This document shows, one piece after another, positions 1 to 64,000 of a stretch of DNA of 64,000 bases. Origin of the DNA: Bacillota bacterium. GTDB lineage: Bacteria > Bacillota > Halanaerobiia > Halanaerobiales > DATFIM01. The stretch covers positions 9,791 through 73,790 of the forward strand of contig JBNJDK010000002.1 in the NCBI GenBank assembly GCA_051744805.1. Reading direction: 5' to 3'. A program made the translations under genes and the position numbers. Within the stretch, counting starts at the first letter, position 1; the number at the start of each line of letters is the position of its first letter. The notes beneath the pieces are model-generated. The model worked only from the letters and a program-made list of their open reading frames with translations. It was not told the DNA's origin and searched no databases.

Positions 1-306
1 TATTCCATCATTTTTTGAACTATAAGGTTTTCCGGTATTCTCCTGAATAGGAAGTGCATCCATATCTGCTCTTAATAAAATTGTCTTATCATTTTCACTA
101 TTAGAATTTTCTAATAAACCACAGACACCTGTGTGATAAATTCCTGATTTAACTTTTAAATCTAATTTTTTCAACTCTTTTTCCACTAAAGCTGCAGTTT
201 CTTTTTCCTCATAAGCTAATTCCGGGTTTTGATGAATAATATGTCTTATCTCAATTATCTCATCTTCAATATCTTCAACCATTTTAAATATTTTTTTCTT
301 ATCCAT
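1..306 (-). CDS. M20D-family amidohydrolase (N-acyl-L-amino-acid amidohydrolase / hippurate-hydrolase-like); only the N-terminal 102 codons are present, the gene runs off the left edge
   Basis: Own translation from ATG at 306: MDKKKIFKMVEDIEDEIIEIRHIIHQNPELAYEEKETAALVEKELKKLDLKV...ILLRADMDALPIQENTGKPYSSKNDGI. The HQNPEL..EE and RADMDALP motifs are typical of M20D enzymes. Absent from the ORF track because it is truncated. Confidence 0.75.
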   Translation of the reverse strand, partial: MDKKKIFKMVEDIEDEIIEIRHIIHQNPELAYEEKETAALVEKELKKLDLKVKSGIYHTGVCGLLENSNSENDKTILLRADMDALPIQENTGKPYSSKNDGI

Positions 307-323
307 AAAGTCCTCCTATTTTA

Positions 324-971
324 TTATGACTCAAAGGTTTCATAGAATAAGTTGAGAAGTCTTTCTAATTCCTCTATTGGGTTTTCATGGTCATCAACTC
401 TTAAATCAATATACCTATCATTATATCCTCCATAGCCACCGTTTTCTTTAACTACATAAAGAGCTGCTGCTTGTTTACCTCTACTATCTCCTCCTGCTTT
501 TTGACCTGCTTTTAAACTGCCTATTAATCTATCTGCTAAATCACCTTTTTCATTCTGAAAAGTAGAAGCCATTTGTTCTATAGTTTTTTCATCAACTAAA
601 ATATTACCTTGAGCTGTAAAATTTCCACCTTTACTGGCTCCTGCCCAGTCATTACATTCTTTTCCTGTAAAATTAGCTGAATTACCTTTTGCATCAATAA
701 TCCCTATTTGGCGATGTTCTTTTTCAGAATCATTTTCAACTAAAAGTTTTATTACTTCGTCAGGAGATTTACCCTCTTTTAAAAGAGAAAGTCCTCTCGG
801 ACCATAAGTTGGATTCCCTTTTGCCTGAGTAGCAATAGCACCAACCCCTGCTTCTGCCCACGGAACTACTGAGCCTACTGCTAAAAATCTGGACTGAACA
901 GCAACTCCTAATTCTTTAGTTTCTGGATCAAAAGCTACAATTGAAAAAGTAGCAATTGTTTCATTGTTCAT
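324..971 (-). CDS. DUF1028-family (Ntn-hydrolase-like) protein
   Basis: N-terminus ..TFSIVAFDPETKELGVAVQSRFLAVGSVVPWAEAGVGAIATQ matches my recollection of the DUF1028 signature. Start moved to ATG at 971 (AGAGGTG, 6 nt, ATG); the track start at 980 is a GTG inside the SD. Confidence 0.7.
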   Translation of the reverse strand: MNNETIATFSIVAFDPETKELGVAVQSRFLAVGSVVPWAEAGVGAIATQAKGNPTYGPRGLSLLKEGKSPDEVIKLLVENDSEKEHRQIGIIDAKGNSANFTGKECNDWAGASKGGNFTAQGNILVDEKTIEQMASTFQNEKGDLADRLIGSLKAGQKAGGDSRGKQAAALYVVKENGGYGGYNDRYIDLRVDDHENPIEELERLLNLFYETFES

Positions 972-1022
972 ATACATCACCTCTTATCTAATTATATTCA
1001 GTTAAATAGATATTTTCAAATA

Positions 1023-2438
1023 TTAATAACCTATCATAACAGCTATAGTTATAAATACCCATCCAACTAAAATAACTTTTATTACCATAGGATATATAAA
1101 TTTAAACCATCTATCAAAAGGAACTCTAGCTAAAGCTAGCATGGCCAGAAGTCCGCCTAAAGTTGGTACAACCAAGTTCATAACTCCATCACCTATTTGA
1201 AAGGCCAAAACAGCTGTCTGTCTACTAATTCCTACTAAATCACTAAGAGGAATCATGATTGGCATTGTTGCCATAGCCTGACCACTTCCAGAAGGAATAA
1301 AAAAGTTAATAACACAGTGTGATAGACTCATTAATATACCTGAAACCAAAGCAGGTAAATCTTCTAGGGGGACTGAAAGAGAATAAATTATAGTATCAGC
1401 AATTTTACCCTTTTCTAAAACAACTGAGATAGCTCTGGCAACTCCTATGATCAAAGCACCATTTGTGAGTTTAGCTGCTCCTTCTATCATTACTTCAATA
1501 ATTTTATCAGGATTATAGCGAGCAACAATTCCAACTATAATAGCACCTATTAAAAATACAGTAGTTATTTCTGTAATATACCAACTAAATTGTAATGTAC
1601 CAAAAATTATTGTTGCAATTATCAAAACCAAAACACCTATAACTGCTTTATGAGTACTCGTTAATTTATATTCTTCTATCTCCTGCTCTAATTCTAAATC
1701 TGATGTGTCCAACCCTTTAGCAAGACTATTTGATTTATCTTTTTCTACTTTATTAGCATATCTATTTGTATGATGGGCAAGAATAGCCAAACTAACTAAC
1801 ATAAAAGCTCCTCTAAGTAAAAATCCAGAAAAAATGGGAAGTTCTGCAATAGCATGAGATACACCAACTGTATACGGATTTATAGGAGAAGTTGCAAATC
1901 CAAGTCCTATAGAAGCGATTGCAATACCACTACCTACCAGATTATCATACCCCATTGCTATAGCAATCATCACACCAATAGGCACAATTGCTATATTATT
2001 TTCAAATCCTACTACTGCTCCTAAAATACCAAACACAAAAGTCATAATCCAGATCATTTTTGTACCAGCGTTTTCTTTTCTTTTTAACTTCTTAACTAAA
2101 ACGCCAATTCCATTTTCAAGAGCACCTGTAGATTCTATTGTATTAAAAAGTGCTCCAGCAAAAAATACTATAAAAACTATACTTGCAGCTGCAATCATCC
2201 CTTCAGGAATAGCACGAAACATAGATATAATCCCAACTGGACTCTGTTCTACAAACTCAAAACTGCCTGGAATTACTCCGATTCTACCATTACTCATTTC
2301 TTCTCTGGCAAATTCACCCGCCGGAATTATATATGTCAAAATAGTAACTAAAACAATAATAATCATTAAAAGGACATAAGCATTAGGAATTTTTTTATAC
2401 CATTTCTTCTGATTACTAGCTTCTTTATTTTTGCTCAT
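1023..2438 (-). CDS. YfcC / DcuC-like anaerobic carrier-family membrane transporter
   Basis: 471 aa, polytopic and hydrophobic. Size and N-terminal KKWYKKIPNAYVLLMIIIVL.. resemble YfcC-family proteins. Sits between hydrolase genes in one operon. Confidence 0.65.
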   Translation of the reverse strand: MSKNKEASNQKKWYKKIPNAYVLLMIIIVLVTILTYIIPAGEFAREEMSNGRIGVIPGSFEFVEQSPVGIISMFRAIPEGMIAAASIVFIVFFAGALFNTIESTGALENGIGVLVKKLKRKENAGTKMIWIMTFVFGILGAVVGFENNIAIVPIGVMIAIAMGYDNLVGSGIAIASIGLGFATSPINPYTVGVSHAIAELPIFSGFLLRGAFMLVSLAILAHHTNRYANKVEKDKSNSLAKGLDTSDLELEQEIEEYKLTSTHKAVIGVLVLIIATIIFGTLQFSWYITEITTVFLIGAIIVGIVARYNPDKIIEVMIEGAAKLTNGALIIGVARAISVVLEKGKIADTIIYSLSVPLEDLPALVSGILMSLSHCVINFFIPSGSGQAMATMPIMIPLSDLVGISRQTAVLAFQIGDGVMNLVVPTLGGLLAMLALARVPFDRWFKFIYPMVIKVILVGWVFITIAVMIGY

Positions 2439-2456
2439 TTTTTCCCACTCCTTTTT

Positions 2457-3659
2457 TTATTTATCCAATTTTTTTATTGTTTCTAGCATAACTTCTGTTC
2501 CTTTTTTGATATCTTCCCAGTCTGTCCACTCTTCAGGACTATGACTTATTCCTTTATGACTTGGTACAAAAATCATTCCTGTAGAGGTAATCTCTGACAG
2601 AGGATTTGCATCATGACCTGCTCCACTAATCATTTCCTTATAAGCATAATTTAATTTTTCTGCAGATGTTTTTATAGCTTCCTGAACTTCTTTGTCTAAA
2701 TAAACACCTCCTTCATATAAAATATCTTCAATAATTAATTCTCCTTCATCAATTCTTTTTTGTACTTTTTTTATAACTTTATTTATTTTTTCCTTCTTCA
2801 TATCCCTTAATTCTATTGTAAATTCGACTTTTCCAGGAATAACATTAACCGCTCCTGGCTCAACTTCTATTTCACCTACTGTCCCAACTAAATCTCCACC
2901 TAGTTTATTAACAGATTCATTAATTTTGATTATTAATCTACTTGCTTTTACTAAAGCATCATCTCTCAAGTCCATAGGAGTTGTCCCTGCATGATTTGCT
3001 TTGCCCTTTACAATAGCTTTATAGCGAGCAATACCAACTATTCCCTGTACTACTCCAATAGGTATTTCTCCTCTTTCCAGAACTTCTCCCTGTTCAATAT
3101 GCATTTCCAGATAATTTCTTACTTTATTTTTATCAACTTCAGCACCTTTAACATCTTCAGGTCTTATACCTTTGTCTTTAAAAAAATTAATCTCTTTTTT
3201 ATTTAACTCAATAGCTCCAGTAAAACATCTACTTCCAAGAGTTCCACCAATTTCACTTCCTTCTTCTCCAATAAAAGCTGCAACAGTTAAATTATAATTA
3301 TTATCATACCCATTTTCTTTAAGTGTTTGTAAACTCTCTAATGCCCCCAAAACACCTAAATTACCATCAAAAATCCCTCCCTGTGGTACTGTATCAATAT
3401 GAGAACCAATCAAAATATGTTTATCAGATTTTGAAGAAGGCAAAGTACCAAATAAATTTCCTACTGAATCATGACAAATTTCCAGACCAGCTTTTTCCAT
3501 TAACTTTACAACAAATTCATCTGCTTTTTTATATTCTTCAGTATAAGGTAATCTAGTTATTCCTTTATCCCCATAGGGTAATTCCTTGTTAACTCCATCA
3601 TAACCTATCCATCCTAATTCAATTAAATTTTCTTTTAACCTTTCTAAATTTATTTCCAT
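2457..3659 (-). CDS. M20-family Zn-dependent hydrolase of the allantoate amidohydrolase / N-carbamoyl-L-amino-acid hydrolase (AmaB/HyuC-like) type
   Basis: Motifs GSHIDTVPQGGIFDGNLGV, FIGEEGS and GAGHDA fit the carbamoylase/allantoate-amidohydrolase branch of M20. Start moved to ATG 3659 (AAGGAG, 9 nt, ATG); the track start is a TTG abutting the SD. Confidence 0.75.
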   Translation of the reverse strand: MEINLERLKENLIELGWIGYDGVNKELPYGDKGITRLPYTEEYKKADEFVVKLMEKAGLEICHDSVGNLFGTLPSSKSDKHILIGSHIDTVPQGGIFDGNLGVLGALESLQTLKENGYDNNYNLTVAAFIGEEGSEIGGTLGSRCFTGAIELNKKEINFFKDKGIRPEDVKGAEVDKNKVRNYLEMHIEQGEVLERGEIPIGVVQGIVGIARYKAIVKGKANHAGTTPMDLRDDALVKASRLIIKINESVNKLGGDLVGTVGEIEVEPGAVNVIPGKVEFTIELRDMKKEKINKVIKKVQKRIDEGELIIEDILYEGGVYLDKEVQEAIKTSAEKLNYAYKEMISGAGHDANPLSEITSTGMIFVPSHKGISHSPEEWTDWEDIKKGTEVMLETIKKLDK

Positions 3660-3732
3660 ATACCTCAACTCCTTATAATATTTAAAACTTTCAAAAATTC
3701 AATTTATTTTGATTTATTTTACTTTTTTATAA

Positions 3733-3749
3733 ATGCATGTATTATACCA
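3733..3749 (-). promoter_or_regulatory. Candidate promoter of the hydrolase/transporter operon: either a sigma-54 -24/-12 element or an extended -10 sigma-70 element
   Basis: The minus strand reads TGGTATAATACATGCAT. GG and GC are spaced exactly as in the sigma-54 consensus TGGCACG-N4-TTGCW, about 65 nt upstream of the ATG. The same bases also read TGgTATAAT (extended -10). Confidence 0.4.
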
Positions 3750-3854
3750 ACCCTTGATAACTGTTAATCCAGGGATAAAAAATACTTCAATGGGGTAAAA
3801 TAATTTTATATAAATAATATACCCCGTTATTAGAGTGTTAATGTTAAATTTCCC

Positions 3855-3882
3855 TTGACTACAAGACTAATAAGAATATATA
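3855..3882 (+). promoter_or_regulatory. Putative sigma-70 promoter of the activator gene
   Basis: TTGACT (3855-3860), 16-nt spacer, TATATA (3877-3882), about 58 nt upstream of the TTG start. Confidence 0.35.
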
Positions 3883-3939
3883 CTTAGTTATAAGAATTTA
3901 ATGATTTTTAATCAGAGAAAAAAACAGGAGGAATAAATT

Positions 3940-5652
3940 TTGCCTAAAAAAATAACTATTTTAGCTATAGATAAAAAAATTTCTATATTTTTCAAAAAAG
4001 AAATTAATAGAATTTTTAATGGTCTTTTTGAAATAGATTATCGTAGTGCAGATATGGAACCTGTTCCAACCATAGAAAAAACTGACCTTATTTTATTTAC
4101 TGATCCAGATATACTTGATAAATTATATGATATTGTACAATGTAATGCTCCAACCCTTATGATGAAAAGAACTATAACAAGAAAAGCTCTGGACAATTTA
4201 AAAAAATTACCTTCAGGAAAAAAAGCACTTGTAGCAAATATTAATCAATATATGGCAAATGATACCCTTGCTCTTCTTTATCAATTAGGTATAAATCAAT
4301 TAAAATTGAATCCTTTTTATAAAGGTTTGGAAGAATTTCCGAAAAATATTGATTATATAATTGCTCCAGAAAAATATGAATTTTTACCAGAAATAGATGC
4401 TGAAATAATAATTATTGGAAATAGAGTTTTTGATATTTCCAATATTATGGATATATTGAGTCTCCTGGAAGTAGAACGCAAAAAAGCAGAACAAATAATC
4501 AAAAATTATATTTTTCGGGTACCTACTTTCTGGTATGGAGCAAAATATAACTGGAATAAAAGAAACAATCAACCAAAAAAATTAACAGGCTATTTTTCCA
4601 AACATGAATTTATTGATTTAATTGGAAAAAACAAAAAATTTTTAGCTACAAAGAAAAAGGCAAAAAAAATATCTGGAACTAACTCCACAATAATATTATA
4701 CGGAGAAACTGGGACTGGAAAAGAACTTTTTGCAGGAGCAATTCATAATGATTCTCCCCGAAAAAATAATCCTTTTGTTGCTATTAATTGCACTACTTTA
4801 CCAGAAAATCTTTTGGAATCTGAATTGTTTGGTTATGAAAAGGGGGCTTTTACCGGAGCTAAAAAGGAAGGGAAAATTGGTCTTTTTGAAAGAGCAGATA
4901 AAGGTACATTATTTTTAGATGAAATAGGAGATTTGCCTCTATCCTTACAAACAAGACTTCTCCGTGTTCTTGAAGAAAAAGAAATTATGAGAATCGGTGG
5001 AGATTCAATAATACCAGTTGATGTCAGAATTATTGCTGCAACAAATCGCAATTTGCAAAAACTAGTAAATAAAGGAGAATTTAGAAAAGATTTGTATTTT
5101 CGTTTAAATGTATTCCAATTTAATATTCCTTCATTAAGAGAAAGAAGAGATGATATACCTCTTTTAATTGAACATTTTTTTGAAAAATGGCAAAGTAAAA
5201 GAAATTTAAACCAAAATTTTATTTCTTTTTACAAAAATTATAACTGGCCAGGAAATATTCGAGAATTAAAAAATGTACTAAAGAATATGATAACCCTTTC
5301 TCAGGATGATTTAAAACTGGAAAATTTGCCTGATTATCTAAAAAATGAAGATAATTTTAGTAAGGAAATAAAGAAAAATATAGTTTTAAAGTTAATATAT
5401 ATATTAGAAAATGAAAATAAAGATACTGGTAGAAGAACTCTACTTGAACTATTCAAACAATTATATTTTTATATATCAGAAATGAATTTGAGAAAAATAT
5501 TAAAATCACTTGAAGAAGATGATTACATTAAGATAAATAGAGGACGAAAGGGAAATTCCATAACTAAAAAAGGACAAAAATTTTTAATAGAAAATAATTA
5601 TATTAGCAATAATAATGCTGAACTCAGAGAAAAAATAAAAAACTCCTTTTAG
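3940..5652 (+). CDS. Sigma-54-dependent transcriptional activator (bacterial enhancer-binding protein) with atypical N- and C-terminal domains
   Basis: AAA+ core: Walker A GETGTGKE, sigma-54 contact loop GAFTGA, Walker [42 protein letters not shown] start preceded by AGGAGGA plus 7 nt. Confidence 0.9.
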
Positions 5653-5690
5653 TAATAAATAATTTTCTCAAAACTAATTACTAAAAGGAG
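5643..5690. terminator. 14-bp perfect inverted repeat between convergent genes (possible bidirectional terminator or RNA hairpin)
   Basis: CTCCTTTTAGTAAT (5643-5656) and ATTACTAAAAGGAG (5677-5690) with a 20-nt loop. The left arm covers the activator stop codon. No flanking U-run. Confidence 0.35.
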
Positions 5691-5720
5691 TACTATGATT
5701 AATTTTATATCCTTAAATCT

Positions 5721-7115
5721 TTAATCTTCTATCTTCTCAATAATATCACGGGCAATAACTATTCCAGCAACTGAAGCCTGCATCAAGCCACGTGTTATTC
5801 CTGCTCCATCTCCACCAGTATAGAAATTTTTGATTTTGGTTTCTAAACTATCATCTACATTTAAACGTGATGAATAAAATTTGACTTCAACTCCATAAAG
5901 TAAAGTATCTCTTGAATAAAGACCTGGGGCTAATTTATCTAAGGCTTCTAACATTTCAATGATTCCAGTTAAATGTCTATGAGGTAATACCAGACTTAAA
6001 TCTCCTGGAGTTGCTTCTTCAAGAGTAGGTTCTACTATACTCCTCTTTATTCTTTCTGGAGTAGAACGTCTTCCATTTAAAAGATCACCTAATCTTTGTA
6101 TTAATACCCCACCACCTAAAAGATTGGCAAGTTTGGCTATATCTTTTCCATATGTTATAGGTTCATGAAATGGTTCAGTAAAAGTCTTACTTACAAGTAA
6201 AGCAAAGTTTGTATTTTCAGTTTTAATATCCGCATGACTGTGGCCATTAACTGTAATTAACCCCTGATTGTTTTCATTTACAACTTCACCATAAGGTGAC
6301 ATGCAAAAAGTTCTTACTTTATCTTCAAAAGTAGGAGTTCTATAAATTAATTTGGATTCATACATATTTTCAGTTAATTCTTCAGCAATAACTGCTGAAG
6401 TTTCAACTCTTACTCCTATATCCACAGGATTAATAGTCATATCAATTCCCAATTTTTTGGCTTTATCACTTAGCCATTCTGCGTTTTCACGTCCTGGAGC
6501 AGTTACTACATATTTTGCATAATAAGTATCTCCATCAGCCGTTTTAACTCCCTTAATTTCTTTTTCCTCTATAATTAAATCTTTAACATTTTTTCTAAAT
6601 TTAATATCTACCCCATTATCACGAATATAATCCTGCATATTACCCAATACAGTTTTACTATACCCTGTTCCTAAATGACGAAGTCTAGTTGGTATAAACT
6701 TAAGGCTTGCTTTAATTGATTTTTCTTTCATTTCTGAAACCTTTTCATTATTTCCACCAAAAATTCTATCAGGTGCTCCAAATTTTAAATACATATCATC
6801 TGCATATTGAATATTTTTTTCAAGTCTCTGCCAACCAATATATTCATTCAAATTTCCACCAATTTCAGGAGTGAGAGATAGTTTACCGTCACTAAAGGCA
6901 CCAGCACCACCCCAACCTGATACTATAGCACAACTGTCACAATTAGCACATTTACTACCTGGATTTTCTTTCATAGGACATATTCTTTTATCTAAATTAT
7001 CTCCTTTTTCTAACATTAGAATATCCAGTTCTTTATTTTTTTCAATTAATTCAAGAACTGTAAAAATACCGGTAGGTCCTGTACCTACAACTATAAGATC
7101 ATAATTTTTTTTCAT
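5721..7115 (-). CDS. FAD-dependent oxidoreductase-like protein (COG2509-type uncharacterised FAD-dependent dehydrogenase)
   Basis: N-terminal dinucleotide fold DLIVVGTGPTGIF..LE and C-terminal GGDGAGITRG. Size and layout resemble COG2509 proteins of Clostridia. Confidence 0.7.
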   Translation of the reverse strand: MKKNYDLIVVGTGPTGIFTVLELIEKNKELDILMLEKGDNLDKRICPMKENPGSKCANCDSCAIVSGWGGAGAFSDGKLSLTPEIGGNLNEYIGWQRLEKNIQYADDMYLKFGAPDRIFGGNNEKVSEMKEKSIKASLKFIPTRLRHLGTGYSKTVLGNMQDYIRDNGVDIKFRKNVKDLIIEEKEIKGVKTADGDTYYAKYVVTAPGRENAEWLSDKAKKLGIDMTINPVDIGVRVETSAVIAEELTENMYESKLIYRTPTFEDKVRTFCMSPYGEVVNENNQGLITVNGHSHADIKTENTNFALLVSKTFTEPFHEPITYGKDIAKLANLLGGGVLIQRLGDLLNGRRSTPERIKRSIVEPTLEEATPGDLSLVLPHRHLTGIIEMLEALDKLAPGLYSRDTLLYGVEVKFYSSRLNVDDSLETKIKNFYTGGDGAGITRGLMQASVAGIVIARDIIEKIED

Positions 7116-7144
7116 TTATCAATACCTCCAAAATAAAGAGAAAT

Positions 7145-7828
7145 TTAATTTTTAAATGGCGATTTCTTTAAAACATTTTTTATCAAAAAAAGTAGTACTG
7201 ATTGTAAAATTATAATTATTAATATAACATATCCTAACCCAATTATATTACCAATAACTAAAAAATCATATAAACCATGTAATAAAATAGAAATGAATAA
7301 CCCTATTATTATTAAATAATTTTTATTTTCAATCTTGGCTATACCTAAAAAATATCCAAATATTCCTGTGAAAGAGGCATGAGCTAGAGTTGTTATAAAC
7401 GCTCTTATTAGGCCAACTTGATACCCATAGATCATCGTGTAAAATAGGTTTTCAGCTGCAGCAAATCCCAAACCAACTGTCACACTATAAATTATACCAT
7501 CTACTCTTTCATCAAATTCAATATTTTTAAAATGGAGAATGTAAACAATATAGGCTTTAGTTCCCTCTTCTATAAATCCTACTATGAATATTGAAGCAAA
7601 TAATAAAGTCAAAACAGAATTATTAGGATTAAGAAGTGCCGAAAAAGGAGATTCTAAATAACTTGCAGGAAAAACACTAAATAAACCCCAAAGGAAATCT
7701 CTAACAATTAAACTTTTCGGTTCAGGATCATATTTGTCTTTTTTGTAAAAATATCTAACCCACAATATTCCTGGCAATATACTTATCAAAAATAATATTA
7801 TTGAATTAACAGGATTTCCCCCTCTCAC
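7145..7828 (-). CDS. prsW: PrsW-family intramembrane metalloprotease
   Basis: Polytopic membrane protein with FIEEGTK (EExxK) and HGLYDF (HxxxD) motifs, as I recall for PrsW. Start codon uncertain (the track start is a GTG without a good SD). Confidence 0.7.
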   Translation of the reverse strand: MRGGNPVNSIILFLISILPGILWVRYFYKKDKYDPEPKSLIVRDFLWGLFSVFPASYLESPFSALLNPNNSVLTLLFASIFIVGFIEEGTKAYIVYILHFKNIEFDERVDGIIYSVTVGLGFAAAENLFYTMIYGYQVGLIRAFITTLAHASFTGIFGYFLGIAKIENKNYLIIIGLFISILLHGLYDFLVIGNIIGLGYVILIIIILQSVLLFLIKNVLKKSPFKN

Positions 7829-7883
7829 TTGAAATAAATAAAAGCCCTCTTTGTAATTTATATAAAGAGGGCCTAAGGTTAAT

Positions 7884-8183
7884 TTATTCTATATCTTCTA
7901 TATCCATTTTGTCTAAAATTAAGTTATATCCATCTTCACCATAGTCAAGTGCTCTTTTTACTCGACTAATAGTAGCAGTTGAAACTCCAGTTTTTTCAAC
8001 TATTTCTTCATAAGTTACACCCTGTTTTAACATTTTAGCAACTTCTAACCTCTGACCAAGAGCTTTAATCTCAGCTATAGTTGCAATATCCTTAAAAAAT
8101 TTATAACACTCTTCTTTATCTTCAAGTAATAAAATAGCTTCAAAAAGTTGGTCAGTAAATTCATTTTTAATACTTTTTGACAT
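7884..8183 (-). CDS. YerC/YecD-family TrpR-like small DNA-binding protein
   Basis: 99 aa. DQLFEAILLL...EECYKFFKDI.T..E....QRL.VAKML..G.TY.EI...TG.STATISRV is the YerC/YecD pattern. Confidence 0.8.
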   Translation of the reverse strand: MSKSIKNEFTDQLFEAILLLEDKEECYKFFKDIATIAEIKALGQRLEVAKMLKQGVTYEEIVEKTGVSTATISRVKRALDYGEDGYNLILDKMDIEDIE

Positions 8184-8210
8184 TATACCCCACCTTTCTA
8201 TAATTACTGT

Positions 8211-9749
8211 TTACTCCCATTCAATAGTTCCAGGAGGTTTTGAAGTAATATCATAAACTACTCTATTTACAGAACTAACTTCATTAACAATTCTGTTAGA
8301 GATTCTTTCTAAAAGATCATAGGGTAATTTTACCCAATCTGCAGTCATAGCATCATCACTATTAACTGCTCTTAAAATAATAGGATAACCATAAGTTCTT
8401 TCATCTCCCATTACTCCAACACTTCTTAAATCAGGGAGAACTGCAAAAGACTGCCAGATTTCTTTTTGCATTCCTGCTTCTTTAATTTCTTCTCTTACAA
8501 TTGCATCTGCATCTCTTAAAATTTCTAATTTATCTGTACTTATTTTACCAATTATTCTGATAGCTAAACCAGGTCCTGGAAACGGTTGTCTCCAGACTAT
8601 TTCTGGAGGTAAACCAAGCACCTCTCCAATTTTTCGAACTTCATCTTTAAATAAAAAGCGGAGTGGTTCTACTAGTTTGAAATCCATATCCTCTGGCAAA
8701 CCACCAACATTATGATGACTCTTTATTGTTGCAGCTTCATCAGAACCTCCACTCTCTATAACATCTGAATAAATAGTTCCCTGAACTAAATATTCTGCAT
8801 CTTCTAATTTACTTGCTTCTTCTTCAAAAACTCTTATAAATTCATTACCTATAATTTTTCTTTTTTCTTCTGGATCCTGAACACCCTCAAGTTTTTCTAA
8901 AAATCTATCCTTAGCATCAACATATACTAATGGAATATTAAATTCTTCAGCAAAAGTCCTTTTAACCTGTTCTGGTTCACCTTTGCGTAAAAGTCCATGA
9001 TCTACAAAAATACAGGTTAATTGCTCTGAAATTGCTTTATAAACAAGTGCAGAAGCGACAGCAGAATCTACTCCACCAGAAAGTCCACAAATAACTTTTC
9101 CATCTTCTACTTTTTCCTGTACTTCTTCAATTTGTTCATTAATATAATCTGCCATATTCCAGGTAGCCTTTAAATCACAAATTTTAAATAAAAAATTATG
9201 CAGCATATTTTTTCCTTCAATTGTGTGGACTACCTCTGGATGAAACTGCACTCCATAAAAATCTCTATCTTTATTTTGAAAAGCTGCGGCTGGAGTTATT
9301 TCTGTTTTTGCCGTAATTTCAAAACCTTCTGGTTGTTTTTCTACTCTATCCCAGTGGCTCATCCAGACCTGACTCTTATTTTTTATCTCAGCAAAAATTC
9401 CTTCATTTTTCAGTATTTCAATTTTTGCTTTACCATATTCACCCTGTTCTGCTTTTTTAACTTTACCCCCAGCTAACTGTGAAGTCATAAGCTGCATACC
9501 ATAGCAAATACCGAGGATCGGGATGCCTAATTCATAAATTTCTTTATCAATTTTTGGTGAATTTTCTTCAGTTACACTATTAGGACCCCCAGAAAAAATA
9601 ATGCCTCCTGGATTGATTTTTTTTATTTTTTCAATATCTGTATGATAGGGTAATATCATTGAATATACATTAAATTCTCTAATTCTTCTTGCAATAAGTT
9701 GACTGTATTGTCCTCCAAAATCAAGAATTAAAATTTTATTTTCTACCAT
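8211..9749 (-). CDS. guaA: GMP synthase (glutamine-hydrolysing)
   Basis: GATase-1 domain ([14 protein letters not shown]), the ATP-PPase SGGVDS motif, and the C-terminal PPGTIEWE end typical of GuaA. Confidence 0.97.
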
Positions 9750-9793
9750 TTTTTCATCCTTTCATCTTATTATTGCATTTGCCTTCAAGGTTT

Positions 9794-9802
9794 ATTATAA
9801 CA
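9794..9802 (-). promoter_or_regulatory. Putative extended -10 element upstream of guaA
   Basis: The minus strand reads TGTTATAAT about 45 nt upstream of the guaA ATG. No convincing -35. Confidence 0.3.
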
Positions 9803-9828
9803 AATTTTTATTTGATTTGCTAGAAATA

Positions 9829-10335
9829 TTACTCAATCAAGACCATTGCATAATAATCAGGTGTTTCACTTTTATCTTTTAATACCTCAATTTTGTAACC
9901 ATTGTTGCGAACAGTAGCATATACATCTATCCCACAACTTTCCAGCGAAGGTCTTGTTTCTGAAGGTTTGGGACATTCTTCCTGGCAATTACCACAATCT
10001 TCACAGGGGCCACATGCCAGACCAAATGCTTTTCTATAGCCAGCTAAGAAAATATTTTTTTCTAACTCTATGACAATTTTTTGCATTTCTGGATCATTAT
10101 GACCTTTAAGTAGCAATGCCCAATCATATTCTTCTAATACTTTTTTAGTTTCTTCAACTGAAGGTGTATTAGGAGGACAGGTGTAATTTTTTCCATAATC
10201 TTCACAGGAATATTTGCATTTCCATTTAACCCAGTTTGCCACTTCAATCGTAGAAGTAGAAATTATTTTTGCCTCTTCTACCCCTAAATTTTGGGCTTTT
10301 TCAAGAAAAGAATTATATTTTTTAATATATTTCAC
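9829..10335 (-). CDS. DUF2284-family Cys-rich metal-binding protein
   Basis: WKCKYSCEDYGKNYTCPP plus CGPCEDCGNCQEECP match my recollection of the DUF2284 signature. The GTG start abuts the putative SD, so the exact start is uncertain. Confidence 0.65.
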   Translation of the reverse strand: MKYIKKYNSFLEKAQNLGVEEAKIISTSTIEVANWVKWKCKYSCEDYGKNYTCPPNTPSVEETKKVLEEYDWALLLKGHNDPEMQKIVIELEKNIFLAGYRKAFGLACGPCEDCGNCQEECPKPSETRPSLESCGIDVYATVRNNGYKIEVLKDKSETPDYYAMVLIE

Positions 10336-10442
10336 CCCTTATATGAATAAGTAATTACTTCTATATTATTTATTCTTTAAAAAATTAAAATTTCCTTGAT
10401 AAATACTCATATTTTATTTATCTATAATTATTCTTAAAACAT

Positions 10443-10477
10443 TAAAAAAGGACAGCTGGTAAAAACCAACTGCCCTT
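10443..10477 (-). terminator. Rho-independent terminator downstream of groEL
   Basis: Minus strand: GGGCAGTTGG-tttttA-CCAGCTGTCC followed by TTTTTTAA. Confidence 0.75.
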
Positions 10478-10508
10478 TATGTGAGAAATATTTACATTTA
10501 ACGGCGTC

Positions 10509-12203
<1,695 letters not shown>

Positions 12204-12242
12204 TTATTATTTTTTTCAATTTATTAAATAAGTACTTGTTTT

Positions 12243-12536
12243 TTAACCAATAACTGCAAGAACATCTTCAATACTTAATACAAGGTAATCTTCACCTTCA
12301 AGTGTTAATTCTGTTCCAGCAAATTTATCAAATACAACTACATCCCCTTCTTCTACCTCAGGGCCATCTTCTTCAGTACAGCAACCTTTTCCAACAGCAA
12401 CTATCTCTCCCTGCTGTGGTTTTTCATCTTTCTTAGCTGTATCTGGTAGAACTATTCCACTTTTAGTCTTTTTTTCCTCTTCTTCTTCTTCTTTAATTTT
12501 AACTGCAACTCTGTCTCTTAATGGCTTAATTTTCAT
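12243..12536 (-). CDS. groS: Co-chaperonin GroES (Cpn10)
   Basis: [13 protein letters not shown]...GIVLPDTAK...GEIVAVG; located directly upstream of groEL. Confidence 0.95.
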
Positions 12537-12576
12537 TCAGTTTACCCCCTTTAAGATTTTTTGATATTTATTTTTA

Positions 12577-12603
12577 TTAGCACTCATTAGAGTTGAGTGC
12601 TAA
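12577..12603 (-). promoter_or_regulatory. CIRCE operator (HrcA binding site)
   Basis: Perfect TTAGCACTC-N9-GAGTGCTAA between the promoter and the groES SD. Confidence 0.95.
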
Positions 12604-12617
12604 CAATTACTGTAATA

Positions 12618-12646
12618 ATAATATCTAAGTATATATTTAAAATCAA
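12618..12646 (-). promoter_or_regulatory. groESL sigma-A promoter
   Basis: Minus strand: TTGATT (12646-12641), 17 nt, TATTAT (12623-12618), just upstream of CIRCE. Confidence 0.6.
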
Positions 12647-12746
12647 GGCAGGATAATTCGATTAATAACCATTAAAACTTGATTAAATCTTTAATACTTA
12701 GATATACTCGTCTATGCCCTATTTATCTACATTAAATGTTTCTAAA

Positions 12747-14096
12747 CTATAAAATTTCAATTTCAACTTCATATTTTTTTGATATCTCTTTGTAATTTCG
12801 TCCTGTTAAATCTTTTCCATAATCATCAAACATTATAGAAGGTAAGATAATTAAATTATTTTCTGATTTTTTAAATTCATTTTTATTTAGTTCATTTTCT
12901 ATATCATTTAAAGTTAATAAGCCAGCTGTGATTATACTTCCCCCAAAAAAATTATTTTTTACCTCTCTAATATTTATTTCTTTTTTAGGAAAAATACTTT
13001 TTAATTTATTAGTAATTAGAAATTCTAACATTTCTTTTGCCATTTTTGAAGTTAAAAAAATAATTTCATTAATTCTATATTTTTTTATTGTTTTTATTAT
13101 TTCATCTATAATATCCGGGGCTAAATCATAGTCCATAACAAGGCCTGATTTTTGGTCTTTTTTCTTATTAATTTTTATTTCAGATTTAGGACTATTTTTT
13201 ATTTCCAGAACAGGATTTTTATATTTTTTTATTTTTGTAAATGCATCAACTCTTGAAATAACCGGTTCATTATTTACTTTTTTTATTATATTTCCTTTTT
13301 TTAGCCTGGTATTAGCGGCTGGACTATCAGAGATAATTCCTTTAATAACAGCATCAAGATTTTTAAGATAAGGAGGTTCAAAAATAACAGGGGTTTTAAG
13401 CTTTTGATTAATTTGATTAATAAATTTATTTAATTTAGAATATAAATCAAACTCAAATTTCATATTTTCTTGAGAATAATCTGTATAAGCAGGCATAAAA
13501 ACTCTAATTGTTTTAGCATTATATTTATCTAAATAATTAATTGTTTTTTTTATACTTTCCCAACCCATAACATGGGGAAGAGCTACTAAGCTACCATTAA
13601 AATTTATATTATAGTCATTTAAACTTTTTATAGCATAAAAAACTTTTTTTCCATTTTTATCTTTCATTAAATATTCTCTTTCAGATGGAGTTGAGCAATT
13701 CAATGAAATATTTAAAGTAATATTCTCTAAGTCTTTAATTGTTTTTAGCATTTTTTTATTTAAAAAACTACCATTAGTAGTAATCCTTATTTCTTTATCA
13801 GGCCAACTATCTCTCAAAATCTTCAATATTTCTTTTATTTCAGGATGATAAAAAGGTTCACCTTCAATTATTTTTGTTGCCGATTCACCTAATATTACCG
13901 GTCCTTCTTTTGGTAAAAAGTCTATCATTTTTTTGATAAAATCAAAATTCAAATGACCGTAACTTTCTACTTCTAATTCTGGAGGGTTTTGAAAATGACT
14001 GCAAAATTTACAATGCAGATTACATTTGGAAGTAACAGGCAAAATATTATTTTCTTGAACTGTTTTTAGTATTAAATATTTTTGTTTACTATTCAT
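12747..14096 (-). CDS. Radical SAM protein with an internal PDZ-like segment and a DUF512-like C-terminus
   Basis: CNLHCKFCSH (CxxxCxxC) near the N-terminus. PDZ-like GIISDSPAANTRLKKGNIIKKVNNEPV in the middle. C-terminal NNFFGGSIITAGLLTLNDI resembles the DUF512 signature. Confidence 0.7.
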   Translation of the reverse strand: MNSKQKYLILKTVQENNILPVTSKCNLHCKFCSHFQNPPELEVESYGHLNFDFIKKMIDFLPKEGPVILGESATKIIEGEPFYHPEIKEILKILRDSWPDKEIRITTNGSFLNKKMLKTIKDLENITLNISLNCSTPSEREYLMKDKNGKKVFYAIKSLNDYNINFNGSLVALPHVMGWESIKKTINYLDKYNAKTIRVFMPAYTDYSQENMKFEFDLYSKLNKFINQINQKLKTPVIFEPPYLKNLDAVIKGIISDSPAANTRLKKGNIIKKVNNEPVISRVDAFTKIKKYKNPVLEIKNSPKSEIKINKKKDQKSGLVMDYDLAPDIIDEIIKTIKKYRINEIIFLTSKMAKEMLEFLITNKLKSIFPKKEINIREVKNNFFGGSIITAGLLTLNDIENELNKNEFKKSENNLIILPSIMFDDYGKDLTGRNYKEISKKYEVEIEIL

Positions 14097-14104
14097 TTTA
14101 TCAC

Positions 14105-15118
14105 CTATAAACTTAAATTAGGATCAGCATTAAGACTGAGATCTGCAAAATCCTTTTTTTGATATTGATAATAAGCTACTGCCCCTATCATAGCTGCATT
14201 ATCAGTACATAAATTCAATTCTGGATAATAAAGAGGAAGATTTTTTCTATTTAACTTTTTTCTAAGCTGATTTCGTAGTTCTTGATTTGCAGCTACTCCA
14301 CCTGAAATAACTACACTTCCAACTTTATAATTTTCTACTGCTTTAATTACTTTTTGTAAAAGCGAATCAATAACTGCCTGTTGAAAACTGGCTGCTATAT
14401 CAGCAATATTAGGTTTATTACCTCTTTGTTTTTCATTATGAACATAATTGATTACAGCTGTTTTTAAACCACTAAAACTAAAATCATAAACCTCATCATT
14501 ATTAAAAGAACGGGGAAAATCAATAGCTTTTGGATTACCTTCTTTAGCTTTTTCTTCAATCACCGGGCCACCTGGATAGCCTAAATCAAGAAAACGGGCT
14601 ATTTTATCAAAAGCCTCTCCCGCTGCATCATCTCTAGTTCTACCTAAAATTTCATATCCACCTAAATTTTCAAAATAAAGAAGGTCAGTATGGCCACCAG
14701 AAATCGTTAAACAAATTACAGGAGTTTCAATCTCAGGGTTAGATATAAAATTTGCATAAATATGGCCAGCTATATGGTTTACACCTATAAAAGGTTTATC
14801 AAGGGCATAAGCCAGAGCTTTGGCAGTAGAAAGACCCACAAGCAACCCTCCAACTAAACCAGGACCATGAGTAGCAGCTATAGCATCAATTTGTTCTAAA
14901 TTAACTTTTGCTTCATCTAAAGCCTTTTCAATTACTGGATTTATAAATTCTAAATGTTTTCTAGATGCTATTTCAGGAACTACACCACCGAATTTGCGAT
15001 GCCAATCTACCTGGGAAGCTACTATATTAGAAAGAATATCAAGACCATTTTTAGTTACTGCTGCTGCAGTTTCATCACAGGAAGTTTCTAAAGCCAATAT
15101 ATATATATCTTTATCCAT
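14105..15118 (-). CDS. tsaD: tRNA N6-adenosine threonylcarbamoyltransferase TsaD
   Basis: ILALETSCDETAAAV, HIAGHI and the GVAAN motifs of Kae1/TsaD. Confidence 0.96.
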   Translation of the reverse strand: MDKDIYILALETSCDETAAAVTKNGLDILSNIVASQVDWHRKFGGVVPEIASRKHLEFINPVIEKALDEAKVNLEQIDAIAATHGPGLVGGLLVGLSTAKALAYALDKPFIGVNHIAGHIYANFISNPEIETPVICLTISGGHTDLLYFENLGGYEILGRTRDDAAGEAFDKIARFLDLGYPGGPVIEEKAKEGNPKAIDFPRSFNNDEVYDFSFSGLKTAVINYVHNEKQRGNKPNIADIAASFQQAVIDSLLQKVIKAVENYKVGSVVISGGVAANQELRNQLRKKLNRKNLPLYYPELNLCTDNAAMIGAVAYYQYQKKDFADLSLNADPNLSL

Positions 15119-15572
15119 TATTTATCACCTTCCACATTATTAAAGCATCTTCACCATCATTTTCATAATAATTTTTTTTATAATCTATAATTTCAAAATT
15201 TCTATTTTTATAAAAATCAATTGCAGTCTTATTGCTTTCCCTAACTTCAAGATATAAGTTAGATTTTCTAGACATTCCAGCAGTATTTTCTACATTTTTT
15301 AATAATAAAGAAGCAATACCCTTATTTTGAAATTTTTTTGCAACTGCCAGGTTTGTAATATGAATATATTCTTTTAAAATCCAAAATCCTATATATCCAA
15401 TAATAGCTCGACCTTTTCTGGCTACAAAATAAATAGCATGAGGATTTTTTTCTATTTCATTTATAAAAGCATTTTTTGACCAGGGGTCACTAAAAACCTC
15501 TTTCTCAATTTTCATCACTTTATTTATATCATCTATATCCATTAAATCTATTAGTATTTCCATATTACTCAC
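15111..15572 (-). CDS. rimI: Ribosomal-protein-alanine N-acetyltransferase (GNAT)
   Basis: GNAT motif A (VAKKFQNKGIASLLL) in the conserved tsaB-rimI-tsaD position, with overlapping stop and start codons. Confidence 0.85.
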   Translation of the reverse strand: MSNMEILIDLMDIDDINKVMKIEKEVFSDPWSKNAFINEIEKNPHAIYFVARKGRAIIGYIGFWILKEYIHITNLAVAKKFQNKGIASLLLKNVENTAGMSRKSNLYLEVRESNKTAIDFYKNRNFEIIDYKKNYYENDGEDALIMWKVINNG

Positions 15573-16290
15573 TTTCTATTTTCTTAAAATTTATTTCTGC
15601 CTGTGGTTTTTTGAGATAATTAGGAGTTAATTCAGCCACATTATGAGAAATATCTGCTTCAAAATAATTTTTTCCTAATTCTGCAATAATAGCCCCACGA
15701 GGGTTATTAAAAGAAGGATGGGCAAAGTTAGTATTAAGATCCACATTATTTAATAAATTTCTATATTTATCTACCCCATTACCTATAAAATATATTTTTT
15801 TATTATTAATTGAATCAATTAATTTTAATTCAGCTATCAATTCCTCTAATGACAGAGTAGTATCCTCCCATATTCTTTTGTTGCTGAAATTAACTTCTTT
15901 TAAATAATTATCAAAAAGAGCAGTATAAACTCTTTCTCTTCTGGCATCTATAATAGGTACTAATAATCCTTCAACATCCTTATAATTATATGCAAGAACT
16001 TCAAGAGAAGATAATCCAACAATTGGAATTTTTAATGCCTGAGCAAAACCTTTTACAGTACTTAAAGCAATTCTAAGGCCAGTGAAAGATCCAGGACCAA
16101 CTGTCACTGCAATGCCATTGATTTCATTGATACTATAATCAGATTCTTGAAATAAATGAGATATATTAGGTAAAAGTCTTTCACTATGTCGTCTATAAAG
16201 AGCCAAATTAATTTCACCAATAATTTTTTTGTCATCTAAAAGTGCTATTGCAGCCATTTCAGTACTTGAATCAATCCCTAATATTAACAT
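15565..16290 (-). CDS. tsaB: tRNA threonylcarbamoyladenosine biosynthesis protein TsaB
   Basis: ILGIDSST....ALLD, GPGSFTGLRI; operon context. Confidence 0.92.
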   Translation of the reverse strand: MLILGIDSSTEMAAIALLDDKKIIGEINLALYRRHSERLLPNISHLFQESDYSINEINGIAVTVGPGSFTGLRIALSTVKGFAQALKIPIVGLSSLEVLAYNYKDVEGLLVPIIDARRERVYTALFDNYLKEVNFSNKRIWEDTTLSLEELIAELKLIDSINNKKIYFIGNGVDKYRNLLNNVDLNTNFAHPSFNNPRGAIIAELGKNYFEADISHNVAELTPNYLKKPQAEINFKKIESE

Positions 16291-16753
16291 ATTCAGCCAA
16301 TCCTTTCATTAAATTTTTTGATTTTTTACCTTTAGCTTCAAATTTTAATTTTCGGGTATTATCAGAAATAATTTCAAAAGTTATCAACAAAAAATCTTCT
16401 GGTAGTAAACTATAAGCCAATTCTGGCCATTCTATTACAACAATTCCATCTCTATAAAGATAATCTTCAAAACCAATATTCAATAAATCCATTTCATTAT
16501 CCAAACGATATAAATCCATATGATAAAGTGGAATTTTACCAGGATATTCGTTAATTAAATTATAGGTTGGACTACTTACCTCTTTATTTAAATTTAAAGC
16601 CCCAGCTATACCTTTAACAAATCTAGTCTTACCACTACCTAAATCACCTTTTAATAAAATAATCTGACCTACTTTAGCATTTTTACCCAAGTTTTTTCCT
16701 AATTTTATAGTTTCATATTCATTATTGGATATAAAATATTTTTCTTTTTCCAT
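16271..16753 (-). CDS. tsaE: tRNA threonylcarbamoyladenosine biosynthesis ATPase TsaE
   Basis: P-loop GDLGSGKTRFVKG, SPTYNLINEY, HMDLYRL. Confidence 0.93.
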   Translation of the reverse strand: MEKEKYFISNNEYETIKLGKNLGKNAKVGQIILLKGDLGSGKTRFVKGIAGALNLNKEVSSPTYNLINEYPGKIPLYHMDLYRLDNEMDLLNIGFEDYLYRDGIVVIEWPELAYSLLPEDFLLITFEIISDNTRKLKFEAKGKKSKNLMKGLAEYVNIRD

Positions 16754-16767
16754 TGTTTATAACTCCT

Positions 16768-17310
16768 CTATTGTCGCAATTCCTTTAAATTTTCCTCTAA
16801 ATAATCATTTATCCAATCTACAATCTCAGGATGATTTATTTCTAAACCTTCAATTTCTTTCTTTAATTCCTCTGTATTTAATTCAAATTCTTTATCATTG
16901 TATATATGTTTATATATAAAATCAAGCTGAGGATTAGTTATTATTAATGAAACTATTGTTCCAACTATATCCCCTAAAGGGGCCCGATCAATATGATCAT
17001 ATTGAAATTCAACTTCTAGCTTTGTTCCTTTTTCTTTTTTAGAATCAATTTTTAATTTACCATTACAGTTTTCAGCTGCTTTTTTTAAAAAAGGTAGTCC
17101 TAACCCTACTTCTCTAGTAGTTCTGCTCGTTACAAAAGGGTCAAGAACTTCTTTTTGTTGATCTCTATCCATCCCTGTACCATCATCATTTATTTTTATT
17201 TTAAGTAAATTTTGATCAATTTTTTCAATTATAATAATTTCTACCTTCTCAGCTTCTGCAGCAATTGAATTCTGAACAATATCTAAAATATGTAAAGAAA
17301 TTTCTTTCAT
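16768..17310 (-). CDS. Stand-alone GHKL (histidine-kinase-like) ATPase-domain protein
   Basis: N-box HILDIVQNSIAA, G1 DDGTGM, G2 GLGLPF. No DHp/His-phosphotransfer or sensor domain. About 70 extra C-terminal residues. Confidence 0.75.
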   Translation of the reverse strand: MKEISLHILDIVQNSIAAEAEKVEIIIIEKIDQNLLKIKINDDGTGMDRDQQKEVLDPFVTSRTTREVGLGLPFLKKAAENCNGKLKIDSKKEKGTKLEVEFQYDHIDRAPLGDIVGTIVSLIITNPQLDFIYKHIYNDKEFELNTEELKKEIEGLEINHPEIVDWINDYLEENLKELRQ

Positions 17311-17362
17311 TTATTTCACCTCGCTGGGAACTATTTGTATTATATCATATTCTCTCCAAAGC

Positions 17363-17400
17363 ACAAAAACGGCAGTTTCTCAAAACGAGATAACTGCCGC
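17363..17400 (-). terminator. Rho-independent terminator of the hydrogenase operon
   Basis: Minus strand: CGGCAGTT-atctcgttttgagA-AACTGCCG followed by TTTTTG, about 40 nt after the hydA stop. Confidence 0.8.
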
Positions 17401-17437
17401 TCATCTGAATTATTGTTATTAATTTCTTTTATATTTG

Positions 17438-19159
17438 CTAATTTCTATCTCTTCTTTTATAAGTTGTATGAAGTAAATGATGAGAATCTCCACTAAGTGG
17501 TTCACCAAGGTATTCTTCATAAAGTCTTACTATCATTGGATTTTCATGTGACTTTCTAATCGCTTTACTTTCATCAATACTGGAAAGTCCTTTTCCTCTT
17601 TTTTCTTTTATATCTTTATCTACTGGTAAAGGCTGTCCTCCTCCACCAACACATCCATTAGGACAGGCCATTATTTCAATAAAATCATACTTGCATTCTC
17701 CAGCTTTAACTTTATCTAATAATTCTGCTGCTCTTGATAAGCCATTTGCAATTGCTATATTTAAGGTTTGATCTCCAATTTTTACTTCAACCTCATTAAC
17801 TCCTCTAAAACCAAGATCCAGTCTTTCTAATTCTTCACCGGTTAATTTTTCTTTTACTGTTCTAGCTGCAGCTTCGGCAACTCCTCCGGTTGTACCAAAA
17901 ATAGTTCCAGCTCCTGTAGATTTACCCATCATTTCATCATATTCCTGATCTTCCAGACGAGTGAAATCAAGCCCTATTTCTCTAATCATTCTTGCCAACT
18001 CTCTAGTAGTTAACACTGCATCAGTATCTTTATAACCACTATCATTCATTTCTTTTCTATCTTTTTCAAACTTTTTGGCGGTACAGGGCATAATTGAAAC
18101 TGTATAAATATTTTCTGGATCTATACCACTCTCTTCTGCATAATAAGTTTTTGCAAGAGCAGAAAACATTTGTTGAGGCGATTTCGCTGTAGAAAGATTA
18201 TCCAGAAGTTCTGGATAATTGTGTTCAGCAAATTTTACCCAACCTGGACAACAGGAAGTAATTTGTGGTAAATCTTTTTGCCCTTTTATTCTTTTTAATA
18301 ATTCATTACCTTCTTCCATAATGGTAAGATCAGCAGTAAATTCAGTTGAAAATACTTTGTCAAATCCTATTTTTCTTAAAGAAGCCACCAATTTACCAGT
18401 TACAACTGTTCCAGGTTCATATCCAAATTCTTCACCTAGAGTAGCCTGAATAGCTGGAGCAGTTTGTACTATTACATGTTTTTCTTCATCTTCAATAGCA
18501 TTCCATACTCTATCAATTTCACTAATTTCAGTTATTGCACCTACTGGACAGACTGTTGCACATTGACCACAGTTAGCACAATTAATTTCACTTTGGGGCA
18601 TGTCAAAAGCTGTTTGAACAACTGTATCAAATCCACGTCCACTAAACTGTAAGGCTGAAACCCCTTGGACTTCTTCGCAGACTCTTACACAACGACCACA
18701 TAATATACATTTGTTAGGATCCCTTTTTAAAGCAGGTCCTGTATTATCTATTGTATTTTCACGAGTTTCTCCTTTTAATTCTTCCATATCGTCACTATTT
18801 ATACCTAAACTATAGGTTATATCCTGTAATTCACAACTGCCATTTCTATCACAACCAAGACAATCATTAGGGTGATTGGCCAGTAGTAATTTTACATTTC
18901 TTCTTCTGGCTTTTCTGGCTCTTGCACTTCTAGTATTAATTTTCATCCCATCCTGGGCAGGTGTACAACAGGAAGCAAGTAATTCACCTGATTCTTTATC
19001 TTCAACTACACAAACCCTACATGCACCGTGAATTGTAAGATCAGGGTGATAGCATAAAGTTGGAACATCAATTCCTAATTCTTTAGCTGCATCGAGAATA
19101 GTTGCTCCTTCTTCAACCTGAATTTCCTCATTATCTATAATTAAATTTATTTCGGACAT
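17438..19159 (-). CDS. hndD: [FeFe]-hydrogenase catalytic subunit (HndD / HydA of an electron-bifurcating, NAD(P)-linked complex)
   Basis: Complete H-cluster motifs TSCCPGW, MPCTAKKFE and MACPNGCVGGGGQP. N-terminal 2Fe-2S fold plus His-ligated and 2x[4Fe-4S] motifs (CILCGRCVRVC, CANCGQCATVCP). Confidence 0.95.
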   Translation of the reverse strand: MSEINLIIDNEEIQVEEGATILDAAKELGIDVPTLCYHPDLTIHGACRVCVVEDKESGELLASCCTPAQDGMKINTRSARARKARRRNVKLLLANHPNDCLGCDRNGSCELQDITYSLGINSDDMEELKGETRENTIDNTGPALKRDPNKCILCGRCVRVCEEVQGVSALQFSGRGFDTVVQTAFDMPQSEINCANCGQCATVCPVGAITEISEIDRVWNAIEDEEKHVIVQTAPAIQATLGEEFGYEPGTVVTGKLVASLRKIGFDKVFSTEFTADLTIMEEGNELLKRIKGQKDLPQITSCCPGWVKFAEHNYPELLDNLSTAKSPQQMFSALAKTYYAEESGIDPENIYTVSIMPCTAKKFEKDRKEMNDSGYKDTDAVLTTRELARMIREIGLDFTRLEDQEYDEMMGKSTGAGTIFGTTGGVAEAAARTVKEKLTGEELERLDLGFRGVNEVEVKIGDQTLNIAIANGLSRAAELLDKVKAGECKYDFIEIMACPNGCVGGGGQPLPVDKDIKEKRGKGLSSIDESKAIRKSHENPMIVRLYEEYLGEPLSGDSHHLLHTTYKRRDRN

Positions 19160-19183
19160 CTGTTATCCCTCCTTTTTTAAATT

Positions 19184-20986
19184 CTATCCCTGTGATATTG
19201 CATCTACTGGACAAACTTCTTCACAGGCTCCACAGGAAATACATTTATCTGGGTCAATTTCATAAACTTCTTTTGATTTTCCACTTATAGCATCTACCGG
19301 ACATTCTTTTGCACACATACCACAACCAATACATGTATCTTCATCTATTACATATGCACTTGCCATTCCCGGGCAAACTCCTGCCGGACATTTTTTATCA
19401 TAAATATGTGCTTCATATTCATCTCTAAAATACTGTAAAGTTGAAAGAACAGGATTAGGAGCAGACTGACCTAAACCACAAAGAGCTGTATCTTTAATAT
19501 GATTTGCCAGTTCTTCAAGTAATTGAATATCTCCTTCTTCACCTTTCCCATCACATAATCTATTTAAAATCTCAAGCATTCTTTTTGTTCCCTCACGACA
19601 GGGAGTACATTTGCCACATGATTCACTTTGAGTAAAGTTAAGGAAAAAACGAGCAACATCAACCATACAGGTACTATCATCCATTACAACCATACCACCT
19701 GAACCCATCATAGCTCCAACTTCAAGAAGCGAATCATAATCTATCGGTAAATCAAGATAGTCAGCTGGTATACACCCACCAGATGGACCACCAGTTTGCA
19801 CTGCCTTAAATTCTCTGCCTTCAGCAAGACCTCCACCTATATCAAAGATGACTTCTTTTAAAGTAGTACCCATCGGTACTTCAACAAGCCCTGTGTTATT
19901 AATTTTACCTGTTAAGGCAAAAACTTTTGTACCACTACTATTTTCAGTACCTATAGAAGCAAAATCTTTTCCGCCATTATTAATGATATATGGTATATTA
20001 CCAAAAGTCTCAACATTATTTATATTGGTTGGCTTACCCCATAAACCTTTATTTGCTGGATATGGTGGACGAGGTCTTGGCATACCTCTTTTACCTTCAA
20101 TTGAAGCCATGAGTGCTGTTTCCTCTCCACAAACAAAAGCACCAGCACCTTTTTTAATATTTAATTCAAAATCAAATCCACTATTAAATAGATTTTCACC
20201 TAAAAGACCATATTCTTCAGCATCTTTAATGGCTTTTTTAAGTCTTTCAATTGCAAGAGGATATTCAGCTCTTACATAGACATAACCTTCATTTGCTCCA
20301 ATAGCATAAGCCCCAATAATCATACCCTCTATTATACGATGTGGATCCCCCTCAAGTAAACTTCTATCCATAAAGGCTCCAGGATCTCCTTCATCAGCAT
20401 TACAAATTATATATTTTTTATCACCTTCAGCAGAATTAGCAAACTGCCACTTTAAACCAGTGGGAAAGCCTCCTCCACCTCTACCTCTTAAACCAGAATC
20501 TTTTACTTCTGAAATTATTTCTTCTGGCTTCATTTCAGTTAAAGCTTTACCAGCAGCTTCATAGCCATCAGAAGCTATATATTCATCAATATTTTCAGGA
20601 TCTATTTTTCCACAATTTGATAATACTATTCTTTGCTGTTTTTTATAAAAATCAATATCCTGATAAGAAGGAATACTCTCTTCAGTCATTGGTTCTTTAA
20701 ACAATAGACGTTCTACAGTTCTTCCTTTAAGCAAATGTTCTTCTACAACTTCTTCCATATCTTCAGGCTTTAATTCACAATAAAAAACTCCTTCAGGATA
20801 AATAACCATAATAGGTCCTTTTTCACAAAATCCATGACATCCTGTTTCTACAACTTTAATTTCATCTAAGAGATCATGTTTTGCAAGTTCATCCTGCAAA
20901 CTAAGTTTTACATTTTCTGCACCTGAAGACTTACAACCTGTTCCAGTACAGATCAAAATATGAGAACGATATATAGTTTCATTCAT
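19184..20986 (-). CDS. hndC: NuoF-like NAD(P)H/FMN-binding flavoprotein subunit (HndC / HydB)
   Basis: GLRGRGGGGFPTGLKW, ESCGKCTPCREG, an N-terminal thioredoxin-like 2Fe-2S segment and two C-terminal ferredoxin motifs (CIGCGMCAKECP, CISCGACEEVCP). Confidence 0.95.
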   Translation of the reverse strand: MNETIYRSHILICTGTGCKSSGAENVKLSLQDELAKHDLLDEIKVVETGCHGFCEKGPIMVIYPEGVFYCELKPEDMEEVVEEHLLKGRTVERLLFKEPMTEESIPSYQDIDFYKKQQRIVLSNCGKIDPENIDEYIASDGYEAAGKALTEMKPEEIISEVKDSGLRGRGGGGFPTGLKWQFANSAEGDKKYIICNADEGDPGAFMDRSLLEGDPHRIIEGMIIGAYAIGANEGYVYVRAEYPLAIERLKKAIKDAEEYGLLGENLFNSGFDFELNIKKGAGAFVCGEETALMASIEGKRGMPRPRPPYPANKGLWGKPTNINNVETFGNIPYIINNGGKDFASIGTENSSGTKVFALTGKINNTGLVEVPMGTTLKEVIFDIGGGLAEGREFKAVQTGGPSGGCIPADYLDLPIDYDSLLEVGAMMGSGGMVVMDDSTCMVDVARFFLNFTQSESCGKCTPCREGTKRMLEILNRLCDGKGEEGDIQLLEELANHIKDTALCGLGQSAPNPVLSTLQYFRDEYEAHIYDKKCPAGVCPGMASAYVIDEDTCIGCGMCAKECPVDAISGKSKEVYEIDPDKCISCGACEEVCPVDAISQG

Positions 20987-21010
20987 ATTAGTCTTTTACC
21001 TCCTTCAGTT

Positions 21011-21376
21011 TTATTCTTCCATTCGAGCAATAACAAGATCTTTTACAACATTTCCATTTATAACGTGTTCTACAATTATTTTGCTTACATCTGAAGGTTC
21101 AAGATTTCCATAAGTTATTCTTTCTTTTCCAGGTAATTTCACATCAAGTAACGGCTCTTTTTCACACATACCTATACAACCAGTTTGTGTTACTGTAACA
21201 TCAATATCTCTTTTATTAACTTCTTCCATTACTTTTTTAAGGATTTCTCTTGCTCCAGCTGCTATGCCACAGGTTCCCATTCCAACAATTATTTTAGGTT
21301 TCTCTGTATTATCTCTTGCATCAAGATCTTTTTTAACTTTATCTCTTAATTCATGTAATTCTTCAAGAGATTTCAT
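21011..21376 (-). CDS. hndB: Small thioredoxin-like [2Fe-2S] ferredoxin subunit (HndB-like)
   Basis: GMGTCGIAAGAR ... TGCIGMCEKEP. Start moved to ATG 21376 (GAGAGGTGGG, 7 nt, ATG). Confidence 0.85.
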   Translation of the reverse strand: MKSLEELHELRDKVKKDLDARDNTEKPKIIVGMGTCGIAAGAREILKKVMEEVNKRDIDVTVTQTGCIGMCEKEPLLDVKLPGKERITYGNLEPSDVSKIIVEHVINGNVVKDLVIARMEE

Positions 21377-21409
21377 CTTTAATCCCACCTCTCTATGTCT
21401 ATTAATGTC

Positions 21410-21910
21410 TTAGTCTTTATATTGTTCAATAATTTCTGGTACTTTTTCCGGTGTCAAACGTCCATGAGTATCATCATTAATCATAATAACCGGTGCTAAA
21501 CCACAGGCACCAATACAGGCAACAGTTTCTAAAGTGAATTCAAGATCTTCGGTAGTTTCTCCACTTTCAATACCAAGCTCTTCTTCAATTTTTTCTAAAA
21601 CTGGCCCTGCACCCCTAACATGACAGGCTGTACCCTGACATACTCTAATAATATTCTTTCCTCGAGGTTCTAAATGAAACTGACCATAAAAAGTAACTAC
21701 TCCATAAACCTGGCTTAAAGAAAGGTTTAAATTACAGGCTATTTCTTTCATAACATCTTCAGGCAAATACCCATATTCATTTTGGGCATCTTGAAGAATA
21801 GGAATAAGGTTCTTTTCACTTTTTTCATAGTCAGCCATAATATTATACAGAGGTTTTAGATACTTTTCTAAATTCTTTTTTTCATTACCACAATTACAGT
21901 TACAAGACAT
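21410..21910 (-). CDS. hndA: NuoE-like [2Fe-2S] subunit (HndA / HydC)
   Basis: RVCQGTACHVRG ... VACIGACGLAPV, the NuoE/HoxE Cys pattern. First gene after the promoter. Confidence 0.93.
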   Translation of the reverse strand: MSCNCNCGNEKKNLEKYLKPLYNIMADYEKSEKNLIPILQDAQNEYGYLPEDVMKEIACNLNLSLSQVYGVVTFYGQFHLEPRGKNIIRVCQGTACHVRGAGPVLEKIEEELGIESGETTEDLEFTLETVACIGACGLAPVIMINDDTHGRLTPEKVPEIIEQYKD

Positions 21911-21966
21911 ATAAATATACCTCCTTTAATAAAATTAATATAATTATAAATTTTTATTTTTTTCAT

Positions 21967-21984
21967 TAGTTATTACATTCACAT
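21967..21984. promoter_or_regulatory. Weak Rex-like palindrome in the hnd 5' UTR
   Basis: TAGTTAT-TACA-TTCACAT against TTGTKAA-N4-TTMACAA (11 of 14 informative positions), just downstream of the -10 box. Confidence 0.3.
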
Positions 21985-21996
21985 GAAGCTGATATT

Positions 21997-22025
21997 ATTA
22001 TATGTTACAAAAAAATCAATGTCAA
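21997..22025 (-). promoter_or_regulatory. Consensus sigma-A promoter of the hnd operon
   Basis: Minus strand: TTGACA (22025-22020), 17 nt, TATAAT (22002-21997), starting 4 nt after the PHP gene stop. Confidence 0.75.
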
Positions 22026-22028
22026 TAG

Positions 22029-22754
22029 TTAATTTAAGTCAAAATTACCAGATTTCAAATTTTTAAATAAATTTTCAAAATTACAGTTTTTAAAACTTGA
22101 TTTATACATTATTTTAATGTCATCTAAATAATGACTATCAGAATTTTTAAGTAATATATATTTTTTTAAATAAGGATACTGCTGCTTTAATTTTTTTCTA
22201 TTTGAATTTTTAGATATTTCTAGAATTTTAAAATTCAAATCTTTTGGAATAAAACCTAAATTTTTTATAATTCCATAACTTTTATCTATGTGAGACGGAA
22301 TAACAATTCCATTCATTTTACTAACTTTACTCACTATTTGATTTATATTTAAATTTACAGCTGTAGCCAACATTCTCTTTTCTTTTGCCTTATAATTATC
22401 ATTTTTATCAGTTAATAATTGATAACCAAAGTATTCTTCATCATTTTCAAGTTCTGGTAAATTTTTATAAATAATTTTTTGCCAGTCAATTAGTCGTTTT
22501 AAATCTGGAAAAAAACAGAGTAAATGTATTTCTTCAGAACTCTCTACTTCCATTCCAGGAATAACAGTAATTCCATATTTTTCAGCTAATTTTATTGTCA
22601 TCTCAACGTTTTTTGCACTATTATGATCAGTTATTGCAATAATATCAAGACCTATTTCATTGGCTTTTTTTAAAATATTTGCAGGTGTCATAACTAAACT
22701 TGCACAGGGAGATAATACAGAATGAATATGAAGATCTATATTATATTTTTTCAT
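22029..22754 (-). CDS. PHP-domain (polymerase/histidinol-phosphatase-type) phosphoesterase
   Basis: N-terminal DLHIHSVLSPCA ... IIAITDHNS, typical of PHP metal-site motifs. Overlaps the upstream gene by 4 nt. Confidence 0.85.
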   Translation of the reverse strand: MKKYNIDLHIHSVLSPCASLVMTPANILKKANEIGLDIIAITDHNSAKNVEMTIKLAEKYGITVIPGMEVESSEEIHLLCFFPDLKRLIDWQKIIYKNLPELENDEEYFGYQLLTDKNDNYKAKEKRMLATAVNLNINQIVSKVSKMNGIVIPSHIDKSYGIIKNLGFIPKDLNFKILEISKNSNRKKLKQQYPYLKKYILLKNSDSHYLDDIKIMYKSSFKNCNFENLFKNLKSGNFDLN

Positions 22755-23101
22755 TTTTTATCTTCTACCTGATTATCTTTTAATTGGTATAATAAACCAG
22801 CCAATTCGTAACTAGTAAGCTTAGAACGTAGAATATTAACTCCTTTTTCTTTAGCTCTTTTAATTGCTTTATCTTCTATTTCAAAATTTTCAGCCACTAC
22901 AACTGCAGCTACCTCTGTCAAGAGAGCAACAGCAATGACATTTTGATGGCTTTGAACTGTAAACCAGAGATCTCCTTTCTGAGCTTTAGCCATTACATTA
23001 CTTAAAAGATCTCCACAATATCCTCCCTCTACTTCTACTTCTAATGATGTTTCTACAACAATTTCTAAATCTAATTTATCGATTATCTTTTTTAATTTCA
23101 T
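22751..23101 (-). CDS. DRTGG-domain protein (paralog 2)
   Basis: About 116 aa, similar in length and pattern to the 24905-25261 product (MKL.K....L......, CG(A/G)DL(M/L)S(D/N)V(L/M)A, (AKE/K)KG(I/V), LL). Start set to ATG 23101 (MKLKKIIDKL); the longer track ORF overlaps the upstream gene further. Confidence 0.7.
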   Translation of the reverse strand: MKLKKIIDKLDLEIVVETSLEVEVEGGYCGDLLSNVMAKAQKGDLWFTVQSHQNVIAVALLTEVAAVVVAENFEIEDKAIKRAKEKGVNILRSKLTSYELAGLLYQLKDNQVEDKK

Positions 23102-24446
23102 CTTCTTCCACCTCACTTTCTTTACCCATAACTGGAGGAAGCTCATGTGCTAATGCTGACATTTCATCAGCAAGATCTCCAACTTTTTTCCTCAACATAA
23201 ATATACAATCTGTTCTTTTGGCCTGACCATTAACTATATCTTCAGCTAAAGTTTCACAGTCTGGTGCTCCACAGGCAGCACAATCAAGACCAGGCAAAAT
23301 TTCAATTTCTTCTTCAATAGCTGTTAATTTTTCCATTGCTTTATCTAAATCTTCATCAAGTTTAGCCACATCTGTAGCCTTAAATTCCTGACTAAGTTCA
23401 TAATTATAAGCTGAAAAATTCTGATCAACCATTAATTTCTCTGGAGATTCATTTTTATATTTTTCAACTAATTTTTTTATATTATATTTAGCCTGATAAG
23501 AATTATTAACATTTAAAACTCCCCCAACACAACCCTGGGGACAGGAAACTAACTCAAAATATTTGATACCTTTAATATTATCACGAGAAATTTCTTCTAA
23601 AATACCTTTAACTTCTTTAATACCAGAAACAGAAATAGTCTCTTTTTCATCATAATCATTCAAAATTTCTTCTTCTCCTCCACTTTGCCCCCAACTAATC
23701 CCTAAAAAAGGACGATCTTCATAATTTTTATCATCTGATGCCATTTTTTCTTCTAAATCATATTCTTCCATTATATCAAGTAATTTATCATAAATTTTTT
23801 CAACAGCAATTGCTCCATCTAAAAAACTTTTTTCCTGGCCTAAAGGGTTTTCAACAGTAGTTAATTTCGCCGGACAGGGAGTTATAAAAAATACACCGAT
23901 TTCATTTTTTGAAATATTCTTCTTTTTTGAAATTTCTCTTTTTACTTTTTCAGCCATTAATTCAACAGGAGATTTAATAGGCACTAAATTTTCCAGTAAT
24001 TCTGGAAACACTAATTTTATTAATCTTACTACAACAGGACAGGATGAAGAAATATAAGGGCCTTCATTTTTAGTTAAAAATTCCTGTGTTTTTTGGGATA
24101 TAGCCTCTGCAGCCATTGCTACATCAAATACTCCTGAAAAGCCTGTCATTTTTAAGCCTTTATAAATTTTATTAATATCTAATTTTTCATTAAATTGTCC
24201 ATAAAAACTTGGGGGAATTAAAGCACAGGAAAATTTATAATTATTTATTTCATCTATATTATTAGTTTCAGTATATTTAGCATGATATTCACAAGTTCTA
24301 ATACATTCTGCACAATCTATACAGAGATCCTCTTTAATCTGAGCTTTACCCTGGTGAACCCTAATTGCTTTTGTTGGACAATTTTTTACACAATTAGTAC
24401 ATCCCTCACATTTATCTTCTTTTAAAAGAACAGAATGTTTTTTCAT
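23076..24446 (-). CDS. [FeFe]-hydrogenase-like Fe-S protein with degenerate H-cluster motifs (putative sensory hydrogenase, HydS-like, group D / M2e type)
   Basis: 2x[4Fe-4S] motifs CEGCTNCVKNCP and CIDCAECIRTCE. H-domain variants SSSCPVVV, TPCPAK and VSCPQGCVGG. C-terminal CAACGAPDC-X16-C (Cx2Cx4Cx16C). Start moved to ATG 24446 (AGGTGA, 5 nt, ATG). Confidence 0.75.
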   Translation of the reverse strand: MKKHSVLLKEDKCEGCTNCVKNCPTKAIRVHQGKAQIKEDLCIDCAECIRTCEYHAKYTETNNIDEINNYKFSCALIPPSFYGQFNEKLDINKIYKGLKMTGFSGVFDVAMAAEAISQKTQEFLTKNEGPYISSSCPVVVRLIKLVFPELLENLVPIKSPVELMAEKVKREISKKKNISKNEIGVFFITPCPAKLTTVENPLGQEKSFLDGAIAVEKIYDKLLDIMEEYDLEEKMASDDKNYEDRPFLGISWGQSGGEEEILNDYDEKETISVSGIKEVKGILEEISRDNIKGIKYFELVSCPQGCVGGVLNVNNSYQAKYNIKKLVEKYKNESPEKLMVDQNFSAYNYELSQEFKATDVAKLDEDLDKAMEKLTAIEEEIEILPGLDCAACGAPDCETLAEDIVNGQAKRTDCIFMLRKKVGDLADEMSALAHELPPVMGKESEVEEDEIKKDNR

Positions 24447-24466
24447 ACTTTTCACCTACTCTCCAC

Positions 24467-24889
24467 TTAAACATTTAATACTGCTTTTATAGTTGTTCCT
24501 TCATTTTCAGAAGATTTTATATCTAACTGATCTGAATACTTTTCTACATTATTTAAACCCATTCCAGCTCCAAAACCTAATTCGCGTATTTCATCTTCAG
24601 CAGTTGAATATCCAGCCTGTAAGGCTTTATCTACATCTTTTATTCCAGGGCCATCATCCTCGGCAAAAATTTGCACTTCATTATTGGCAATTATAGCTGT
24701 TATTTTACCACCTTCAGAATGAATTATTATATTCATTTCTAATTCATAGGTAATAATAGAGATTTTTCTTATAATCTGAGTATCTACTCCTAACTTTCGC
24801 AAAAGAGATTTTAATTTACTGGAAACTTCTCCACCTTTTTTGAAATTTCTTCTCTCTATTTCTTCTTCAAGTAATTTTTTACTACCCAA
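24467..24889 (-). CDS. Small stand-alone GHKL ATPase (anti-sigma-factor-kinase-like, SpoIIAB/RsbW-like)
   Basis: 140 aa. E..(M)N...H N-box region, DDGPGI (G1), GFGAGMGL (G2). No DHp domain. TTG start after GGAGGA plus 6 nt. Confidence 0.75.
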   Translation of the reverse strand: MGSKKLLEEEIERRNFKKGGEVSSKLKSLLRKLGVDTQIIRKISIITYELEMNIIIHSEGGKITAIIANNEVQIFAEDDGPGIKDVDKALQAGYSTAEDEIRELGFGAGMGLNNVEKYSDQLDIKSSENEGTTIKAVLNV

Positions 24890-24904
24890 AATAATTCCTC
24901 CACT

Positions 24905-25261
24905 CTACTCAATTTCTTGTAATTTTTCTGGTCTTATCCCATTACTATACAATAAACCACAACTTTCAAATAATGGTTTTTTACTATAAAAAAGTTTAAT
25001 CCCTTTTTCTTTAGCAAGTTGAACCGTATCTAAAACAGGTTTTTTACCTCTTACAAAACAGATAACTTCAATATCTGTCATTTCTGCTGTTCTAACAACC
25101 TGAGGATTTGTAAGGCCAGTAAGAAGCATAGTTTTGCTATGGGAAAAGGCCAAAACATCACTCATTAAATCAGCTCCACAGGCTGTTTCTATTTCCACAT
25201 CTTCATATTCTTCAAAAACTGATTCAGCCCCTAACAATTCAACTACTTTAGTTAATTTCAT
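24905..25261 (-). CDS. DRTGG-domain protein (paralog 1)
   Basis: 118 aa. ACGADLMSDVLAF..., LLTGL.NPQVVRTAEM; first gene of the cassette, SD GGAGG upstream. Confidence 0.7.
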   Translation of the reverse strand: MKLTKVVELLGAESVFEEYEDVEIETACGADLMSDVLAFSHSKTMLLTGLTNPQVVRTAEMTDIEVICFVRGKKPVLDTVQLAKEKGIKLFYSKKPLFESCGLLYSNGIRPEKLQEIE

Positions 25262-25288
25262 ATAAAAACCTCCAGGATTTTGCTAGTA

Positions 25289-25306
25289 TTGTGATTTTTA
25301 TAACAA
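25289..25306. promoter_or_regulatory. Candidate Rex (NADH/NAD+-sensing repressor) operator
   Basis: TTGTGAT-TTTT-ATAACAA against TTGTKAA-N4-TTMACAA. The deviations are symmetric. Lies between the -10 box and the SD of the first cassette gene. Confidence 0.4.
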
Positions 25307-25327
25307 TATTTCCATTAATTTATTTTA

Positions 25328-25356
25328 ATTATACGATAATCAAGACAAATTATCAA
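25328..25356 (-). promoter_or_regulatory. Sigma-A promoter of the sensory cassette
   Basis: Minus strand: TTGATA (25356-25351), 17 nt, TATAAT (25333-25328). Confidence 0.65.
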
Positions 25357-25361
25357 CTAGA

Positions 25362-25397
25362 AATAGCAGCCCCTTCTAGCAATTAAGGGCTGCTATT
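25362..25397 (-). terminator. Hairpin terminator after the amidohydrolase gene
   Basis: ATAGCAGCCC (25363-25372) pairs with GGGCTGCTAT (25387-25396). The U-run is strong on the plus reading and weaker on the minus reading. Confidence 0.55.
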
Positions 25398-25424
25398 TTT
25401 TATTATTAATCATTTCAATGATAA

Positions 25425-26576
25425 TTATTCTTCTATTTTTTCTCCACTAATAAATACTGTATCTATTTTTGAGTTAAAATCAAAAGGATCACCATCAAAT
25501 ATTACTAAATCTGCATCTTTTCCTTTTTTAATACTTCCAATTTTATCATCCACACCTAAAATTTCTGCTGGATTAATAGTAATTGCTTTAAGTGCCTCTT
25601 TTCTATCCATACCTGATCTCACAGCTAAGGCTGCATACACAGGTAAGTAATGAATTGGAACTACTGGATGGTCACTCATAAGAGCTACTTTTACTCCTGC
25701 TTCAGCAAGTATTCCAGGAGTTTCATATGTTCTATCCATTAATTCAACTTTAGATCTCGTTGTAAGAGAAGGTCCTACAATAGCAGGGAAACCAGCATCT
25801 ACTATTTCCTTAACTACTTTATGACCTTCAGTACAATGTTCTAAAGTAACTTCAATATCAAATTCTTTTGCAATTCTAATAATAGTCATTATATCATCAG
25901 CACGATGTGCATGAGCTTTAAGAGGTAATTCTTTTTTGAGAACCCTGCTGATACTTTCCATTTTTATATCTCTTTTAAAAGGCTTATCCTCTTCTTCTGT
26001 ATGTGTTTTTTCTTTAAGATAGTCTTCAGCCTTCATGAATGTTTCTCTCATTTCAGCCGCTACTGCCATCCGTGTACGAGGACTTTTGTTTTGATCATTA
26101 TATACTCTTTTAGGATTTTCACCAAAAGCAGCTTTCATTCCTGCTGGATTTTTAACTATCATTTCATCTACAGTATTGCCCTTAGTTTTTAAAACTAAAT
26201 TTTCTCCTCCAATTACATTGGCACTCCCTGGGCCAGTCATTAAAGAAGTAATACCATGAGTTCTTGCATCTTTCATTCCTTCTTCATGTGGATTAATAGC
26301 ATCTATTGCTCTTAGATGAGGTGTAATAGGATCTGACATTTCATTATAATCTGCACCTTCCCACCCAATTCCTTCTTCACTAATTCCAACATGAGTATGA
26401 GCATCTATCATACCTGGCATCATAACTTTACCATTAGCTTCATATACTTCAGCCTCAGCTGGTATTTCCAGGTTTTCACCAATTTCTTTTATTTTACCTT
26501 CTTCAATTATAACTGTTCCCTTTTCATAATCCTTAGATTCCATTGTCAAAATTTTAGCACCTTTAATAGCTATCAT
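25425..26576 (-). CDS. Metal-dependent amidohydrolase-superfamily protein (COG1228-like)
   Basis: PGMIDAHTHVG (HxH metal site) and C-terminal GKDADLV..D, typical of amidohydrolase_1 enzymes. Confidence 0.8.
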   Translation of the reverse strand: MIAIKGAKILTMESKDYEKGTVIIEEGKIKEIGENLEIPAEAEVYEANGKVMMPGMIDAHTHVGISEEGIGWEGADYNEMSDPITPHLRAIDAINPHEEGMKDARTHGITSLMTGPGSANVIGGENLVLKTKGNTVDEMIVKNPAGMKAAFGENPKRVYNDQNKSPRTRMAVAAEMRETFMKAEDYLKEKTHTEEEDKPFKRDIKMESISRVLKKELPLKAHAHRADDIMTIIRIAKEFDIEVTLEHCTEGHKVVKEIVDAGFPAIVGPSLTTRSKVELMDRTYETPGILAEAGVKVALMSDHPVVPIHYLPVYAALAVRSGMDRKEALKAITINPAEILGVDDKIGSIKKGKDADLVIFDGDPFDFNSKIDTVFISGEKIEE

Positions 26577-26601
26577 TTATTTTCCTCCTAATAATTTAAA
26601 T

Positions 26602-27609
26602 TTATTGTTTTTTCTTTAATTTAAAATCTGCTACTGCTTTTCCTACTTTTGCTCCATGATGATTTTTAATAATATATTCATGATAATTTTGAAGTTTTTC
26701 TAATTGTTTTTTAGATAATAAATTTAATTGATTCATAGCTTCAATAGTAGCAGGTTTTACGCCTCTACTTCCACCATCTTTTATTTTTAATGCTAAACCT
26801 ATATTTTTTTTTACATGTCCAACACAAAAAACAGCCTGAGCCCCACTTTTTGCAAAAAATTCACCATTTCCTACCTTTAGTAATTCTGTATTAAATCTTT
26901 TAGTTCCTCCAATTAATTCTGGATATTTTTCCATACTTCTAGTAATTCGAATAGCTGCTTCTCTATACTTTTCAGGAAGAGATTTAGGATTAGTTAGTCT
27001 AGCATAAGCCAGGGCCATATTTTTTAATGGCATACCAAAAACTACTACTCCACAACCATCTACACCAGTATAAATCTTTTCCCTCGGGTATTTAGTTATT
27101 TCACTGATTACATCTAATAAATATTGCTGTAACGGATGCTCAAGTTCAGGATAATTCTCAAGATCCCAGCCATTATACTGACACATTGTTAACATTCCCG
27201 CATGTTTACCTGAACAATTATTTCTAATCAAAGGAGGTTCTTTCCCCTCTTCACATAAACGTTTAGCTGTTTTCTTATTTAGAGGAGGATGAGTTCCACA
27301 ATTTAAATCAGATTCTTTTAATCCAATTTTATTTAAAATTCCTCTAACAACTTTTACATGCTGATCTTCTCCACTATGAGAAGCACACATAATTGCAATT
27401 TCCTTATCAGTTAAATTATATTTGTCAGCAGCTCCAGAACTTACAACTGGTAAAGCCTGGACTGGTTTAGCAGCAGAGCGCCAATAAGTTAACATTTCAC
27501 TATTGCCAAACTCAGCCAATAAATCCCCCTTATCATTCACAACTGCCAGGTCCCCCTGATGAATAGATTCAATTAATTCCCCACGATAAACATTTACCAT
27601 ATCTTCGGC
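26602..27609 (-). CDS. Asparaginase-II-family protein (Rhizobium-type L-asparaginase family)
   Basis: VYRGELIESIHQGDLAVVN..., NCSGKHAGML. Start set to TTG 27609 (GAAGGGGG, 8 nt); ATG 27600 is the alternative. The 34-codon hydrophobic extension in the track ORF overlaps the promoter region. Confidence 0.7.
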   Translation of the reverse strand, partial: AEDMVNVYRGELIESIHQGDLAVVNDKGDLLAEFGNSEMLTYWRSAAKPVQALPVVSSGAADKYNLTDKEIAIMCASHSGEDQHVKVVRGILNKIGLKESDLNCGTHPPLNKKTAKRLCEEGKEPPLIRNNCSGKHAGMLTMCQYNGWDLENYPELEHPLQQYLLDVISEITKYPREKIYTGVDGCGVVVFGMPLKNMALAYARLTNPKSLPEKYREAAIRITRSMEKYPELIGGTKRFNTELLKVGNGEFFAKSGAQAVFCVGHVKKNIGLALKIKDGGSRGVKPATIEAMNQLNLLSKKQLEKLQNYHEYIIKNHHGAKVGKAVADFKLKKKQ

Positions 27610-27715
27610 CAAAATAATTGCCCCCTTCAAAATTTTAAAAAAATTAGCAAAAAATTTGCAAATTATTAATACTATATAAATTATTCTATAATTAAAAGTC
27701 AATCCCTTTAAAAAA

Positions 27716-27750
27716 TCAAAAAAAGATTCTTCGGTCTCCCAAAGAATCTT
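27716..27750 (-). terminator. Rho-independent terminator after mazF
   Basis: Minus strand: AAGATTCTT-tgggagaccg-AAGAATCTT followed by TTTTTTTG. Confidence 0.85.
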
Positions 27751-27754
27751 ATCT

Positions 27755-28105
27755 TTATAGATCTATTAAACCCAGGCTAATTTCAACTGCCTTATTAACT
27801 TTTTTTATAATTTCTTCATCCAAACTAGTTACTTTTCTTTGTAATCTTTTTTTGTCAAGAGTTCTTATTTGTTCTAATAAAATAACTGAATCCTTTTTTA
27901 AACTACTAACCTCTGCAGGAATCTCTACATGAGTAGGTAACTTTGCTTTATCAATTTTTGAAGTAATAGCTGCAACAATAATTGTTGGACTATATTTATT
28001 ACCTATATCATTTTGAATTACCACTACAGGACGAACTCCTCCCTGTTCAGAACCAATAACCGGGTTCAGATCAGCATAAAACACATCCCCTCTATTAACA
28101 TCCAC
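27755..28105 (-). CDS. mazF: MazF/EndoA (PemK-family) type II toxin endoribonuclease
   Basis: [45 protein letters not shown]...KLPTHVEI...[17 protein letters not shown] is nearly collinear with B. subtilis EndoA as I recall it. Start set to GTG 28105 (GGAG, 10 nt), giving 116 aa. Confidence 0.9.
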
Positions 28106-28229
28106 TTTATTCACACTCCAGTTAATCACACTTGGATAAACTTTCAAATTTCATTAAACAATTTTTCCAATTTCTACTTACTTTTGATAAATATGTAATT
28201 TAATAAACATAAAAACAAGACAATGAGGA

Positions 28230-28254
28230 GATGAGACTATTATCTTGTCTCATC
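28230..28254 (-). other. 8-bp stem-loop spanning the mazE stop codon
   Basis: GATGAGAC / GTCTCATC arms with a 9-nt loop containing the TAA stop. The T-rich tract lies about 12 nt further on, so it is not a canonical terminator. Confidence 0.4.
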
Positions 28255-28404
28255 CCAATGCTCCCCATCCTCTACTACAAAACCATTTTCAGCAAGCTTT
28301 TGATTGAGTGATGCCATTTTTTGGTACCCTTTTGCTAATTCTTTCGCAATTCTTTTGCGTTCTCTTTCACTTAAGTTATACCCCTGTTTAATATTATCAC
28401 CCAT
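28240..28404 (-). CDS. mazE: Short MazE-type antitoxin (54 aa, S. aureus MazE-like; no ribbon-helix-helix DNA-binding domain)
   Basis: Own translation: MGDNIKQGYNLSERERKRIAKELAKGYQKMASLNQKLAENGFVVEDGEHWDETR. The GY..MA.LN..LA.E core matches the toxin-binding segment of EndoAI / S. aureus MazE as I recall them. SD GGAGAGGTGA. Below the ORF-track size cut-off. Confidence 0.65.
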   Translation of the reverse strand: MGDNIKQGYNLSERERKRIAKELAKGYQKMASLNQKLAENGFVVEDGEHWDETR

Positions 28405-28461
28405 TTTTTCACCTCTCCAGCTAAGTCATTTATTACATAATTATTATCACATTTGTTAATA

Positions 28462-28490
28462 GTATATAATAAGCTGAAACTCCTGTCAAT
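28462..28490 (-). promoter_or_regulatory. Sigma-A promoter of mazE(-mazF)
   Basis: Minus strand: TTGACA (28490-28485), 17 nt, TATACT (28467-28462). Confidence 0.65.
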
Positions 28491-28529
28491 AGGGGTTTTA
28501 TAATATTTAACTCAAATTTTAAATATTAA

Positions 28530-30776
28530 TTATAGAGAATAATATAATCCATTTTCTTTAACATAATTAACTAAATCTTCATATAAACGGTGACTACTAA
28601 TAGTATCTTTATCTCCTATAATTATTAATTTTCTTTTAGCTCTTGTTAAAGAAACATTCATTCTTCTCAAATCTCGCAGAAATCCAATATTGTCTCTTTT
28701 GTTACTACGTACCAGTGATAAAACAATTAATTCTTTTTCTCTACCCTGAAAACCATCAACAGTATTTATTTCAATTTTTTCAGATTTGCACCTATGGTTT
28801 AGCAAATCAACCTGGTCTTTATAAGGAGTTATCACAGCTATATCCTCTCCATCAACTCCCAATTTTTGTGCTTCATCTACCAGATCTAAAACAATTTCAG
28901 CTTCTACAGGATTATCATAAGAATTAGACGATGATAATGATCTTTCTTCAGCTTCCATATTAGAAGTATCAATAAAAACTATAGGTTTATCAGGAATTAA
29001 AGCTTTATCAGTAAAACACCTGTTTTTTTCACTTTCCACTCCTAAATCCCGGAGGGTATGATCTGCTACACTCTCATCACTAACTAAACGTCCACTATAG
29101 AATTTATGATTAGAAAAATTCATTATTTTATCATGCATTCTATATTGAATTTGAAGCAGTGACCAAAGTTCATCCCCATGTATTTCATATAGTCTTTCAA
29201 AAAGTGATTTTTTCAATCCAGCATCAGCAGCTTTTTGATTTAAAACTGTTGGTGGCAATTGTTTATGGTCTCCAATCAATATTGCTTTATTAGATCTAAC
29301 AATTGGTATTAAAGCTCCAGGTTCAGTAGACTGAGTTGCCTCATCAATAACTACTAAATCAAATTCCTTCTCAGCCATTAACTCAGAACCAGAAGTCGAA
29401 TTAGTAGCACAAACTACATCTGCTTGATTGATCAATTCATTAATAGCTTTATTTTCCAGTTCATCTACTTTTGTAAAATAATCATCAATTTTATCCTGTA
29501 GTTCTAACCATTTAGCCATCTTTTCCATCTGCTGAGGATTTATTCCTCGACTCCCTCTGTTTTTGCGAGCATTTTCTTTTATCTGTTCATCACTCATACC
29601 CCGACGCATACTTCCGCCAGGATGAATATATTTATCCTGTTCTTCTTTTAATTCAAAAGCTTCTTCTCTAATTTGCTGAGCCTTAACATAATCTTCATGT
29701 TCTAAAACCTGATAATCCAGAGTATGCTCTCTTAAAAGAGGGGTTACTCTAATTGGATGTCCAACTCTAACAACTTCCAATCCCGAATCAGCAAGTCTTT
29801 CTACAAGATTATCAACTGCAGTATTAGAATCAGCTGTTGCTAAAATATCTTTATCATTTTTAACAGCCTGATTTATGATTTCAATTGCTGTCATTGTTTT
29901 ACCTGTTCCAGGTGGTCCTTGAATTAGATAAAAATCTTTTGCTTTAAGTGATTTTTTAACAGCTGTCTTTTGTGATTGGTTTAAATCTTCATTTACCCAA
30001 TCACATTCTACTTCTTTTTCTATCCAATTTAGTTTTTCTTCACCTAAAAGTTTTCCCCTAAGTTCTTCCAGTCTTCCTTCAGCAGTTTTTAAACTATCCA
30101 GTGAATCCAGCATTCTTTGAAAAGTAATATCATTTACATATAAATCCATTCTCAATCCTTTATCAAAAACAAAAGAAGGGGGCTTTTCATCAAAAACTAC
30201 AGTTATCGAATAATTAGTTTTTTCAGCTACTGTACCGGTAGGATTATCATCTGCCAAAGGCCATTTTTTACTTATCATAACAAGGTCTCCAATACTTATT
30301 TCAGTGTCAGGTAATTTTTCACCTTTTTTTACACGCATAAATTTAACGATTGGTTTATTACCAAAAGCTTTACCCTGACCTCTACCTCTAAGATTCAAAA
30401 CAGCCCTTCCTTTTTTCTCTCTTTCTCTTGGGCTCAATCGTTTAATCTCTAATTCATGTCTTTCCATTTCTTCAGTTCTTTCTAATTCAACTAAACGTCT
30501 ATATTTTTCTATATATTCACGAAGCCCTTCATCTAAAAGGTCTTCAGGGTTTTTTGGATATACTTTTACAGATACTCCACCAATTTGATTGTTATCCATA
30601 GAATCAACAACCTGTTTAGCCACTTCGTCATCTACTTCTACTTCAGCTTTATAATTTTTTATATCAATTTTACCAATATCACCACTATTAATCCCTGCTT
30701 CATTAATAAAAGCACCAACAATATCTCCAGGTCCAATACTATCATCTATATCTGAAATAACGATTTCAATCATCAT
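28530..30776 (-). CDS. Superfamily-1B (Upf1/IGHMBP2/DNA2-like) helicase with an N-terminal DbpA-type RNA-binding domain
   Basis: Helicase motifs GPPGTGKT, VIDEATQ, LIGDHKQLPPTV, QYRMH, VDGFQGREKE, NVSLTRAKRKL. N-terminus GPGDIVGAFINEAGINSGDIGKIDI...AEVEV resembles the DbpA C-terminal RBD. Start ATG 30776 (GGAGG, 6 nt). Confidence 0.85.
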   Translation of the reverse strand: MMIEIVISDIDDSIGPGDIVGAFINEAGINSGDIGKIDIKNYKAEVEVDDEVAKQVVDSMDNNQIGGVSVKVYPKNPEDLLDEGLREYIEKYRRLVELERTEEMERHELEIKRLSPREREKKGRAVLNLRGRGQGKAFGNKPIVKFMRVKKGEKLPDTEISIGDLVMISKKWPLADDNPTGTVAEKTNYSITVVFDEKPPSFVFDKGLRMDLYVNDITFQRMLDSLDSLKTAEGRLEELRGKLLGEEKLNWIEKEVECDWVNEDLNQSQKTAVKKSLKAKDFYLIQGPPGTGKTMTAIEIINQAVKNDKDILATADSNTAVDNLVERLADSGLEVVRVGHPIRVTPLLREHTLDYQVLEHEDYVKAQQIREEAFELKEEQDKYIHPGGSMRRGMSDEQIKENARKNRGSRGINPQQMEKMAKWLELQDKIDDYFTKVDELENKAINELINQADVVCATNSTSGSELMAEKEFDLVVIDEATQSTEPGALIPIVRSNKAILIGDHKQLPPTVLNQKAADAGLKKSLFERLYEIHGDELWSLLQIQYRMHDKIMNFSNHKFYSGRLVSDESVADHTLRDLGVESEKNRCFTDKALIPDKPIVFIDTSNMEAEERSLSSSNSYDNPVEAEIVLDLVDEAQKLGVDGEDIAVITPYKDQVDLLNHRCKSEKIEINTVDGFQGREKELIVLSLVRSNKRDNIGFLRDLRRMNVSLTRAKRKLIIIGDKDTISSHRLYEDLVNYVKENGLYYSL

Positions 30777-30813
30777 TATCAACCTCCTTTAATACATATT
30801 ACAATTATAAGTA

Positions 30814-31359
30814 TTAAATTTTAGGATTATTTTCAAAATCTTTATAAACTCTACTACCTACTGCATTTTTTTGATTCATATATTTACCGTTATAAGGAGA
30901 ATCAGCTGTTTTATCCATTTTAGCAAAAACAAGCTGACATATTCTTCTCCCTGCAATTAATTTTATTGGTAAACGATTAGCATTATACAATTCAAGAGTA
31001 ATTTGGCCTGCAAAACCAGGATCCACCCAACCAGCATTTTGAATAAAAAGCCCCATTCTTCCAATTGAACTTCTTCCTTCTACAAAAGCGGTAAGATTCT
31101 CAGGTAATTCTATATGTTCTCTTGTTGTAGCAAGGAGAAAAGAATGAGGTGGTATAACTATTTCCTCCTTTTCCATACTTTGATATTCTAATTTATCATT
31201 TAAAGTCATAATTTCTGTTAAATTTTCATTGATTTTCAAAAAACTACTACCTAACCTTAGATCTACTGAAGCTGGTTGTAATTGTTCTTCAGTAAATGGT
31301 TCTATAATCAATTCTTTTTTTTGACGTAATTCATTTATAGATTTATCAGATAATATCAT
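30814..31359 (-). CDS. dcd: dCTP deaminase (housekeeping Dcd)
   Basis: [31 protein letters not shown]; 181 aa. Confidence 0.92.
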
Positions 31360-31377
31360 CTCTCTACTCCTTTTTTA

Positions 31378-32928
31378 TTATATTTTTAATTTACTATTTT
31401 CTAATTTCCCAAAAACTTTTGGCAAATAATTTATAATATCACTGGCTATTAAAGAATACTCTGTTAAATCTTTTTTAGCTTCACTCCCAGCTTTACCATG
31501 TAAATAAGGTGCTAAAATTGCTGCCTTATCTGATTTTAAACCTTGAGCTAATAAACCTGCTATAATACCAGTTAAAACATCACCACTACCAGCAGTAGCC
31601 ATACCATTATTACCAGTTATATTAAAATAAATATCACCATTGGGGAGGGCAATAATAGTAGTTGCTCCTTTCAAAATTAAATTAACCCCATAATCACTTG
31701 CAAATTTACGACATATTTCAATCTTATTTTCTTTTATTTCTTCAATACTTTTATCTACAAGACGAGACATTTCTCCTGGATGAGGTGTCAAAATAAGATT
31801 TTTATCACATTTATTTAAAATATTTAAATTTTTTATTGCATTTAACCCATCAGCATCCAGAACAACCGGTTTTTCAATAGATTCAAGTACTTTCTCTATC
31901 AGACTATCTATTTCTTTACTTTGTCCCAAACCAGGTCCTAAAGCTAAAACATCCATATCTTTCATTAATTTTTGAATTTTACCATAAGCTTTTTCAGTAA
32001 TTTTATTACTGTCTGAAGTTAAAAACTCATATAAAATTTCATTTTTATAATTCAAACTCTGTTTTGCAAAAAAATCAGGTAAAGCAATTTTTACTAATCC
32101 AGCACCTGATTTTAATCCTGACTCTCCTACAAGTGCTGGAGCACCTGGCATATTTCTAGAACCACCCACAACTAGAATTTTTCCAAAAGTTCCTTTATGT
32201 CCTGTAGATTTTCTACTACCCAAAAGATTGGCAGCTTCATTATTATTAATTAAAAAATGATTATAATTAATTTTTTCTAAACTGGAATTAACCATTCCCA
32301 GGTCTATAACTTCTATTTTACCACAATATTGATAACCTGGATTCAAAAGTAAACCAGTTTTATAATAAGCCATAGTCACAGTCAAATCAGCTTTGACAGC
32401 TTCACCTTCTACTTCTCCTGAAAAAGCATTAACTCCAGAAGGTACATCTATTGCAGTAATAAAACTGTTTTTACTCTTATTAATAAGCTCAATTAATTCA
32501 CCATAAATTCCCCTGGGTTCACCTTGGATACCGGTTCCTAACAGAGCATCTATTATAATGTTAGAATCCCTAACTAATTCTTTTACATCTTCATCTAACT
32601 TTTTGACTTTTTTTATTGGAATTTTACGTAACTTCGCTATTTTATAATTAGTATAATTAACATCTTTTAATTCTTCTTTATTTCCAGTAAATATAATTTG
32701 AACATTATAACCCCACATATCTAAAAAACGAGCTGCAGTAAACCCATCACCACCATTATTCCCTTTTCCACAAAAAATACTTATTTTTTTTTCTATATTT
32801 TCAACTTTCCGATCTATCAATTCTGCTGTACCTCTTCCGGCCATTTCCATAAGAATAGATGATGTAAAACCATCTTCTATACTTTTTTTATCCATCTCTC
32901 TCATTTCAGTTGGAGTTAAAGCAATCAT
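31378..32928 (-). CDS. nnr: Bifunctional NAD(P)H-hydrate repair enzyme (epimerase / ADP-dependent dehydratase)
   Basis: N-terminal YjeF_N (GKGNNGGDGF) plus C-terminal carbohydrate-kinase-like domain (GPGLG, GSGDVLTG). Confidence 0.92.
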   Translation of the reverse strand: MIALTPTEMREMDKKSIEDGFTSSILMEMAGRGTAELIDRKVENIEKKISIFCGKGNNGGDGFTAARFLDMWGYNVQIIFTGNKEELKDVNYTNYKIAKLRKIPIKKVKKLDEDVKELVRDSNIIIDALLGTGIQGEPRGIYGELIELINKSKNSFITAIDVPSGVNAFSGEVEGEAVKADLTVTMAYYKTGLLLNPGYQYCGKIEVIDLGMVNSSLEKINYNHFLINNNEAANLLGSRKSTGHKGTFGKILVVGGSRNMPGAPALVGESGLKSGAGLVKIALPDFFAKQSLNYKNEILYEFLTSDSNKITEKAYGKIQKLMKDMDVLALGPGLGQSKEIDSLIEKVLESIEKPVVLDADGLNAIKNLNILNKCDKNLILTPHPGEMSRLVDKSIEEIKENKIEICRKFASDYGVNLILKGATTIIALPNGDIYFNITGNNGMATAGSGDVLTGIIAGLLAQGLKSDKAAILAPYLHGKAGSEAKKDLTEYSLIASDIINYLPKVFGKLENSKLKI

Positions 32929-33308
32929 TATTTACCTCCTTCTGCAACAACTTGAGCAATTGCATATTCTTTTTCATGAGATAAACTTAGATGTACATTT
33001 TTAATATTATTTTTCACAGCTTCTTTTTTTGCTCCACCACTAAAATGTAGATAAGGTTTCCCTTTTTCTTTGTTAATAACCTCAATATCTTTCCAATTTA
33101 TTTTTCCTAAACCAGTACCAAACATTTTTGCAACAGCTTCTTTAGTTGCAAACCTGGCAGCAAAATGAGGAAAGGGGTTAGATTTTTTTTGACAGTATTT
33201 AATTTCATTTTCTGTAAAAATTCTATTTAAAAACTTATCCTCCCAACATTTTATTATACTTTCAACACGTTTAACTTCTACTATATCAATTCCTGTACCA
33301 TATATCAT
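32928..33308 (-). CDS. acpS: Holo-[acyl-carrier-protein] synthase
   Basis: MIYGTGIDIVEV.R, FA.KEA..K, SLSHEKEYA. Start moved to ATG 33308 (AAAGGTG SD); the track extension overlaps the promoter. Confidence 0.9.
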   Translation of the reverse strand: MIYGTGIDIVEVKRVESIIKCWEDKFLNRIFTENEIKYCQKKSNPFPHFAARFATKEAVAKMFGTGLGKINWKDIEVINKEKGKPYLHFSGGAKKEAVKNNIKNVHLSLSHEKEYAIAQVVAEGGK

Positions 33309-33348
33309 TTTATACACCTTTTCTTTTGAAGTCATTATCCTAACTTTT

Positions 33349-33377
33349 ATTATAAAATATAAGAGCAGTAATTGCAA
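33349..33377 (-). promoter_or_regulatory. Sigma-A promoter of acpS-nnr
   Basis: Minus strand: TTGCAA (33377-33372), 17 nt, TATAAT (33354-33349). Confidence 0.6.
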
Positions 33378-33383
33378 AAACAT

Positions 33384-33420
33384 AAAAAAAGCCCTGTCAG
33401 TTAAAAACTAACAGGGCTTA
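33384..33420 (-). terminator. Rho-independent terminator after glmS
   Basis: Minus strand: AAGCCCTGTTAG-ttttta-ACTGACAGGGCTT followed by TTTTTTAT. Confidence 0.85.
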
Positions 33421-33426
33421 ATAATT

Positions 33427-35256
33427 TTATTCAACTGTTACACTTTTGGCTAAATTTCTTGGTTGATCTATATCACAATCTCTATAAACAGCTGCATAAT
33501 ATGCTAGAAGTTGAAGAGGAATAATTGTCAAAATTGAACTGACCATTTCATCCACATCAGGTATTTCAATAATTTGGTCCATAGTTTCTTCATAATCAAC
33601 TTCATTATTAGGAAGAACTAAACCTAAAATATCTCCTCCTCTTGCTCTTACTTCTTCAATATTACTCAAGGTTTTTTCTAATACATTCTGTCGGGTAGCA
33701 ATAGCAATAACTGGAGTTCCTTCTTCAATCAAAGCCAGAGTACCATGTTTAAGCTCCCCGGCAGGGTAAGCTTCAGCATGAATATACGAAATTTCTTTTA
33801 ATTTTAAAGCTCCTTCTAAAGCCAGCGTATAATCAACATTTCGCCCTATAAAAAAAGTGCTGTTTATATTTTTGAATTCTTTTGCTTTATCTTTAACTAA
33901 CTTTTCACTTTTCTTTATAATCTCGCGAGCCAATTCTGGTAATCTCAAAATATCTTTAATCATCATATTTTGTTTTTCTTTAGCAATACTTCCTTTTATT
34001 TCACCTAAATATAAAGTTAAAAGATAAAAAGCTGTAACCATATTAACATATGCTTTAGTTGAAGCAACAGCAATTTCCGGGCCAGCTTTAAGATAAATTA
34101 CTTCATCTGCTTCTCTAGAAATAGTACTTCCTTTAACATTTACAAAAGCTAAAACTTTCGCTCCTTTATTTTTTGCAAGTCTAAGGGCAGCCAGAGTATC
34201 TGCAGTTTCACCTGACTGACTAACTACAACTACTAAAGTATTTTCATCTAAAATTGGTTCTTTGTATCTAAATTCTGATGCAACTTCTACTTCTACTGGA
34301 ATGTTTACCATTTCCTCTATAAGATATTCTCCAACTAATCCAGAATGATAAGCTGTACCACAAGCTACGACATAAAGTTTATCAAAATTAACCATTTCTT
34401 CTTTTGTAAATCCAATTTCTGAAAAATTAATTCCAGCAGGACTAATTCTATTATTTAAAACTCGTCTTATTGAATCTGGCTGTTCATTAATTTCTTTTAA
34501 CATATAATGTTCATATCCATTCTTTTCAGCCATTTCTGCATCCCAATCAACTTTAAAGATATCTTTTTCTATATTATCACCATCTAAATCGAAAAGTGAT
34601 ATATTATCTTTTGTTACTTCAGCCATCTCTCCATCATCTAAAATGTAGAATTGATCGGTATAACTTAAAAACGCAGTCATATCTGAAGCTATAAAATTTT
34701 CGCCATTATTTTTTCCAATAACTAAAGGACTATCTTTTCTAACTCCAATAATTTTATCAGGCTCTTTTGTAGATAAAACTGCTAAAGCATAGGACCCATC
34801 TAAAACTTTAACAGCTTCTCTAACTGCATCTTTTAAATTCGAAGTGTACTTTTCTTCTATAAGATGGGCAATAACTTCAGTGTCAGTTTCTGATTTAAAA
34901 TCATGACCTTTTTCAATAAGTTCACTTTTTAATTCCTGGAAATTTTCAATAATACCATTATGAACAACTGCATACTCATTATTACAATCATAATGAGGAT
35001 GGGAATTTATTTTTGAAGGTCTTCCATGAGTAGCCCACCTGGTATGACCAATTCCTTTTAATCCCTCTTCTTCAGAAAAATTTAATAACTCTTTTAATTC
35101 ATCCAATTTTCCTACTTCTTTTGTGACATTTATTTTATTATTAGCCTGTAATGCTATTCCTGCTGAGTCATAACCTCTATATTCAAGATGTTCTAAGCCC
35201 TCCATCAAAATTGAAGCAGCTTTTTTATCTCCTATATAACCTACTATCCCACACAT
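33427..35256 (-). CDS. glmS: Glutamine--fructose-6-phosphate aminotransferase (isomerising)
   Basis: Canonical MCGIVGYIG N-terminus (catalytic Cys2), SIS domains, C-terminal ..AKSVTVE. Start moved to ATG 35256 (GGAGG SD); the upstream 42 codons of the track ORF are ribozyme sequence. Confidence 0.97.
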   Translation of the reverse strand: MCGIVGYIGDKKAASILMEGLEHLEYRGYDSAGIALQANNKINVTKEVGKLDELKELLNFSEEEGLKGIGHTRWATHGRPSKINSHPHYDCNNEYAVVHNGIIENFQELKSELIEKGHDFKSETDTEVIAHLIEEKYTSNLKDAVREAVKVLDGSYALAVLSTKEPDKIIGVRKDSPLVIGKNNGENFIASDMTAFLSYTDQFYILDDGEMAEVTKDNISLFDLDGDNIEKDIFKVDWDAEMAEKNGYEHYMLKEINEQPDSIRRVLNNRISPAGINFSEIGFTKEEMVNFDKLYVVACGTAYHSGLVGEYLIEEMVNIPVEVEVASEFRYKEPILDENTLVVVVSQSGETADTLAALRLAKNKGAKVLAFVNVKGSTISREADEVIYLKAGPEIAVASTKAYVNMVTAFYLLTLYLGEIKGSIAKEKQNMMIKDILRLPELAREIIKKSEKLVKDKAKEFKNINSTFFIGRNVDYTLALEGALKLKEISYIHAEAYPAGELKHGTLALIEEGTPVIAIATRQNVLEKTLSNIEEVRARGGDILGLVLPNNEVDYEETMDQIIEIPDVDEMVSSILTIIPLQLLAYYAAVYRDCDIDQPRNLAKSVTVE

Positions 35257-35320
35257 ACTATTATTACCTCCAATATATTTTATATCTATTTTTTTAAAAT
35301 AATATTTAACATAAATCTGT

Positions 35321-35470
35321 CTATTGTTTCCTTTGTAACTTTGATCACTCAAAGCTTTTAGAAACAATTTCAGGCCTGACATTTGCCTGAGGGCATCCGC
35401 CGAAATGTTTCGATAACCCTCTCCCTCGTCAACTTGACTTTTTTTGCGTTCAAGTCAAGTCCTGGCGCTT
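35321..35470 (-). ncRNA. glmS: glmS ribozyme (GlcN6P-activated self-cleaving riboswitch)
   Basis: Minus strand: A/GCGCCAGGACUUGACUUG...CAAGUUGACGAGGGAGAGGGUUAUCGAAACAUUUCGGCGGAUGCCCUCAGG...AUUGUUUC...GAAACAAU. The core blocks AGCGCCAG, GACGAGG, GGGUUAUCGAA and UUCGGCGGAUGCC match the known ribozyme. Predicted cleavage between 35469 and 35468. Confidence 0.93.
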
Positions 35471-35597
35471 TGGAAAATACTCTACTTTAAATCAATTTCA
35501 TATCTCACCTCCTATTGAAATTTTATCGTATTACTTTAAAACCAATAAAACCTTTTATTAGTATATCATATCTGAAAGAATTTGTTAAAAATCAAAA

Positions 35598-36947
35598 TTA
35601 ATTAAGCTCCTCTCTAATAACCTTACTCAATCTATTTTCCCATTTATTTAATAAATCTTCATTTTTACCTTCAAGCATTAATCTTATTACTGGTTCAGTA
35701 CCTGAAGCTCTTACAAAAACTCTTCCTTTTTTACCAATTTCTGTTTCTGCTTTTTTAATTTCTTCTTTAATTAACTTGTTTTCTTTCCAATCTTCTTTTT
35801 TATTCACTTTAATACTATTTAACTTTTGTGGCCATAATTTTATTATTTTACTCAATTCACTTAACTTTTCATCTTTTCTTTTAATTATATTCATAAGTTG
35901 TACAGCAGTTAAAATCCCATCACCAGTTTTATTATAATCCAAAAATATTATATGACCTGATTTTTCACCACCTAAATTATATCCTTTTTCTCTCATTCTT
36001 TTTAAAACATATCTATCTCCATTTTTAGCTAATTCAACTCTCGCTCCTCTACTTTCAAGTAATTCTTTTAAACCCAAATTACTATAACGAGTAGTAACAA
36101 GAGTTTTACCTTTAAGCTTTCCTCTTTCTAACATATCTAAAGCACAAATAGCCATTATTGTATCTCCATCTACTATTTTACCATTTTCATCTACAAAAAT
36201 AACTCTGTCTGCATCCCCGTCATGAGCTATACCAAGATCAGCCCCTGTCTTTTTTACTAATTCAGCAACTTCATCTGGATTTGTAGAACCACATTGAACA
36301 TTTATTTTACTCCCATCATTATTATTATTAATTACTTTTAAATTTGTCTTTAATTTTTTTAATATTTTGGGGGCCACCTCATATGCTGCACCATTAGCAC
36401 AATCTAAAACTACCTTTATATTAGAAAAATCACCATCAACAGTACTTAAAACATGCTTAATATAATTTTCAATCTGATTTTCTTTTATTTTAACTCTACC
36501 CACATTTTCATGAGTAGGGTTTTCCAAATTTTCTAAGTCATTTAAAATCAATTTCTCAATCTCATTTTCTGCTTTATCGCTTAACTTATAGCCATTTTTA
36601 TCAAAAAATTTAATTCCATTATCAGCAATTGGGTTATGAGATGCTGAAATCATTACTCCACCAATAACATTCATTTTATCAGTTAAATAAGCTACCCCTG
36701 GAGTGGGAACAATTCCAAATTTATTAACATCAATTCCAACTGAATTAAAACCTGCAATAAGAGCAGCTTCTAACATATCTCCAGATAACCGAGTGTCTTT
36801 ACCAATATTTATTGCTAATCTTTCATTTTCATCTAGACCTTCAGCCAAAAAATGTCCTCCTGCACGCGCAATTTTATATGCTAAATCCGGTGTTAATTCC
36901 TTATTAGCAACTCCTCTAACTCCATCTGTACCAAAAAATTTTCCCAA
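35598..36947 (-). CDS. glmM: Phosphoglucosamine mutase
   Basis: (M)[12 protein letters not shown]-terminus, active-site SASHNP, GDGDADR. Start moved to TTG 36947 (AGAGGTGA, 5 nt), which gives the canonical N-terminus. Confidence 0.95.
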
Positions 36948-37111
36948 TAAGCTCACCTCTTTTTAAAATTATATTATTATATTTAAGTTAAATTTTAGTT
37001 TTCTGTATTTTATTATTCTATAATATTTATTCAAACCCTTTATTTCAATTATTTTTTTTTGATAAAAAGGAAAATCCATATTTTTCATTAATTATTATAT
37101 AGGTGATAAAT

Positions 37112-37870
37112 ATGAAAATAAATGAATTCTTTAAAACAGATAACAAATCAAAAATCCAAAATTTTATAAATTACAAAGATGTTTTTATTATTCTTTCATT
37201 ATGGTATCTTATTTATTATTTAACAAAAATAATAATAAATTTTCAAATAACAAAACACTCTCCAAATTTTGAAGGAATTTTAGATTATGCTCTTTTCACC
37301 TCTGGAAGATTTATTTTTCTTGCTTTAACTCTTTTCTATTTTATTAGTATTTATAATTTGAAAATAAAAGATTTCAAATTAAATTTAAAATTAAATCTGA
37401 AATTTACCTTGCAGATATTTTTTGTAATTATTTTTCTAACTATTATAATCATTTTTTTAATAAATATGCCACTTAGTTTAAATGATTTTCCATCTCAAAA
37501 TTTTGATCCTTTATATAATATACAAAGTCCAGCTAATTTTATAAATAGTTTAATACCATATTTATTATTTTTTATTTCAAATATAATAGTAGTTTTAGGA
37601 GAAATATTTATTTTAGAAAATATATTTAAAATATTTCTATCTAATATTGTAGGTGAAAAAATTGCTATTCTTTTTTCAGCTATTTTTTATCCTTTTTTAC
37701 TTAATATAACTTCAATACTTCTTATTATTCAATATATTCTTTTAGCTTTTATCTATTTTATTTTAATCAAAAAAAATAAAAATATAATTTATGCTGCCTT
37801 TTTAGGTAGTTCTTTTTATACTTTAATCATAATATATATCTATGGCTGGAATATTTTTTATATTAATTAA
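37112..37870 (+). CDS. Hypothetical polytopic membrane protein, extremely AT-rich (possibly a degenerate CPBP/Abi-like fold)
   Basis: About 252 aa dominated by I/F/L/N/K/Y with 6-7 hydrophobic segments. AGGTGA SD 5 nt before ATG 37112. No catalytic motif recognised. Confidence 0.5.
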   Translation: MKINEFFKTDNKSKIQNFINYKDVFIILSLWYLIYYLTKIIINFQITKHSPNFEGILDYALFTSGRFIFLALTLFYFISIYNLKIKDFKLNLKLNLKFTLQIFFVIIFLTIIIIFLINMPLSLNDFPSQNFDPLYNIQSPANFINSLIPYLLFFISNIIVVLGEIFILENIFKIFLSNIVGEKIAILFSAIFYPFLLNITSILLIIQYILLAFIYFILIKKNKNIIYAAFLGSSFYTLIIIYIYGWNIFYIN

Positions 37871-38205
37871 AAATATTTCAAATAATTTTATTAAGTTACA
37901 AATTAAATAATATATAAAAAAATAGCATATTATTAATTAAGATTTGATTATATTTTAATTTTTAAATATATTAACTAATAATTTTTATTTTTACCATAAT
38001 TTTGCTAATTTTAAAATATTTATTTTTTTGCAGGAAAACTTAAATTTAACCAGTATTATAATTATATAATCACCAAATTACAGCACTTTTTTATTCCTAA
38101 ATTAATTCTGATTTGAAAGGAGGTGTCCACCTGAAAAGAGTATTTTAGAATAGAGTAGTTTTTAGGTATTTTAATTTCAAATTAAAAGAGGAGGAATAAT
38201 TCTAA

Positions 38206-39939
38206 ATGAAAAAAATTACTGTTTTAACTTTAACTTTTATTTTTATTTTATCACTAAGTGCAATGACTTTAGCAGCAGGACATGAGGTAGAATTAAAAGA
38301 TCCATGGGTTACTGAAAAACCACAGGGTCAACATGGTGGCACTTTAGTAACTGCCCTTTTAGGAGATCCAAAGACATTTAACACTATTATTGCTCAAGAA
38401 ACCTCATCTACAGATATTACAGATGGTTTCATCTTTGAAGGGCTAGTAACTAGAAATGGTGTAACTACAGAAATAGAACCAGAATTAGCTAAAGATTGGG
38501 AAATAAGTGAAGATGGTACAACATATACCTTCCATCTACGCGAAGGTGTAAAGTGGAGTGATGGAGAAGAGTTTACCGCTGATGATGTAATCTTTACTTT
38601 GGATGTTATAAAAGATGAAGATGTTCCAACAAGTACTCGTGATGTTATGATGGTTGATGGTCAGTTTCCTGAATACAGAAAAATTGATAAATATACTGTA
38701 GAAGTAGAAATTCCTAAACCATTTGCACCATTTTTAAACAATATGACTACTTATATTGTCCCAAAACATAAATTATATGAACCCTGGAAAAATGGAAAAT
38801 TCAATGAAACCTGGGGTATTAACACTGAACCAAGCGAAATCGTAGGTACAGGGCCATTTACTTTAGGTGAATATAAAGCAGGTGAAAGAGTAGTACTAAT
38901 CAGAAACTCTAATTACTGGAGAAGAGACACTGAAGGTAAACCATTACCTTATATAACTAGATGGGTTAGAGTAATCTCTGAAAGTCAGGAAACTCAATCT
39001 TTACTTTTTGAAAAAGGACAAACTGATTTTCTTGCTGTAAGAGGTATTGATTTTAACAGATTTAAAGAAAATGCTGAACAGGGTAATTACCATATGATAG
39101 ATGCTGGACCTACTTTCAGTACTAACTTCCTTGTTTTTAACATGAACCCTCGTAATCCTAAATTAGAAGAAGAACCATGGAAATATGACTGGTTTACTAA
39201 TCTTCACTTTAGAAGAGCAGTAGCCTATGCTATGGATAAAGATACTATGATTGATCAAGCCTTAGCCGGTTATGGTACTCCTCAGTGGAGTCCAGTAAGT
39301 GCTCCAAATAAAGTATTCTTAAATGAAGATGTGAAAAAATATCCTTATAACTTAGATAAAGCCAGAGAAGAACTTAAAGAAGGCGGTTTCAGTTGGAATG
39401 ATGATGATCAATTAGTTGATAAAGATGGTAGAAGAGTAGAATTTACTATGATCACTAACTCTGGTAATACTGTTAGAGAAACCATCCTAAATATCATTGC
39501 ATCTGAACTCAGAGATTTAGGTATGAAAATTAACTCTTCACCAGTTGAATTTAATGCTATGGTAAATTCACTTATGAGTGAATGGGACTTTGATACAATA
39601 CTCATAGGACTTACCGGTGGAGTTGAACCACATTCTGGCTCAAATGTCTGGCCTTCACATGGACATCTTCATATGTGGAATCCACAACAGGAAGAACCAG
39701 GAACTGAATGGGAAGCTAGAATTGATGAGTTATTTGAAAAAGGTGCTTCTACTGTGAATACTGAAGAAAGAGTTGAATATTACAATGAATTCCAGGAAAT
39801 TATAGCAGAAAGAGTTCCAGTTATTTATACTGTTACTCCAAATAGTCTTTACGCTATAAGAAATGACTTGAAAAATACAGAACCTACTGCTTATGGTGGA
39901 GTTACCTGGAATATCCATGAACTTTATTTCTCAAATTAA
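38206..39939 (+). CDS. ABC transporter substrate-binding protein, family 5 (peptide/nickel, OppA/DppA-like)
   Basis: Signal peptide MKKITVLTLTFIFILSLSAMTLAA. Size and motifs (..WSDGE.FTADDV.F..) are typical of SBP_bac_5. Strong SD AGAGGAGGA. Confidence 0.88.
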   Translation: MKKITVLTLTFIFILSLSAMTLAAGHEVELKDPWVTEKPQGQHGGTLVTALLGDPKTFNTIIAQETSSTDITDGFIFEGLVTRNGVTTEIEPELAKDWEISEDGTTYTFHLREGVKWSDGEEFTADDVIFTLDVIKDEDVPTSTRDVMMVDGQFPEYRKIDKYTVEVEIPKPFAPFLNNMTTYIVPKHKLYEPWKNGKFNETWGINTEPSEIVGTGPFTLGEYKAGERVVLIRNSNYWRRDTEGKPLPYITRWVRVISESQETQSLLFEKGQTDFLAVRGIDFNRFKENAEQGNYHMIDAGPTFSTNFLVFNMNPRNPKLEEEPWKYDWFTNLHFRRAVAYAMDKDTMIDQALAGYGTPQWSPVSAPNKVFLNEDVKKYPYNLDKAREELKEGGFSWNDDDQLVDKDGRRVEFTMITNSGNTVRETILNIIASELRDLGMKINSSPVEFNAMVNSLMSEWDFDTILIGLTGGVEPHSGSNVWPSHGHLHMWNPQQEEPGTEWEARIDELFEKGASTVNTEERVEYYNEFQEIIAERVPVIYTVTPNSLYAIRNDLKNTEPTAYGGVTWNIHELYFSN

Positions 39940-39964
39940 ATTAAGCTAAATTTAAATCCCAAAA

Positions 39965-39996
39965 AGAAGGGGGATCTTTCCCCCTTCTTCTTTTGA
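39965..39996 (+). terminator. Intra-operon hairpin terminator or attenuator after the binding-protein gene
   Basis: AGAAGGGGGA-tctt-TCCCCCTTCT followed by TCTTTTG. Confidence 0.7.
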
Positions 39997-40086
39997 AATT
40001 ATAATATTTTGTTTTATTAAAAAATTAATAATAAACTTATTATTTATCAATATAAGAGAAGCTATATTTGAAAGGAGTATGGAGTA

Positions 40087-41055
40087 ATGAAAACATATAT
40101 AATAAGGAGAATATTACAGGCCATACCATTACTTTTGGCCATATCATTATTAGCATTTGTGATTATGCAATTATCTCCAGGTAGTTATCTAGATAGAGTA
40201 AGATTAAATCCTGATGTTTCTGAAGAACTTATAGAAACCATGGAAAGACAATATGGACTTGACAAATCAGTGCCTGAACAATATTTTCACTGGTTATGGC
40301 AATTATTACATGGTAATCTAGGAGAATCCTTTACCTACAAAGTTCCTGTCACCCATGTAATTGGAAGTCGAATGTTAAACACTCTAATATTATCAGTAGC
40401 AGCTATGATTTTAGCCTGGGGTTTTGCAATCCCAATTGGTATTTATTCGGCTACTCATAAATATACTTTTGGAGATAATTTATTTACAAGTTTGGCTTTT
40501 GTTGGATTATCTATACCAAACTTCTTTTTTGCACTATTACTTTTATTTTTAATAGTAAGATTTAATGTTGGTCTGCCCATTAGTGGAATGACCAGTGTCA
40601 TGCATGATTTTTTAAGTCCTGCCGGAAAAGTTCTGGATATCTTAAAACATTTACTTGTTCCAGCAGTCGTTCTTGGAACAGCTCGTATGGCAAGTTTAAC
40701 AAGACAGATGAGAGGTCAAATGATAGATGCTATGCGTTCTGATTATATTAGAACAGCAAAATCTAAAGGATTAAGAAAAAGGAAAGTTGTTTATAAACAT
40801 GCTTTACGTAATGCAATTAATCCAATGATTACTATTTTTGGGTTTCAAATAAGTGCCCTCCTGAGTGGAGCTGCCCTGACTGAAACAGTTACTGGTTGGC
40901 CAGGTTTAGGTAAAATGATGTTAACTGCTGTTAGATCAAAAGATTTATATTTAGCTATGGCTGGCTTGATGATGGGTAGTGTTTTATTAATTGCTGGTAA
41001 TCTTATAGCTGATGTATTATTGGCTGTAAGTGATCCACGGATAAGGTATAACTAA
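40087..41055 (+). CDS. ABC transporter permease (DppB/OppB-like)
   Basis: MKTYIIRRILQAIPLLLAISLL.F...L.PG and the EAA-like loop (YIRTAKSKGL..R.V..KHALRNA). Confidence 0.9.
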   Translation: MKTYIIRRILQAIPLLLAISLLAFVIMQLSPGSYLDRVRLNPDVSEELIETMERQYGLDKSVPEQYFHWLWQLLHGNLGESFTYKVPVTHVIGSRMLNTLILSVAAMILAWGFAIPIGIYSATHKYTFGDNLFTSLAFVGLSIPNFFFALLLLFLIVRFNVGLPISGMTSVMHDFLSPAGKVLDILKHLLVPAVVLGTARMASLTRQMRGQMIDAMRSDYIRTAKSKGLRKRKVVYKHALRNAINPMITIFGFQISALLSGAALTETVTGWPGLGKMMLTAVRSKDLYLAMAGLMMGSVLLIAGNLIADVLLAVSDPRIRYN

Positions 41056-41068
41056 GGGGGGATAAAAA

Positions 41069-42211
41069 ATGAAAACAGAATTCAATCCAAATGAAAATCC
41101 TGAAGAAGTAATTGAAAATATAGAAGAACGAGAAGATAAAAAAGATGATGAATATAATTTTTGGGAAGAAACCTGGAAAAGATTACGCCGTCATAGAATG
41201 GCAATGATAGGTGGTACAGTAATTATTATTATATATTTATTAGTCATTTTTGCTGGTTTTTTATCACCCTATCATCCTCATAATGGCTCTAAAAAACATT
41301 TTTTTCATCCTCCAACTAAAGTTCATTTCACCGATGAAGATGGTCTGACAAGACCCTATGTATATAGAACTGAATCAGTTGGTTGGGCTGAATATGAAGT
41401 AATAAAAGATAAAAAATATCCAATAAAATTCTTTTATCATGGTGATGAATATAAATTTTTAAATCTCTTTAAAACTGATCTTCACCTCTTTGGAGTTGAT
41501 AAACCAGCTCATATATTTTTATTAGGTTCAGATAATTACGGTCGAGATGTATTTACAAGGTTATTGTTCGGTGGACGGGTCTCGATGTTTATAGGTTTTA
41601 TAGCAATATTTATTTCTACAGTTATTGGTCTGCTGGTAGGTGGTATAGCCGGATACTATGGTGGATGGATTGATAATGCCCTCATGCGGCTGGCAGAAGT
41701 TGTTATGTCAATCCCCAGTTTTTATTTACTCTTAGCACTGGCTGCCGTTTTACCGTTAGATGTTTCCTCAACATTTCGTTTCTTTTTAATTATTACAATT
41801 TTATCTTTTATAGGTTGGGCCGGTATGTCGCGTGTTATAAGAGGTATGGTATTATCAGTTAGAAATGAAGAATATATCCTTGCTGCACGGGCCTTAGGCG
41901 CAAAAGATAAGAGAATTATAATCAAACATGTTCTTCCCAGTACTGCTACTTATGTAATAGTTAGAGCTACTGTAGCAATTCCTGGTTATATCATCATGGA
42001 ATCTGGTCTAAGTTTTCTTGGTCTAGGAATACAGGAACCAAATGCTAGCTGGGGTAATATGTTAACTGCTGCTCAAAATGTTACTAAAATTACCGGTTTC
42101 CCCTGGCTTTTAATTCCAGGTGTAATGATATTTATAGCAGTTTTAAATTATAACTTACTGGGTGATGGATTAAGAGATGCTTTAGACCCTAAATCTACTC
42201 AGGACCACTAA
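41069..42211 (+). CDS. ABC transporter permease (DppC/OppC-like) with an acidic N-terminal extension
   Basis: C-terminal BPD_transp_1 core (EEYILAARALGAKDKRIIIKHVLP) and the ...LGDGLRDALDPK tail. Confidence 0.9.
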   Translation: MKTEFNPNENPEEVIENIEEREDKKDDEYNFWEETWKRLRRHRMAMIGGTVIIIIYLLVIFAGFLSPYHPHNGSKKHFFHPPTKVHFTDEDGLTRPYVYRTESVGWAEYEVIKDKKYPIKFFYHGDEYKFLNLFKTDLHLFGVDKPAHIFLLGSDNYGRDVFTRLLFGGRVSMFIGFIAIFISTVIGLLVGGIAGYYGGWIDNALMRLAEVVMSIPSFYLLLALAAVLPLDVSSTFRFFLIITILSFIGWAGMSRVIRGMVLSVRNEEYILAARALGAKDKRIIIKHVLPSTATYVIVRATVAIPGYIIMESGLSFLGLGIQEPNASWGNMLTAAQNVTKITGFPWLLIPGVMIFIAVLNYNLLGDGLRDALDPKSTQDH

Positions 42212-42226
42212 TACCATAAAGAATAG

Positions 42227-42265
42227 AAAAAAGAGCAAGGTTTCTTATAACCTTGCTCTTTTTTA
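42227..42265. terminator. Bidirectional rho-independent terminator between convergent operons
   Basis: AGAGCAAGG (42232-42240) pairs with CCTTGCTCT (42251-42259), flanked by an A-run on the left and a T-run on the right. Confidence 0.85.
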
Positions 42266-42274
42266 ATTCTAATA

Positions 42275-43258
42275 TTATTTAAAAACACCTTTAATTTTAT
42301 AACTGCATTTTGGACATTCACCTTTCTCAAGAAAAACCTCAGTATTATAACCATCTCTAGAAATCAACTCTTTTCCACATTGAGGACAATAAGTATTACC
42401 TTTTTTAGAAGTACGCAAATTCCCTAAATAAACAAAATCTAAATATTTCTTTGCCAGTTCATAAGCCTTTTCCATAGTTTTAACTTCTGTAGCTGGTTTA
42501 TCCATCTTATACGCAGGAAAATATCTTGAAAGATGGAGAGGTATAGATTTATTTATATTTGAGATCCACTTAAATAATTTTTTTAATTCTTCTCGCTCAT
42601 CATTAAGATCATTGATAAGCAAAGTAGTAATTTCAAGATGAGTATTGTTGGCCATTTTTTTTATTGTCTCTTTTACAGGCTCCACTCGACCCTCAGCATA
42701 TTTTTTATAAAAATCATCATTAAAAGATTTCAAATCAACATTTGCTGCATCTATATAAGGTAAAATATTCTCTAAAGGCTTATTATTAATAAAACCATTA
42801 GTTACCAGTACATTTTTCAACCCTTTTTTTGAAGCTTTTTGGGCTGTTTCTTTTACGAATTCATACCAGACAACTGGTTCAGAATAAGTATATGCTATAC
42901 TTTTGACATTTTTTTGCTCTGCCAGTTCTATAACTTCTTCAGGGGTTAATGATTGAGTAGGAGGATTCCCCTGACTAATTTTCCAGTTCTGACAAAACTG
43001 ACATTTAAAATTACAACCAAAAGTTCCTAAAGATAAAATTCTGGAAGCAGGATAAAAATGATACAAAGGCTTCTTCTCTATAGGATCAACACCAATAGAA
43101 CTAATTTCCCCATAATTAATAGTATATAAAATTCCATCTTTATTTTTTCTTACTCTACAAATTCCATTATCTCCATTTTTGATCAAACACTGGTGAGGAC
43201 AAAGTTTACATTTCACTTTATGATCTATAGACTCTTGAAAATCAGCTATTTTTTCCAT
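42275..43258 (-). CDS. amrS: AmmeMemoRadiSam-system radical SAM enzyme (PFL-activase-like)
   Basis: GCNFKCQFCQNW (CxxxCxxC), N-terminal CKLCPHQC...C cluster and a C-terminal CPQC...CPKC ribbon. Adjacent to the AMMECR1 gene. Confidence 0.85.
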   Translation of the reverse strand: MEKIADFQESIDHKVKCKLCPHQCLIKNGDNGICRVRKNKDGILYTINYGEISSIGVDPIEKKPLYHFYPASRILSLGTFGCNFKCQFCQNWKISQGNPPTQSLTPEEVIELAEQKNVKSIAYTYSEPVVWYEFVKETAQKASKKGLKNVLVTNGFINNKPLENILPYIDAANVDLKSFNDDFYKKYAEGRVEPVKETIKKMANNTHLEITTLLINDLNDEREELKKLFKWISNINKSIPLHLSRYFPAYKMDKPATEVKTMEKAYELAKKYLDFVYLGNLRTSKKGNTYCPQCGKELISRDGYNTEVFLEKGECPKCSYKIKGVFK

Positions 43259-43267
43259 ATTTATCCC

Positions 43268-43786
43268 TCACTCTTTATATCTTTTCACTTCAAACCTATA
43301 AATTTCAATATCATCATTTTTGCTTAAACCCGCTTTTTTTCTGGCTATATTTATTTGTTTCTCAACTGTATCAACACCTTCTAAATCCGGTAATAAAAGA
43401 CCACTTTGATGGCCACCTTTTACCATAATACCATATCTTTCTGGATTTAAATTTTCCTTATTTTGTACTTTTTCCATTTCACCAATTATATCTACTGAAT
43501 ACTCAATCTCATTTAATTCATCTGCTTTAACTGCAGGAAAACGCGGATCATGTTCAGCAGCACTAATAGCATTTTTCTGAACTTCAGCAGCAATATTTTT
43601 TTGAGTAGGACGTACCGTACCTATACAACCCCTTAAATCTCCATTCTTTTTTAAGGTGACAAATACCCCTGCTTCTCTTTTTAATTCTTCTGAAAGATCT
43701 TCTTCTATTTTATACATTTTACCATGTAAAATATATTCTTCAATTGTTTTTTTGGCCAAATTAGGAACATCTTCTTTTTTTAACAT
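43268..43786 (-). CDS. amrA: AMMECR1-domain protein (AmmeMemoRadiSam system protein A)
   Basis: LRGCIGT signature, DPRFP. Start moved to ATG 43786 (AGAGGTGA SD that overlaps the upstream stop codon). Confidence 0.88.
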   Translation of the reverse strand: MLKKEDVPNLAKKTIEEYILHGKMYKIEEDLSEELKREAGVFVTLKKNGDLRGCIGTVRPTQKNIAAEVQKNAISAAEHDPRFPAVKADELNEIEYSVDIIGEMEKVQNKENLNPERYGIMVKGGHQSGLLLPDLEGVDTVEKQINIARKKAGLSKNDDIEIYRFEVKRYKE

Positions 43787-43797
43787 AACTATCACCT

Positions 43798-44622
43798 CTA
43801 TTGTATTATTTTAAATGAACATACAGCATAACCCACTCCAAATGTACCTTCATAAGATTTTAAATCACTTTTCACATCATAATTATGAATGGCTCCCAAT
43901 GTCATTATTATTGGTCTATATCCACACTCACCAGCTTTTTCAATTAAACTTTTGTCAATCTTTAATACTTCTTCAAATTTTTCTTGAGAAAGGAGAGTAG
44001 TTAATTCTTTATCAAAATTTTCTGCTTCAGGATTATAACCTGCAGGAGCTCCTGATTTCAGTTTATGTGATAAATCCCCACTTGCTAAAATTGCTCCTTC
44101 TAAATCCATATCAATAAGGGTTTCATCTAATAATTTTCCAAATCTATAAAGTGTTTGATAATTTAATAATCCCATAGAAATAGCCACAACTGGAACATCT
44201 AATCCTGCTTCTAATAAATAATGTAAAGGTACCATCACTCCATGATCAAGTTCATTACTAAAACCATAAGATTGTAAATCTTTTCTTTTTAGTTTTACTA
44301 ATCTTATATTATTAGCATCAGTTTTATTTTTTAATTCATCTATAAATTTAAGGTTAGATTTTACTTCATACTTAGCCTGAGGAGCTCCAAAGTCCCTAAA
44401 ATCTCCTTTTAAATTCTCAGAATAAACCACTGCAATACCATCCCTAAGAATTGGCCCATGAGGACTAATTGTAATTAAAATATCCGGTTTTGAATTGACT
44501 ATCTCTTCACTAAGTTCCTGTAAACTATCAATTGTTTTTTGAACCTCTTTTCTTCTTCGTCCACCTACTTCTGGAATTATTAAAGGTGGATGAGGACTAA
44601 GGCCAGCAATTTTAACACCCAT
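43798..44622 (-). CDS. Class III extradiol-dioxygenase subunit-B-like (LigB/Memo-superfamily) protein occupying the 'protein B' position of the trio
   Basis: SPHPPLIIPEVGG, ISPHGP, LDHG, SGDLSH; LigB-type metal-site pattern. Translationally coupled to the AMMECR1 gene. Confidence 0.75.
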   Translation of the reverse strand: MGVKIAGLSPHPPLIIPEVGGRRRKEVQKTIDSLQELSEEIVNSKPDILITISPHGPILRDGIAVVYSENLKGDFRDFGAPQAKYEVKSNLKFIDELKNKTDANNIRLVKLKRKDLQSYGFSNELDHGVMVPLHYLLEAGLDVPVVAISMGLLNYQTLYRFGKLLDETLIDMDLEGAILASGDLSHKLKSGAPAGYNPEAENFDKELTTLLSQEKFEEVLKIDKSLIEKAGECGYRPIIMTLGAIHNYDVKSDLKSYEGTFGVGYAVCSFKIIQ

Positions 44623-44671
44623 TTATAACTCCTCCTTTTAAATGCTGAATTTTGTGACATTTTTCAATAAC

Positions 44672-44702
44672 AAAAAAGAGAGGAGATCCTCTCTTTTTTT
44701 GA
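44672..44702 (-). terminator. Rho-independent terminator after rpsI
   Basis: AGAGAGGA-gatc-TCCTCTCT flanked by A and T runs. Confidence 0.8.
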
Positions 44703-44717
44703 AAAATATTTGGGATT

Positions 44718-45110
44718 TTATCTTTTGGAAAACTGTGGAGCTTTTCTTGCTTTTTTGAGACCATACTTTTTTCTTTCTACCATACGAGAATCTCTTGTAA
44801 GATAACCAGCCTTTTTCAATGGTGAACGGAAATCTTCATCAACTTCTAGTAGAGCACGAGCTATACCATGACGAATAGCACCTGCCTGTCCAGAAAGACC
44901 TCCTCCCTGTACATTTACAAGTACATCGAAATTAGCAAGACTTTCAGTTAATTCCAAAGGAGATTTCAAATCACGTATGAGTGACTTTCTATAAAAATAA
45001 TCTTCAACTTCTCTATCATTTACAATTATATTACCATCACCAGGTACTAATCTAACTCTAGCGGTAGCAGTTTTTCTTCTACCAGTTCCCCAGTACTGTA
45101 CATCAGCCAT
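44718..45110 (-). CDS. rpsI: 30S ribosomal protein S9
   Basis: YWGTGRRK...ARVRL.PG and the C-terminal ..[12 protein letters not shown]. Confidence 0.98.
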
Positions 45111-45129
45111 AAAATCTTCCTCCTTTCAT

Positions 45130-45558
45130 TTACAATTCTAATTCTTCAGGTTGTTGTGCTTGATGTGGGTGCTCAGAACCAGAATAAACTTTTAGTTTCT
45201 TGAAAATCTTTTCTCCCAGATTATTATGTGGTAACATTCCTTTTACAGCATTCTTTATAATAAGTTCAGGATTTTTATCCTTAAGTTTTTCATAAGTAGT
45301 TGTTTTTAAACCACCAGGATAATTACTATGATGAACATATTCTTTTTCCTGCCATTTATTACCTGTAAGTTTTATTTTTTCTGCATTAATTACAATCACA
45401 TAGTCCCCTGTATCTACACTTGGGGTAAAAGTAACTTTATGCTTACCCCGCAATATCTGAGCAACTTCTGAGGCAAAACGTCCTAAAGTTTTACCTGAAG
45501 CATCGACTATATACCATTTTCTATCCACTTCTTCAGGATTAGCCATATATGTTGACAC
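45130..45558 (-). CDS. rplM: 50S ribosomal protein L13
   Basis: (M)[27 protein letters not shown]. Start moved to GTG 45558 (AAGGAGGG, 6-7 nt). Confidence 0.95.
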
Positions 45559-45592
45559 TGATATCCCTCCTTTATCCAAAAATACTATTTAG

Positions 45593-45630
45593 CAATATAT
45601 CACAAGGTAACGGGGCCTTCAGACATATTG
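45593..45630 (-). ncRNA. Candidate autoregulatory leader hairpin upstream of rplM (L13-leader-like)
   Basis: Minus strand: CAATATGTCTGAAGG-ccccgtta-CCTTGTGATATATTG (13 pairs with a 2-nt internal mismatch), between the promoter and the SD. Confidence 0.3.
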
Positions 45631-45640
45631 ATTCATAGTA

Positions 45641-45669
45641 ATTTTATTATATTTAAAGCCAAATGTCAA
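45641..45669 (-). promoter_or_regulatory. Sigma-A promoter of rplM-rpsI
   Basis: Minus strand: TTGACA (45669-45664), 17 nt, TAAAAT (45646-45641). Confidence 0.65.
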
Positions 45670-45676
45670 TTTTTTT

Positions 45677-46414
45677 CTAATAATAAACCTTTAATAATGT
45701 TAGACCTTTAGCTGGTGCTGTGAATCCAGCTTCAGTGCGATCACGACTTTTTAGTATTCGCTTCACATCATCTGTCGGTCTTTTATCTAAACCAATTTCT
45801 ATTAATGTTCCAATAATTATTCTAACCATATTATAGAGAAAACCTGTTCCAATAATTTCAAACCAAATTTCTTCACCAACATGTTTTATTTCAAAACTTT
45901 TTATTTCCCGCTCCGTAGTAGCTACATCACTACCTGCAGATTGAAAAGCAGCAAAATCATATTTGCCTATAAAATCTTTTAAAGCAAACTTTACCTTTTT
46001 TAAATCTAATTTTTTATATAAAGTATATACATAATTCCTGGTAAAAACCGAATGATAAGATCTATTCAAAAGACGGTATCGATATTTTTTAGCTGTGCTA
46101 TCATATCTTGCGTGAAAATCATTAGTTACAAGTTCAGCATCTTTACAAACAATATCAGCTGGCAACATACTATTTAAAGCAATTGGTATTTTGGAAACTG
46201 GAATATCTACATCTAAATAAAAGTTAGCAGTCTGCCCCTTTGCATGTGCTCCAGAATCAGTTCTCCCGGCTCCTATAACAGGAACTTTAGATTTATTTAG
46301 TTTAGTTAATTTCATTTCAAGTGTCTGTTGAATAGTTTTTTTAGTATGTTTTTGGTACTGCCATCCCTGATAATTAGTACCATCATATTCCAAAATTATT
46401 TTTATATTACGCAT
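45677..46414 (-). CDS. truA: tRNA pseudouridine(38-40) synthase
   Basis: I.YDGT.Y.GWQ.Q, GAGRTDSGAHA (catalytic Asp), FLYNMVR. Confidence 0.96.
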   Translation of the reverse strand: MRNIKIILEYDGTNYQGWQYQKHTKKTIQQTLEMKLTKLNKSKVPVIGAGRTDSGAHAKGQTANFYLDVDIPVSKIPIALNSMLPADIVCKDAELVTNDFHARYDSTAKKYRYRLLNRSYHSVFTRNYVYTLYKKLDLKKVKFALKDFIGKYDFAAFQSAGSDVATTEREIKSFEIKHVGEEIWFEIIGTGFLYNMVRIIIGTLIEIGLDKRPTDDVKRILKSRDRTEAGFTAPAKGLTLLKVYY

Positions 46415-46437
46415 TATATCTCATCCATTAATAAGTT

Positions 46438-47229
46438 TTAAAAAAAGCTAATAAAAATAGCAAAAACTATAGTTAAAGTTAAAGCCCAAAAATCAATATT
46501 TTTAAAAGATAATTCATGAAGCCTTGTTCGTCCTTCTCCCCCTCTATAGCACCTTGCTTCCATTGCAAGTGCTAAATCATCAGCTCTTCTAAATGCACTT
46601 ATAAAAAGAGGAACGAGTAATGGAATTAAACTTTTAGCTCTATTAATTATATTACCACTTTCAAAATCTGCACCTCTAGCTTTTTGAGCTTTCATTATTT
46701 TTTCAGCCTCTTCAAGTAAAGTTGGAATAAATCTCAATGCAATTGTCATCATCATTGCCAGTTCACTTGCAGGTACTCCAAATCTTTTAAGTGGTTTTAA
46801 TAAATATTCTATCCCGTCTGTAAGTTGTAATGGTGAAGTAGTAAGAGTTAAAAGTGAAGTAAACATAATCAAAAGAATTATCCTGGAAACCATAAAAAAC
46901 CCTGTAAAAACACCCTCTTCTTCAATACTTATAAATCTCCACTGCCAATAAACATCTCCACCTTTTGTTAAAAACACATGTAGTAATAAAGTTAGTAAAA
47001 CTAAAAATAAGATTGGTTTTAAACCTTTAATAATCTTTTTTAGAGGGAGTTTGGCAATGAAAATAATTGAAGCAACATATACAAGAAAAAAAGCAAATCC
47101 AATAAATTTGCCTATGAAAAAGAGTGCTGTAATTAATATTATCGTTATAATTATTTTCATCCTGGGGTCCAATTTATGAATTATTGAATTACCAGGAATA
47201 TATTGCCCAATAGTTATATCAGTTAACAT
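46438..47229 (-). CDS. ecfT: Energy-coupling-factor transporter transmembrane component
   Basis: CbiQ-family membrane protein (..ARG...E.......L.PL...A.RRA..LA.AMEARC) downstream of two ECF ATPases. Confidence 0.92.
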   Translation of the reverse strand: MLTDITIGQYIPGNSIIHKLDPRMKIIITIILITALFFIGKFIGFAFFLVYVASIIFIAKLPLKKIIKGLKPILFLVLLTLLLHVFLTKGGDVYWQWRFISIEEEGVFTGFFMVSRIILLIMFTSLLTLTTSPLQLTDGIEYLLKPLKRFGVPASELAMMMTIALRFIPTLLEEAEKIMKAQKARGADFESGNIINRAKSLIPLLVPLFISAFRRADDLALAMEARCYRGGEGRTRLHELSFKNIDFWALTLTIVFAIFISFF

Positions 47230-48076
47230 TTTTCTTACTCCTTAATTCAGTCAGAATTTCATTTTTGGCTTCTGATATTTTAAACAAGTCTGTTCTGACT
47301 TTTAAACCTCTATTTCGTAATTTATTTAAAATAAGGGTTATTTCTGGCAAATCCAATCCAAGTTTTTGTAACTTTTCCCTCTGACTGAATATTTTGCGTG
47401 GATGATCATCCATTACAATTTCACCTTCATCAAGGACTATAACTCTATTCGAAAGACGAGCTATTTCTTCCATACGATGGGAAATCAAAATTATTGTCAT
47501 TTTGTAATTTTGATGTAAATAATATAATAATTCTGTTAATCTTTCTCTACCTTTAGGATCAAGTCCTGCAGAAGGTTCATCTAAAATTAAAACTTCTGGA
47601 CCCATAGCTAAAACTCCAGCTATAGCTACCCGTCTTTGTTGCCCACCACTTAAATTAAATGGTGACCTGTCATTAAATTCTTCAAAATCAAGATTTACTA
47701 ATTCCATAGCTTCTTTAACCCTTTTATCAATCTTTTCTTTTGAAAGGTCAAGATTTTTTGGTCCAAAAGCTATATCTTCATAGACTGTTTCTTCAAATAA
47801 TTGATGTTCAGGATATTGAAAAACAAGACCAATTTTTCTTCTTATATCTTTCAAATTAACTTTTTCAGCATTCACTTGAATTCCATCTACATAAACTTCT
47901 CCATCACTGGGAGTAATTAATCCATTAAAAAGTTGAACAAGTGTAGATTTACCTGAGCCTGTGTGCCCAACTAACCCTATAAATTCATTTTTATCAATTG
48001 AGAGGTTAATATTATCAAGAGCCATTACATTTTGCTGTTCATAAATATGGGTAATATTTTTTAATTCAATTAACAT
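47219..48076 (-). CDS. ecfA2: ECF transporter ATPase component 2
   Basis: Walker A GHTGSGKST, signature LSGGQQRR, Walker B ILDEP. Confidence 0.93.
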   Translation of the reverse strand: MLIELKNITHIYEQQNVMALDNINLSIDKNEFIGLVGHTGSGKSTLVQLFNGLITPSDGEVYVDGIQVNAEKVNLKDIRRKIGLVFQYPEHQLFEETVYEDIAFGPKNLDLSKEKIDKRVKEAMELVNLDFEEFNDRSPFNLSGGQQRRVAIAGVLAMGPEVLILDEPSAGLDPKGRERLTELLYYLHQNYKMTIILISHRMEEIARLSNRVIVLDEGEIVMDDHPRKIFSQREKLQKLGLDLPEITLILNKLRNRGLKVRTDLFKISEAKNEILTELRSKKNVN

Positions 48077-48885
48077 AATGAATTCACCAGCTCATCTATT
48101 GACAGAACTTCTGGAATATTGACTCCAGATTTTCTTAGTTCATCTGCTAGTTTAACCACTTCTGGTACTGCCAAATCTATTTTTTCAAGTTCTTCTATAT
48201 CATGAAAAATTTCTTCAGGTGTCCCTCTTTTTACAATTTCTCCTTCAGACATAACAAGGATTTTATCTGCATATATTATTTCTTCCATAAAATGTGTAAT
48301 ATGAACAATAGTTATATTCTTGTTTTTATTTAGATTATGAATAGTATTCATAACTTCCTCTCGTCCTCGGGGATCTAGCATAGCAGTAGGCTCATCTAAG
48401 ACAATACAGACAGGTTCCATAGCAATAACCCCAGCTATAGCTACTCTTTGTTTTTGACCACCTGAGAGCTTGTGAGGAGCATGTTTTTGATAACCTTTCA
48501 TCTCCACAAGCTCTAATGCATGATCAACTCTTTTTCTAATTTCTGGACCTGGAATACCCAAATTTTCTGGTCCAAAAGCTACATCATCTTCTACCATACT
48601 GGCAACAAGTTGATTATCTGGATTTTGAAAAACCATACCAACTTCCTGTCGTATATTCCAGGTATTTTCATTATTTAAGGTAGAAAGTCCATCAATTAAA
48701 ACTTCTCCTTTATCAGGTTTAAGCAAAACATTAAGTAGTTTGGCCAGGGTTGACTTACCTGAACCATTAGCCCCGATCACTGCTACAAAATCACCCTTAT
48801 CCACATTTAAATTTATGTTTTTAAGGGCTGGTTTATCCATTTCATTGTAAGAAAAATTTACATTTTTGATTTCTATCAGGCTCAT
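48070..48885 (-). CDS. ecfA1: ECF transporter ATPase component 1
   Basis: Walker A GANGSGKST, LSGGQKQR, VLDEPT. Confidence 0.93.
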   Translation of the reverse strand: MSLIEIKNVNFSYNEMDKPALKNINLNVDKGDFVAVIGANGSGKSTLAKLLNVLLKPDKGEVLIDGLSTLNNENTWNIRQEVGMVFQNPDNQLVASMVEDDVAFGPENLGIPGPEIRKRVDHALELVEMKGYQKHAPHKLSGGQKQRVAIAGVIAMEPVCIVLDEPTAMLDPRGREEVMNTIHNLNKNKNITIVHITHFMEEIIYADKILVMSEGEIVKRGTPEEIFHDIEELEKIDLAVPEVVKLADELRKSGVNIPEVLSIDELVNSLC

Positions 48886-48907
48886 GATAACACCTACTAT
48901 TTCATAA

Positions 48908-49249
48908 TTATTCTACTAATTCAATCAAAGCCCTTTCTGCAGCATCTCCCTGGCGAGGATACATTTTAATAATTCTTGTATATCCACCTGGTCTATCACT
49001 GAATTTAGGACCTATTTCATCAAACAATTTACTTACTACTTCTTTATCTTTTATTCTCTTCATAACTTTGCGACGAGAATTAAGATCATTTGTCTTAGCA
49101 GTTGTAATCATCTTCTCAGCAATTGGTCTGAGATCTTTTGCTTTAGCCAAAGTTGTTTTGATTCTACCATGACGAAACAAATCTGTAAGCATATTGTTAA
49201 ACATTGCTTTACGATGAGAACTGTTTTTATTAAGCTTACGCATAACCAT
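48908..49249 (-). CDS. rplQ: 50S ribosomal protein L17
   Basis: [16 protein letters not shown]...L..H.RI.TT..KAKDLR. The start could instead be ATG 49243. Confidence 0.96.
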
Positions 49250-49259
49250 CTTACCTCCT

Positions 49260-50204
49260 TTATACCTCTGGATCTTTTAAATCCAAATCAAGTTCATCTA
49301 ATTTATCTTTTATTTCTTGTAAAGATTTTTTACCAAGATTTCTAACCTTCATAAGGTCATCTTCTGTTTTGTCTACAAGTTCTTCTACTGTATTTATTCC
49401 AGCTCTTTTAAGACAATTAGAGGAACGAACTGATAACTCTAATTCTTCAATTGTAGTATCTAATATTTGATTTCTTTCTTCTTCTTCTTTTTCAACCATT
49501 ATTTCTACATCATCAATTTCATCAGTTAAATTAATGAAAAGATCAAGATGTTCTACCATAATTTTTGCTGAAAGACTTATAGCATCATCAGGTGTTATAC
49601 TTCCATTTGTAAGCACTTCTAAAATCAACCTATCAAAATCAGTCACCTGACCAACTCTTGTATCTTCTACATTAAAATTAGCTCTAACAACTGGACTAAA
49701 TGAAGAATCTATTGGAATTAAACCAATTATTTTATCAAAATGTTTTTGGTTTTCCTCAGCACTTACATAACCTCTACCTTTTTCTACAGTTGCTTCAAGC
49801 ATAAGATCACTACCAGCAGCCATTGTTGCAATATGATGATCTTTATTTACTATTTTGAGATTACCAGGAGTTATGAAATCACCAGCAGTAACTTCACCTT
49901 CTCCTTCAGCTTCAATTCTTATTTTTTCTATTTCTTCACCATCATAATCAATAACTACTTCTTTTAAATTAAGAATAATTTCTGTCACATCTTCTTTTAT
50001 ACCTTCAATTGATGTAAATTCATGTTCAACACCTTCAATCTTAACAGAAGTTATAGCAGCCCCAGGTAAAGAAGATAAAAGAACTCTTCTTAGTGCATTA
50101 CCAAGAGTTATACCATATCCTCTTTCTAAAGGTGCAATTTCAAATTCACCATAAAATTCATCACTATCTACTCTCTCTATTTGAGGTTTTTCTATTTCAA
50201 TCAT
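49260..50204 (-). CDS. rpoA: DNA-directed RNA polymerase subunit alpha
   Basis: [30 protein letters not shown] and the C-terminal domain [19 protein letters not shown]. Confidence 0.98.
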
Positions 50205-50261
50205 TTATAATTATACCCTCCTTCTATTATCTGTTTTGTCTGGTACTGAGGGCACTATTTA

Positions 50262-50888
50262 TTAACGTGAATAAAACTCAACAATTAAGTGTTCCTCTAT
50301 TGGATGATCAATATCTTCACGTTCCGGCATAGAGACAATATTACCTTCAGCTTTTTCCAGATCTACACTCAACCAGGCTGGTGGAGTAAGTTCTGCATTA
50401 TATTCAAGAATCTCTTTGAAATGATCATTTTTTCTACTTGAATCCTTCAGACTTACAACATCTCCTTCATCTACTCTATATGAAGGAACATCAACCTTAC
50501 GGTCATTTACAAGAATATGTCCATGAAGAACAAATTGTCTTGCTTCATTTCTGGAACTAGCAAAACCTAATCTATAAACGACATTATCAAGTCTTCTTTC
50601 TAAGAGTTTTAAGAAATTTTCACCTGTAATTCCTCTCATTCTTTCAGCTTCTTCAAAATAATTTTCGAACTGTTTCTCAACCATTCCGTAAATTTTACGT
50701 ACTTTCTGTTTTTCTCGTAATTGTAGACCATATTCTGATGTTTTTCTTCTCCCCTGTCCTTGCTCACCTGGAGCATAAGGACGGCGATCAAAAGAACATT
50801 TATCACTATAGCAACGAGCTCCTTTGAGATATAATTTTTCTCCTTCAGCTCGGCATAATTTGCATACTGGTCCTGTATATCTTGCCAT
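50262..50888 (-). CDS. rpsD: 30S ribosomal protein S4
   Basis: [23 protein letters not shown]. Start moved to ATG 50888 (GGAGGTG SD). Confidence 0.97.
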
Positions 50889-50943
50889 TTTTACACCTCC
50901 ATTTTCAATAATTGACAAGTTTTATTTTATCATTTTATTTTAA

Positions 50944-51333
50944 TTAAACACGACGTCTTTTAGGTGGACGACAACCATTATGAGGGATGGGAGTTATATC
51001 TTTAATTAAACTAATATTTAAACCAGCAGACTGTAGAGACCTAATTGCAGATTCTCTACCAGAACCTGGACCTTTTACAAAAATCTGAATATCTTTTAAT
51101 CCCATTTCTTTTGCCTCATCAGCAACATCTTCTGCTGCTATTTGAGCAGCAAAGGGTGTACTTTTTCTGGAACCTTCATAACCAACTTTACCTGCACTTG
51201 ACCAGGCTACTACATTACCTTCCAAATCAGTAATTGTAATTATAGTATTATTGAAAGTTGATTTTATATGAGCCTGTCCTTTTTCAATATTTCTTTTTAT
51301 TTTTTTCCTACGTTTTTTCTTGTTTTTAGCCAT
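50944..51333 (-). CDS. rpsK: 30S ribosomal protein S11
   Basis: G.AHI.STFNNTI.TITD..GN...W.SAG; C-terminal ..[17 protein letters not shown]. Start ATG 51333. Confidence 0.97.
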
Positions 51334-51374
51334 CAATTTCCCTCCTTTATCTGAGAGTACTGAGCAAAATTAAT

Positions 51375-51728
51375 TTATTTAACAGGATTTTTAGGACCCT
51401 TACGTGTTCTTGCATTAGTTTGTGTATTTTGACCACGAACTGGAAGTCCCTTACGATGTCTTAAACCGCGATATGATCCTATATCTTTAAGTCTCTTTAT
51501 ATCTGCTCTTACCTGGCGACGTAATTCTCCTTCAACCATATAATTATCAAGTTCTTCTCTGAGTTTAGATATCTCTGCTTCAGTTAAATCTTTAACACGA
51601 GTATCATAATCAATACCTGTAGTGTCAAGAATTTCTTGAGCACGAGAACGACCTATCCCATATATATATGTTAATCCAATTTCAACTCTTTTATTTTTAG
51701 GAAGATCGACACCTTCAAGTCTTGCCAT
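51375..51728 (-). CDS. rpsM: 30S ribosomal protein S13
   Basis: [27 protein letters not shown]. Confidence 0.98.
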
Positions 51729-51751
51729 TTTTTCACCTCCAGTGTTTTTAT

Positions 51752-51865
51752 TTAACCCTGACGTTGTTTATGCTTGGGGTTTTCACAGATAACCATAACC
51801 TTACCATTCCTTCTGATTACCTTACATTTATCACATATTGGTTTTACTGAAGACCTTACCTTCAT
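51752..51865 (-). CDS. rpmJ: 50S ribosomal protein L36 (Zn-binding C+ form)
   Basis: Own translation: [37 protein letters not shown] (37 aa). Below the ORF-track size cut-off. Confidence 0.97.
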
Positions 51866-51877
51866 TAATATCCCCCC

Positions 51878-52102
51878 TTAATTTGCTTTATGGCGATATG
51901 TTATTCTGCCACGATCAAGGTCATAAGGAGATAACTCAACAGTTACCTTATCTCCTGGTAAAATACGGATAAAATTCATCCTCATTTTTCCAGAGACATG
52001 GGCTAACACCTTATGCCCATTATCTAATTCAACTCTAAACATAGCATTAGGAAGCGATTCAACAACTGTTCCTTGAACTTCAATAGGTTCTTCTTTTGCC
52101 AT
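51878..52102 (-). CDS. infA: Translation initiation factor IF-1
   Basis: [38 protein letters not shown]...[22 protein letters not shown]. Confidence 0.98.
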
Positions 52103-52105
52103 AGT

Positions 52106-52387
52106 TTATTTTGCCTCCTTATTATCTTCAAAATCTTTAATAACTAACTTAACATCTTCATTACGGACCCGTTTGCCTTTTTTTAACCACAATTTGAGTT
52201 CTTCTGCAACAAAACCTGTTTTTTCTAAGTGTTTTATATTTTTCTTCTTAGGATTATTCATTTTTCTTTTTTTACCATCAACTACTTCTATAAATTTATT
52301 ATTAACGTTTTTTGTGACTAAATAATATTGGTCTTTATCTCTTCCTGCATTTGATTTTACAATTTCACCTAATTCAAATGGCAACAT
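52106..52387 (-). CDS. KOW-domain small RNA-binding protein (conserved between map and infA in Firmicutes)
   Basis: G.IV.S.AGRDK..YY.V.....N.FIEVVDGK.RK..NPKKKN.KHL. Start moved to ATG 52387 (GAGGTG, 9 nt). Confidence 0.75.
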   Translation of the reverse strand: MLPFELGEIVKSNAGRDKDQYYLVTKNVNNKFIEVVDGKKRKMNNPKKKNIKHLEKTGFVAEELKLWLKKGKRVRNEDVKLVIKDFEDNKEAK

Positions 52388-52466
52388 TTCAATAAACACC
52401 TCATTATATCTACCAAAATTTCCTTGCTTATTATATCATATTTTGTCTAAAATGTGTAATTGTATA

Positions 52467-53216
52467 TTATATTTTACTTAAAATTTCTGGTTTATTATCT
52501 GTTATAGCAATAGTATGTTCAAAATGTGCAGAAAAACTTTTATCTTTAGTAACTACAGTCCAGCCATCATCAAGTGTTTCCACTTCATAATCACCTATAT
52601 TAACCATAGGTTCTATAGCTAAAGTCATACCCGTTTTTAAAATGGGTCCTCTACCAGGAGGCCCGAAATTAGGTATCTGTGGATCTTCATGCATATCTCT
52701 ACCAATTCCATGTCCAACATAGTCCCTAACTACTGAAAATCCATTACCTTCAACATGTTTTTGAACAGCATTAGAAATATCAGTTAATCGATTACCTTTT
52801 ACAGCCTGTTCAATACCGAGCATTAAAGATTTTTCAGTAACTTCTAATAATCTCTGAACTTTTTCATCAACATCACCAACTGCAACTGTCCGAGCTGCAT
52901 CACCATTAAAACCTTGATATAAAGTTCCTATATCAATACTTACTATATCACCTGAATTAAGAATTCGTCTTTCATCAGGTATACCATGGACAACTTCTTC
53001 ATTGATTGAAACACATACAGCAGCTGGAAAACCTTGATAATCTTTAAAAGAAGGTATTGCATTTTTGTTTCTTATAAATTCATCAGCTAATTTATTAATA
53101 TCAGCTGTACTAATACCTGGCTCTATTTTTTCTGCAAGATATTCATGTGTTTCAGCTACAATTTTATTGGCATCTCTCATTAAATTAATTTCTCTAGGAG
53201 ATTTTAAAATAATCAT
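52467..53216 (-). CDS. map: Type I methionine aminopeptidase
   Basis: VCVSINEEVVHGIP, D.G....G..GD.A.T, GHGIG...HE.P, E.T. Confidence 0.97.
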   Translation of the reverse strand: MIILKSPREINLMRDANKIVAETHEYLAEKIEPGISTADINKLADEFIRNKNAIPSFKDYQGFPAAVCVSINEEVVHGIPDERRILNSGDIVSIDIGTLYQGFNGDAARTVAVGDVDEKVQRLLEVTEKSLMLGIEQAVKGNRLTDISNAVQKHVEGNGFSVVRDYVGHGIGRDMHEDPQIPNFGPPGRGPILKTGMTLAIEPMVNIGDYEVETLDDGWTVVTKDKSFSAHFEHTIAITDNKPEILSKI

Positions 53217-53866
53217 TACCTATTCTCCTCTATAACTGAAGTTACTTTTTCAAAAACCTCATCAATTCCAGCACTGCTTTCAATAGTTTCCAGTAAACCT
53301 TCATCTTTATAATAATTTATCAGTTTTTCGGTCTTTTCTCTATTAACTTCAATTCTATTTTTCACAGTTTCTTCTTTATCATCACTTCTTTGAATCAATT
53401 TGCCTCCACATTTATCACAAATTCCTTCTTTTTCTGGAGGATTAAATTCAACATGATAAGTTGCACCACAATCTTCACAAACTCTTCTTCCCGATAATCT
53501 TTTTATCAATTCTTTTTCTGGAACTTTAATATATAATGCCAGATCTAGTTCTGTATTTAATTCTTCCAAAATTTTATCTAGAGCTTCAGCCTGGTTTATT
53601 GTTCTAGGGAACCCATCCAATATAAAACCTTTTTTGCAATCATCTTCTTGCAAACGATTTCTTACTATTCCAATAGTTACTTCATCGGGAACAAGTTCAC
53701 CTTTATCAATATAACTTTTAGCTTTTCTCCCTAGCGGAGTTTCATTTTTAATTGCATTTCTAAAAATATCACCTGTTGCTATGTGTGGAATATCATATTT
53801 AGTACTTACTTTTTTGGCCTGAGTTCCTTTACCAGCACCAGGTAATCCTAGAAAAATCATATTCAT
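53216..53866 (-). CDS. adk: Adenylate kinase (Zn-lid type)
   Basis: MNMIFLGLPGAGKGTQA; lid CEDCGATYH...CDKCGG. Start moved to ATG 53866 (GGGAGG, 8 nt). Confidence 0.96.
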   Translation of the reverse strand: MNMIFLGLPGAGKGTQAKKVSTKYDIPHIATGDIFRNAIKNETPLGRKAKSYIDKGELVPDEVTIGIVRNRLQEDDCKKGFILDGFPRTINQAEALDKILEELNTELDLALYIKVPEKELIKRLSGRRVCEDCGATYHVEFNPPEKEGICDKCGGKLIQRSDDKEETVKNRIEVNREKTEKLINYYKDEGLLETIESSAGIDEVFEKVTSVIEENR

Positions 53867-53879
53867 TTCATATTCCTCC

Positions 53880-55148
53880 CTAATCCATAAATCCTTCATA
53901 ATGTCTCATTAAGAGATGGGATTCAATTTGCTGCATTGTCTGCAGTGCTACACCTGTCATAATTAAAAGTGATGTACCACCAAAACTAATATTAACACCT
54001 GTTAGTGGTTTTATGGCAAATGGTAATAATGCAACTGCAGTCAAGAATAATGCTCCTGCAAGAGTTACTCTCACAAGAATTTTATCAAGATAATTTATTG
54101 TAGATTTACCTGGTCTGATTCCAGGAATAAATCCACCATATTTTTTCATATTATCAGCAACTTCTTCTGGATTAAAAGTAATAGCTGTGTAAAAATAGGT
54201 GAAAAATAAAATCATAAGTGCATATAAAACCATATATAAGGTTGAACCAGGTTGAATTGCATTTGCAACACCCTGGGCCCATTGATATGGAATTACTTTA
54301 GCTATAACCCCTGGAAATAGGAGTACAGATGATGCGAAAATAACCGGTATTACACCAGCCTGATTAACCTTCATTGGTATATGAGTACTTCTACCACCAT
54401 ATACTTTTCTCCCAACTACTCTTTTTGAATATTGAACAGGAATTCTTCTTTCACCTTCCTGAACGAAGATAACACCTGCTATTATAGCTACAGCCAATAC
54501 TACAAATAATAAGATATTGAAAACTGAAACACTACCTGCCTGGAATAATTTATAAGTATTATAAATATCTCCTGGGAATCTTGAAATAATTGAAGTAAAA
54601 ATAATTATTGAAATACCATTACCAATTCCCTTTTCATTAATCTGTTCACCTAACCAGATCAAAAATGATGTACCGGCAGTTAAACTCACTACAATTAAAA
54701 TTATATTAAATAAACTCTCATTTTCTACTGCCCCAAAACTTCTAATAAATGAAGTAATCCCAAATGACTGTACTACAGCTAACACTACAGCTCCATAACG
54801 AGTATATTGAGCAATTTTCTTTTTTCCTTCTCTACCCTGTTTAGAAAGCTCTTCAAGTTTTGGAATAACAACAGTCAATAGATTCAAAATAATAGAAGCA
54901 GTAATATAAGGAGTAATACTCATTGCAAATATGGTAAAGTTTCTTAAAGCACCACCGGCAAATAAGTCTAAAAACTCAAATACACCACCACTACTTCCAG
55001 CAAATAATTGCTGTTGAATAACTTCGGCATCTACACCAGGCACAGGAATATGTGCACCTAAACGATAGACCACCATCATTGCCAAGACAAAAAGAACTTT
55101 CTTTCGCAGTTCTTTTACTTTAAAAACGTTTCCTAGAGCCTTTAACAA
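53880..55148 (-). CDS. secY: Preprotein translocase subunit SecY
   Basis: 10-TM protein in the rplO-secY-adk position, with the C-terminal ..QQIESHL..R.YEGF. TTG start after AGAGGTGA. Confidence 0.97.
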   Translation of the reverse strand: MLKALGNVFKVKELRKKVLFVLAMMVVYRLGAHIPVPGVDAEVIQQQLFAGSSGGVFEFLDLFAGGALRNFTIFAMSITPYITASIILNLLTVVIPKLEELSKQGREGKKKIAQYTRYGAVVLAVVQSFGITSFIRSFGAVENESLFNIILIVVSLTAGTSFLIWLGEQINEKGIGNGISIIIFTSIISRFPGDIYNTYKLFQAGSVSVFNILLFVVLAVAIIAGVIFVQEGERRIPVQYSKRVVGRKVYGGRSTHIPMKVNQAGVIPVIFASSVLLFPGVIAKVIPYQWAQGVANAIQPGSTLYMVLYALMILFFTYFYTAITFNPEEVADNMKKYGGFIPGIRPGKSTINYLDKILVRVTLAGALFLTAVALLPFAIKPLTGVNISFGGTSLLIMTGVALQTMQQIESHLLMRHYEGFMD

Positions 55149-55149
55149 C

Positions 55150-55593
55150 TTAAATCACCTCTGCCTTTCCTCCAGCTTCTTCGATTATTTCTTTTGCAGA
55201 TCTGCTAAAAGCATGTGCCTTTATGGTAAGTGATTTTTCAAGTAAACCAGTTCCAAGAATTTTGACACCTGATTTAGCAACTTTATCAATAATTCCATGT
55301 TCCTTAAGCACTTCAGGAGTTATCTCTTTTCCCTCTTCAAAACGATCTAATTGATAAACATTAACTATACTGAACTCTTTTTTATTTTTGTTATTAAAAC
55401 CTCGTTTTGGTAAACGACGGAAAAGAGGTGTTTGACCACCTTCAAAAGTAGGTCTTACTAAACCACCAGAACGAGAATTCTGTCCATTTGCTCCACGGCC
55501 AGATGTATAACCATTTCCTGAGCCCATTCCTCTACCCACACGCTTTCGCTTGGATTTTGAGCCAGGGGCTGGTTTCAGATCATGTAATTTCAC
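55150..55593 (-). CDS. rplO: 50S ribosomal protein L15
   Basis: [11 protein letters not shown]...RKRVGRG.GSG.G.T.GRG..GQ.SRSG. Confidence 0.97.
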
Positions 55594-55618
55594 TGACTAC
55601 ACCTCCTCAAATTTTTAT

Positions 55619-56119
55619 TTATCCTAATAATTCTTCTACACTTTTGCCTCTTAATTCGGCAACTTTTTCAGCTCTTTTTAAATTGTCTAATCCAGTCATT
55701 GTTGCATTTATCATATTGATTGGATTTGAAGTTCCAAGTGATTTTGTCAAAATGTCTTCAATCCCAGCAAGTTCTATTACTGCACGAACGGGACCACCGG
55801 CTATAACACCAGTACCTGGAGCGGCTGGTTTTAATAATACTCTACCTGCCCCAAAAACACCAGTAATTTCATGAGGTATAGTAGTTTCAACAATAGGTAC
55901 ATTAATCAAATTTTTCTTAGCTTCATCAATACCTTTTCTGATAGCTTCTGGAACTTCATTGGCTTTTCCAATACCTGAGCCAACATGTCCTTCTCCATCG
56001 CCAACTACTACTAGGGCACTAAAACTAAAACGACGCCCACCTTTAACTACCTTAGAAACCCGGTTTATATTAACAACACGTTCGTCCAAATCCAGCTTTC
56101 CTGGATCTATTTTACTCAT
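55619..56119 (-). CDS. rpsE: 30S ribosomal protein S5
   Basis: [35 protein letters not shown]. Confidence 0.98.
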
Positions 56120-56135
56120 ATAATTACCTCCTTCG

Positions 56136-56492
56136 TTAAAATTTCAGTCCTTCTTCACGAGCAGCTTCAGCTAAAGCTTTTATCCTACCGTGATATTTAT
56201 TACCAGCTCTATCAAAAACAACCTCTTCAATATCATTTTCTAGTGCACGTTCTGCTGCCAGTTTACCGACCTTTTTAGCTGCTTCTTTATTTCCACCGTT
56301 TTCAATTGAATCTCTAATTTCAGGATCCAAACTGGAAGCAGAAACGAGAGTATGGCCGGCCAGATCATCAATGATCTGCACAGAAATGTTTTTCAAACTC
56401 CGATTAACGCACATTCTAGGTTGATTTGGTGTACCCTGTATTTTATTTCTGATGCGCAGATGTCTTTTCTTTCTGGCTGATCTTTTAGTCAT
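56136..56492 (-). CDS. rplR: 50S ribosomal protein L18
   Basis: R.KRH.RIR.K..GT...PR..V.RS.K.I..Q.IDD ... FDR.G..YHGR.KALA.AARE.GL.F. Confidence 0.98.
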
Positions 56493-56510
56493 TGTTAATC
56501 ACTCCCTTTC

Positions 56511-57044
56511 TTAACCAGTTTTACCAACTTTACGTCTAATGTGTTCACCAACATATTTAATACCTTTACCTTTATAAGGTTCTGGTTTTCTTATTGCTCT
56601 AATTTGAGCAGCAACTTCACCTACTTGCTGTTTATCTATTCCTTTTACAATAATTTTATTTTTCTTTCCTACTTCAAATTCTATTTTTTCAGGTGCTTCA
56701 ACTAAAACAGGGTGGGAAAATCCAACTTCAACTTCCAAATCTCCACCTTTAATTTGGGCTCCATAACCTACCCCAACCATTTCAAGTTCTTTTGAATAAC
56801 CATCTACTACACCGATAATCATATTTTCAATAACACTTCTTGTTAAACCATGAATAGAACGTGCTTCTTTATCATTACCTTTTCGTTCTACTATTACTTC
56901 ATCTTCTTCTACATGTACATCAACTTTCGGAGATAAATCATGGTTTAATTCACCTTTAGGCCCTTTTACATTAATACTATCATCATTTACAACTATATCA
57001 ACATCATCGGGTATTTCTACAGGCTGTTTTCCTATACGAGACAT
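56511..57044 (-). CDS. rplF: 50S ribosomal protein L6
   Basis: MSRIGKQPVEIP..V.......V.V.GPKG.L. Start moved to ATG 57044 (GGAGGTG SD). Confidence 0.97.
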   Translation of the reverse strand: MSRIGKQPVEIPDDVDIVVNDDSINVKGPKGELNHDLSPKVDVHVEEDEVIVERKGNDKEARSIHGLTRSVIENMIIGVVDGYSKELEMVGVGYGAQIKGGDLEVEVGFSHPVLVEAPEKIEFEVGKKNKIIVKGIDKQQVGEVAAQIRAIRKPEPYKGKGIKYVGEHIRRKVGKTG

Positions 57045-57088
57045 TCGCGTCACCTCCATCATTTATTCAATAAAATTATCTTTCTATA

Positions 57089-57484
57089 TTACCAAACATA
57101 ACAGAGGACTTCTCCTCCAACACCCTTTTCACGGGCTTCTTTTCCAGTAATTACACCACTTGAAGTTGAAAGAACAGCTATACCTAAACCTCCAAGAACC
57201 TTAGGAATTTCATCTTTATCTACATATACCCTGAGTCCAGGCTTACTTATTCTTTTTATACCAGAAATAACTTTTTCATCATTATCACCATATTTAAGAT
57301 AGACACGTACATCATTTTGAGGATACTTTTCTATGAGTTTAACATCATTAATAAATCCTTCTCTTTTTAAAACTTTAGCAATATTATATTTCAATTTGGA
57401 CATTGGTATATTTACAGTTTTCTTATCAGTGTTATTAGCATTACGAATACGAGTCAGCATATCAGCAATTGTATCTGTATGCAT
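57089..57484 (-). CDS. rpsH: 30S ribosomal protein S8
   Basis: [13 protein letters not shown]...K....IP.SK.K..IA.VLK.EGFI; C-terminal GGE.LCYVW. Confidence 0.98.
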
Positions 57485-57504
57485 TTTAAAACCTCCTTTC
57501 TATT

Positions 57505-57690
57505 TTACCAGCTTGCCTTTTTCACTCCAGGAATCTCACCTTTATGCGCTAATTCTCTAAAACAAATTCTGCAAAGATCAAATTTGCGCATATATCCTCT
57601 AGATCTTCCACAGCGACTACATCTATTGTTTTTTCTTGTAGAATACTTCGGTTCCTTTTTAGCCTTTTCAACTAAAGCTTTACGAGCCAC
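57505..57690 (-). CDS. rpsN: 30S ribosomal protein S14, type Z (Zn-binding)
   Basis: 61 aa; [31 protein letters not shown]. Confidence 0.97.
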
Positions 57691-57716
57691 TAAATATCCC
57701 TCCTTAGGAATTCAAT

Positions 57717-58256
57717 TTATTTACGAAAAGGCATTCCCATTAAATCAAGTAATTCAAAGGCCTCTTCATCACTTTCAGCTGAAGTTACAATTGTAACTTC
57801 TAAACCGTGTACTTTATTTACATCATCAACATTGATTTCTGGAAATACAGTATGTTCTTTGATACCCAAACTATAATTTCCTCTTCCATCAAATGAATCA
57901 GCAGAAACTCCTCTAAAATCACGAATCCTTGGTAAAGTAACAGAAATCAACTTGTAAAGAAACTCATACATAATTTCACCACGTAATGTAACCTTTACCC
58001 CAATTGGCATTCCTTCTCTAATTTTAAAATTAGCAATTGAAGTTTTAGATCTTGTTACTGTTGGTTGCTGACCTGTTATTTTTGCTATATCTTCCACAAC
58101 TGAATCTAAAAGTTTTGGATCTTCTTTAGCATCACCAAGGCCGACATTAATTGATATTTTTTCAACTTCAGGAATTTCCATTATATTATCATAATCAAAT
58201 TTTTCCTTTAACTTAGGCATTATTTCATCCTTATATGTTTCCGCTAATACGGCCAT
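57717..58256 (-). CDS. rplE: 50S ribosomal protein L5
   Basis: NIM.IP...KI.IN.G.G.A ... GMPIG.KVTLRG..MYEFL.KL. Confidence 0.98.
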
Positions 58257-58287
58257 GCCTACTAAACCTCCTTTTTATCAATATCAT

Positions 58288-58602
58288 TTATTTATCTATA
58301 TCTTCATTACAACTTTTACAAACTCTAACTTTTTTACCGTTCTCTAATACATCTACCCCAAATTTTGTTCTTTCATCACAATGTGGACAAACTAATTGAA
58401 CATTTGAAATATGAATAGGGGCTTCATTTTCAATAATACCACCTTGTGGCATATCTTGAGTAGGTCTTTGATGACGATGAACTATATTTACGTCCTCAAC
58501 AACTACTCTATCTTCTTTTGGATCTACTTTTAAAACTTCGCCTCTTTTTCCAATATCTTTTCCAGCAATAACCTCTACTTCATCACCTTTTTTTATTCTC
58601 AC
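58288..58602 (-). CDS. rplX: 50S ribosomal protein L24 (with a CxxC...CxxC Zn-ribbon, Thermus-like)
   Basis: (M)RIKKGDEVEVIAGKD.GK.G.V..V....RV.VE.VN.V..H..P.....GGI...EAPIH.SNV then CPHC...VCKSC. Start moved to GTG 58602 (GAGGGGGGA, 6 nt). Confidence 0.95.
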   Translation of the reverse strand: MRIKKGDEVEVIAGKDIGKRGEVLKVDPKEDRVVVEDVNIVHRHQRPTQDMPQGGIIENEAPIHISNVQLVCPHCDERTKFGVDVLENGKKVRVCKSCNEDIDK

Positions 58603-58616
58603 TGACAATCCCCCCT

Positions 58617-58985
58617 CTATAATACCTCAGGTGCTAAGGAGATAATTTTCATATGATTTTTATCTCTCAATTCCCTTGTAACTGGTCCGAAAATACGTGT
58701 ACCCTTTGGGTTATCTGTATCATCTAAAATAACTGCCGCATTTTCATCAAATTTTATATAAGTTCCATCATCACGACTTAATTCTTTTTTAGTTCTAACA
58801 ACAATCGCTTTTACTACCTCTCCCTTTTTTACCATTCCATCAGGGATTGCTTCTTTTACAGTAGCAATAATTACATCTCCAACATGGGCATATCTCTTAC
58901 GAGAACTACCTAAAACTTTTAAACATAAAAGTTCTCTAGCCCCGGAGTTATCTGCAACTCTTAACCTACTTTCAGGTTGGATCAT
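58617..58985 (-). CDS. rplN: 50S ribosomal protein L14
   Basis: [25 protein letters not shown].....GD.I..TVK.A.P. Confidence 0.98.
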
Positions 58986-59012
58986 TGCTCTGCCTCCTTT
59001 CTTATGTCACCG

Positions 59013-59273
59013 TTATTTTGCTTTTCTAATTATATCTTTTACCCGCCATCTTTTAGTTTTACTGAGTGGTCTGGTTTCTACGATTTTTACTTTATCTCCT
59101 TCATTGCACTCTTCATTTTCATCATGTGCTTTAAACTTTTTTGTTTGAGTTATAACTCTTTTATATAAAGGATGTTGAGTCTTCCGCTCGACTTCAACAG
59201 ATACCGTTTTATCCATTTTGTTACTAACTACAAAACCAATTCTTTCTTTACGAGGATTTTTTCTTTCAGCCAT
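59013..59273 (-). CDS. rpsQ: 30S ribosomal protein S17
   Basis: G.VVS.KMDKT..V.VER...HP.Y.K......K..AHDE.N.C..GD.V.I.ETRPLSK.K.W. Confidence 0.97.
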
Positions 59274-59294
59274 ATTTTGACCTCCTTTCTCACT

Positions 59295-59501
59295 TTACGC
59301 TTCTTTCTCTAGCCCCAGCTCGCGTTCACGCATAATAGTCTTAATACGGGCTATAATCCTGCGCACCTCTCTTATACGCATTGGATTATTAAGTTGAGCT
59401 GTAGCATGTTGAAATCTCAAGTTAAATAATTCTTCCTTGAATTCATCTAATTTCTGATCAAGTTCTTGATCTGTTAAATTTCTTAATTCATCAGCTCTCA
59501 T
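59295..59501 (-). CDS. rpmC: 50S ribosomal protein L29
   Basis: [32 protein letters not shown]. Start moved to ATG 59501, overlapping the rplP end by 11 nt. Confidence 0.93.
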
Positions 59502-59925
59502 CAGACTCACCATCCATTCCTTCTCGTTTAACAAATTTAGTTTTTATGGGTAATTTGTGTGCTGCCAGTCTCATTGCTTCTCTGGCTACTTCTTCTTCAA
59601 TACCAGCAACTTCAAACATTATTCTTCCTGGCTTAACTACTGCTACCCATTTTTCAACTGCACCTTTACCACTACCCATACGGGTTTCAGCAGGTTTTGA
59701 AGTGATTGGCTTATCAGAAAAAATCTTAACCCATACCTTACCACCTCTTTTTATATACCTGGTTAAAGCAATACGTGCAGCTTCAATTTGGCGGTTTGTT
59801 ATCCAGGCAGGTTCTAAGGCTTGAAGGCCAAATTCGCCAAATGTTATTTTAGTTCCTTTGACAGCTTTACCTTTCATTCTACCTCTCTGTTGCTTACGAT
59901 GTTTTACTCGTTTTGGTACTAACAT
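59491..59925 (-). CDS. rplP: 50S ribosomal protein L16
   Basis: [21 protein letters not shown]....[23 protein letters not shown]. Start ATG 59925 (AAGGGGG, 7 nt). Confidence 0.97.
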
Positions 59926-59949
59926 CAAAGTGCCCCCTTTCCTAATATT

Positions 59950-60597
59950 CTAGTTTGTTTCATCTAATTCTGGAAGAACTTCTCCCTTATTGATCCAAAC
60001 TTTAACTCCAATTGTACCATAAGTTGTTTTAGCTTCCGCAAAACCATAATCTATATCAGCTCTTAGTGTATGAAGTGGAACACTTCCTTCATTATATCCT
60101 TCACGTCTTGCCATTTCTGCTCCACCTAAACGTCCACTACTTTGTACTCTAAATCCTTCTGCTCCCATGCGCATTGCTTTGTTCATTGCCTGTTTCATAG
60201 CTCTTCTAAATGAAACTCTTTTTAAAAGCTGTTGAGCAATATTTTCAGCAACAAGCTGAGCATTTAATTCAGGATCTTCAACTTCAACAACATTAATCTG
60301 CACATTCTTACCAGAAATTTCTTCAACTTCTTTACGAAGTGCATCTACTTCAGAACCGCCTTTACCAATGACCATTCCTGGTCTAGCAGTATGAACATCG
60401 ATTTTCAATCTATTAGCAGCTCTTTCAATAACTATTCTAGCTATGCCTGACTCAAACATCTTGTCTTTTATATGCTCGCGTATTTCAAGGTCTTCGTGTA
60501 ATATATCTGAGTAATTGCTTTTATCAGCATACCATTTAGCATCCCAATCTTTAATTACTCCAACACGCAAACCATGTGGATTTACTTTTTGACCCAA
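59950..60597 (-). CDS. rpsC: 30S ribosomal protein S3
   Basis: [12 protein letters not shown]...DW...WYA and the KH domain (GMVIGKGG). Confidence 0.98.
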
Positions 60598-60600
60598 AAT

Positions 60601-60945
60601 CTACCCCTCCTTTTTGTTATCTGATACAACTACAGTAATATGACTTGTTCTCTTATTTATAGGACTTGCCTGTCCCATAGCCCTTGCTCTAAAACGTTTC
60701 ATCGTTGGGCCTTCATCTACATATGCTTCAGAAACTGTTAAATCTTCCACAAACATATCATGATTATTTTCAGCATTAGCCATAGCTGAGTTTAACACCT
60801 TTGAAATAGGCTTTGAAGCCTTTTTTGGTGTGTTTCTCAAAATAGCCTTTGCTTCCTGTGCATCTTTATTACGAATTAAATCTATAACCTGTCTTGCTTT
60901 TCTCGGAGTAATCCGAATATATTTTGCAACAGCTTTAGCTTCCAT
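60601..60945 (-). CDS. rplV: 50S ribosomal protein L22
   Basis: A.AKYIRI.PRKAR.V.DLIR.K....A..IL........A....K.L.SA.ANAENN. Confidence 0.98.
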
Positions 60946-60970
60946 AAGATAAACCTCCTTTATAACCCTA

Positions 60971-61255
60971 TTACTTTAAAGCTGTAGAACGTTCAGTATG
61001 ACGACTATGTCCTCTGAATATACGTGTGGGTGCAAATTCACCCAACTTATGTCCTACCATCTCTTCACTGATAAAAATCGGTACATGTTTCCTTCCATCA
61101 TGAACAGCTATCGTATGGCCTACCATTTCTGGAATTACCATAGAAGCCCTTGACCAGGTTTTTACTACTTCTTTTTTTCCACTATCATTCATTTCTCTTA
61201 TTTTTTCAAGTAAGTCCTCTTCAACAAAAGGGCCTTTTTTTAATGATCTAGCCAA
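60971..61255 (-). CDS. rpsS: 30S ribosomal protein S19
   Basis: [10 protein letters not shown]...L..K.........KTWSR.S...[18 protein letters not shown]....[16 protein letters not shown]. Confidence 0.98.
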
Positions 61256-61276
61256 AATAAAACCCTCCTTTCTGGA

Positions 61277-62110
61277 TTATCTTTTCTTCTCGTGACGTGA
61301 ACGAATAATCTTTTTATCTGATTTCTTTGTTTTACGTGTCTTTTTACCCATAGTTGGCTGTCCCCAGGGTGTAACTGGATGACGACCTGCAGGTGATTTA
61401 CCTTCACCACCACCATGTGGGTGATCGTGTGGGTTCATAACAACTCCACGAACTTTTGGACGTTTACCTTTCCAGCGACTACGTCCAGCTTTACCGCCAA
61501 CAACATTTTCATGATTTATATTTCCTACCTGCCCAATTGTAGCTTTACATTCCTGTCTAATCAATCTTACTTCTCCAGAAGGCATTTTGATATGAGCAAA
61601 TTTACCTTCTTTAGCTAAAAGTTGAGCCATACTACCAGCTGATCTCGCTATTTGACCACCTGTAGCAGGTTTCATTTCTATATTATGAATGATTGTACCT
61701 ACTGGAAGTTCTTTAAGTTTTTTAGCATTTCCAGCTTTTACATCTGCTTCTTTTCCACTCATTAATTTATCTCCAACTTCAACTCCATCTGGAGCTAAAA
61801 TATATCTTTTTTCTCCATCAGCATAATTCAGAAGAGCAATTCTTGCTGAACGATTAGGATCATATTCTATAGCTGCTACTTTAGCAGGGATTCCATCTTT
61901 ATCACGTTTGAAATCTATAATACGATAACGTCTTTTGTGTCCTCCACCACGACGACGTGATGTTATTCTACCATTATTATTTCTTCCACCAGTTTTTTTC
62001 ATAGGTGCCAGCAAACTTTTTTCTGGTTCCTTTTTTGTTATCTCATTAAAACTAGCTACTGTCATATATCTTTTAGATGGAGTAGTTGGTTTAAACTTTT
62101 TAATAGCCAT
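61277..62110 (-). CDS. rplB: 50S ribosomal protein L2
   Basis: [42 protein letters not shown]. Confidence 0.98.
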
Positions 62111-62137
62111 TACTTTCCCTCCTTTACATACTTAAAA

Positions 62138-62428
62138 TTATACTCCTTCAAATATTTCTATTTCGTCATCTTCTGCAAGTTTAACTAATGCTTTTTTCCA
62201 ATCAGGCCTTTTCCCTTCATGTACTCCAAGCCTTATTTCTTTACCTCTAAGATTCATAGTATTTACATTTACAACATCTACATTGAAAATTTCCTGAATC
62301 GCTTTTTTAATTTCAACTTTATTTGAATCTTTAGCAACTTTAAAAGTATAGGTATTATTGCTTTCCATTAAATCCATACTTTTTTCAGTTATTATTGGTG
62401 AAATTATAATATCACGTGCTTCTTTCAT
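62138..62428 (-). CDS. rplW: 50S ribosomal protein L23
   Basis: D.I..P.ITEKS.........Y.F.V.....K.EIK.A.....V.V..VNT. Confidence 0.97.
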   Translation of the reverse strand: MKEARDIIISPIITEKSMDLMESNNTYTFKVAKDSNKVEIKKAIQEIFNVDVVNVNTMNLRGKEIRLGVHEGKRPDWKKALVKLAEDDEIEIFEGV

Positions 62429-63054
62429 TCAGCCAGCACCTCCTCGATCTTCTGAGCAGCCTCTTCTGGAACTAATATATATTCATTATCCAAAAGTTGA
62501 TAGGCATTCATAGCATCTAAAACCATTGTATCTACATTAGGTAGGTTACGTGCCGATAAATAAACATTATCATTTTTTTCTGGTAATACAATTAACACCT
62601 TTTTATCTTCTAAATCAAAATCTTCTATAAGATTAATAACCTGTTTAGTTTTAGGTTTATCATAGTTCAATTCGTCAACAATTTTTAATTGATCATTATT
62701 AACTTTATCAGTTAAAATAGACCTTAAAGCTAATTTTTTCATCTTTTTATTAACTTTCTTTTTGTATGAGCGTGGCTTAGGACCAAATGTAATTCCACCA
62801 CCAACCCATAGTGGAGAACGAATAGTACCATGTCTTGCTCTACCAGTACCTTTTTGGCGCCATGGTTTACGGCCACCACCTCTAACTTCACTTCTAGTTT
62901 TTGTAGAGGCAGTTCCTCTTCTTTTAGCTGCCAATTGAGCTGTTACTACTTGATGTACAACATGTTCATTTATATCTTCAGCAAATACTTTATCATTTAG
63001 CTCATAATCTCCAATTTCTTTTCCAGACATATCAAACTTACTTACCTGTGGCAT
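62425..63054 (-). CDS. rplD: 50S ribosomal protein L4
   Basis: ...H.VV.AQLA..R.GT..TKTR.EV.GGG.KPWRQKGTGRAR.G.IRSP.W.GGG..FGP.PR.Y. Start ATG 63054. Confidence 0.97.
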   Translation of the reverse strand: MPQVSKFDMSGKEIGDYELNDKVFAEDINEHVVHQVVTAQLAAKRRGTASTKTRSEVRGGGRKPWRQKGTGRARHGTIRSPLWVGGGITFGPKPRSYKKKVNKKMKKLALRSILTDKVNNDQLKIVDELNYDKPKTKQVINLIEDFDLEDKKVLIVLPEKNDNVYLSARNLPNVDTMVLDAMNAYQLLDNEYILVPEEAAQKIEEVLAE

Positions 63055-63080
63055 CAAATATCCTCCTCTCTATCATATAT

Positions 63081-63701
63081 TTATTCTTCAATTGTTTCTA
63101 TAGTCAGGATATTTTTCTTTGGGCCAGGTAAGGCTCCTTTTATTAATAAAGCATTTTTTTCCTGATCTACATCAACAATTTCTAATTTTTCTATAGTTAC
63201 TTTATCTCTTCCCATTCTTCCTGGAAGTTTTTGTCCTTTGAAAACACGTGCTGCATCAACTGCACCTATTGAACCTGGTGCTCTGTGAAAATGTGAACCA
63301 TGTGTTTTCGGACCTGTTCCATGATTCCAACGCTTAACATTACCCTGAAATCCTTGACCCTTTGTTAAACCTCTTACATCAACTTTTTCTCCTGCTTCGA
63401 ATAAATCTACAGTTATTTCATCACCTTCAGCAACTTCTTCAGAAAAATTTCTGAACTCTTTTAAATGTTTTTTAGGTTTAACTCCAGCACTTTTAAAATG
63501 TCCAAGTTCAGGTTTGTTTAATTTATTTTCATCTATATCTTCATAACCTAATTGTACTGCTTCATAACCATCTTTTTCTTCTGTTCTTTTTTGGACTACA
63601 GCACAAGGTCCTGCTTCAACTACTGTAACAGGAACTAAAGTACCATCATCTTTGAAAACCTGGGTCATACCAATTTTTTTACCTATTATACCCTTAGGCA
63701 T
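63081..63701 (-). CDS. rplC: 50S ribosomal protein L3
   Basis: M.KGI.GKK.GMTQ.F...G...PVTV.EAGPC.V.Q.....DGY.A.QLG; GQKLPGRMG. Confidence 0.98.
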
Positions 63702-63723
63702 CTTTAAAACACCTCCTCAACGA

Positions 63724-64000
63724 TTATAATTTAATCTCTATATTAACCCCAGCAGGCAAATCAAGTCTCATTAAAGCATCAACCGTCTTTGAACTAGGGT
63801 CTAAAATATCTATTAGTCTTTTATGTGTGCGCATTTCAAACTGTTCTCTTGCATCTTTATGAACATGAGGAGAACGGAGTACCGTAAATATTTCTTTTTC
63901 AGTAGGTAGTGGTACTGGACCTGAAATATCTGCTCCAGTTCTTTCAGCTGTAGTTACTATCTTTTGTGCTGATTTATCTAAAAGCTCATGTTCAAAGGAC
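63724..64000 (-). CDS. rpsJ: 30S ribosomal protein S10; only the C-terminal 92 codons are present, the start lies beyond the right edge
   Basis: Own translation: ..[90 protein letters not shown]. Confidence 0.97.

Follow-up and report, generated by a model that had tools for sequence, protein, structure and literature searches.

The window analyzed here, a 64,000-nucleotide stretch of DNA from a Halanaerobiales-like metagenome-assembled genome, carries five minus-strand genes between a promoter of their own and the promoter of an hndABCD-type operon (Table 1). In order, they encode a DRTGG protein (D1), a GHKL ATPase (K140), a hydrogenase-like protein (HydS-like), a second DRTGG protein (D2) and a PHP phosphoesterase (PHP). 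The first-pass annotation had described the genes as tightly packed, and they are: D1 and K140 lie 15 nt apart, HydS-like and D2 overlap by 26 nt, and D2 and PHP overlap by 4 nt (ATGA). Its 11-nt gap after K140, however, belongs to the GTG start of HydS-like, whereas its length of 456 aa belongs to the ATG start, which leaves 20 nt. It also placed the hnd promoter 4 nt from the end of the cassette; the −35 hexamer in fact lies 3 nt past the PHP stop codon. The D2 open reading frame extends to 23146, and we took the start at MKLKK (23101), in agreement with homologues.

Table 1. Positions of the features of the locus within the window
Feature	Position	Strand	Description
D1	24905-25261	-	118 aa ORF
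K140 (GHKL)	24467-24889	-	140 aa ORF, TTG start
HydS-like	23076-24455 or 23076-24446	-	ORF; GTG start (459 aa) or ATG start (456 aa)
D2	22751-23101	-	116 aa
PHP	22029-22754	-	241 aa ORF
hndA	21410-21910	-	NuoE-like
hndB	21011-21388	-	Small 2Fe-2S
hndC	19184-20986	-	NuoF-like
hndD	17438-19159	-	[FeFe] hydrogenase
K180	16768-17310	-	Orphan histidine-kinase-type ATPase (Pfam); CA domain plus uncharacterized C-terminal domain of ~80 aa
Cassette promoter-like site	25328-25356	-	Sigma-70-type, TTGATA-17-TATAAT; 11/12 match, second best in 13 kb
hnd promoter-like site	21997-22025	-	TTGACA-17-TATAAT; 12/12, perfect sigma-70 consensus
Hairpin	25361-25398	-	Probable terminator of the upstream amidohydrolase gene; 14-bp stem, -22.1 kcal/mol
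Rex-box-like palindrome	25289-25306		Weak, TTGTGATTTTTATAACAA; 3 mismatches, between the −10 hexamer and the D1 ribosome-binding site

Both promoter-like sites were found as first claimed. They outscore every other sigma-70-like match in 13 kb and occupy the only two sizeable intergenic gaps, which makes them plausible promoters, in a region where the total of 71 promoter-like sites is no excess over the 62.6 expected from shuffles. The hairpin immediately upstream of the cassette −35 hexamer folded better than all 200 shuffles (z = −3.7), and as the amidohydrolase gene terminator it probably sets the 5′ limit of the cassette transcription unit. The interval from PHP to hndA yielded no terminator, and the hnd 5′ untranslated region had no significant structure and no Rfam match. 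The window holds 6 Rex-box-like matches against 8.6 expected, so TTGTGATTTTTATAACAA is not above chance, and no rex gene was found in the window.

The hnd operon (17438-21910, minus strand) encodes an NADH-linked, bifurcating-type [FeFe] hydrogenase; HndD passes the NCBIfam model NF040763 “NADH-dependent [FeFe] hydrogenase” with 850 bits against a cutoff of 765. Beyond hndD lies K180, a second orphan GHKL gene that had been missed at first pass, whose PDB profile matches were histidine-kinase CA domains only. K180 sits between hndA and hndB in most lineages. The cassette was present in 18 of the 24 K180-anchored loci with at least 5 kb of upstream DNA and absent in 6, and K180 is likely a sixth component, co-inherited with the hnd operon.

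Predicted functions of the cassette proteins

Pfam upheld the domain identities originally assigned to K140, HydS-like, D2 and PHP; that of D1 was upheld by paralogy and fold. HydS-like has two Fer4 domains, Fe_hyd_lg_C and a PF04060 FeS domain, corresponding to two [4Fe-4S] motifs, an H-domain and a C-terminal four-cysteine FeS domain, without a PAS domain. It had been described as keeping its cluster ligands and losing the catalytic motifs, and this proved accurate: all four H-cluster cysteines, the eight N-terminal cysteines and the four C-terminal cysteines were invariant in 43 diverse homologues, whereas ISSSCPVV, ITPCPAKL and ELVSCPQGC stand in place of ITSCCPGW, IMPCTAKK and EIMACPNGC of HndD. 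The architecture and the motif changes match those of group D (M2e) putative sensory [FeFe] hydrogenases and support both that assignment and the original reading of the protein as a hydrogenase-like sensor, which probably senses H2.

K140 matches PF13581 (HATPase_c_2) and PF02518 (HATPase_c). Its proposed resemblance to SpoIIAB is real, SpoIIAB being its best solved relative (E 7e-6), yet it scores 54 bits against the NCBIfam SpoIIAB cutoff of 135. Its N, G1 and G2 boxes are ~100% conserved. We regard K140 as a stand-alone SpoIIAB-like GHKL ATPase and a putative Ser/Thr kinase.

D2 matches the Pfam families DRTGG (34.8 bits) and Hpr_kinase_N. D1 has no Pfam match; its paralogy to D2, proposed earlier, is borne out by 30% identity (E 4e-15) and by an AF2 model (pLDDT 89.5) that matched the DRTGG protein AF1212 at TM 0.79. 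As modeled, then, D1 has a DRTGG fold and not a STAS-like one, which leaves the suggested “partner switching” as an analogy only. In solved proteins, DRTGG is a regulatory or dimerizing domain on phospho-transfer enzymes. The D1 sequence is very conserved among relatives, and D31 and S34, invariant in both D1 and D2, are missing from the generic DRTGG protein AF1212; Ser34 is thus a family-specific candidate phosphorylation site.

PHP contains a Pfam PHP domain with invariant metal ligands (H9, H11, D43, H44, E69, H77, H155, D206 and H208) and a likewise invariant S15-P16-C17 motif. A profile search of the PDB returned EndoQ (7e-14), RNase AM (2.8e-11), 3e0f and the pAp phosphatase 2yb1, and no CpsB/YwqE-type protein phosphatase even at E <= 10; sub-threshold NCBIfam matches were to the nuclease-type PHP domains of TrlF and Ppl. 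We therefore place PHP as a putative metal-dependent phosphoesterase of the EndoQ/TrpH branch, without the EndoQ Zn-ribbon and C-terminal DNA-binding regions (241 aa versus 400 aa). The role of “eraser” first offered for it loses homology support, its nearest solved relatives being nucleases and nucleotide phosphoesterases. With ATP-binding boxes and metal ligands invariant, K140 and PHP are both predicted to be competent enzymes. Pfam and NCBIfam profiles found no HTH, receiver, STAS, DHp, sigma or cyclase domain in the five proteins, in keeping with the first-pass verdict of no recognizable output domain, and no sigma, STAS, receiver or HTH gene recurred in 160 related neighborhoods.

Conservation, gene fusions and replacement of the sensor

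We confirmed 580 relatives by tblastn in species-representative genomes of at least six phyla, covering Bacillota, Atribacterota, Spirochaetota, Coprothermobacterota, Armatimonadota and Syntrophorhabdales. The five-gene order was exact in 58 of 80 loci, and K140 adjoined HydS in every one of the 60 loci with enough flank. All four HydS partners were present in 55 of these 60, as separate genes in 52 and with D1 and K140 fused in 3. Conservation had been expected next to hydrogenase operons, and this tie is not strict: hnd adjoins about 40 of the 58 complete cassettes, but 14 (about a quarter) precede unrelated genes; the cassette in Atribacteria, for instance, lies between valS-SPOR and mraZ, away from hydrogenase genes. 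The adjacent Hnd therefore need not be the target.

D2 and PHP were both found in 55 of the 60 loci and both missing in 5, never one alone; reduced K140-HydS modules without PHP do occur. Median spacing was −4 nt for D1-K140, −0.5 nt for D2-PHP and 140 nt for PHP-hnd. From spacing and co-inheritance we propose that D1+K140 and D2+PHP are enzyme-adaptor pairs, D1 being a docking or regulatory partner, or a substrate, of K140.

Fusions join the cassette genes pairwise. Three genomes, including an isolate, have D1 fused to K140 (L011, L024 and L026). Among 149 cluster representatives, K140 is fused to HydS in one (P0134), D1 to the HydS N terminus in two (P0173 and P0195) and D2 to the HydS C terminus in eight, these proteins coming mostly from metagenome gene calls, so that some may be frameshift artifacts. 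Every fusion follows gene order, with D1 and D2 correctly typed, which suggests that D1, K140, HydS and D2 sit in one complex. Given the fusions and the tight gene coupling, the DRTGG proteins could dock to or regulate the two enzymes as subunits at least as plausibly as they could be the “targets” of the earlier proposal.

The sensor can also be exchanged. Nine metagenome loci have, in place of K140 and HydS, a K140 that is fused to a CBS pair, and they retain D1, D2, PHP, K180 and hnd. Because the sensor is replaced and the rest kept, the cassette would serve signaling rather than catalysis.

A proposed H2-set module and its alternatives

We propose, with moderate confidence, that the locus provides a group D (M2e) putative H2-sensing [FeFe] hydrogenase with its accessory module, a self-contained and widely conserved signaling cassette in which an H2-set balance would act on Hnd. 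The HydS sensor would be served by D1+K140 on its upstream side and D2+PHP on its downstream side. Judging from its motifs and from published work on TamHydS, HydS would bind an H-cluster and turn over H2 slowly because its catalytic proton-relay cysteine is replaced. In the complex suggested by the fusions, the N-terminal ferredoxin-like end of HydS would be the docking site of D1 and K140, and its C-terminal FeS end that of D2. The H2-dependent redox or conformational state of HydS would then set the ATP-dependent activity of K140 against hydrolysis by PHP. In the likeliest version of this step, itself tentative, K140 would phosphorylate Ser34, invariant in both DRTGG proteins, and PHP would undo the modification. 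Finally, the state of the module would tune the neighboring Hnd, the probable object of regulation, post-transcriptionally and probably with K180.

Several observations count against this model. Since D1 has no STAS-like fold, action of a SpoIIAB-type kinase on a DRTGG domain would be without precedent; the relatives of PHP are not protein phosphatases, K140 falls below the SpoIIAB cutoff, and 6 of 24 K180 loci have no cassette. H2 is reported to leave the C-terminal cluster of TamHydS unreduced (PMC13104023), and the trigger is therefore undefined.

A real but lesser possibility is that PHP is itself the effector, a D2-regulated nuclease or nucleotide phosphodiesterase, with D1 and K140 forming an ATP-driven conformational switch. 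The output would be H2-gated hydrolysis of a nucleotide, short RNA or mRNA, such as hnd transcripts or a nucleotide signal. This would suit the solved and sub-threshold relatives of PHP, its strict co-inheritance and translational coupling with D2, the use of DRTGG to regulate or dimerize phospho-transfer enzymes (compare the CBS-DRTGG inserts of DHH pyrophosphatases) and the place of PHP as final cassette gene, abutting the hnd promoter. However, PHP lacks the accessory parts of EndoQ, the cassette has no cyclase or synthetase for a nucleotide signal, and the reduced modules without PHP indicate that it is not the sole output.

True partner switching is rather unlikely. Here, K140 would be an anti-sigma kinase holding a sigma factor or regulator encoded elsewhere, the DRTGG proteins would be anti-anti-sigma analogues and PHP their phosphatase. 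K140 does have SpoIIAB as its best solved and NCBIfam relative, and its orthologues are publicly annotated “anti-sigma regulatory factor (Ser/Thr protein kinase)”; D1 and D2 are, like STAS antagonists, small single-domain alpha/beta proteins of ~116 aa, and stand-alone cassettes distant from hydrogenase genes suit a diffusible output. Yet D1 has the wrong fold, and fusions of K140 to HydS, D1 or a CBS pair suggest a fixed sensor complex, not a free swapping partner. An alternative sigma factor is an unlikely route in any case, because the two promoters in the window match the housekeeping consensus, none of the 160 neighborhoods holds a sigma or STAS gene, and receiver or HTH genes do not recur there.

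Still less probable is a role outside signaling, in which the cassette would supply assembly, repair or activation factors for Hnd, or would itself form a weakly active catalytic hydrogenase complex that has a metabolic role of its own. The frequent adjacency of hnd and the full set of cluster ligands in HydS are compatible with this, and chaperones occur among GHKL ATPases. K140, however, is of the SpoIIAB type and not the Hsp90 or MutL type, cassettes are found away from any hydrogenase operon, a CBS sensor pair can replace HydS with the rest retained, and TamHydS is reported to be slow and CO-tolerant, as regulatory hydrogenases are (PMC8163306). Least credible is that Rex alone, as an NADH sensor, explains hnd regulation, the cassette being a passenger of the same regulon: hydrogenase genes are known to be under Rex control (PMC5886521), in related loci the regions ahead of D1 and between PHP and hndA are ~30-fold enriched in Rex boxes with at most 2 mismatches, and rex overlaps the cassette start by 4 nt in the three genomes with the D1-K140 fusion, but just 7 of the 80 loci have rex beside the cassette, the window lacks rex and offers only a 3-mismatch box at chance level, and the five-gene conservation across phyla would be left unexplained.

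Relation to known systems

The cluster type is already known from other anaerobes. TamHydS of Thermoanaerobacter mathranii (Land et al. 2020, PMC8163306; PMC13104023) shares the whole architecture of HydS-like, from the two N-terminal [4Fe-4S] motifs to the C-terminal four cysteines and the missing PAS domain; both have lost the proton-relay cysteine and two flanking methionines, and both are encoded upstream of a bifurcating-type hydrogenase, beside a “histidine kinase-like ATPase.” The five genes stand in just this order in a Thermoanaerobacterium locus (L033). The copy described here differs in its Halanaerobiales-like source and in having K180 after hndD, not between hndA and hndB. M2e enzymes have been described (PMC8163306, PMC3561251), and papers of 2012 (PMC3561251) and 2020 (PMC8163306) had already tied the cluster to kinases and bifurcating hydrogenases, so the cluster as such is not new. 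As the first-pass annotation had stated, the downstream pathway is still called unknown (PMC13104023, 2026). In the literature searched, the partners are likewise called unknown, and we found no analysis of the DRTGG and PHP genes.

Group C (M2f) enzymes (Thermotoga maritima TmHydS, Ruminococcus albus HydS and Thermoanaerobacterium HfsB) are likewise slow H-cluster sensors that carry a [4Fe-4S] cluster at the C terminus, and their genes lie near those of bifurcating hydrogenases and of protein kinases or phosphatases. These enzymes combine PAS with classical kinases and phosphatases, whereas HydS-like lacks PAS and has as partners DRTGG proteins, a SpoIIAB-like GHKL ATPase and PHP. The SpoIIAB-SpoIIAA-SpoIIE and RsbW-RsbV-RsbU modules resemble the cassette in their ~140-aa GHKL protein with intact ATP boxes, small partners of ~116 aa and a phosphohydrolase; the cassette differs in having no STAS fold, PHP in place of PP2C, no neighboring sigma factor and a kinase often fused to its sensor. 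With the [NiFe] systems HoxBC-HoxJ-HoxA and HupUV-HupT-HupR it shares the logic of a crippled hydrogenase serving as the H2 sensor that controls a catalytic one (a comparison made in PMC8163306), but the metal centers are unrelated and both the PAS-histidine kinase and the response regulator are missing here. The CBS-DRTGG inserts of family II inorganic pyrophosphatases (PDB 3L31 and 3L2B; TM about 0.69) likewise combine the DRTGG fold with a sensor, a CBS pair as in the variant loci, and a metal phosphoesterase, in one polypeptide with a DHH-type enzyme; here the proteins are separate, PHP takes the place of the DHH enzyme and there is a GHKL ATPase in addition.

To this known cluster type, the present analysis adds the naming of its likely partners, the fusions, the co-inheritance of D2 and PHP, the CBS swap and the link to K180, together with a weakened “eraser” role.

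Layout of the cassette and the hnd operon

The cassette consists of five minus-strand genes encoding, in order, the DRTGG protein D1, the 140-aa GHKL ATPase K140, a HydS-like [FeFe] protein, the second DRTGG protein D2 and a PHP protein (see the table). Their positions are those of the first-pass annotation, and the tight packing that it described was borne out: successive genes are separated by gaps of 15 nt and 11 nt (20 nt with the alternative HydS start) and then overlap by 26 nt and 4 nt. Both of the promoter-like sites that it had proposed are present, but the one for hnd lies 3 nt, not 4, beyond the PHP stop codon. This site, a perfect TTGACA-17-TATAAT, and the TTGATA-17-TATAAT upstream of D1 rank above all other sigma-70-like matches in 13 kb, and both look like housekeeping promoters. 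The hairpin that abuts the cassette promoter is probably the terminator of an upstream amidohydrolase gene. No terminator was found in the PHP-hndA interval, so read-through into hnd is possible. Neither leader region had an Rfam match to a known regulatory RNA at E ≤ 0.1, and structure in the hnd leader was not significant. Two genes upstream of the cassette, a translated ORF resembles a MazF/PemK toxin; a PemK toxin gene (Pfam) lies immediately upstream of D1 in a Halanaerobium locus.

Features of the window and of the related genome or metagenome loci (L numbers)
Feature	Position	Strand	Remark
D1 (DRTGG1)	24905-25261	minus	
K140 (140-aa GHKL ATPase)	24467-24889	minus	
HydS-like protein	23076-24446 or 23076-24455	minus	depending on start codon
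D2 (DRTGG2)	22751-23101	minus	
PHP	22029-22754	minus	
K180 (second stand-alone GHKL gene)	16768-17310	minus	just after hndD
14-bp hairpin	25361-25398	minus	-22.1 kcal/mol, z = -3.7; directly upstream of the cassette -35 hexamer
Amidohydrolase gene	25425-26576		
Rex-like palindrome	25289-25306		3 mismatches
MazF/PemK-like toxin ORF	27755-28147	minus	
tsaE-, tsaB-, rimI- and tsaD-like ORFs	14105-16753	minus	downstream of K180
143-aa ORF	19848-20279	plus	antisense within hndC
PemK toxin gene	L003:8547-8963		Halanaerobium
SPOR-domain genes	L016:8509-9135; L033:7364-8161; L019:5484-6395; L047:7828-8793		directly upstream of D1
CheW genes	L017:9050-9514; L034:8484-8936		stand-alone; directly upstream of reduced modules
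7TM-GGDEF-EAL gene	L014:12662-15781		also L018, L074; directly downstream of PHP
CBS-K140 variant loci	e.g. L108:7011-7994		complete: L108, L118, L132, L136, L144, L155; partial: L096, L101, L145
Loci with Rex boxes			upstream of D1: L012, L043, L047, L056, L068, L070; PHP-hndA spacer: L001, L021, L044, L045

The hnd operon encodes, in order, a NuoE-like protein, a small 2Fe-2S protein, a NuoF-like protein and an [FeFe] hydrogenase. HndD passes the NF040763 model "NADH-dependent [FeFe] hydrogenase" (850 bits against a cutoff of 765), and the NuoE and NuoF families also match. These matches assign the operon to the HydABC/Hnd type of NADH-linked [FeFe] hydrogenase, which is of the bifurcating type, with bifurcation itself predicted. 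The ORF antisense within hndC is most likely spurious.

Just after hndD lies K180, which the first-pass annotation had missed. It encodes a histidine-kinase-type ATP-binding domain without DHp and, at the C terminus, an uncharacterised domain of about 80 aa. This second domain holds an H-box-like motif, SHIDRxPLGD, and we rejected its histidine as a phospho-acceptor because it is only about 70% conserved. K180 sits between hndA and hndB in most lineages and after hndD in the window and in L122. When metagenome contigs were scanned independently with K180 as the anchor, the cassette was present in 18 of the 24 loci with at least 5 kb upstream, and was divergent in four of these. The ORFs downstream of K180, read from their translations only, resemble genes for t6A tRNA modification.

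The central protein and its class

The HydS-like protein matches Fe_hyd_lg_C (E = 1.6e-32). It had been described as keeping its Fe-S and H-cluster ligands while its catalytic motifs are altered, and this description held. Across 43 diverse homologues, the H-cluster cysteines C136, C191, C302 and C306 are invariant, as are eight N-terminal cysteines for two [4Fe-4S] clusters, where Fer4 families match, and the four cysteines of a C-terminal PF04060 domain (residues 384-416). No PAS domain was matched in Pfam. Where HndD from the same window reads TSCCP, MPC and MAC, the HydS-like protein reads SSSCP, TPC and VSC. The M2e or group D class is defined by replacement of the proton-relay cysteine (C299 in CpI) and of the flanking methionines M353 and M497 (Land et al. 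2020, PMC8163306); the alignment to HndD indicates that all three are replaced here. The gene also lies upstream of a multimeric bifurcating-type group A hydrogenase, with hndABCD directly downstream, and the protein is 42% identical to its Thermoanaerobacterium orthologue (L033). Every defining feature that was checked at the sequence level is present, and on that basis we assign the locus to the group D/M2e HydS cluster. The family has 325 representatives at E ≤ 1e-30 (50% clustering), with the closest relatives in Halanaerobiales.

Conservation of the five-gene order and of the partner proteins

Scanning one genome per species with the sensor profile gave 580 confirmed relatives, and we read 80 loci, mapping their genes with custom profiles. 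The exact order D1 > K140 > HydS > D2 > PHP was found in 58 of the 80. Among the 60 loci with enough flank, all four partners were present as separate genes in 52 and with D1 and K140 fused in 3 more; the reduced loci kept K140 only (3) or D1 and K140 only (2), so that K140 stood beside HydS in 60 of 60. In the same 60 loci, D2 and PHP were both present in 55 and both absent in 5, and never occurred singly. The loci come from Atribacterota, Spirochaetota, Coprothermobacterota, Armatimonadota, Syntrophorhabdales and Bacillota, the last represented by Halanaerobiales, Oscillospiraceae, Thermoanaerobacterales, Negativicutes and Peptococcaceae.

Downstream of the 58 complete cassettes lay an hnd-type operon in about 40 and unrelated genes in 14; in Atribacteria, for example, valS-SPOR and mraZ-mraW-ftsL-PBP-murE flank the cassette. 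Since those 14 precede unrelated genes, the cassette is a self-contained module, usually but not always beside a hydrogenase. The first-pass annotation had expected the neighborhood to be conserved next to hydrogenase operons; the five-gene order is kept, but the adjacency is not strict.

Some neighbors of the cassette are confined to particular loci. SPOR-domain genes directly upstream of D1 were found in Atribacteria, Thermoanaerobacterium and other Bacillota, perhaps because this place on the chromosome, near valS and the dcw cluster, is conserved. Stand-alone CheW genes precede two reduced modules of the form (D1)-K140-HydS, lacking D2 and PHP; both loci also have Sir2 farther upstream and, on the downstream side, a CN-hydrolase. 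In L023, K140-HydS is preceded by a partial receiver domain. The 7TM-GGDEF-EAL gene directly downstream of PHP was seen in three metagenome-assembled genomes without an adjacent hnd operon.

Gene fusions also join the partners. D1 and K140 are fused in three genomes, one of them the isolate Tepidanaerobacter sp. GT38. Of 149 HydS cluster representatives, one has K140 fused to HydS, two have D1 fused to the HydS N terminus and eight have D2 fused to its C terminus. All of the fusions follow gene order, and separate profiles typed D1 and D2 correctly. Median spacing is -4 nt for D1-K140, -0.5 nt for D2-PHP and 140 nt between PHP and the hnd operon. At nine metagenome loci, a CBS pair fused to the N terminus of K140 takes the place of K140 plus HydS, and D1, D2, PHP, K180 and the hnd genes are retained; two further loci, L116 and L137, lack any sensor.

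The earlier domain assignments were upheld by Pfam except for D1, which has no Pfam match. D1 and D2 are paralogues (30% identity, E = 4e-15), and D2 matches DRTGG (PF07085) at 34.8 bits (cutoff, 25.2). An AlphaFold2 model of D1 (pLDDT 89.5) superposes on the solved generic DRTGG protein AF1212 (2IOJ; TM 0.79) and also on the CBS-pyrophosphatase DRTGG domain; further matches are to Mur-ligase and HprK N-terminal domains, and no STAS match was found among solved structures. Near-invariant in D1 are D31, S34, D35, N52, R57, T58, E60, D63, R71 and K73, which the model places where strands end and helices begin; these residues are missing from AF1212. D2 has only D31, S34, T48 and N54 in common with this special site.

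K140 matches PF13581 (31.7 bits; cutoff, 27.4) with its N box (E49, N53, H57), G1 box (D78xGxG82) and G2 box (G105-L112) intact. Its best PDB match is SpoIIAB (E = 7e-6), but it scores only 54 bits in TIGR01925 against a cutoff of 135.

The flank of TamHydS, the group D putative sensory hydrogenase of Thermoanaerobacter mathranii, was described as having an AraC regulator (PMC8163306). We found no AraC regulator beside HydS. Public records of orthologues (e.g., Thermoanaerobacterium AFK87136 and AFK87139) in places label DRTGG proteins "transcriptional regulator" or "predicted transcriptional regulator containing CBS domains," and no HTH is detectable in the cassette DRTGG proteins despite this label. 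The AraC regulator is therefore probably a mis-named DRTGG protein.

PHP (PF02811, 41.1 bits; cutoff, 26.4) has a complete and invariant set of metal ligands (H9, H11, D43, H44, E69, H77, H155, D206 and H208), and S15-P16-C17 is also invariant. Its profile matched EndoQ (7e-14), a Bifidobacterium phosphoesterase, RNase AM and pAp phosphatase in the PDB, covering both halves of EndoQ, whose Zn ribbon is missing from PHP. These matches place PHP in the EndoQ/TrpH branch of PHP phosphoesterases. No CpsB/YwqE-type protein phosphatase appeared among the PDB matches up to E = 10, which leaves the earlier proposal that PHP acts as an eraser of protein modification without homology support.

A proposed signaling mechanism and its alternatives

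As had been claimed, domain searches found no HTH, receiver, STAS, DHp, sigma or cyclase domain in any of the five proteins. When 473 flanking ORFs were clustered, no family recurred in more than 8 of the 80 loci, and the neighborhoods show no recurrent gene for a sigma factor, STAS protein, response regulator or HTH protein. A recurrent neighboring regulator was thus rejected, spot checks giving only lineage-specific SPOR, SdpI, PemK, an OmpR-type two-component system with GerM, CheW and GGDEF-EAL. A defense system built on GHKL and a PHP nuclease was also rejected, PADLOC having returned no meaningful matches.

The motifs of the HydS-like protein and the literature (PMC13104023, PMC8163306) suggest that it would be a slow H2-reactive sensor. 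The fusions and gene coupling point to one complex of D1, K140, HydS and D2, in which D1 and K140 would sit at the N terminus of HydS and D2, bringing PHP with it, at the C terminus. The H2-dependent state of HydS would then set the balance between an ATP-dependent K140 activity and hydrolysis by PHP. In the version that we tentatively prefer, K140 would phosphorylate Ser34 of the DRTGG proteins and PHP would reverse this. The target would probably be the Hnd hydrogenase after transcription, possibly through K180; given the stand-alone cassettes, it need not be encoded next door.

The main rival, which we regard as a somewhat doubtful but serious reading, is that PHP is itself the effector, a nuclease or nucleotide phosphoesterase regulated by D2, with D1 and K140 forming an ATP-driven switch. 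Three further readings are less likely than either this one or phosphorylation of Ser34. A classical anti-sigma output is unlikely: K140 recalls SpoIIAB/RsbW, but the STAS antagonist of those systems has no counterpart in the cassette by domain searches or by the D1 model, and where they have a PP2C and a cognate sigma factor, the cassette has a PHP hydrolase and neither family recurs nearby, though such a partner may be encoded elsewhere. A maturation or catalytic role for the cassette is improbable. Least probable is control by Rex only. Good Rex boxes are enriched about 30-fold upstream of D1 and in the PHP-hndA spacer across loci, and three of them (L011, L024 and L026) have a 4-nt overlap between rex and the start of the cassette. 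We rejected Rex as the hidden output because rex is adjacent in only 7 of the 80 loci, the window contains no rex gene, and its Rex-like palindrome is not above chance.

The view of the locus as a signaling module is partly supported, by its group D sensor features, its conserved order and its lack of an output domain; partner switching, which had been offered as one way it might work, holds as an analogy only, STAS, PP2C and sigma being absent. Two-component systems have a DHp/HisKA domain and a receiver, and neither is found in K140, K180 or the cassette proteins. The [NiFe] sensor HoxBC-HoxJ-HoxA offers a further analogy. The locus would work like SpoIIAB partner switching, two-component systems and HoxBC-HoxJ-HoxA and is, by this comparison, a member of none of them. 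The pairing of DRTGG, sensor and phosphoesterase, above all in the CBS variant, is reminiscent of family II pyrophosphatases with their CBS-DRTGG regulatory insert. It is possible, and we put it no higher, that D1, K140, D2 and PHP (with K180) form an undescribed, sensor-agnostic signaling chassis, a third design beside two-component systems and STAS partner switching. DRTGG would replace the STAS protein or receiver, the input would be an H-cluster protein or a CBS pair, and the output would be posttranslational control of a bifurcating hydrogenase or nucleotide/RNA hydrolysis by PHP rather than DNA binding.

Group D putative H2-sensing [FeFe] hydrogenases have been under spectroscopic study for years. 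That M2e hydrogenases lie near kinases and bifurcating hydrogenases was noted in 2012 (PMC3561251) and 2020 (PMC8163306), and finding the interaction partners of group D sensors, as yet unidentified, has been called the critical missing step (2026, PMC13104023). We found no paper linking DRTGG or PHP to hydrogenases, and no mechanistic study of DRTGG with a hydrogenase or of M2e with a histidine kinase, in a literature coverage that mostly excludes subscription journals (e.g., Calusinska 2010 and Poudel 2016). The cluster type itself was already known; the value of the present analysis is that the question of group D HydS signaling becomes directly testable. The candidates that it names are D1, K140 and D2 for the complex, the co-inherited enzyme PHP and, on the hydrogenase side, K180. 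It also proposes a geometry that can be tested, and points to the D31/S34 motif and the D1 polar pocket as candidate residues and to the CBS-for-HydS swap as a natural control. Should the chassis work in this way, it would account for the tuning of hydrogen production to H2 partial pressure in many fermenters and syntrophs, with a bearing on gut and sediment ecology and on biohydrogen and ethanol engineering.

What the first reader, a model, noticed from the sequence alone, without database searches (positions are those of the whole stretch)
23076..24446. Hydrogenase paralog keeps all four H-cluster Cys ligands, loses the proton-relay Cys and the GGGQP motif, and gains a C-terminal Cx2Cx4Cx16C motif
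The catalytic HydA/HndD in this same window allows a direct comparison. HydA has TSCCPGW; the paralog has SSSCPVV, where the first Cys of the CC pair (the proton-relay position in characterised enzymes) is Ser. HydA has MPCTAKKFE; the paralog has TPCPAKLTT, keeping the Cys and the Lys. HydA has MACPNGCVGGGGQP; the paralog has VSCPQGCVGGVLNV, keeping both Cys but losing GGQP. The paralog also has two N-terminal ferredoxin-type 4Fe-4S motifs. Its C-terminal CAACGAPDC-(16 residues)-C matches the Cx2Cx4Cx16C motif that I recall as the hallmark of the M2e / group D putative sensory class. This pattern predicts an H-cluster that binds but turns over slowly, which suits a sensor rather than a catalyst.
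Basis: partly seen in the sequence, partly recalled or inferred. Interest (0 to 1): 0.6.

Follow-up and report, generated by a model that had tools for sequence, protein, structure and literature searches.

The report
Putative hydrogen-sensing hydrogenase, group D
This gene encodes an ordinary member of an already described class of slow, probably hydrogen-sensing [FeFe]-hydrogenases (group D / M2e), sitting where such genes usually sit: just upstream of the cell's main hydrogen-producing enzyme.

Summary
The ORF (23076..24446, minus strand, 456 aa) has two ferredoxin-type 4Fe-4S motifs, an H-domain with all four H-cluster cysteines, Ser in place of the proton-relay Cys, GGVLNV in place of GGGGQP, and a C-terminal Cx2Cx4Cx16C motif (Pfam PF04060).

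The protein is 42% identical over its full length to TamHydS, the characterised group D (M2e) enzyme, but only 24% identical to the HydA in the same window. It has no PAS domain. It keeps the Glu pair that the TamHydS authors propose as the group D proton pathway.

At least 596 species genomes encode a relative, so this is a new member of a known kind. "Sensor" remains a hypothesis in the literature as well.

Two things go beyond the finding:
- HydS lies in a strongly conserved five-gene module: DRTGG protein, SpoIIAB-like GHKL ATPase, HydS, DRTGG protein, PHP phosphoesterase.
- In other organisms these partners occur naturally fused to HydS. That points to the still unknown signalling route of group D.

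About 20% of species carry Ser rather than Ala at the relay position. No enzyme with that Ser appeared in the group D papers read here.

The parts
23076..24446 (-). hydS: group D (M2e) putative sensory [FeFe]-hydrogenase, 456 aa
   Evidence: It is 42% identical to TamHydS over its full length. The ATG at 24446 is preceded by AGGTGA.
24279..24428 (-). N-terminal ferredoxin-like domain with two CxxCxxCxxxC motifs (aa 13-23 and 42-52)
   Evidence: Pfam Fer4 family models. The eight Cys are invariant in 200-201 of 202 homologues.
23520..24227 (-). H-domain (aa 74-309). H-cluster ligands are C136, C191, C302 and C306. S135 is at the CpI C299 position, T189 at M353, V300 at M497 and K194 at K358. 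E258 and E298 are equivalent to TamHydS E252 and E289.
   Evidence: PF02906, E 1.5e-32. Alignment to the window's HydA and to TamHydS. Family statistics. AF2 pLDDT is about 90 over this domain and the Foldseek hits are all [FeFe]-hydrogenases.
23199..23297 (-). C-terminal Fe-S domain with Cx2Cx4Cx16C (C389, C392, C397, C414). Asp precedes the first and last Cys, followed by the EDIV motif.
   Evidence: PF04060, E 2e-11. Spacing verified. The four Cys, D388, D413, E402 and D403 (456-aa numbering) are conserved in 200-202 of 202 sequences; these are the charged residues highlighted for TamHydS in PMC13104023.
24905..25261 (-). g1: small DRTGG-like protein (118 aa), first gene of the sensor module
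   Evidence: No Pfam hit, but 30% identical to g4 (E 7e-15). Present upstream of hydS in 66 of 73 species loci. Fused to g2 in three genomes and to HydS in P0173 and P0195.
24467..24889 (-). g2: SpoIIAB-like GHKL ATPase / putative serine kinase (140 aa)
   Evidence: HATPase_c and HATPase_c_2. NCBIfam spIIAB hit, E 1.6e-14, below the curated cutoff. Best PDB matches are anti-sigma F factor. Conserved ATP-binding-type motifs (ExxxN...H, DxGPG, GFGAGMGL) are intact. Adjacent to hydS in 76 of 77 loci. Fused to HydS in P0134.
22751..23101 (-). g4: DRTGG-domain protein (116 aa from the ATG at 23101). Its start overlaps the hydS 3' end by 26 nt.
   Evidence: PF07085. SD sequence GAGGTGG. AF2 pLDDT 94, with the best fold match AF1212 DRTGG at TM 0.78. 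Present in 68 of 75 loci. Fused to the HydS C-terminus in eight representative clusters.
22029..22754 (-). g5: PHP-family metal-dependent phosphoesterase (241 aa)
   Evidence: PF02811. Conserved His/Asp/Glu residues of the kind that bind metal in PHP enzymes (H9, H11, H44, E69, H77, H155, D206, H208) are conserved. Present in 66 of 73 loci.
25289..25356 (-). Putative promoter of the sensor module (TTGATA-17-TATAAT, 25356..25328) followed by a Rex-like palindrome, TTGTGATTTTTATAACAA (25289-25306)
   Evidence: These are consensus matches only.
21997..22025 (-). Perfect sigma-70 consensus (TTGACA-17-TATAAT) between g5 and hndA. This is probably a separate promoter for the hydrogenase structural genes.
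   Evidence: This is a consensus match only.
16768..21910 (-). Structural genes: hndA (21410-21910), hndB (21011-21388), hndC (19184-20986) and hydA/hndD (17438-19159), a group A bifurcating-type [FeFe]-hydrogenase. A stand-alone histidine-kinase-type ATPase domain protein, g10 (16768-17310), follows.
   Evidence: Pfam and NCBIfam. HydA scores 850 bits against NF040763, above the cutoff of 765. The same genes follow the module in 29 of 52 loci.

Best explanation
The gene encodes a group D (M2e) [FeFe]-hydrogenase homologue, HydS.

Proposed cofactors and chemistry (inferred by homology with TamHydS):
- It binds a normal H-cluster through C136, C191, C302 and C306.
- It also binds two N-terminal [4Fe-4S] clusters and one C-terminal [4Fe-4S] cluster.
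- The group A proton pathway is dismantled: C299 to Ser, E279 to Lys, S319 to Val, and M353/M497 to Thr/Val.
- Protons reach the cofactor through the group D Glu pair (E258 and E298).
- The enzyme therefore reacts with H2 at low turnover, and a reduced H-cluster state is stabilised.

Proposed role (inferred from gene context and fusions):
- It acts as the H2-input subunit of a five-protein module: DRTGG protein g1, SpoIIAB-like GHKL ATPase g2, HydS, DRTGG protein g4, and PHP phosphoesterase g5.
- An H2-dependent conformational change in HydS is passed through its C-terminal Fe-S domain and helix to the DRTGG domains and the ATPase/kinase. [quoted passage not shown]
- The PHP enzyme resets the system.
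- The output adjusts expression or activity of the adjacent bifurcating Hnd/HydABC hydrogenase.

Shown here: family membership, cofactor-binding residues, module conservation and domain fusions. Inferred: H2 sensing in vivo, the direction of signalling, the phosphorylation chemistry and the target.
For: Family membership:
- 42% identity to TamHydS over the full length, against 24% to the window's own HydA.
- Domain set is 2x Fer4 + Fe_hyd_lg_C + PF04060, with no PAS.
- All 16 cluster Cys, K358 and the E252/E289 equivalents are invariant or nearly so across 202 homologues.
- The 82 HydS H-domains form one clade, separated from 39 group A HydA sequences by a long stem.
- Published TamHydS data show low rates, high H2 affinity and a stabilised Hred state. 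They also show that E252 and E289 are needed for activity.

Module:
- g2 is adjacent in 76 of 77 species loci, g1 in 66 of 73, g4 in 68 of 75, g5 in 66 of 73. The loci span Bacillota, Atribacterota, Spirochaetota, Coprothermobacterota and others.
- hnd genes follow in 29 of 52 loci.
- 11 of the 150 closest representative clusters are fusions of HydS with g4-type DRTGG (8), g1-type DRTGG (2) or the g2 ATPase (1). None has PAS. Three were checked on their contigs.
- g1 and g2 are fused in three genomes.
- The conserved ATP-binding-type and metal-binding-type residues of g2, g5 and g10 are retained.
- PMC11406978 reports HATPase_C fused to HydDB group C1 hydrogenases.
Against: - No in vivo evidence for H2 sensing exists for any group D enzyme. 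TamHydS does catalyse H+/H2 interconversion.
- H2 does not reduce the TamHydS C-terminal cluster, and mutating it barely changes activity.
- No DNA-binding protein, sigma factor or STAS protein is conserved next to the module, so the output is unknown.
- g2 reaches only 54 bits against the SpoIIAB model, whose cutoff is 135.
- g4 has the DRTGG fold, not a STAS fold. Nothing I found reports phosphorylation of a DRTGG domain.
- About 44% of loci with enough flank lack hnd genes directly downstream.
- Group B and C references were not available for the tree.
Confidence: 0.65

Rival explanations
1. It is a slow but genuinely catalytic hydrogenase. For example, it could be an alternative or auxiliary H2-activating subunit that exchanges electrons with the Hnd complex or with ferredoxin, with no signalling role.
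For: [quoted passage not shown] The two N-terminal clusters form a normal electron relay. H2 reduces an N-terminal cluster but not the C-terminal one. hydS is co-located with hnd genes.
Against: Measured TamHydS rates are very low. Across phyla, the tightest gene partners are an ATPase/kinase, DRTGG proteins and a phosphoesterase, not redox proteins. Those partners are fused to HydS in 11 of 150 clusters. In the window, hnd has its own consensus promoter. 23 of 52 loci have the module without hnd downstream.
Confidence: 0.15
2. It senses something other than H2 through its Fe-S clusters or H-cluster, such as cellular redox state, O2 or CO.
For: TamHydS shows unusual reactivity with CO and O2, including formation of an 'Hair' state. 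The C-terminal cluster has a low potential and does not respond to H2. A Rex-like box upstream of the module ties the locus to NADH/NAD+ control.
Against: Every residue needed for a complete H-cluster, plus the group D proton pathway, is under strong purifying selection. That is hard to explain unless H2/H+ chemistry matters. H2 induces reduction and a secondary-structure change in TamHydS.
Confidence: 0.1
3. HydS and its partners regulate the hydrogenase complex directly at the protein level, by binding or phosphorylating a Hnd subunit or the g10 ATPase-domain protein, rather than by controlling transcription.
For: No transcription factor is conserved in or beside the module. A stand-alone histidine-kinase-type ATPase domain (g10) sits inside the hnd operon in 27 of 29 loci. 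The module and hnd are usually one uninterrupted gene string.
Against: There is no direct evidence. This rival differs from the main model only in the output step. The published Tam locus is said to be flanked by an AraC-type regulator.
Confidence: 0.08
4. It is a decaying paralogue of HydA with no function.
For: It has lost several group A catalytic motifs.
Against: The ORF is intact with a good ribosome-binding site. At least 596 species encode a relative. 325 clusters at 50% identity score E <= 1e-30. All cofactor ligands are invariant.
Confidence: 0.02

Closest known systems
TamHydS (Thermoanaerobacter mathranii HydS, WP_013150113), the characterised group D / M2e [FeFe]-hydrogenase
   Same: - Same domain order and nearly the same length (456 vs 435 aa), with 42% identity end to end.
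- Same 16 Cys.
- The Lys at CpI K358 is kept.
- The E252 and E289 equivalents are kept.
- The Asp residues beside the C-terminal cluster and the EDIV motif are kept.
- Both are encoded upstream of a bifurcating hydrogenase next to a histidine-kinase-like ATPase.
   Different: - The relay position is Ser (S135) rather than Ala (A137).
- M353 is Thr rather than Ser, and M497 is Val rather than Leu.
- The outermost residue of the proposed Tam pathway (D265) is Ser here.
- The host is a halophile-type Halanaerobiales bacterium rather than a thermophile.
TmHydS / RaHydS / HfsB (group C, M2f, PAS-containing putative sensory [FeFe]-hydrogenases)
   Same: Two N-terminal clusters, an H-domain without the relay Cys, a C-terminal Cx2Cx4Cx16C cluster, and linkage to kinase/phosphatase genes and to bifurcating hydrogenases.
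   Different: There is no PAS domain here. The partners are DRTGG proteins and a PHP phosphoesterase. The group C literature instead mentions Ser/Thr kinases and phosphatases. No group C sequence could be obtained, so the distance to group C was not measured.
HydDB [FeFe] group C1, 'histidine kinase-linked (putative)'
   Same: A putative sensory hydrogenase co-encoded with a histidine-kinase-like ATPase. HATPase_C fusions are reported in Hydrogenedentota, like P0134 here.
   Different: That C1 equals group D/M2e is my inference from the descriptions; I did not test it with HydDB. The partner ATPase here lacks a phospho-accepting dimerisation domain and looks more like SpoIIAB than like a histidine kinase.
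SpoIIAB / SpoIIAA / SpoIIE-type partner-switching modules
   Same: A small GHKL serine-kinase-like protein, two small paralogous partner proteins and a phosphoesterase are encoded together.
   Different: The partners have the DRTGG fold, not STAS. The phosphoesterase is PHP, not PP2C. No sigma factor is linked. This is a resemblance in layout only.
Regulatory [NiFe]-hydrogenase HoxBC with the HoxJ kinase (established knowledge; summarised in PMC5707799)
   Same: The same logic: a crippled hydrogenase acts as H2 input to a kinase that controls hydrogenase genes.
   Different: The metal site and protein family are unrelated. HoxJ is a PAS histidine kinase with a response regulator, and none is present here.

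Membership tests
Group D (M2e) [FeFe]-hydrogenase | H-domain with the four H-cluster Cys ligands (one in L1, one in L2, two in L3) | tested here: met
   C136, C191, C302 and C306 align with the HydA ligands. PF02906, E 1.5e-32. Invariant in 202 of 202 sequences.
Group D (M2e) [FeFe]-hydrogenase | [quoted passage not shown] | tested here: met
   Two CxxCxxCxxxC motifs at aa 13-23 and 42-52.
Group D (M2e) [FeFe]-hydrogenase | C-terminal Cx2Cx4Cx16C motif | tested here: met
   C389-x2-C392-x4-C397-x16-C414. PF04060, E 2e-11. The feature is defined in PMC8163306.
Group D (M2e) [FeFe]-hydrogenase | No PAS domain after the C-terminal cluster (separates M2e from M2f / group C) | tested here: met
   No PAS model matches at E <= 0.01. 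Only 42 residues follow the last Cys.
Group D (M2e) [FeFe]-hydrogenase | Relay Cys (CpI C299) and the group A proton pathway are not conserved | tested here: met
   C299 to Ser, E279 to Lys, S319 to Val, R286 to Lys. E282 is kept, as in TamHydS.
Group D (M2e) [FeFe]-hydrogenase | Group D alternative proton pathway (TamHydS E252, E289, S249, D265) | tested here: inconclusive
   E258, E298 and S255 are present. The D265 equivalent is Ser (S274), as in the other Halanaerobiales; Asp occurs in 68 of 80 species. The two residues tested by mutagenesis are both present.
Group D (M2e) [FeFe]-hydrogenase | M353 replaced by a hydroxyl residue (Ser/Thr) | tested here: met
   T189. The family has Thr in 169 and Ser in 31 of 202 sequences. 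The feature is stated.
Group D (M2e) [FeFe]-hydrogenase | Full-length homology to the type enzyme TamHydS | tested here: met
   42% identity, E 7e-117, residues 7-448 vs 5-434. The sequence was taken from the SI of PMC6984386 and contains a few OCR slips.
Group D (M2e) [FeFe]-hydrogenase | Phylogenetic placement in the group D clade relative to groups A-G | tested here: inconclusive
   In an NJ tree, 82 HydS sequences including the window protein and TamHydS are monophyletic against 39 group A sequences. No group B, C or E-G references were available.
Group D (M2e) [FeFe]-hydrogenase | Encoded upstream of a bifurcating group A hydrogenase, next to a kinase-like gene | tested here: met
   g2 is adjacent to hydS, and hndABCD lies about 1.2 kb downstream. 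The same arrangement appears in the loci and in the literature.
Group D (M2e) [FeFe]-hydrogenase | Binds the [2Fe] subcluster; low turnover, high H2 affinity, stabilised Hred | not testable with these tools
   This needs expression, [2Fe]adt maturation, FTIR/EPR and activity assays.
Group C (M2f) sensory [FeFe]-hydrogenase (TmHydS type) | C-terminal PAS domain | tested here: not met
   No PAS hit. No PAS hit in the 10 longest of the 150 closest clusters; the rest are too short to hold one.
Group A prototypical / bifurcating [FeFe]-hydrogenase | Motifs TSCCPxW, MPCxxKxxE and ExMACxxGCxxGGGQP, plus a small-subunit-like C-terminus | tested here: not met
   The motifs are SSSCPVV, TPCPAKLTT and ELVSCPQGCVGGVLNV, with no Fe_hyd_SSU domain. 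NCBIfam group A models score far below their cutoffs.
   Every named close homologue is bacterial. The best characterised relative, TamHydS, binds the [2Fe] cofactor.
SpoIIAB-type partner-switching module (considered for the neighbours) | GHKL Ser kinase + STAS antagonist + PP2C phosphatase + sigma factor | tested here: not met
   The kinase-like protein is present, but below the NCBIfam cutoff. The partners are DRTGG, not STAS. The phosphoesterase is PHP. No sigma factor is linked.

The most novel reading that the evidence does not exclude
Group D HydS proteins may be the H2-input component of a signalling device not described in the papers I could search. That device is built from two DRTGG-domain proteins, a SpoIIAB-like GHKL ATPase and a PHP phosphoesterase, with no PAS, STAS, PP2C or response regulator. 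Gene order is conserved across several phyla, and HydS-DRTGG and ATPase-HydS fusions recur. These partners would then answer the question the TamHydS authors themselves pose: how a PAS-less sensory hydrogenase transmits its signal. The Ser-type active site found here and in about 20% of species would be a natural variant that tunes the sensor.
Probability: 0.4. Interest if true: 0.6.

Novelty: new member of a known kind. Interest (0 to 1): 0.27.

Why it matters
The gene itself adds one more sequence to a family of hundreds, so it matters little. The family does matter. Group D hydrogenases are thought to tell fermenting bacteria how much H2 has accumulated, which governs the split between H2, acetate and ethanol. 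Nobody has shown that they sense H2, or how the signal leaves the protein.

The comparative data gathered here name concrete partners to test: the DRTGG proteins, the GHKL ATPase and the PHP phosphoesterase. They also identify a natural Ser variant at the position the TamHydS group has been mutating (A137).

Tried and rejected
- GTG start at 24455: rejected in favour of the ATG at 24446, because of the SD position and the homologue N-termini.
- ATG at 23146 as the g4 start: rejected in favour of 23101, because of the SD sequence and because the alignment to g1 starts at Met16.
- Group C reference (TmHydS) for a proper A-D phylogeny: not obtained. The SI of PMC10055695 has no sequence. The JACS 2018 paper is not held. 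The PDB has no group C or D structure.
- DRTGG proteins as STAS-like kinase substrates: the fold search shows a DRTGG / HPr-kinase N-terminal fold, not STAS. Phosphorylation of Ser34 or Thr48 remains pure speculation.
- A conserved regulator, sigma factor or other gene flanking the module: none was found in more than 8 of 80 loci. Rex genes appear in 5.
- Literature linking DRTGG to hydrogenases: two papers mention both words, and neither title or abstract concerns this module.
- AF2 model of HydS: the ferredoxin and C-terminal domains came out at low confidence (pLDDT below 50-70), so no inter-domain geometry was interpreted.
Full report
**What is there**

The finding lies in a minus-strand gene string. 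The ORF tool reports 23076..24455 with a GTG start. An AGGTGA ribosome-binding site sits 5 nt before the ATG at 24446, and homologues start MKKHSV.

Pfam finds three elements:
- a 2x[4Fe-4S] ferredoxin-like N-terminus;
- the [FeFe]-hydrogenase H-domain (PF02906, E 1.5e-32);
- the 'FeS' domain PF04060 (E 2e-11) at the C-terminus.

No PAS domain or other domain is found. BLASTP against the HydA in the same window (17438..19159; NCBIfam NF040763, 850 bits against a cutoff of 765) aligns SSSCP with TSCCP, TPCPAK with MPCTAK and VSCPQGCVGG with MACPNGCVGG. The matched cysteines are therefore the homologues of the H-cluster ligands. An AF2 model has pLDDT of about 90 over the H-domain, and its top 50 PDB fold matches are all [FeFe]-hydrogenases.

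**Which family**

The literature defines the M2e subclass, or group D, by four features:
- two N-terminal clusters;
- an H-domain lacking the relay Cys and the group A proton pathway;
- a C-terminal Cx2Cx4Cx16C motif;
- no PAS domain.

Thermoanaerobacter mathranii HydS (TamHydS) is the characterised member (PMC8163306).

I took the TamHydS sequence from the SI of PMC6984386. It carries a few OCR slips. The window protein aligns with it end to end at 42% identity (E 7e-117). Identity to the window's own HydA is only 24%.

I built a 202-sequence family alignment from the window protein, TamHydS, 80 species-level genome loci and 120 database homologues. It shows the following:
- All 16 cluster cysteines are invariant or nearly so (200-202 of 202).
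- The Lys equivalent to CpI K358 is invariant.
- The residues equivalent to TamHydS E252 and E289 are Glu in 200 and 202 sequences. Here they are E258 and E298. PMC10407848 identifies these as the group D proton relay.
- M353 is Thr or Ser throughout (Thr here).
- The group A pathway is gone: E279 to Lys, S319 to Val, R286 to Lys. E282 is retained, as in TamHydS.

An NJ tree of H-domains puts the window protein, TamHydS and the 80 orthologues in one clade. A long stem separates that clade from 39 group A HydA sequences. HMMER against 1.84 billion representatives finds 325 clusters at E <= 1e-30. None of the 10 longest of the 150 closest clusters has a PAS hit, and the rest are too short to hold one.

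I could not obtain group B or C reference sequences. The "C versus D" call therefore rests on three things: absence of PAS, the Glu at the TamHydS E252 position, and identity to TamHydS. It does not rest on a full tree.

**How ordinary is it**

At least 596 of the species genomes scanned encode a relative. The closest named ones are Halanaerobiales (54-62% identity). "Group D M2e" genes upstream of trimeric bifurcating hydrogenases were tabulated as long ago as 2012 (PMC3561251). This is a new member of a known kind.

Two residues differ from TamHydS:
- The relay position is Ser, not Ala. Ser occurs in 16 of 80 species, in several separate lineages: Halanaerobiales, Tepidanaerobacter and Thermosediminibacteraceae, Spirochaetes and Coprothermobacterota.
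- The outermost residue of the proposed Tam pathway (D265) is Ser in the Halanaerobiales.

The TamHydS group has studied A137C. I found no study of a Ser at this position in the group D papers I read.

**Surroundings**

hydS is the third of five tightly packed genes:
- g1: DRTGG-like protein, 24905-25261
- g2: SpoIIAB-like GHKL ATPase, 24467-24889
- hydS
- g4: DRTGG protein, 22751-23101; its start overlaps the end of hydS by 26 nt
- g5: PHP phosphoesterase, 22029-22754

A consensus promoter and a Rex-like palindrome precede g1. A perfect TTGACA-17-TATAAT consensus precedes hndA. Next come hndA, hndB, hndC and hydA, followed by a stand-alone histidine-kinase-type ATPase domain protein, g10.

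Among 80 species loci from several phyla, partner genes are present as follows:

| Gene | Loci with gene / loci with enough flank |
|---|---|
| g2 | 76 / 77 |
| g1 | 66 / 73 |
| g4 | 68 / 75 |
| g5 | 66 / 73 |
| hnd genes downstream | 29 / 52 |

No other gene, and no DNA-binding protein, sigma factor or STAS protein, is conserved beside the module.

Natural fusions tie the parts together physically:
- Eight of the 150 closest representative clusters are HydS with a g4-type DRTGG domain at the C-terminus.
- Two have a g1-type DRTGG domain at the N-terminus.
- One has the g2 ATPase at the N-terminus.
- Three of these were confirmed on their contigs, one of them on contigs from three samples.
- g1 and g2 are one ORF in three genomes.

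The conserved ATP-binding-type and metal-binding-type residues of g2, g5 and g10 are retained. g4 models confidently (pLDDT 94) as a DRTGG fold, close to AF1212, the CBS-pyrophosphatase insert and the HPr kinase N-domain. It is not a STAS fold. In the searchable literature, no title or abstract links DRTGG proteins to hydrogenases. One paper notes HATPase_C fused to HydDB group C1 enzymes. HydDB calls C1 "histidine kinase-linked (putative)".

**How it most likely works**

The following is shown or strongly implied by sequence:
- The protein can bind a complete H-cluster and three accessory clusters.
- It lacks the fast group A proton pathway.
- It keeps the group D Glu relay.

By homology with TamHydS, it should react with H2 at low turnover and hold a reduced H-cluster state over a wide potential range.

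The following is inferred from context and fusions. HydS is the input of the DRTGG / GHKL / PHP module. The signal leaves through the C-terminal domain and helix, onto which DRTGG is fused in other species. The signal is probably a conformational change, because H2 does not reduce the TamHydS C-terminal cluster. The chemistry of the output and its target are unknown. The adjacent hnd operon or its protein products are the obvious candidates.

I put about 0.95 on group D membership and about 0.6 on a sensory or regulatory role. Rivals are a slow catalytic role, sensing of something other than H2, and direct protein-level control of the Hnd complex. A decayed paralogue is excluded by conservation.

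**Verdict**

This is a new member of a known kind, of low to moderate interest in itself. The more interesting by-product is the conserved module and the fusions. They offer testable partners for an open question that the TamHydS authors state explicitly: how a PAS-less sensory hydrogenase signals.

Noticed in passing
window 22029-25261 (minus strand); loci L001-L080: hydS sits in a five-gene module: DRTGG-like g1, SpoIIAB-like GHKL ATPase g2, HydS, DRTGG g4 and PHP phosphoesterase g5. The module is conserved across several phyla (g2 76/77, g1 66/73, g4 68/75, g5 66/73 loci). No paper in the searchable library connects DRTGG proteins with hydrogenases.
   Followed up: yes
P0123, P0147, P0184, P0186, P0211, P0229, P0236, P0245, P0173, P0195, P0134; L081-L084; L010 9016-9957, L022 9143-9949, L024 9065-9958: Natural fusions of the module parts occur in other organisms: HydS + C-terminal DRTGG (8 clusters), DRTGG + HydS (2), GHKL ATPase + HydS (1), and DRTGG + ATPase in one ORF (3 genomes). 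None has a PAS domain.
   Followed up: yes
window 16768-17310 (minus strand): A stand-alone histidine-kinase-type ATPase domain protein (g10, 180 aa) follows hydA here. In 27 of 29 related loci, including the closest Halanaerobiales, its orthologue lies between hndA and hndB. The window therefore carries a local gene-order rearrangement.
   Followed up: partly
window 25289-25306; loci L001-L080: A Rex-like palindrome, TTGTGATTTTTATAACAA, lies between the -10 box and the g1 ribosome-binding site. In the 80 loci, 21 of 31 matches to the same pattern lie within 400 bp upstream of the module or of hndA. This fits Rex (NADH/NAD+) control alongside the H2 sensor.
   Followed up: partly
window 21997-22025 (minus strand): A perfect 12/12 sigma-70 consensus (TTGACA-17-TATAAT) lies in the 118-nt gap between g5 and hndA. 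It suggests the hydrogenase structural genes have their own strong promoter, separate from the sensor module.
   Followed up: no
window 24036-24038 (Ser135 codon); 23625-23627 (Ser274 codon): The relay position (CpI C299, TamHydS A137) is Ser here and in 16 of 80 species from several lineages. In Halanaerobiales it co-occurs with Ser at the TamHydS D265 position. No study of this variant was found in the group D papers read here.
   Followed up: partly
g1 and g4 families (window 24905-25261 and 22751-23101): Both DRTGG paralogue families share an invariant Ser34 in a D-[LM]-[LM]-S motif and a conserved Thr48. These are candidate functional or phospho-acceptor sites, but there is no evidence for modification.
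   Followed up: no
window 23076-23101 and 22751-22754: hydS and g4 overlap by 26 nt in different frames, and g4 and g5 overlap by 4 nt. This suggests translational coupling within the module.
   Followed up: no
window 25355-25395 (minus strand): A GC-rich hairpin followed by a T-rich tract (AGCAGCCC...GGGCTGCTATTTCT) lies after the upstream amidohydrolase gene. It probably terminates that gene and insulates the sensor module promoter.
   Followed up: no
SI of PMC6984386 (TamHydS sequence): The machine-read TamHydS sequence is 434 aa rather than 435. Its residue numbering is off by one in places when compared with published residue numbers (for example CPT-AIRV and NGGE). It is good enough for alignment but not for exact numbering.
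   Followed up: yes
window 3940-5652 (plus strand): A 570-aa protein with a Walker-A-like motif (GETGTGKE), resembling sigma-54-dependent activators, is encoded on the opposite strand from its neighbours, in the only plus-skewed stretch of this part of the window. It is unrelated to the finding.
   Followed up: no
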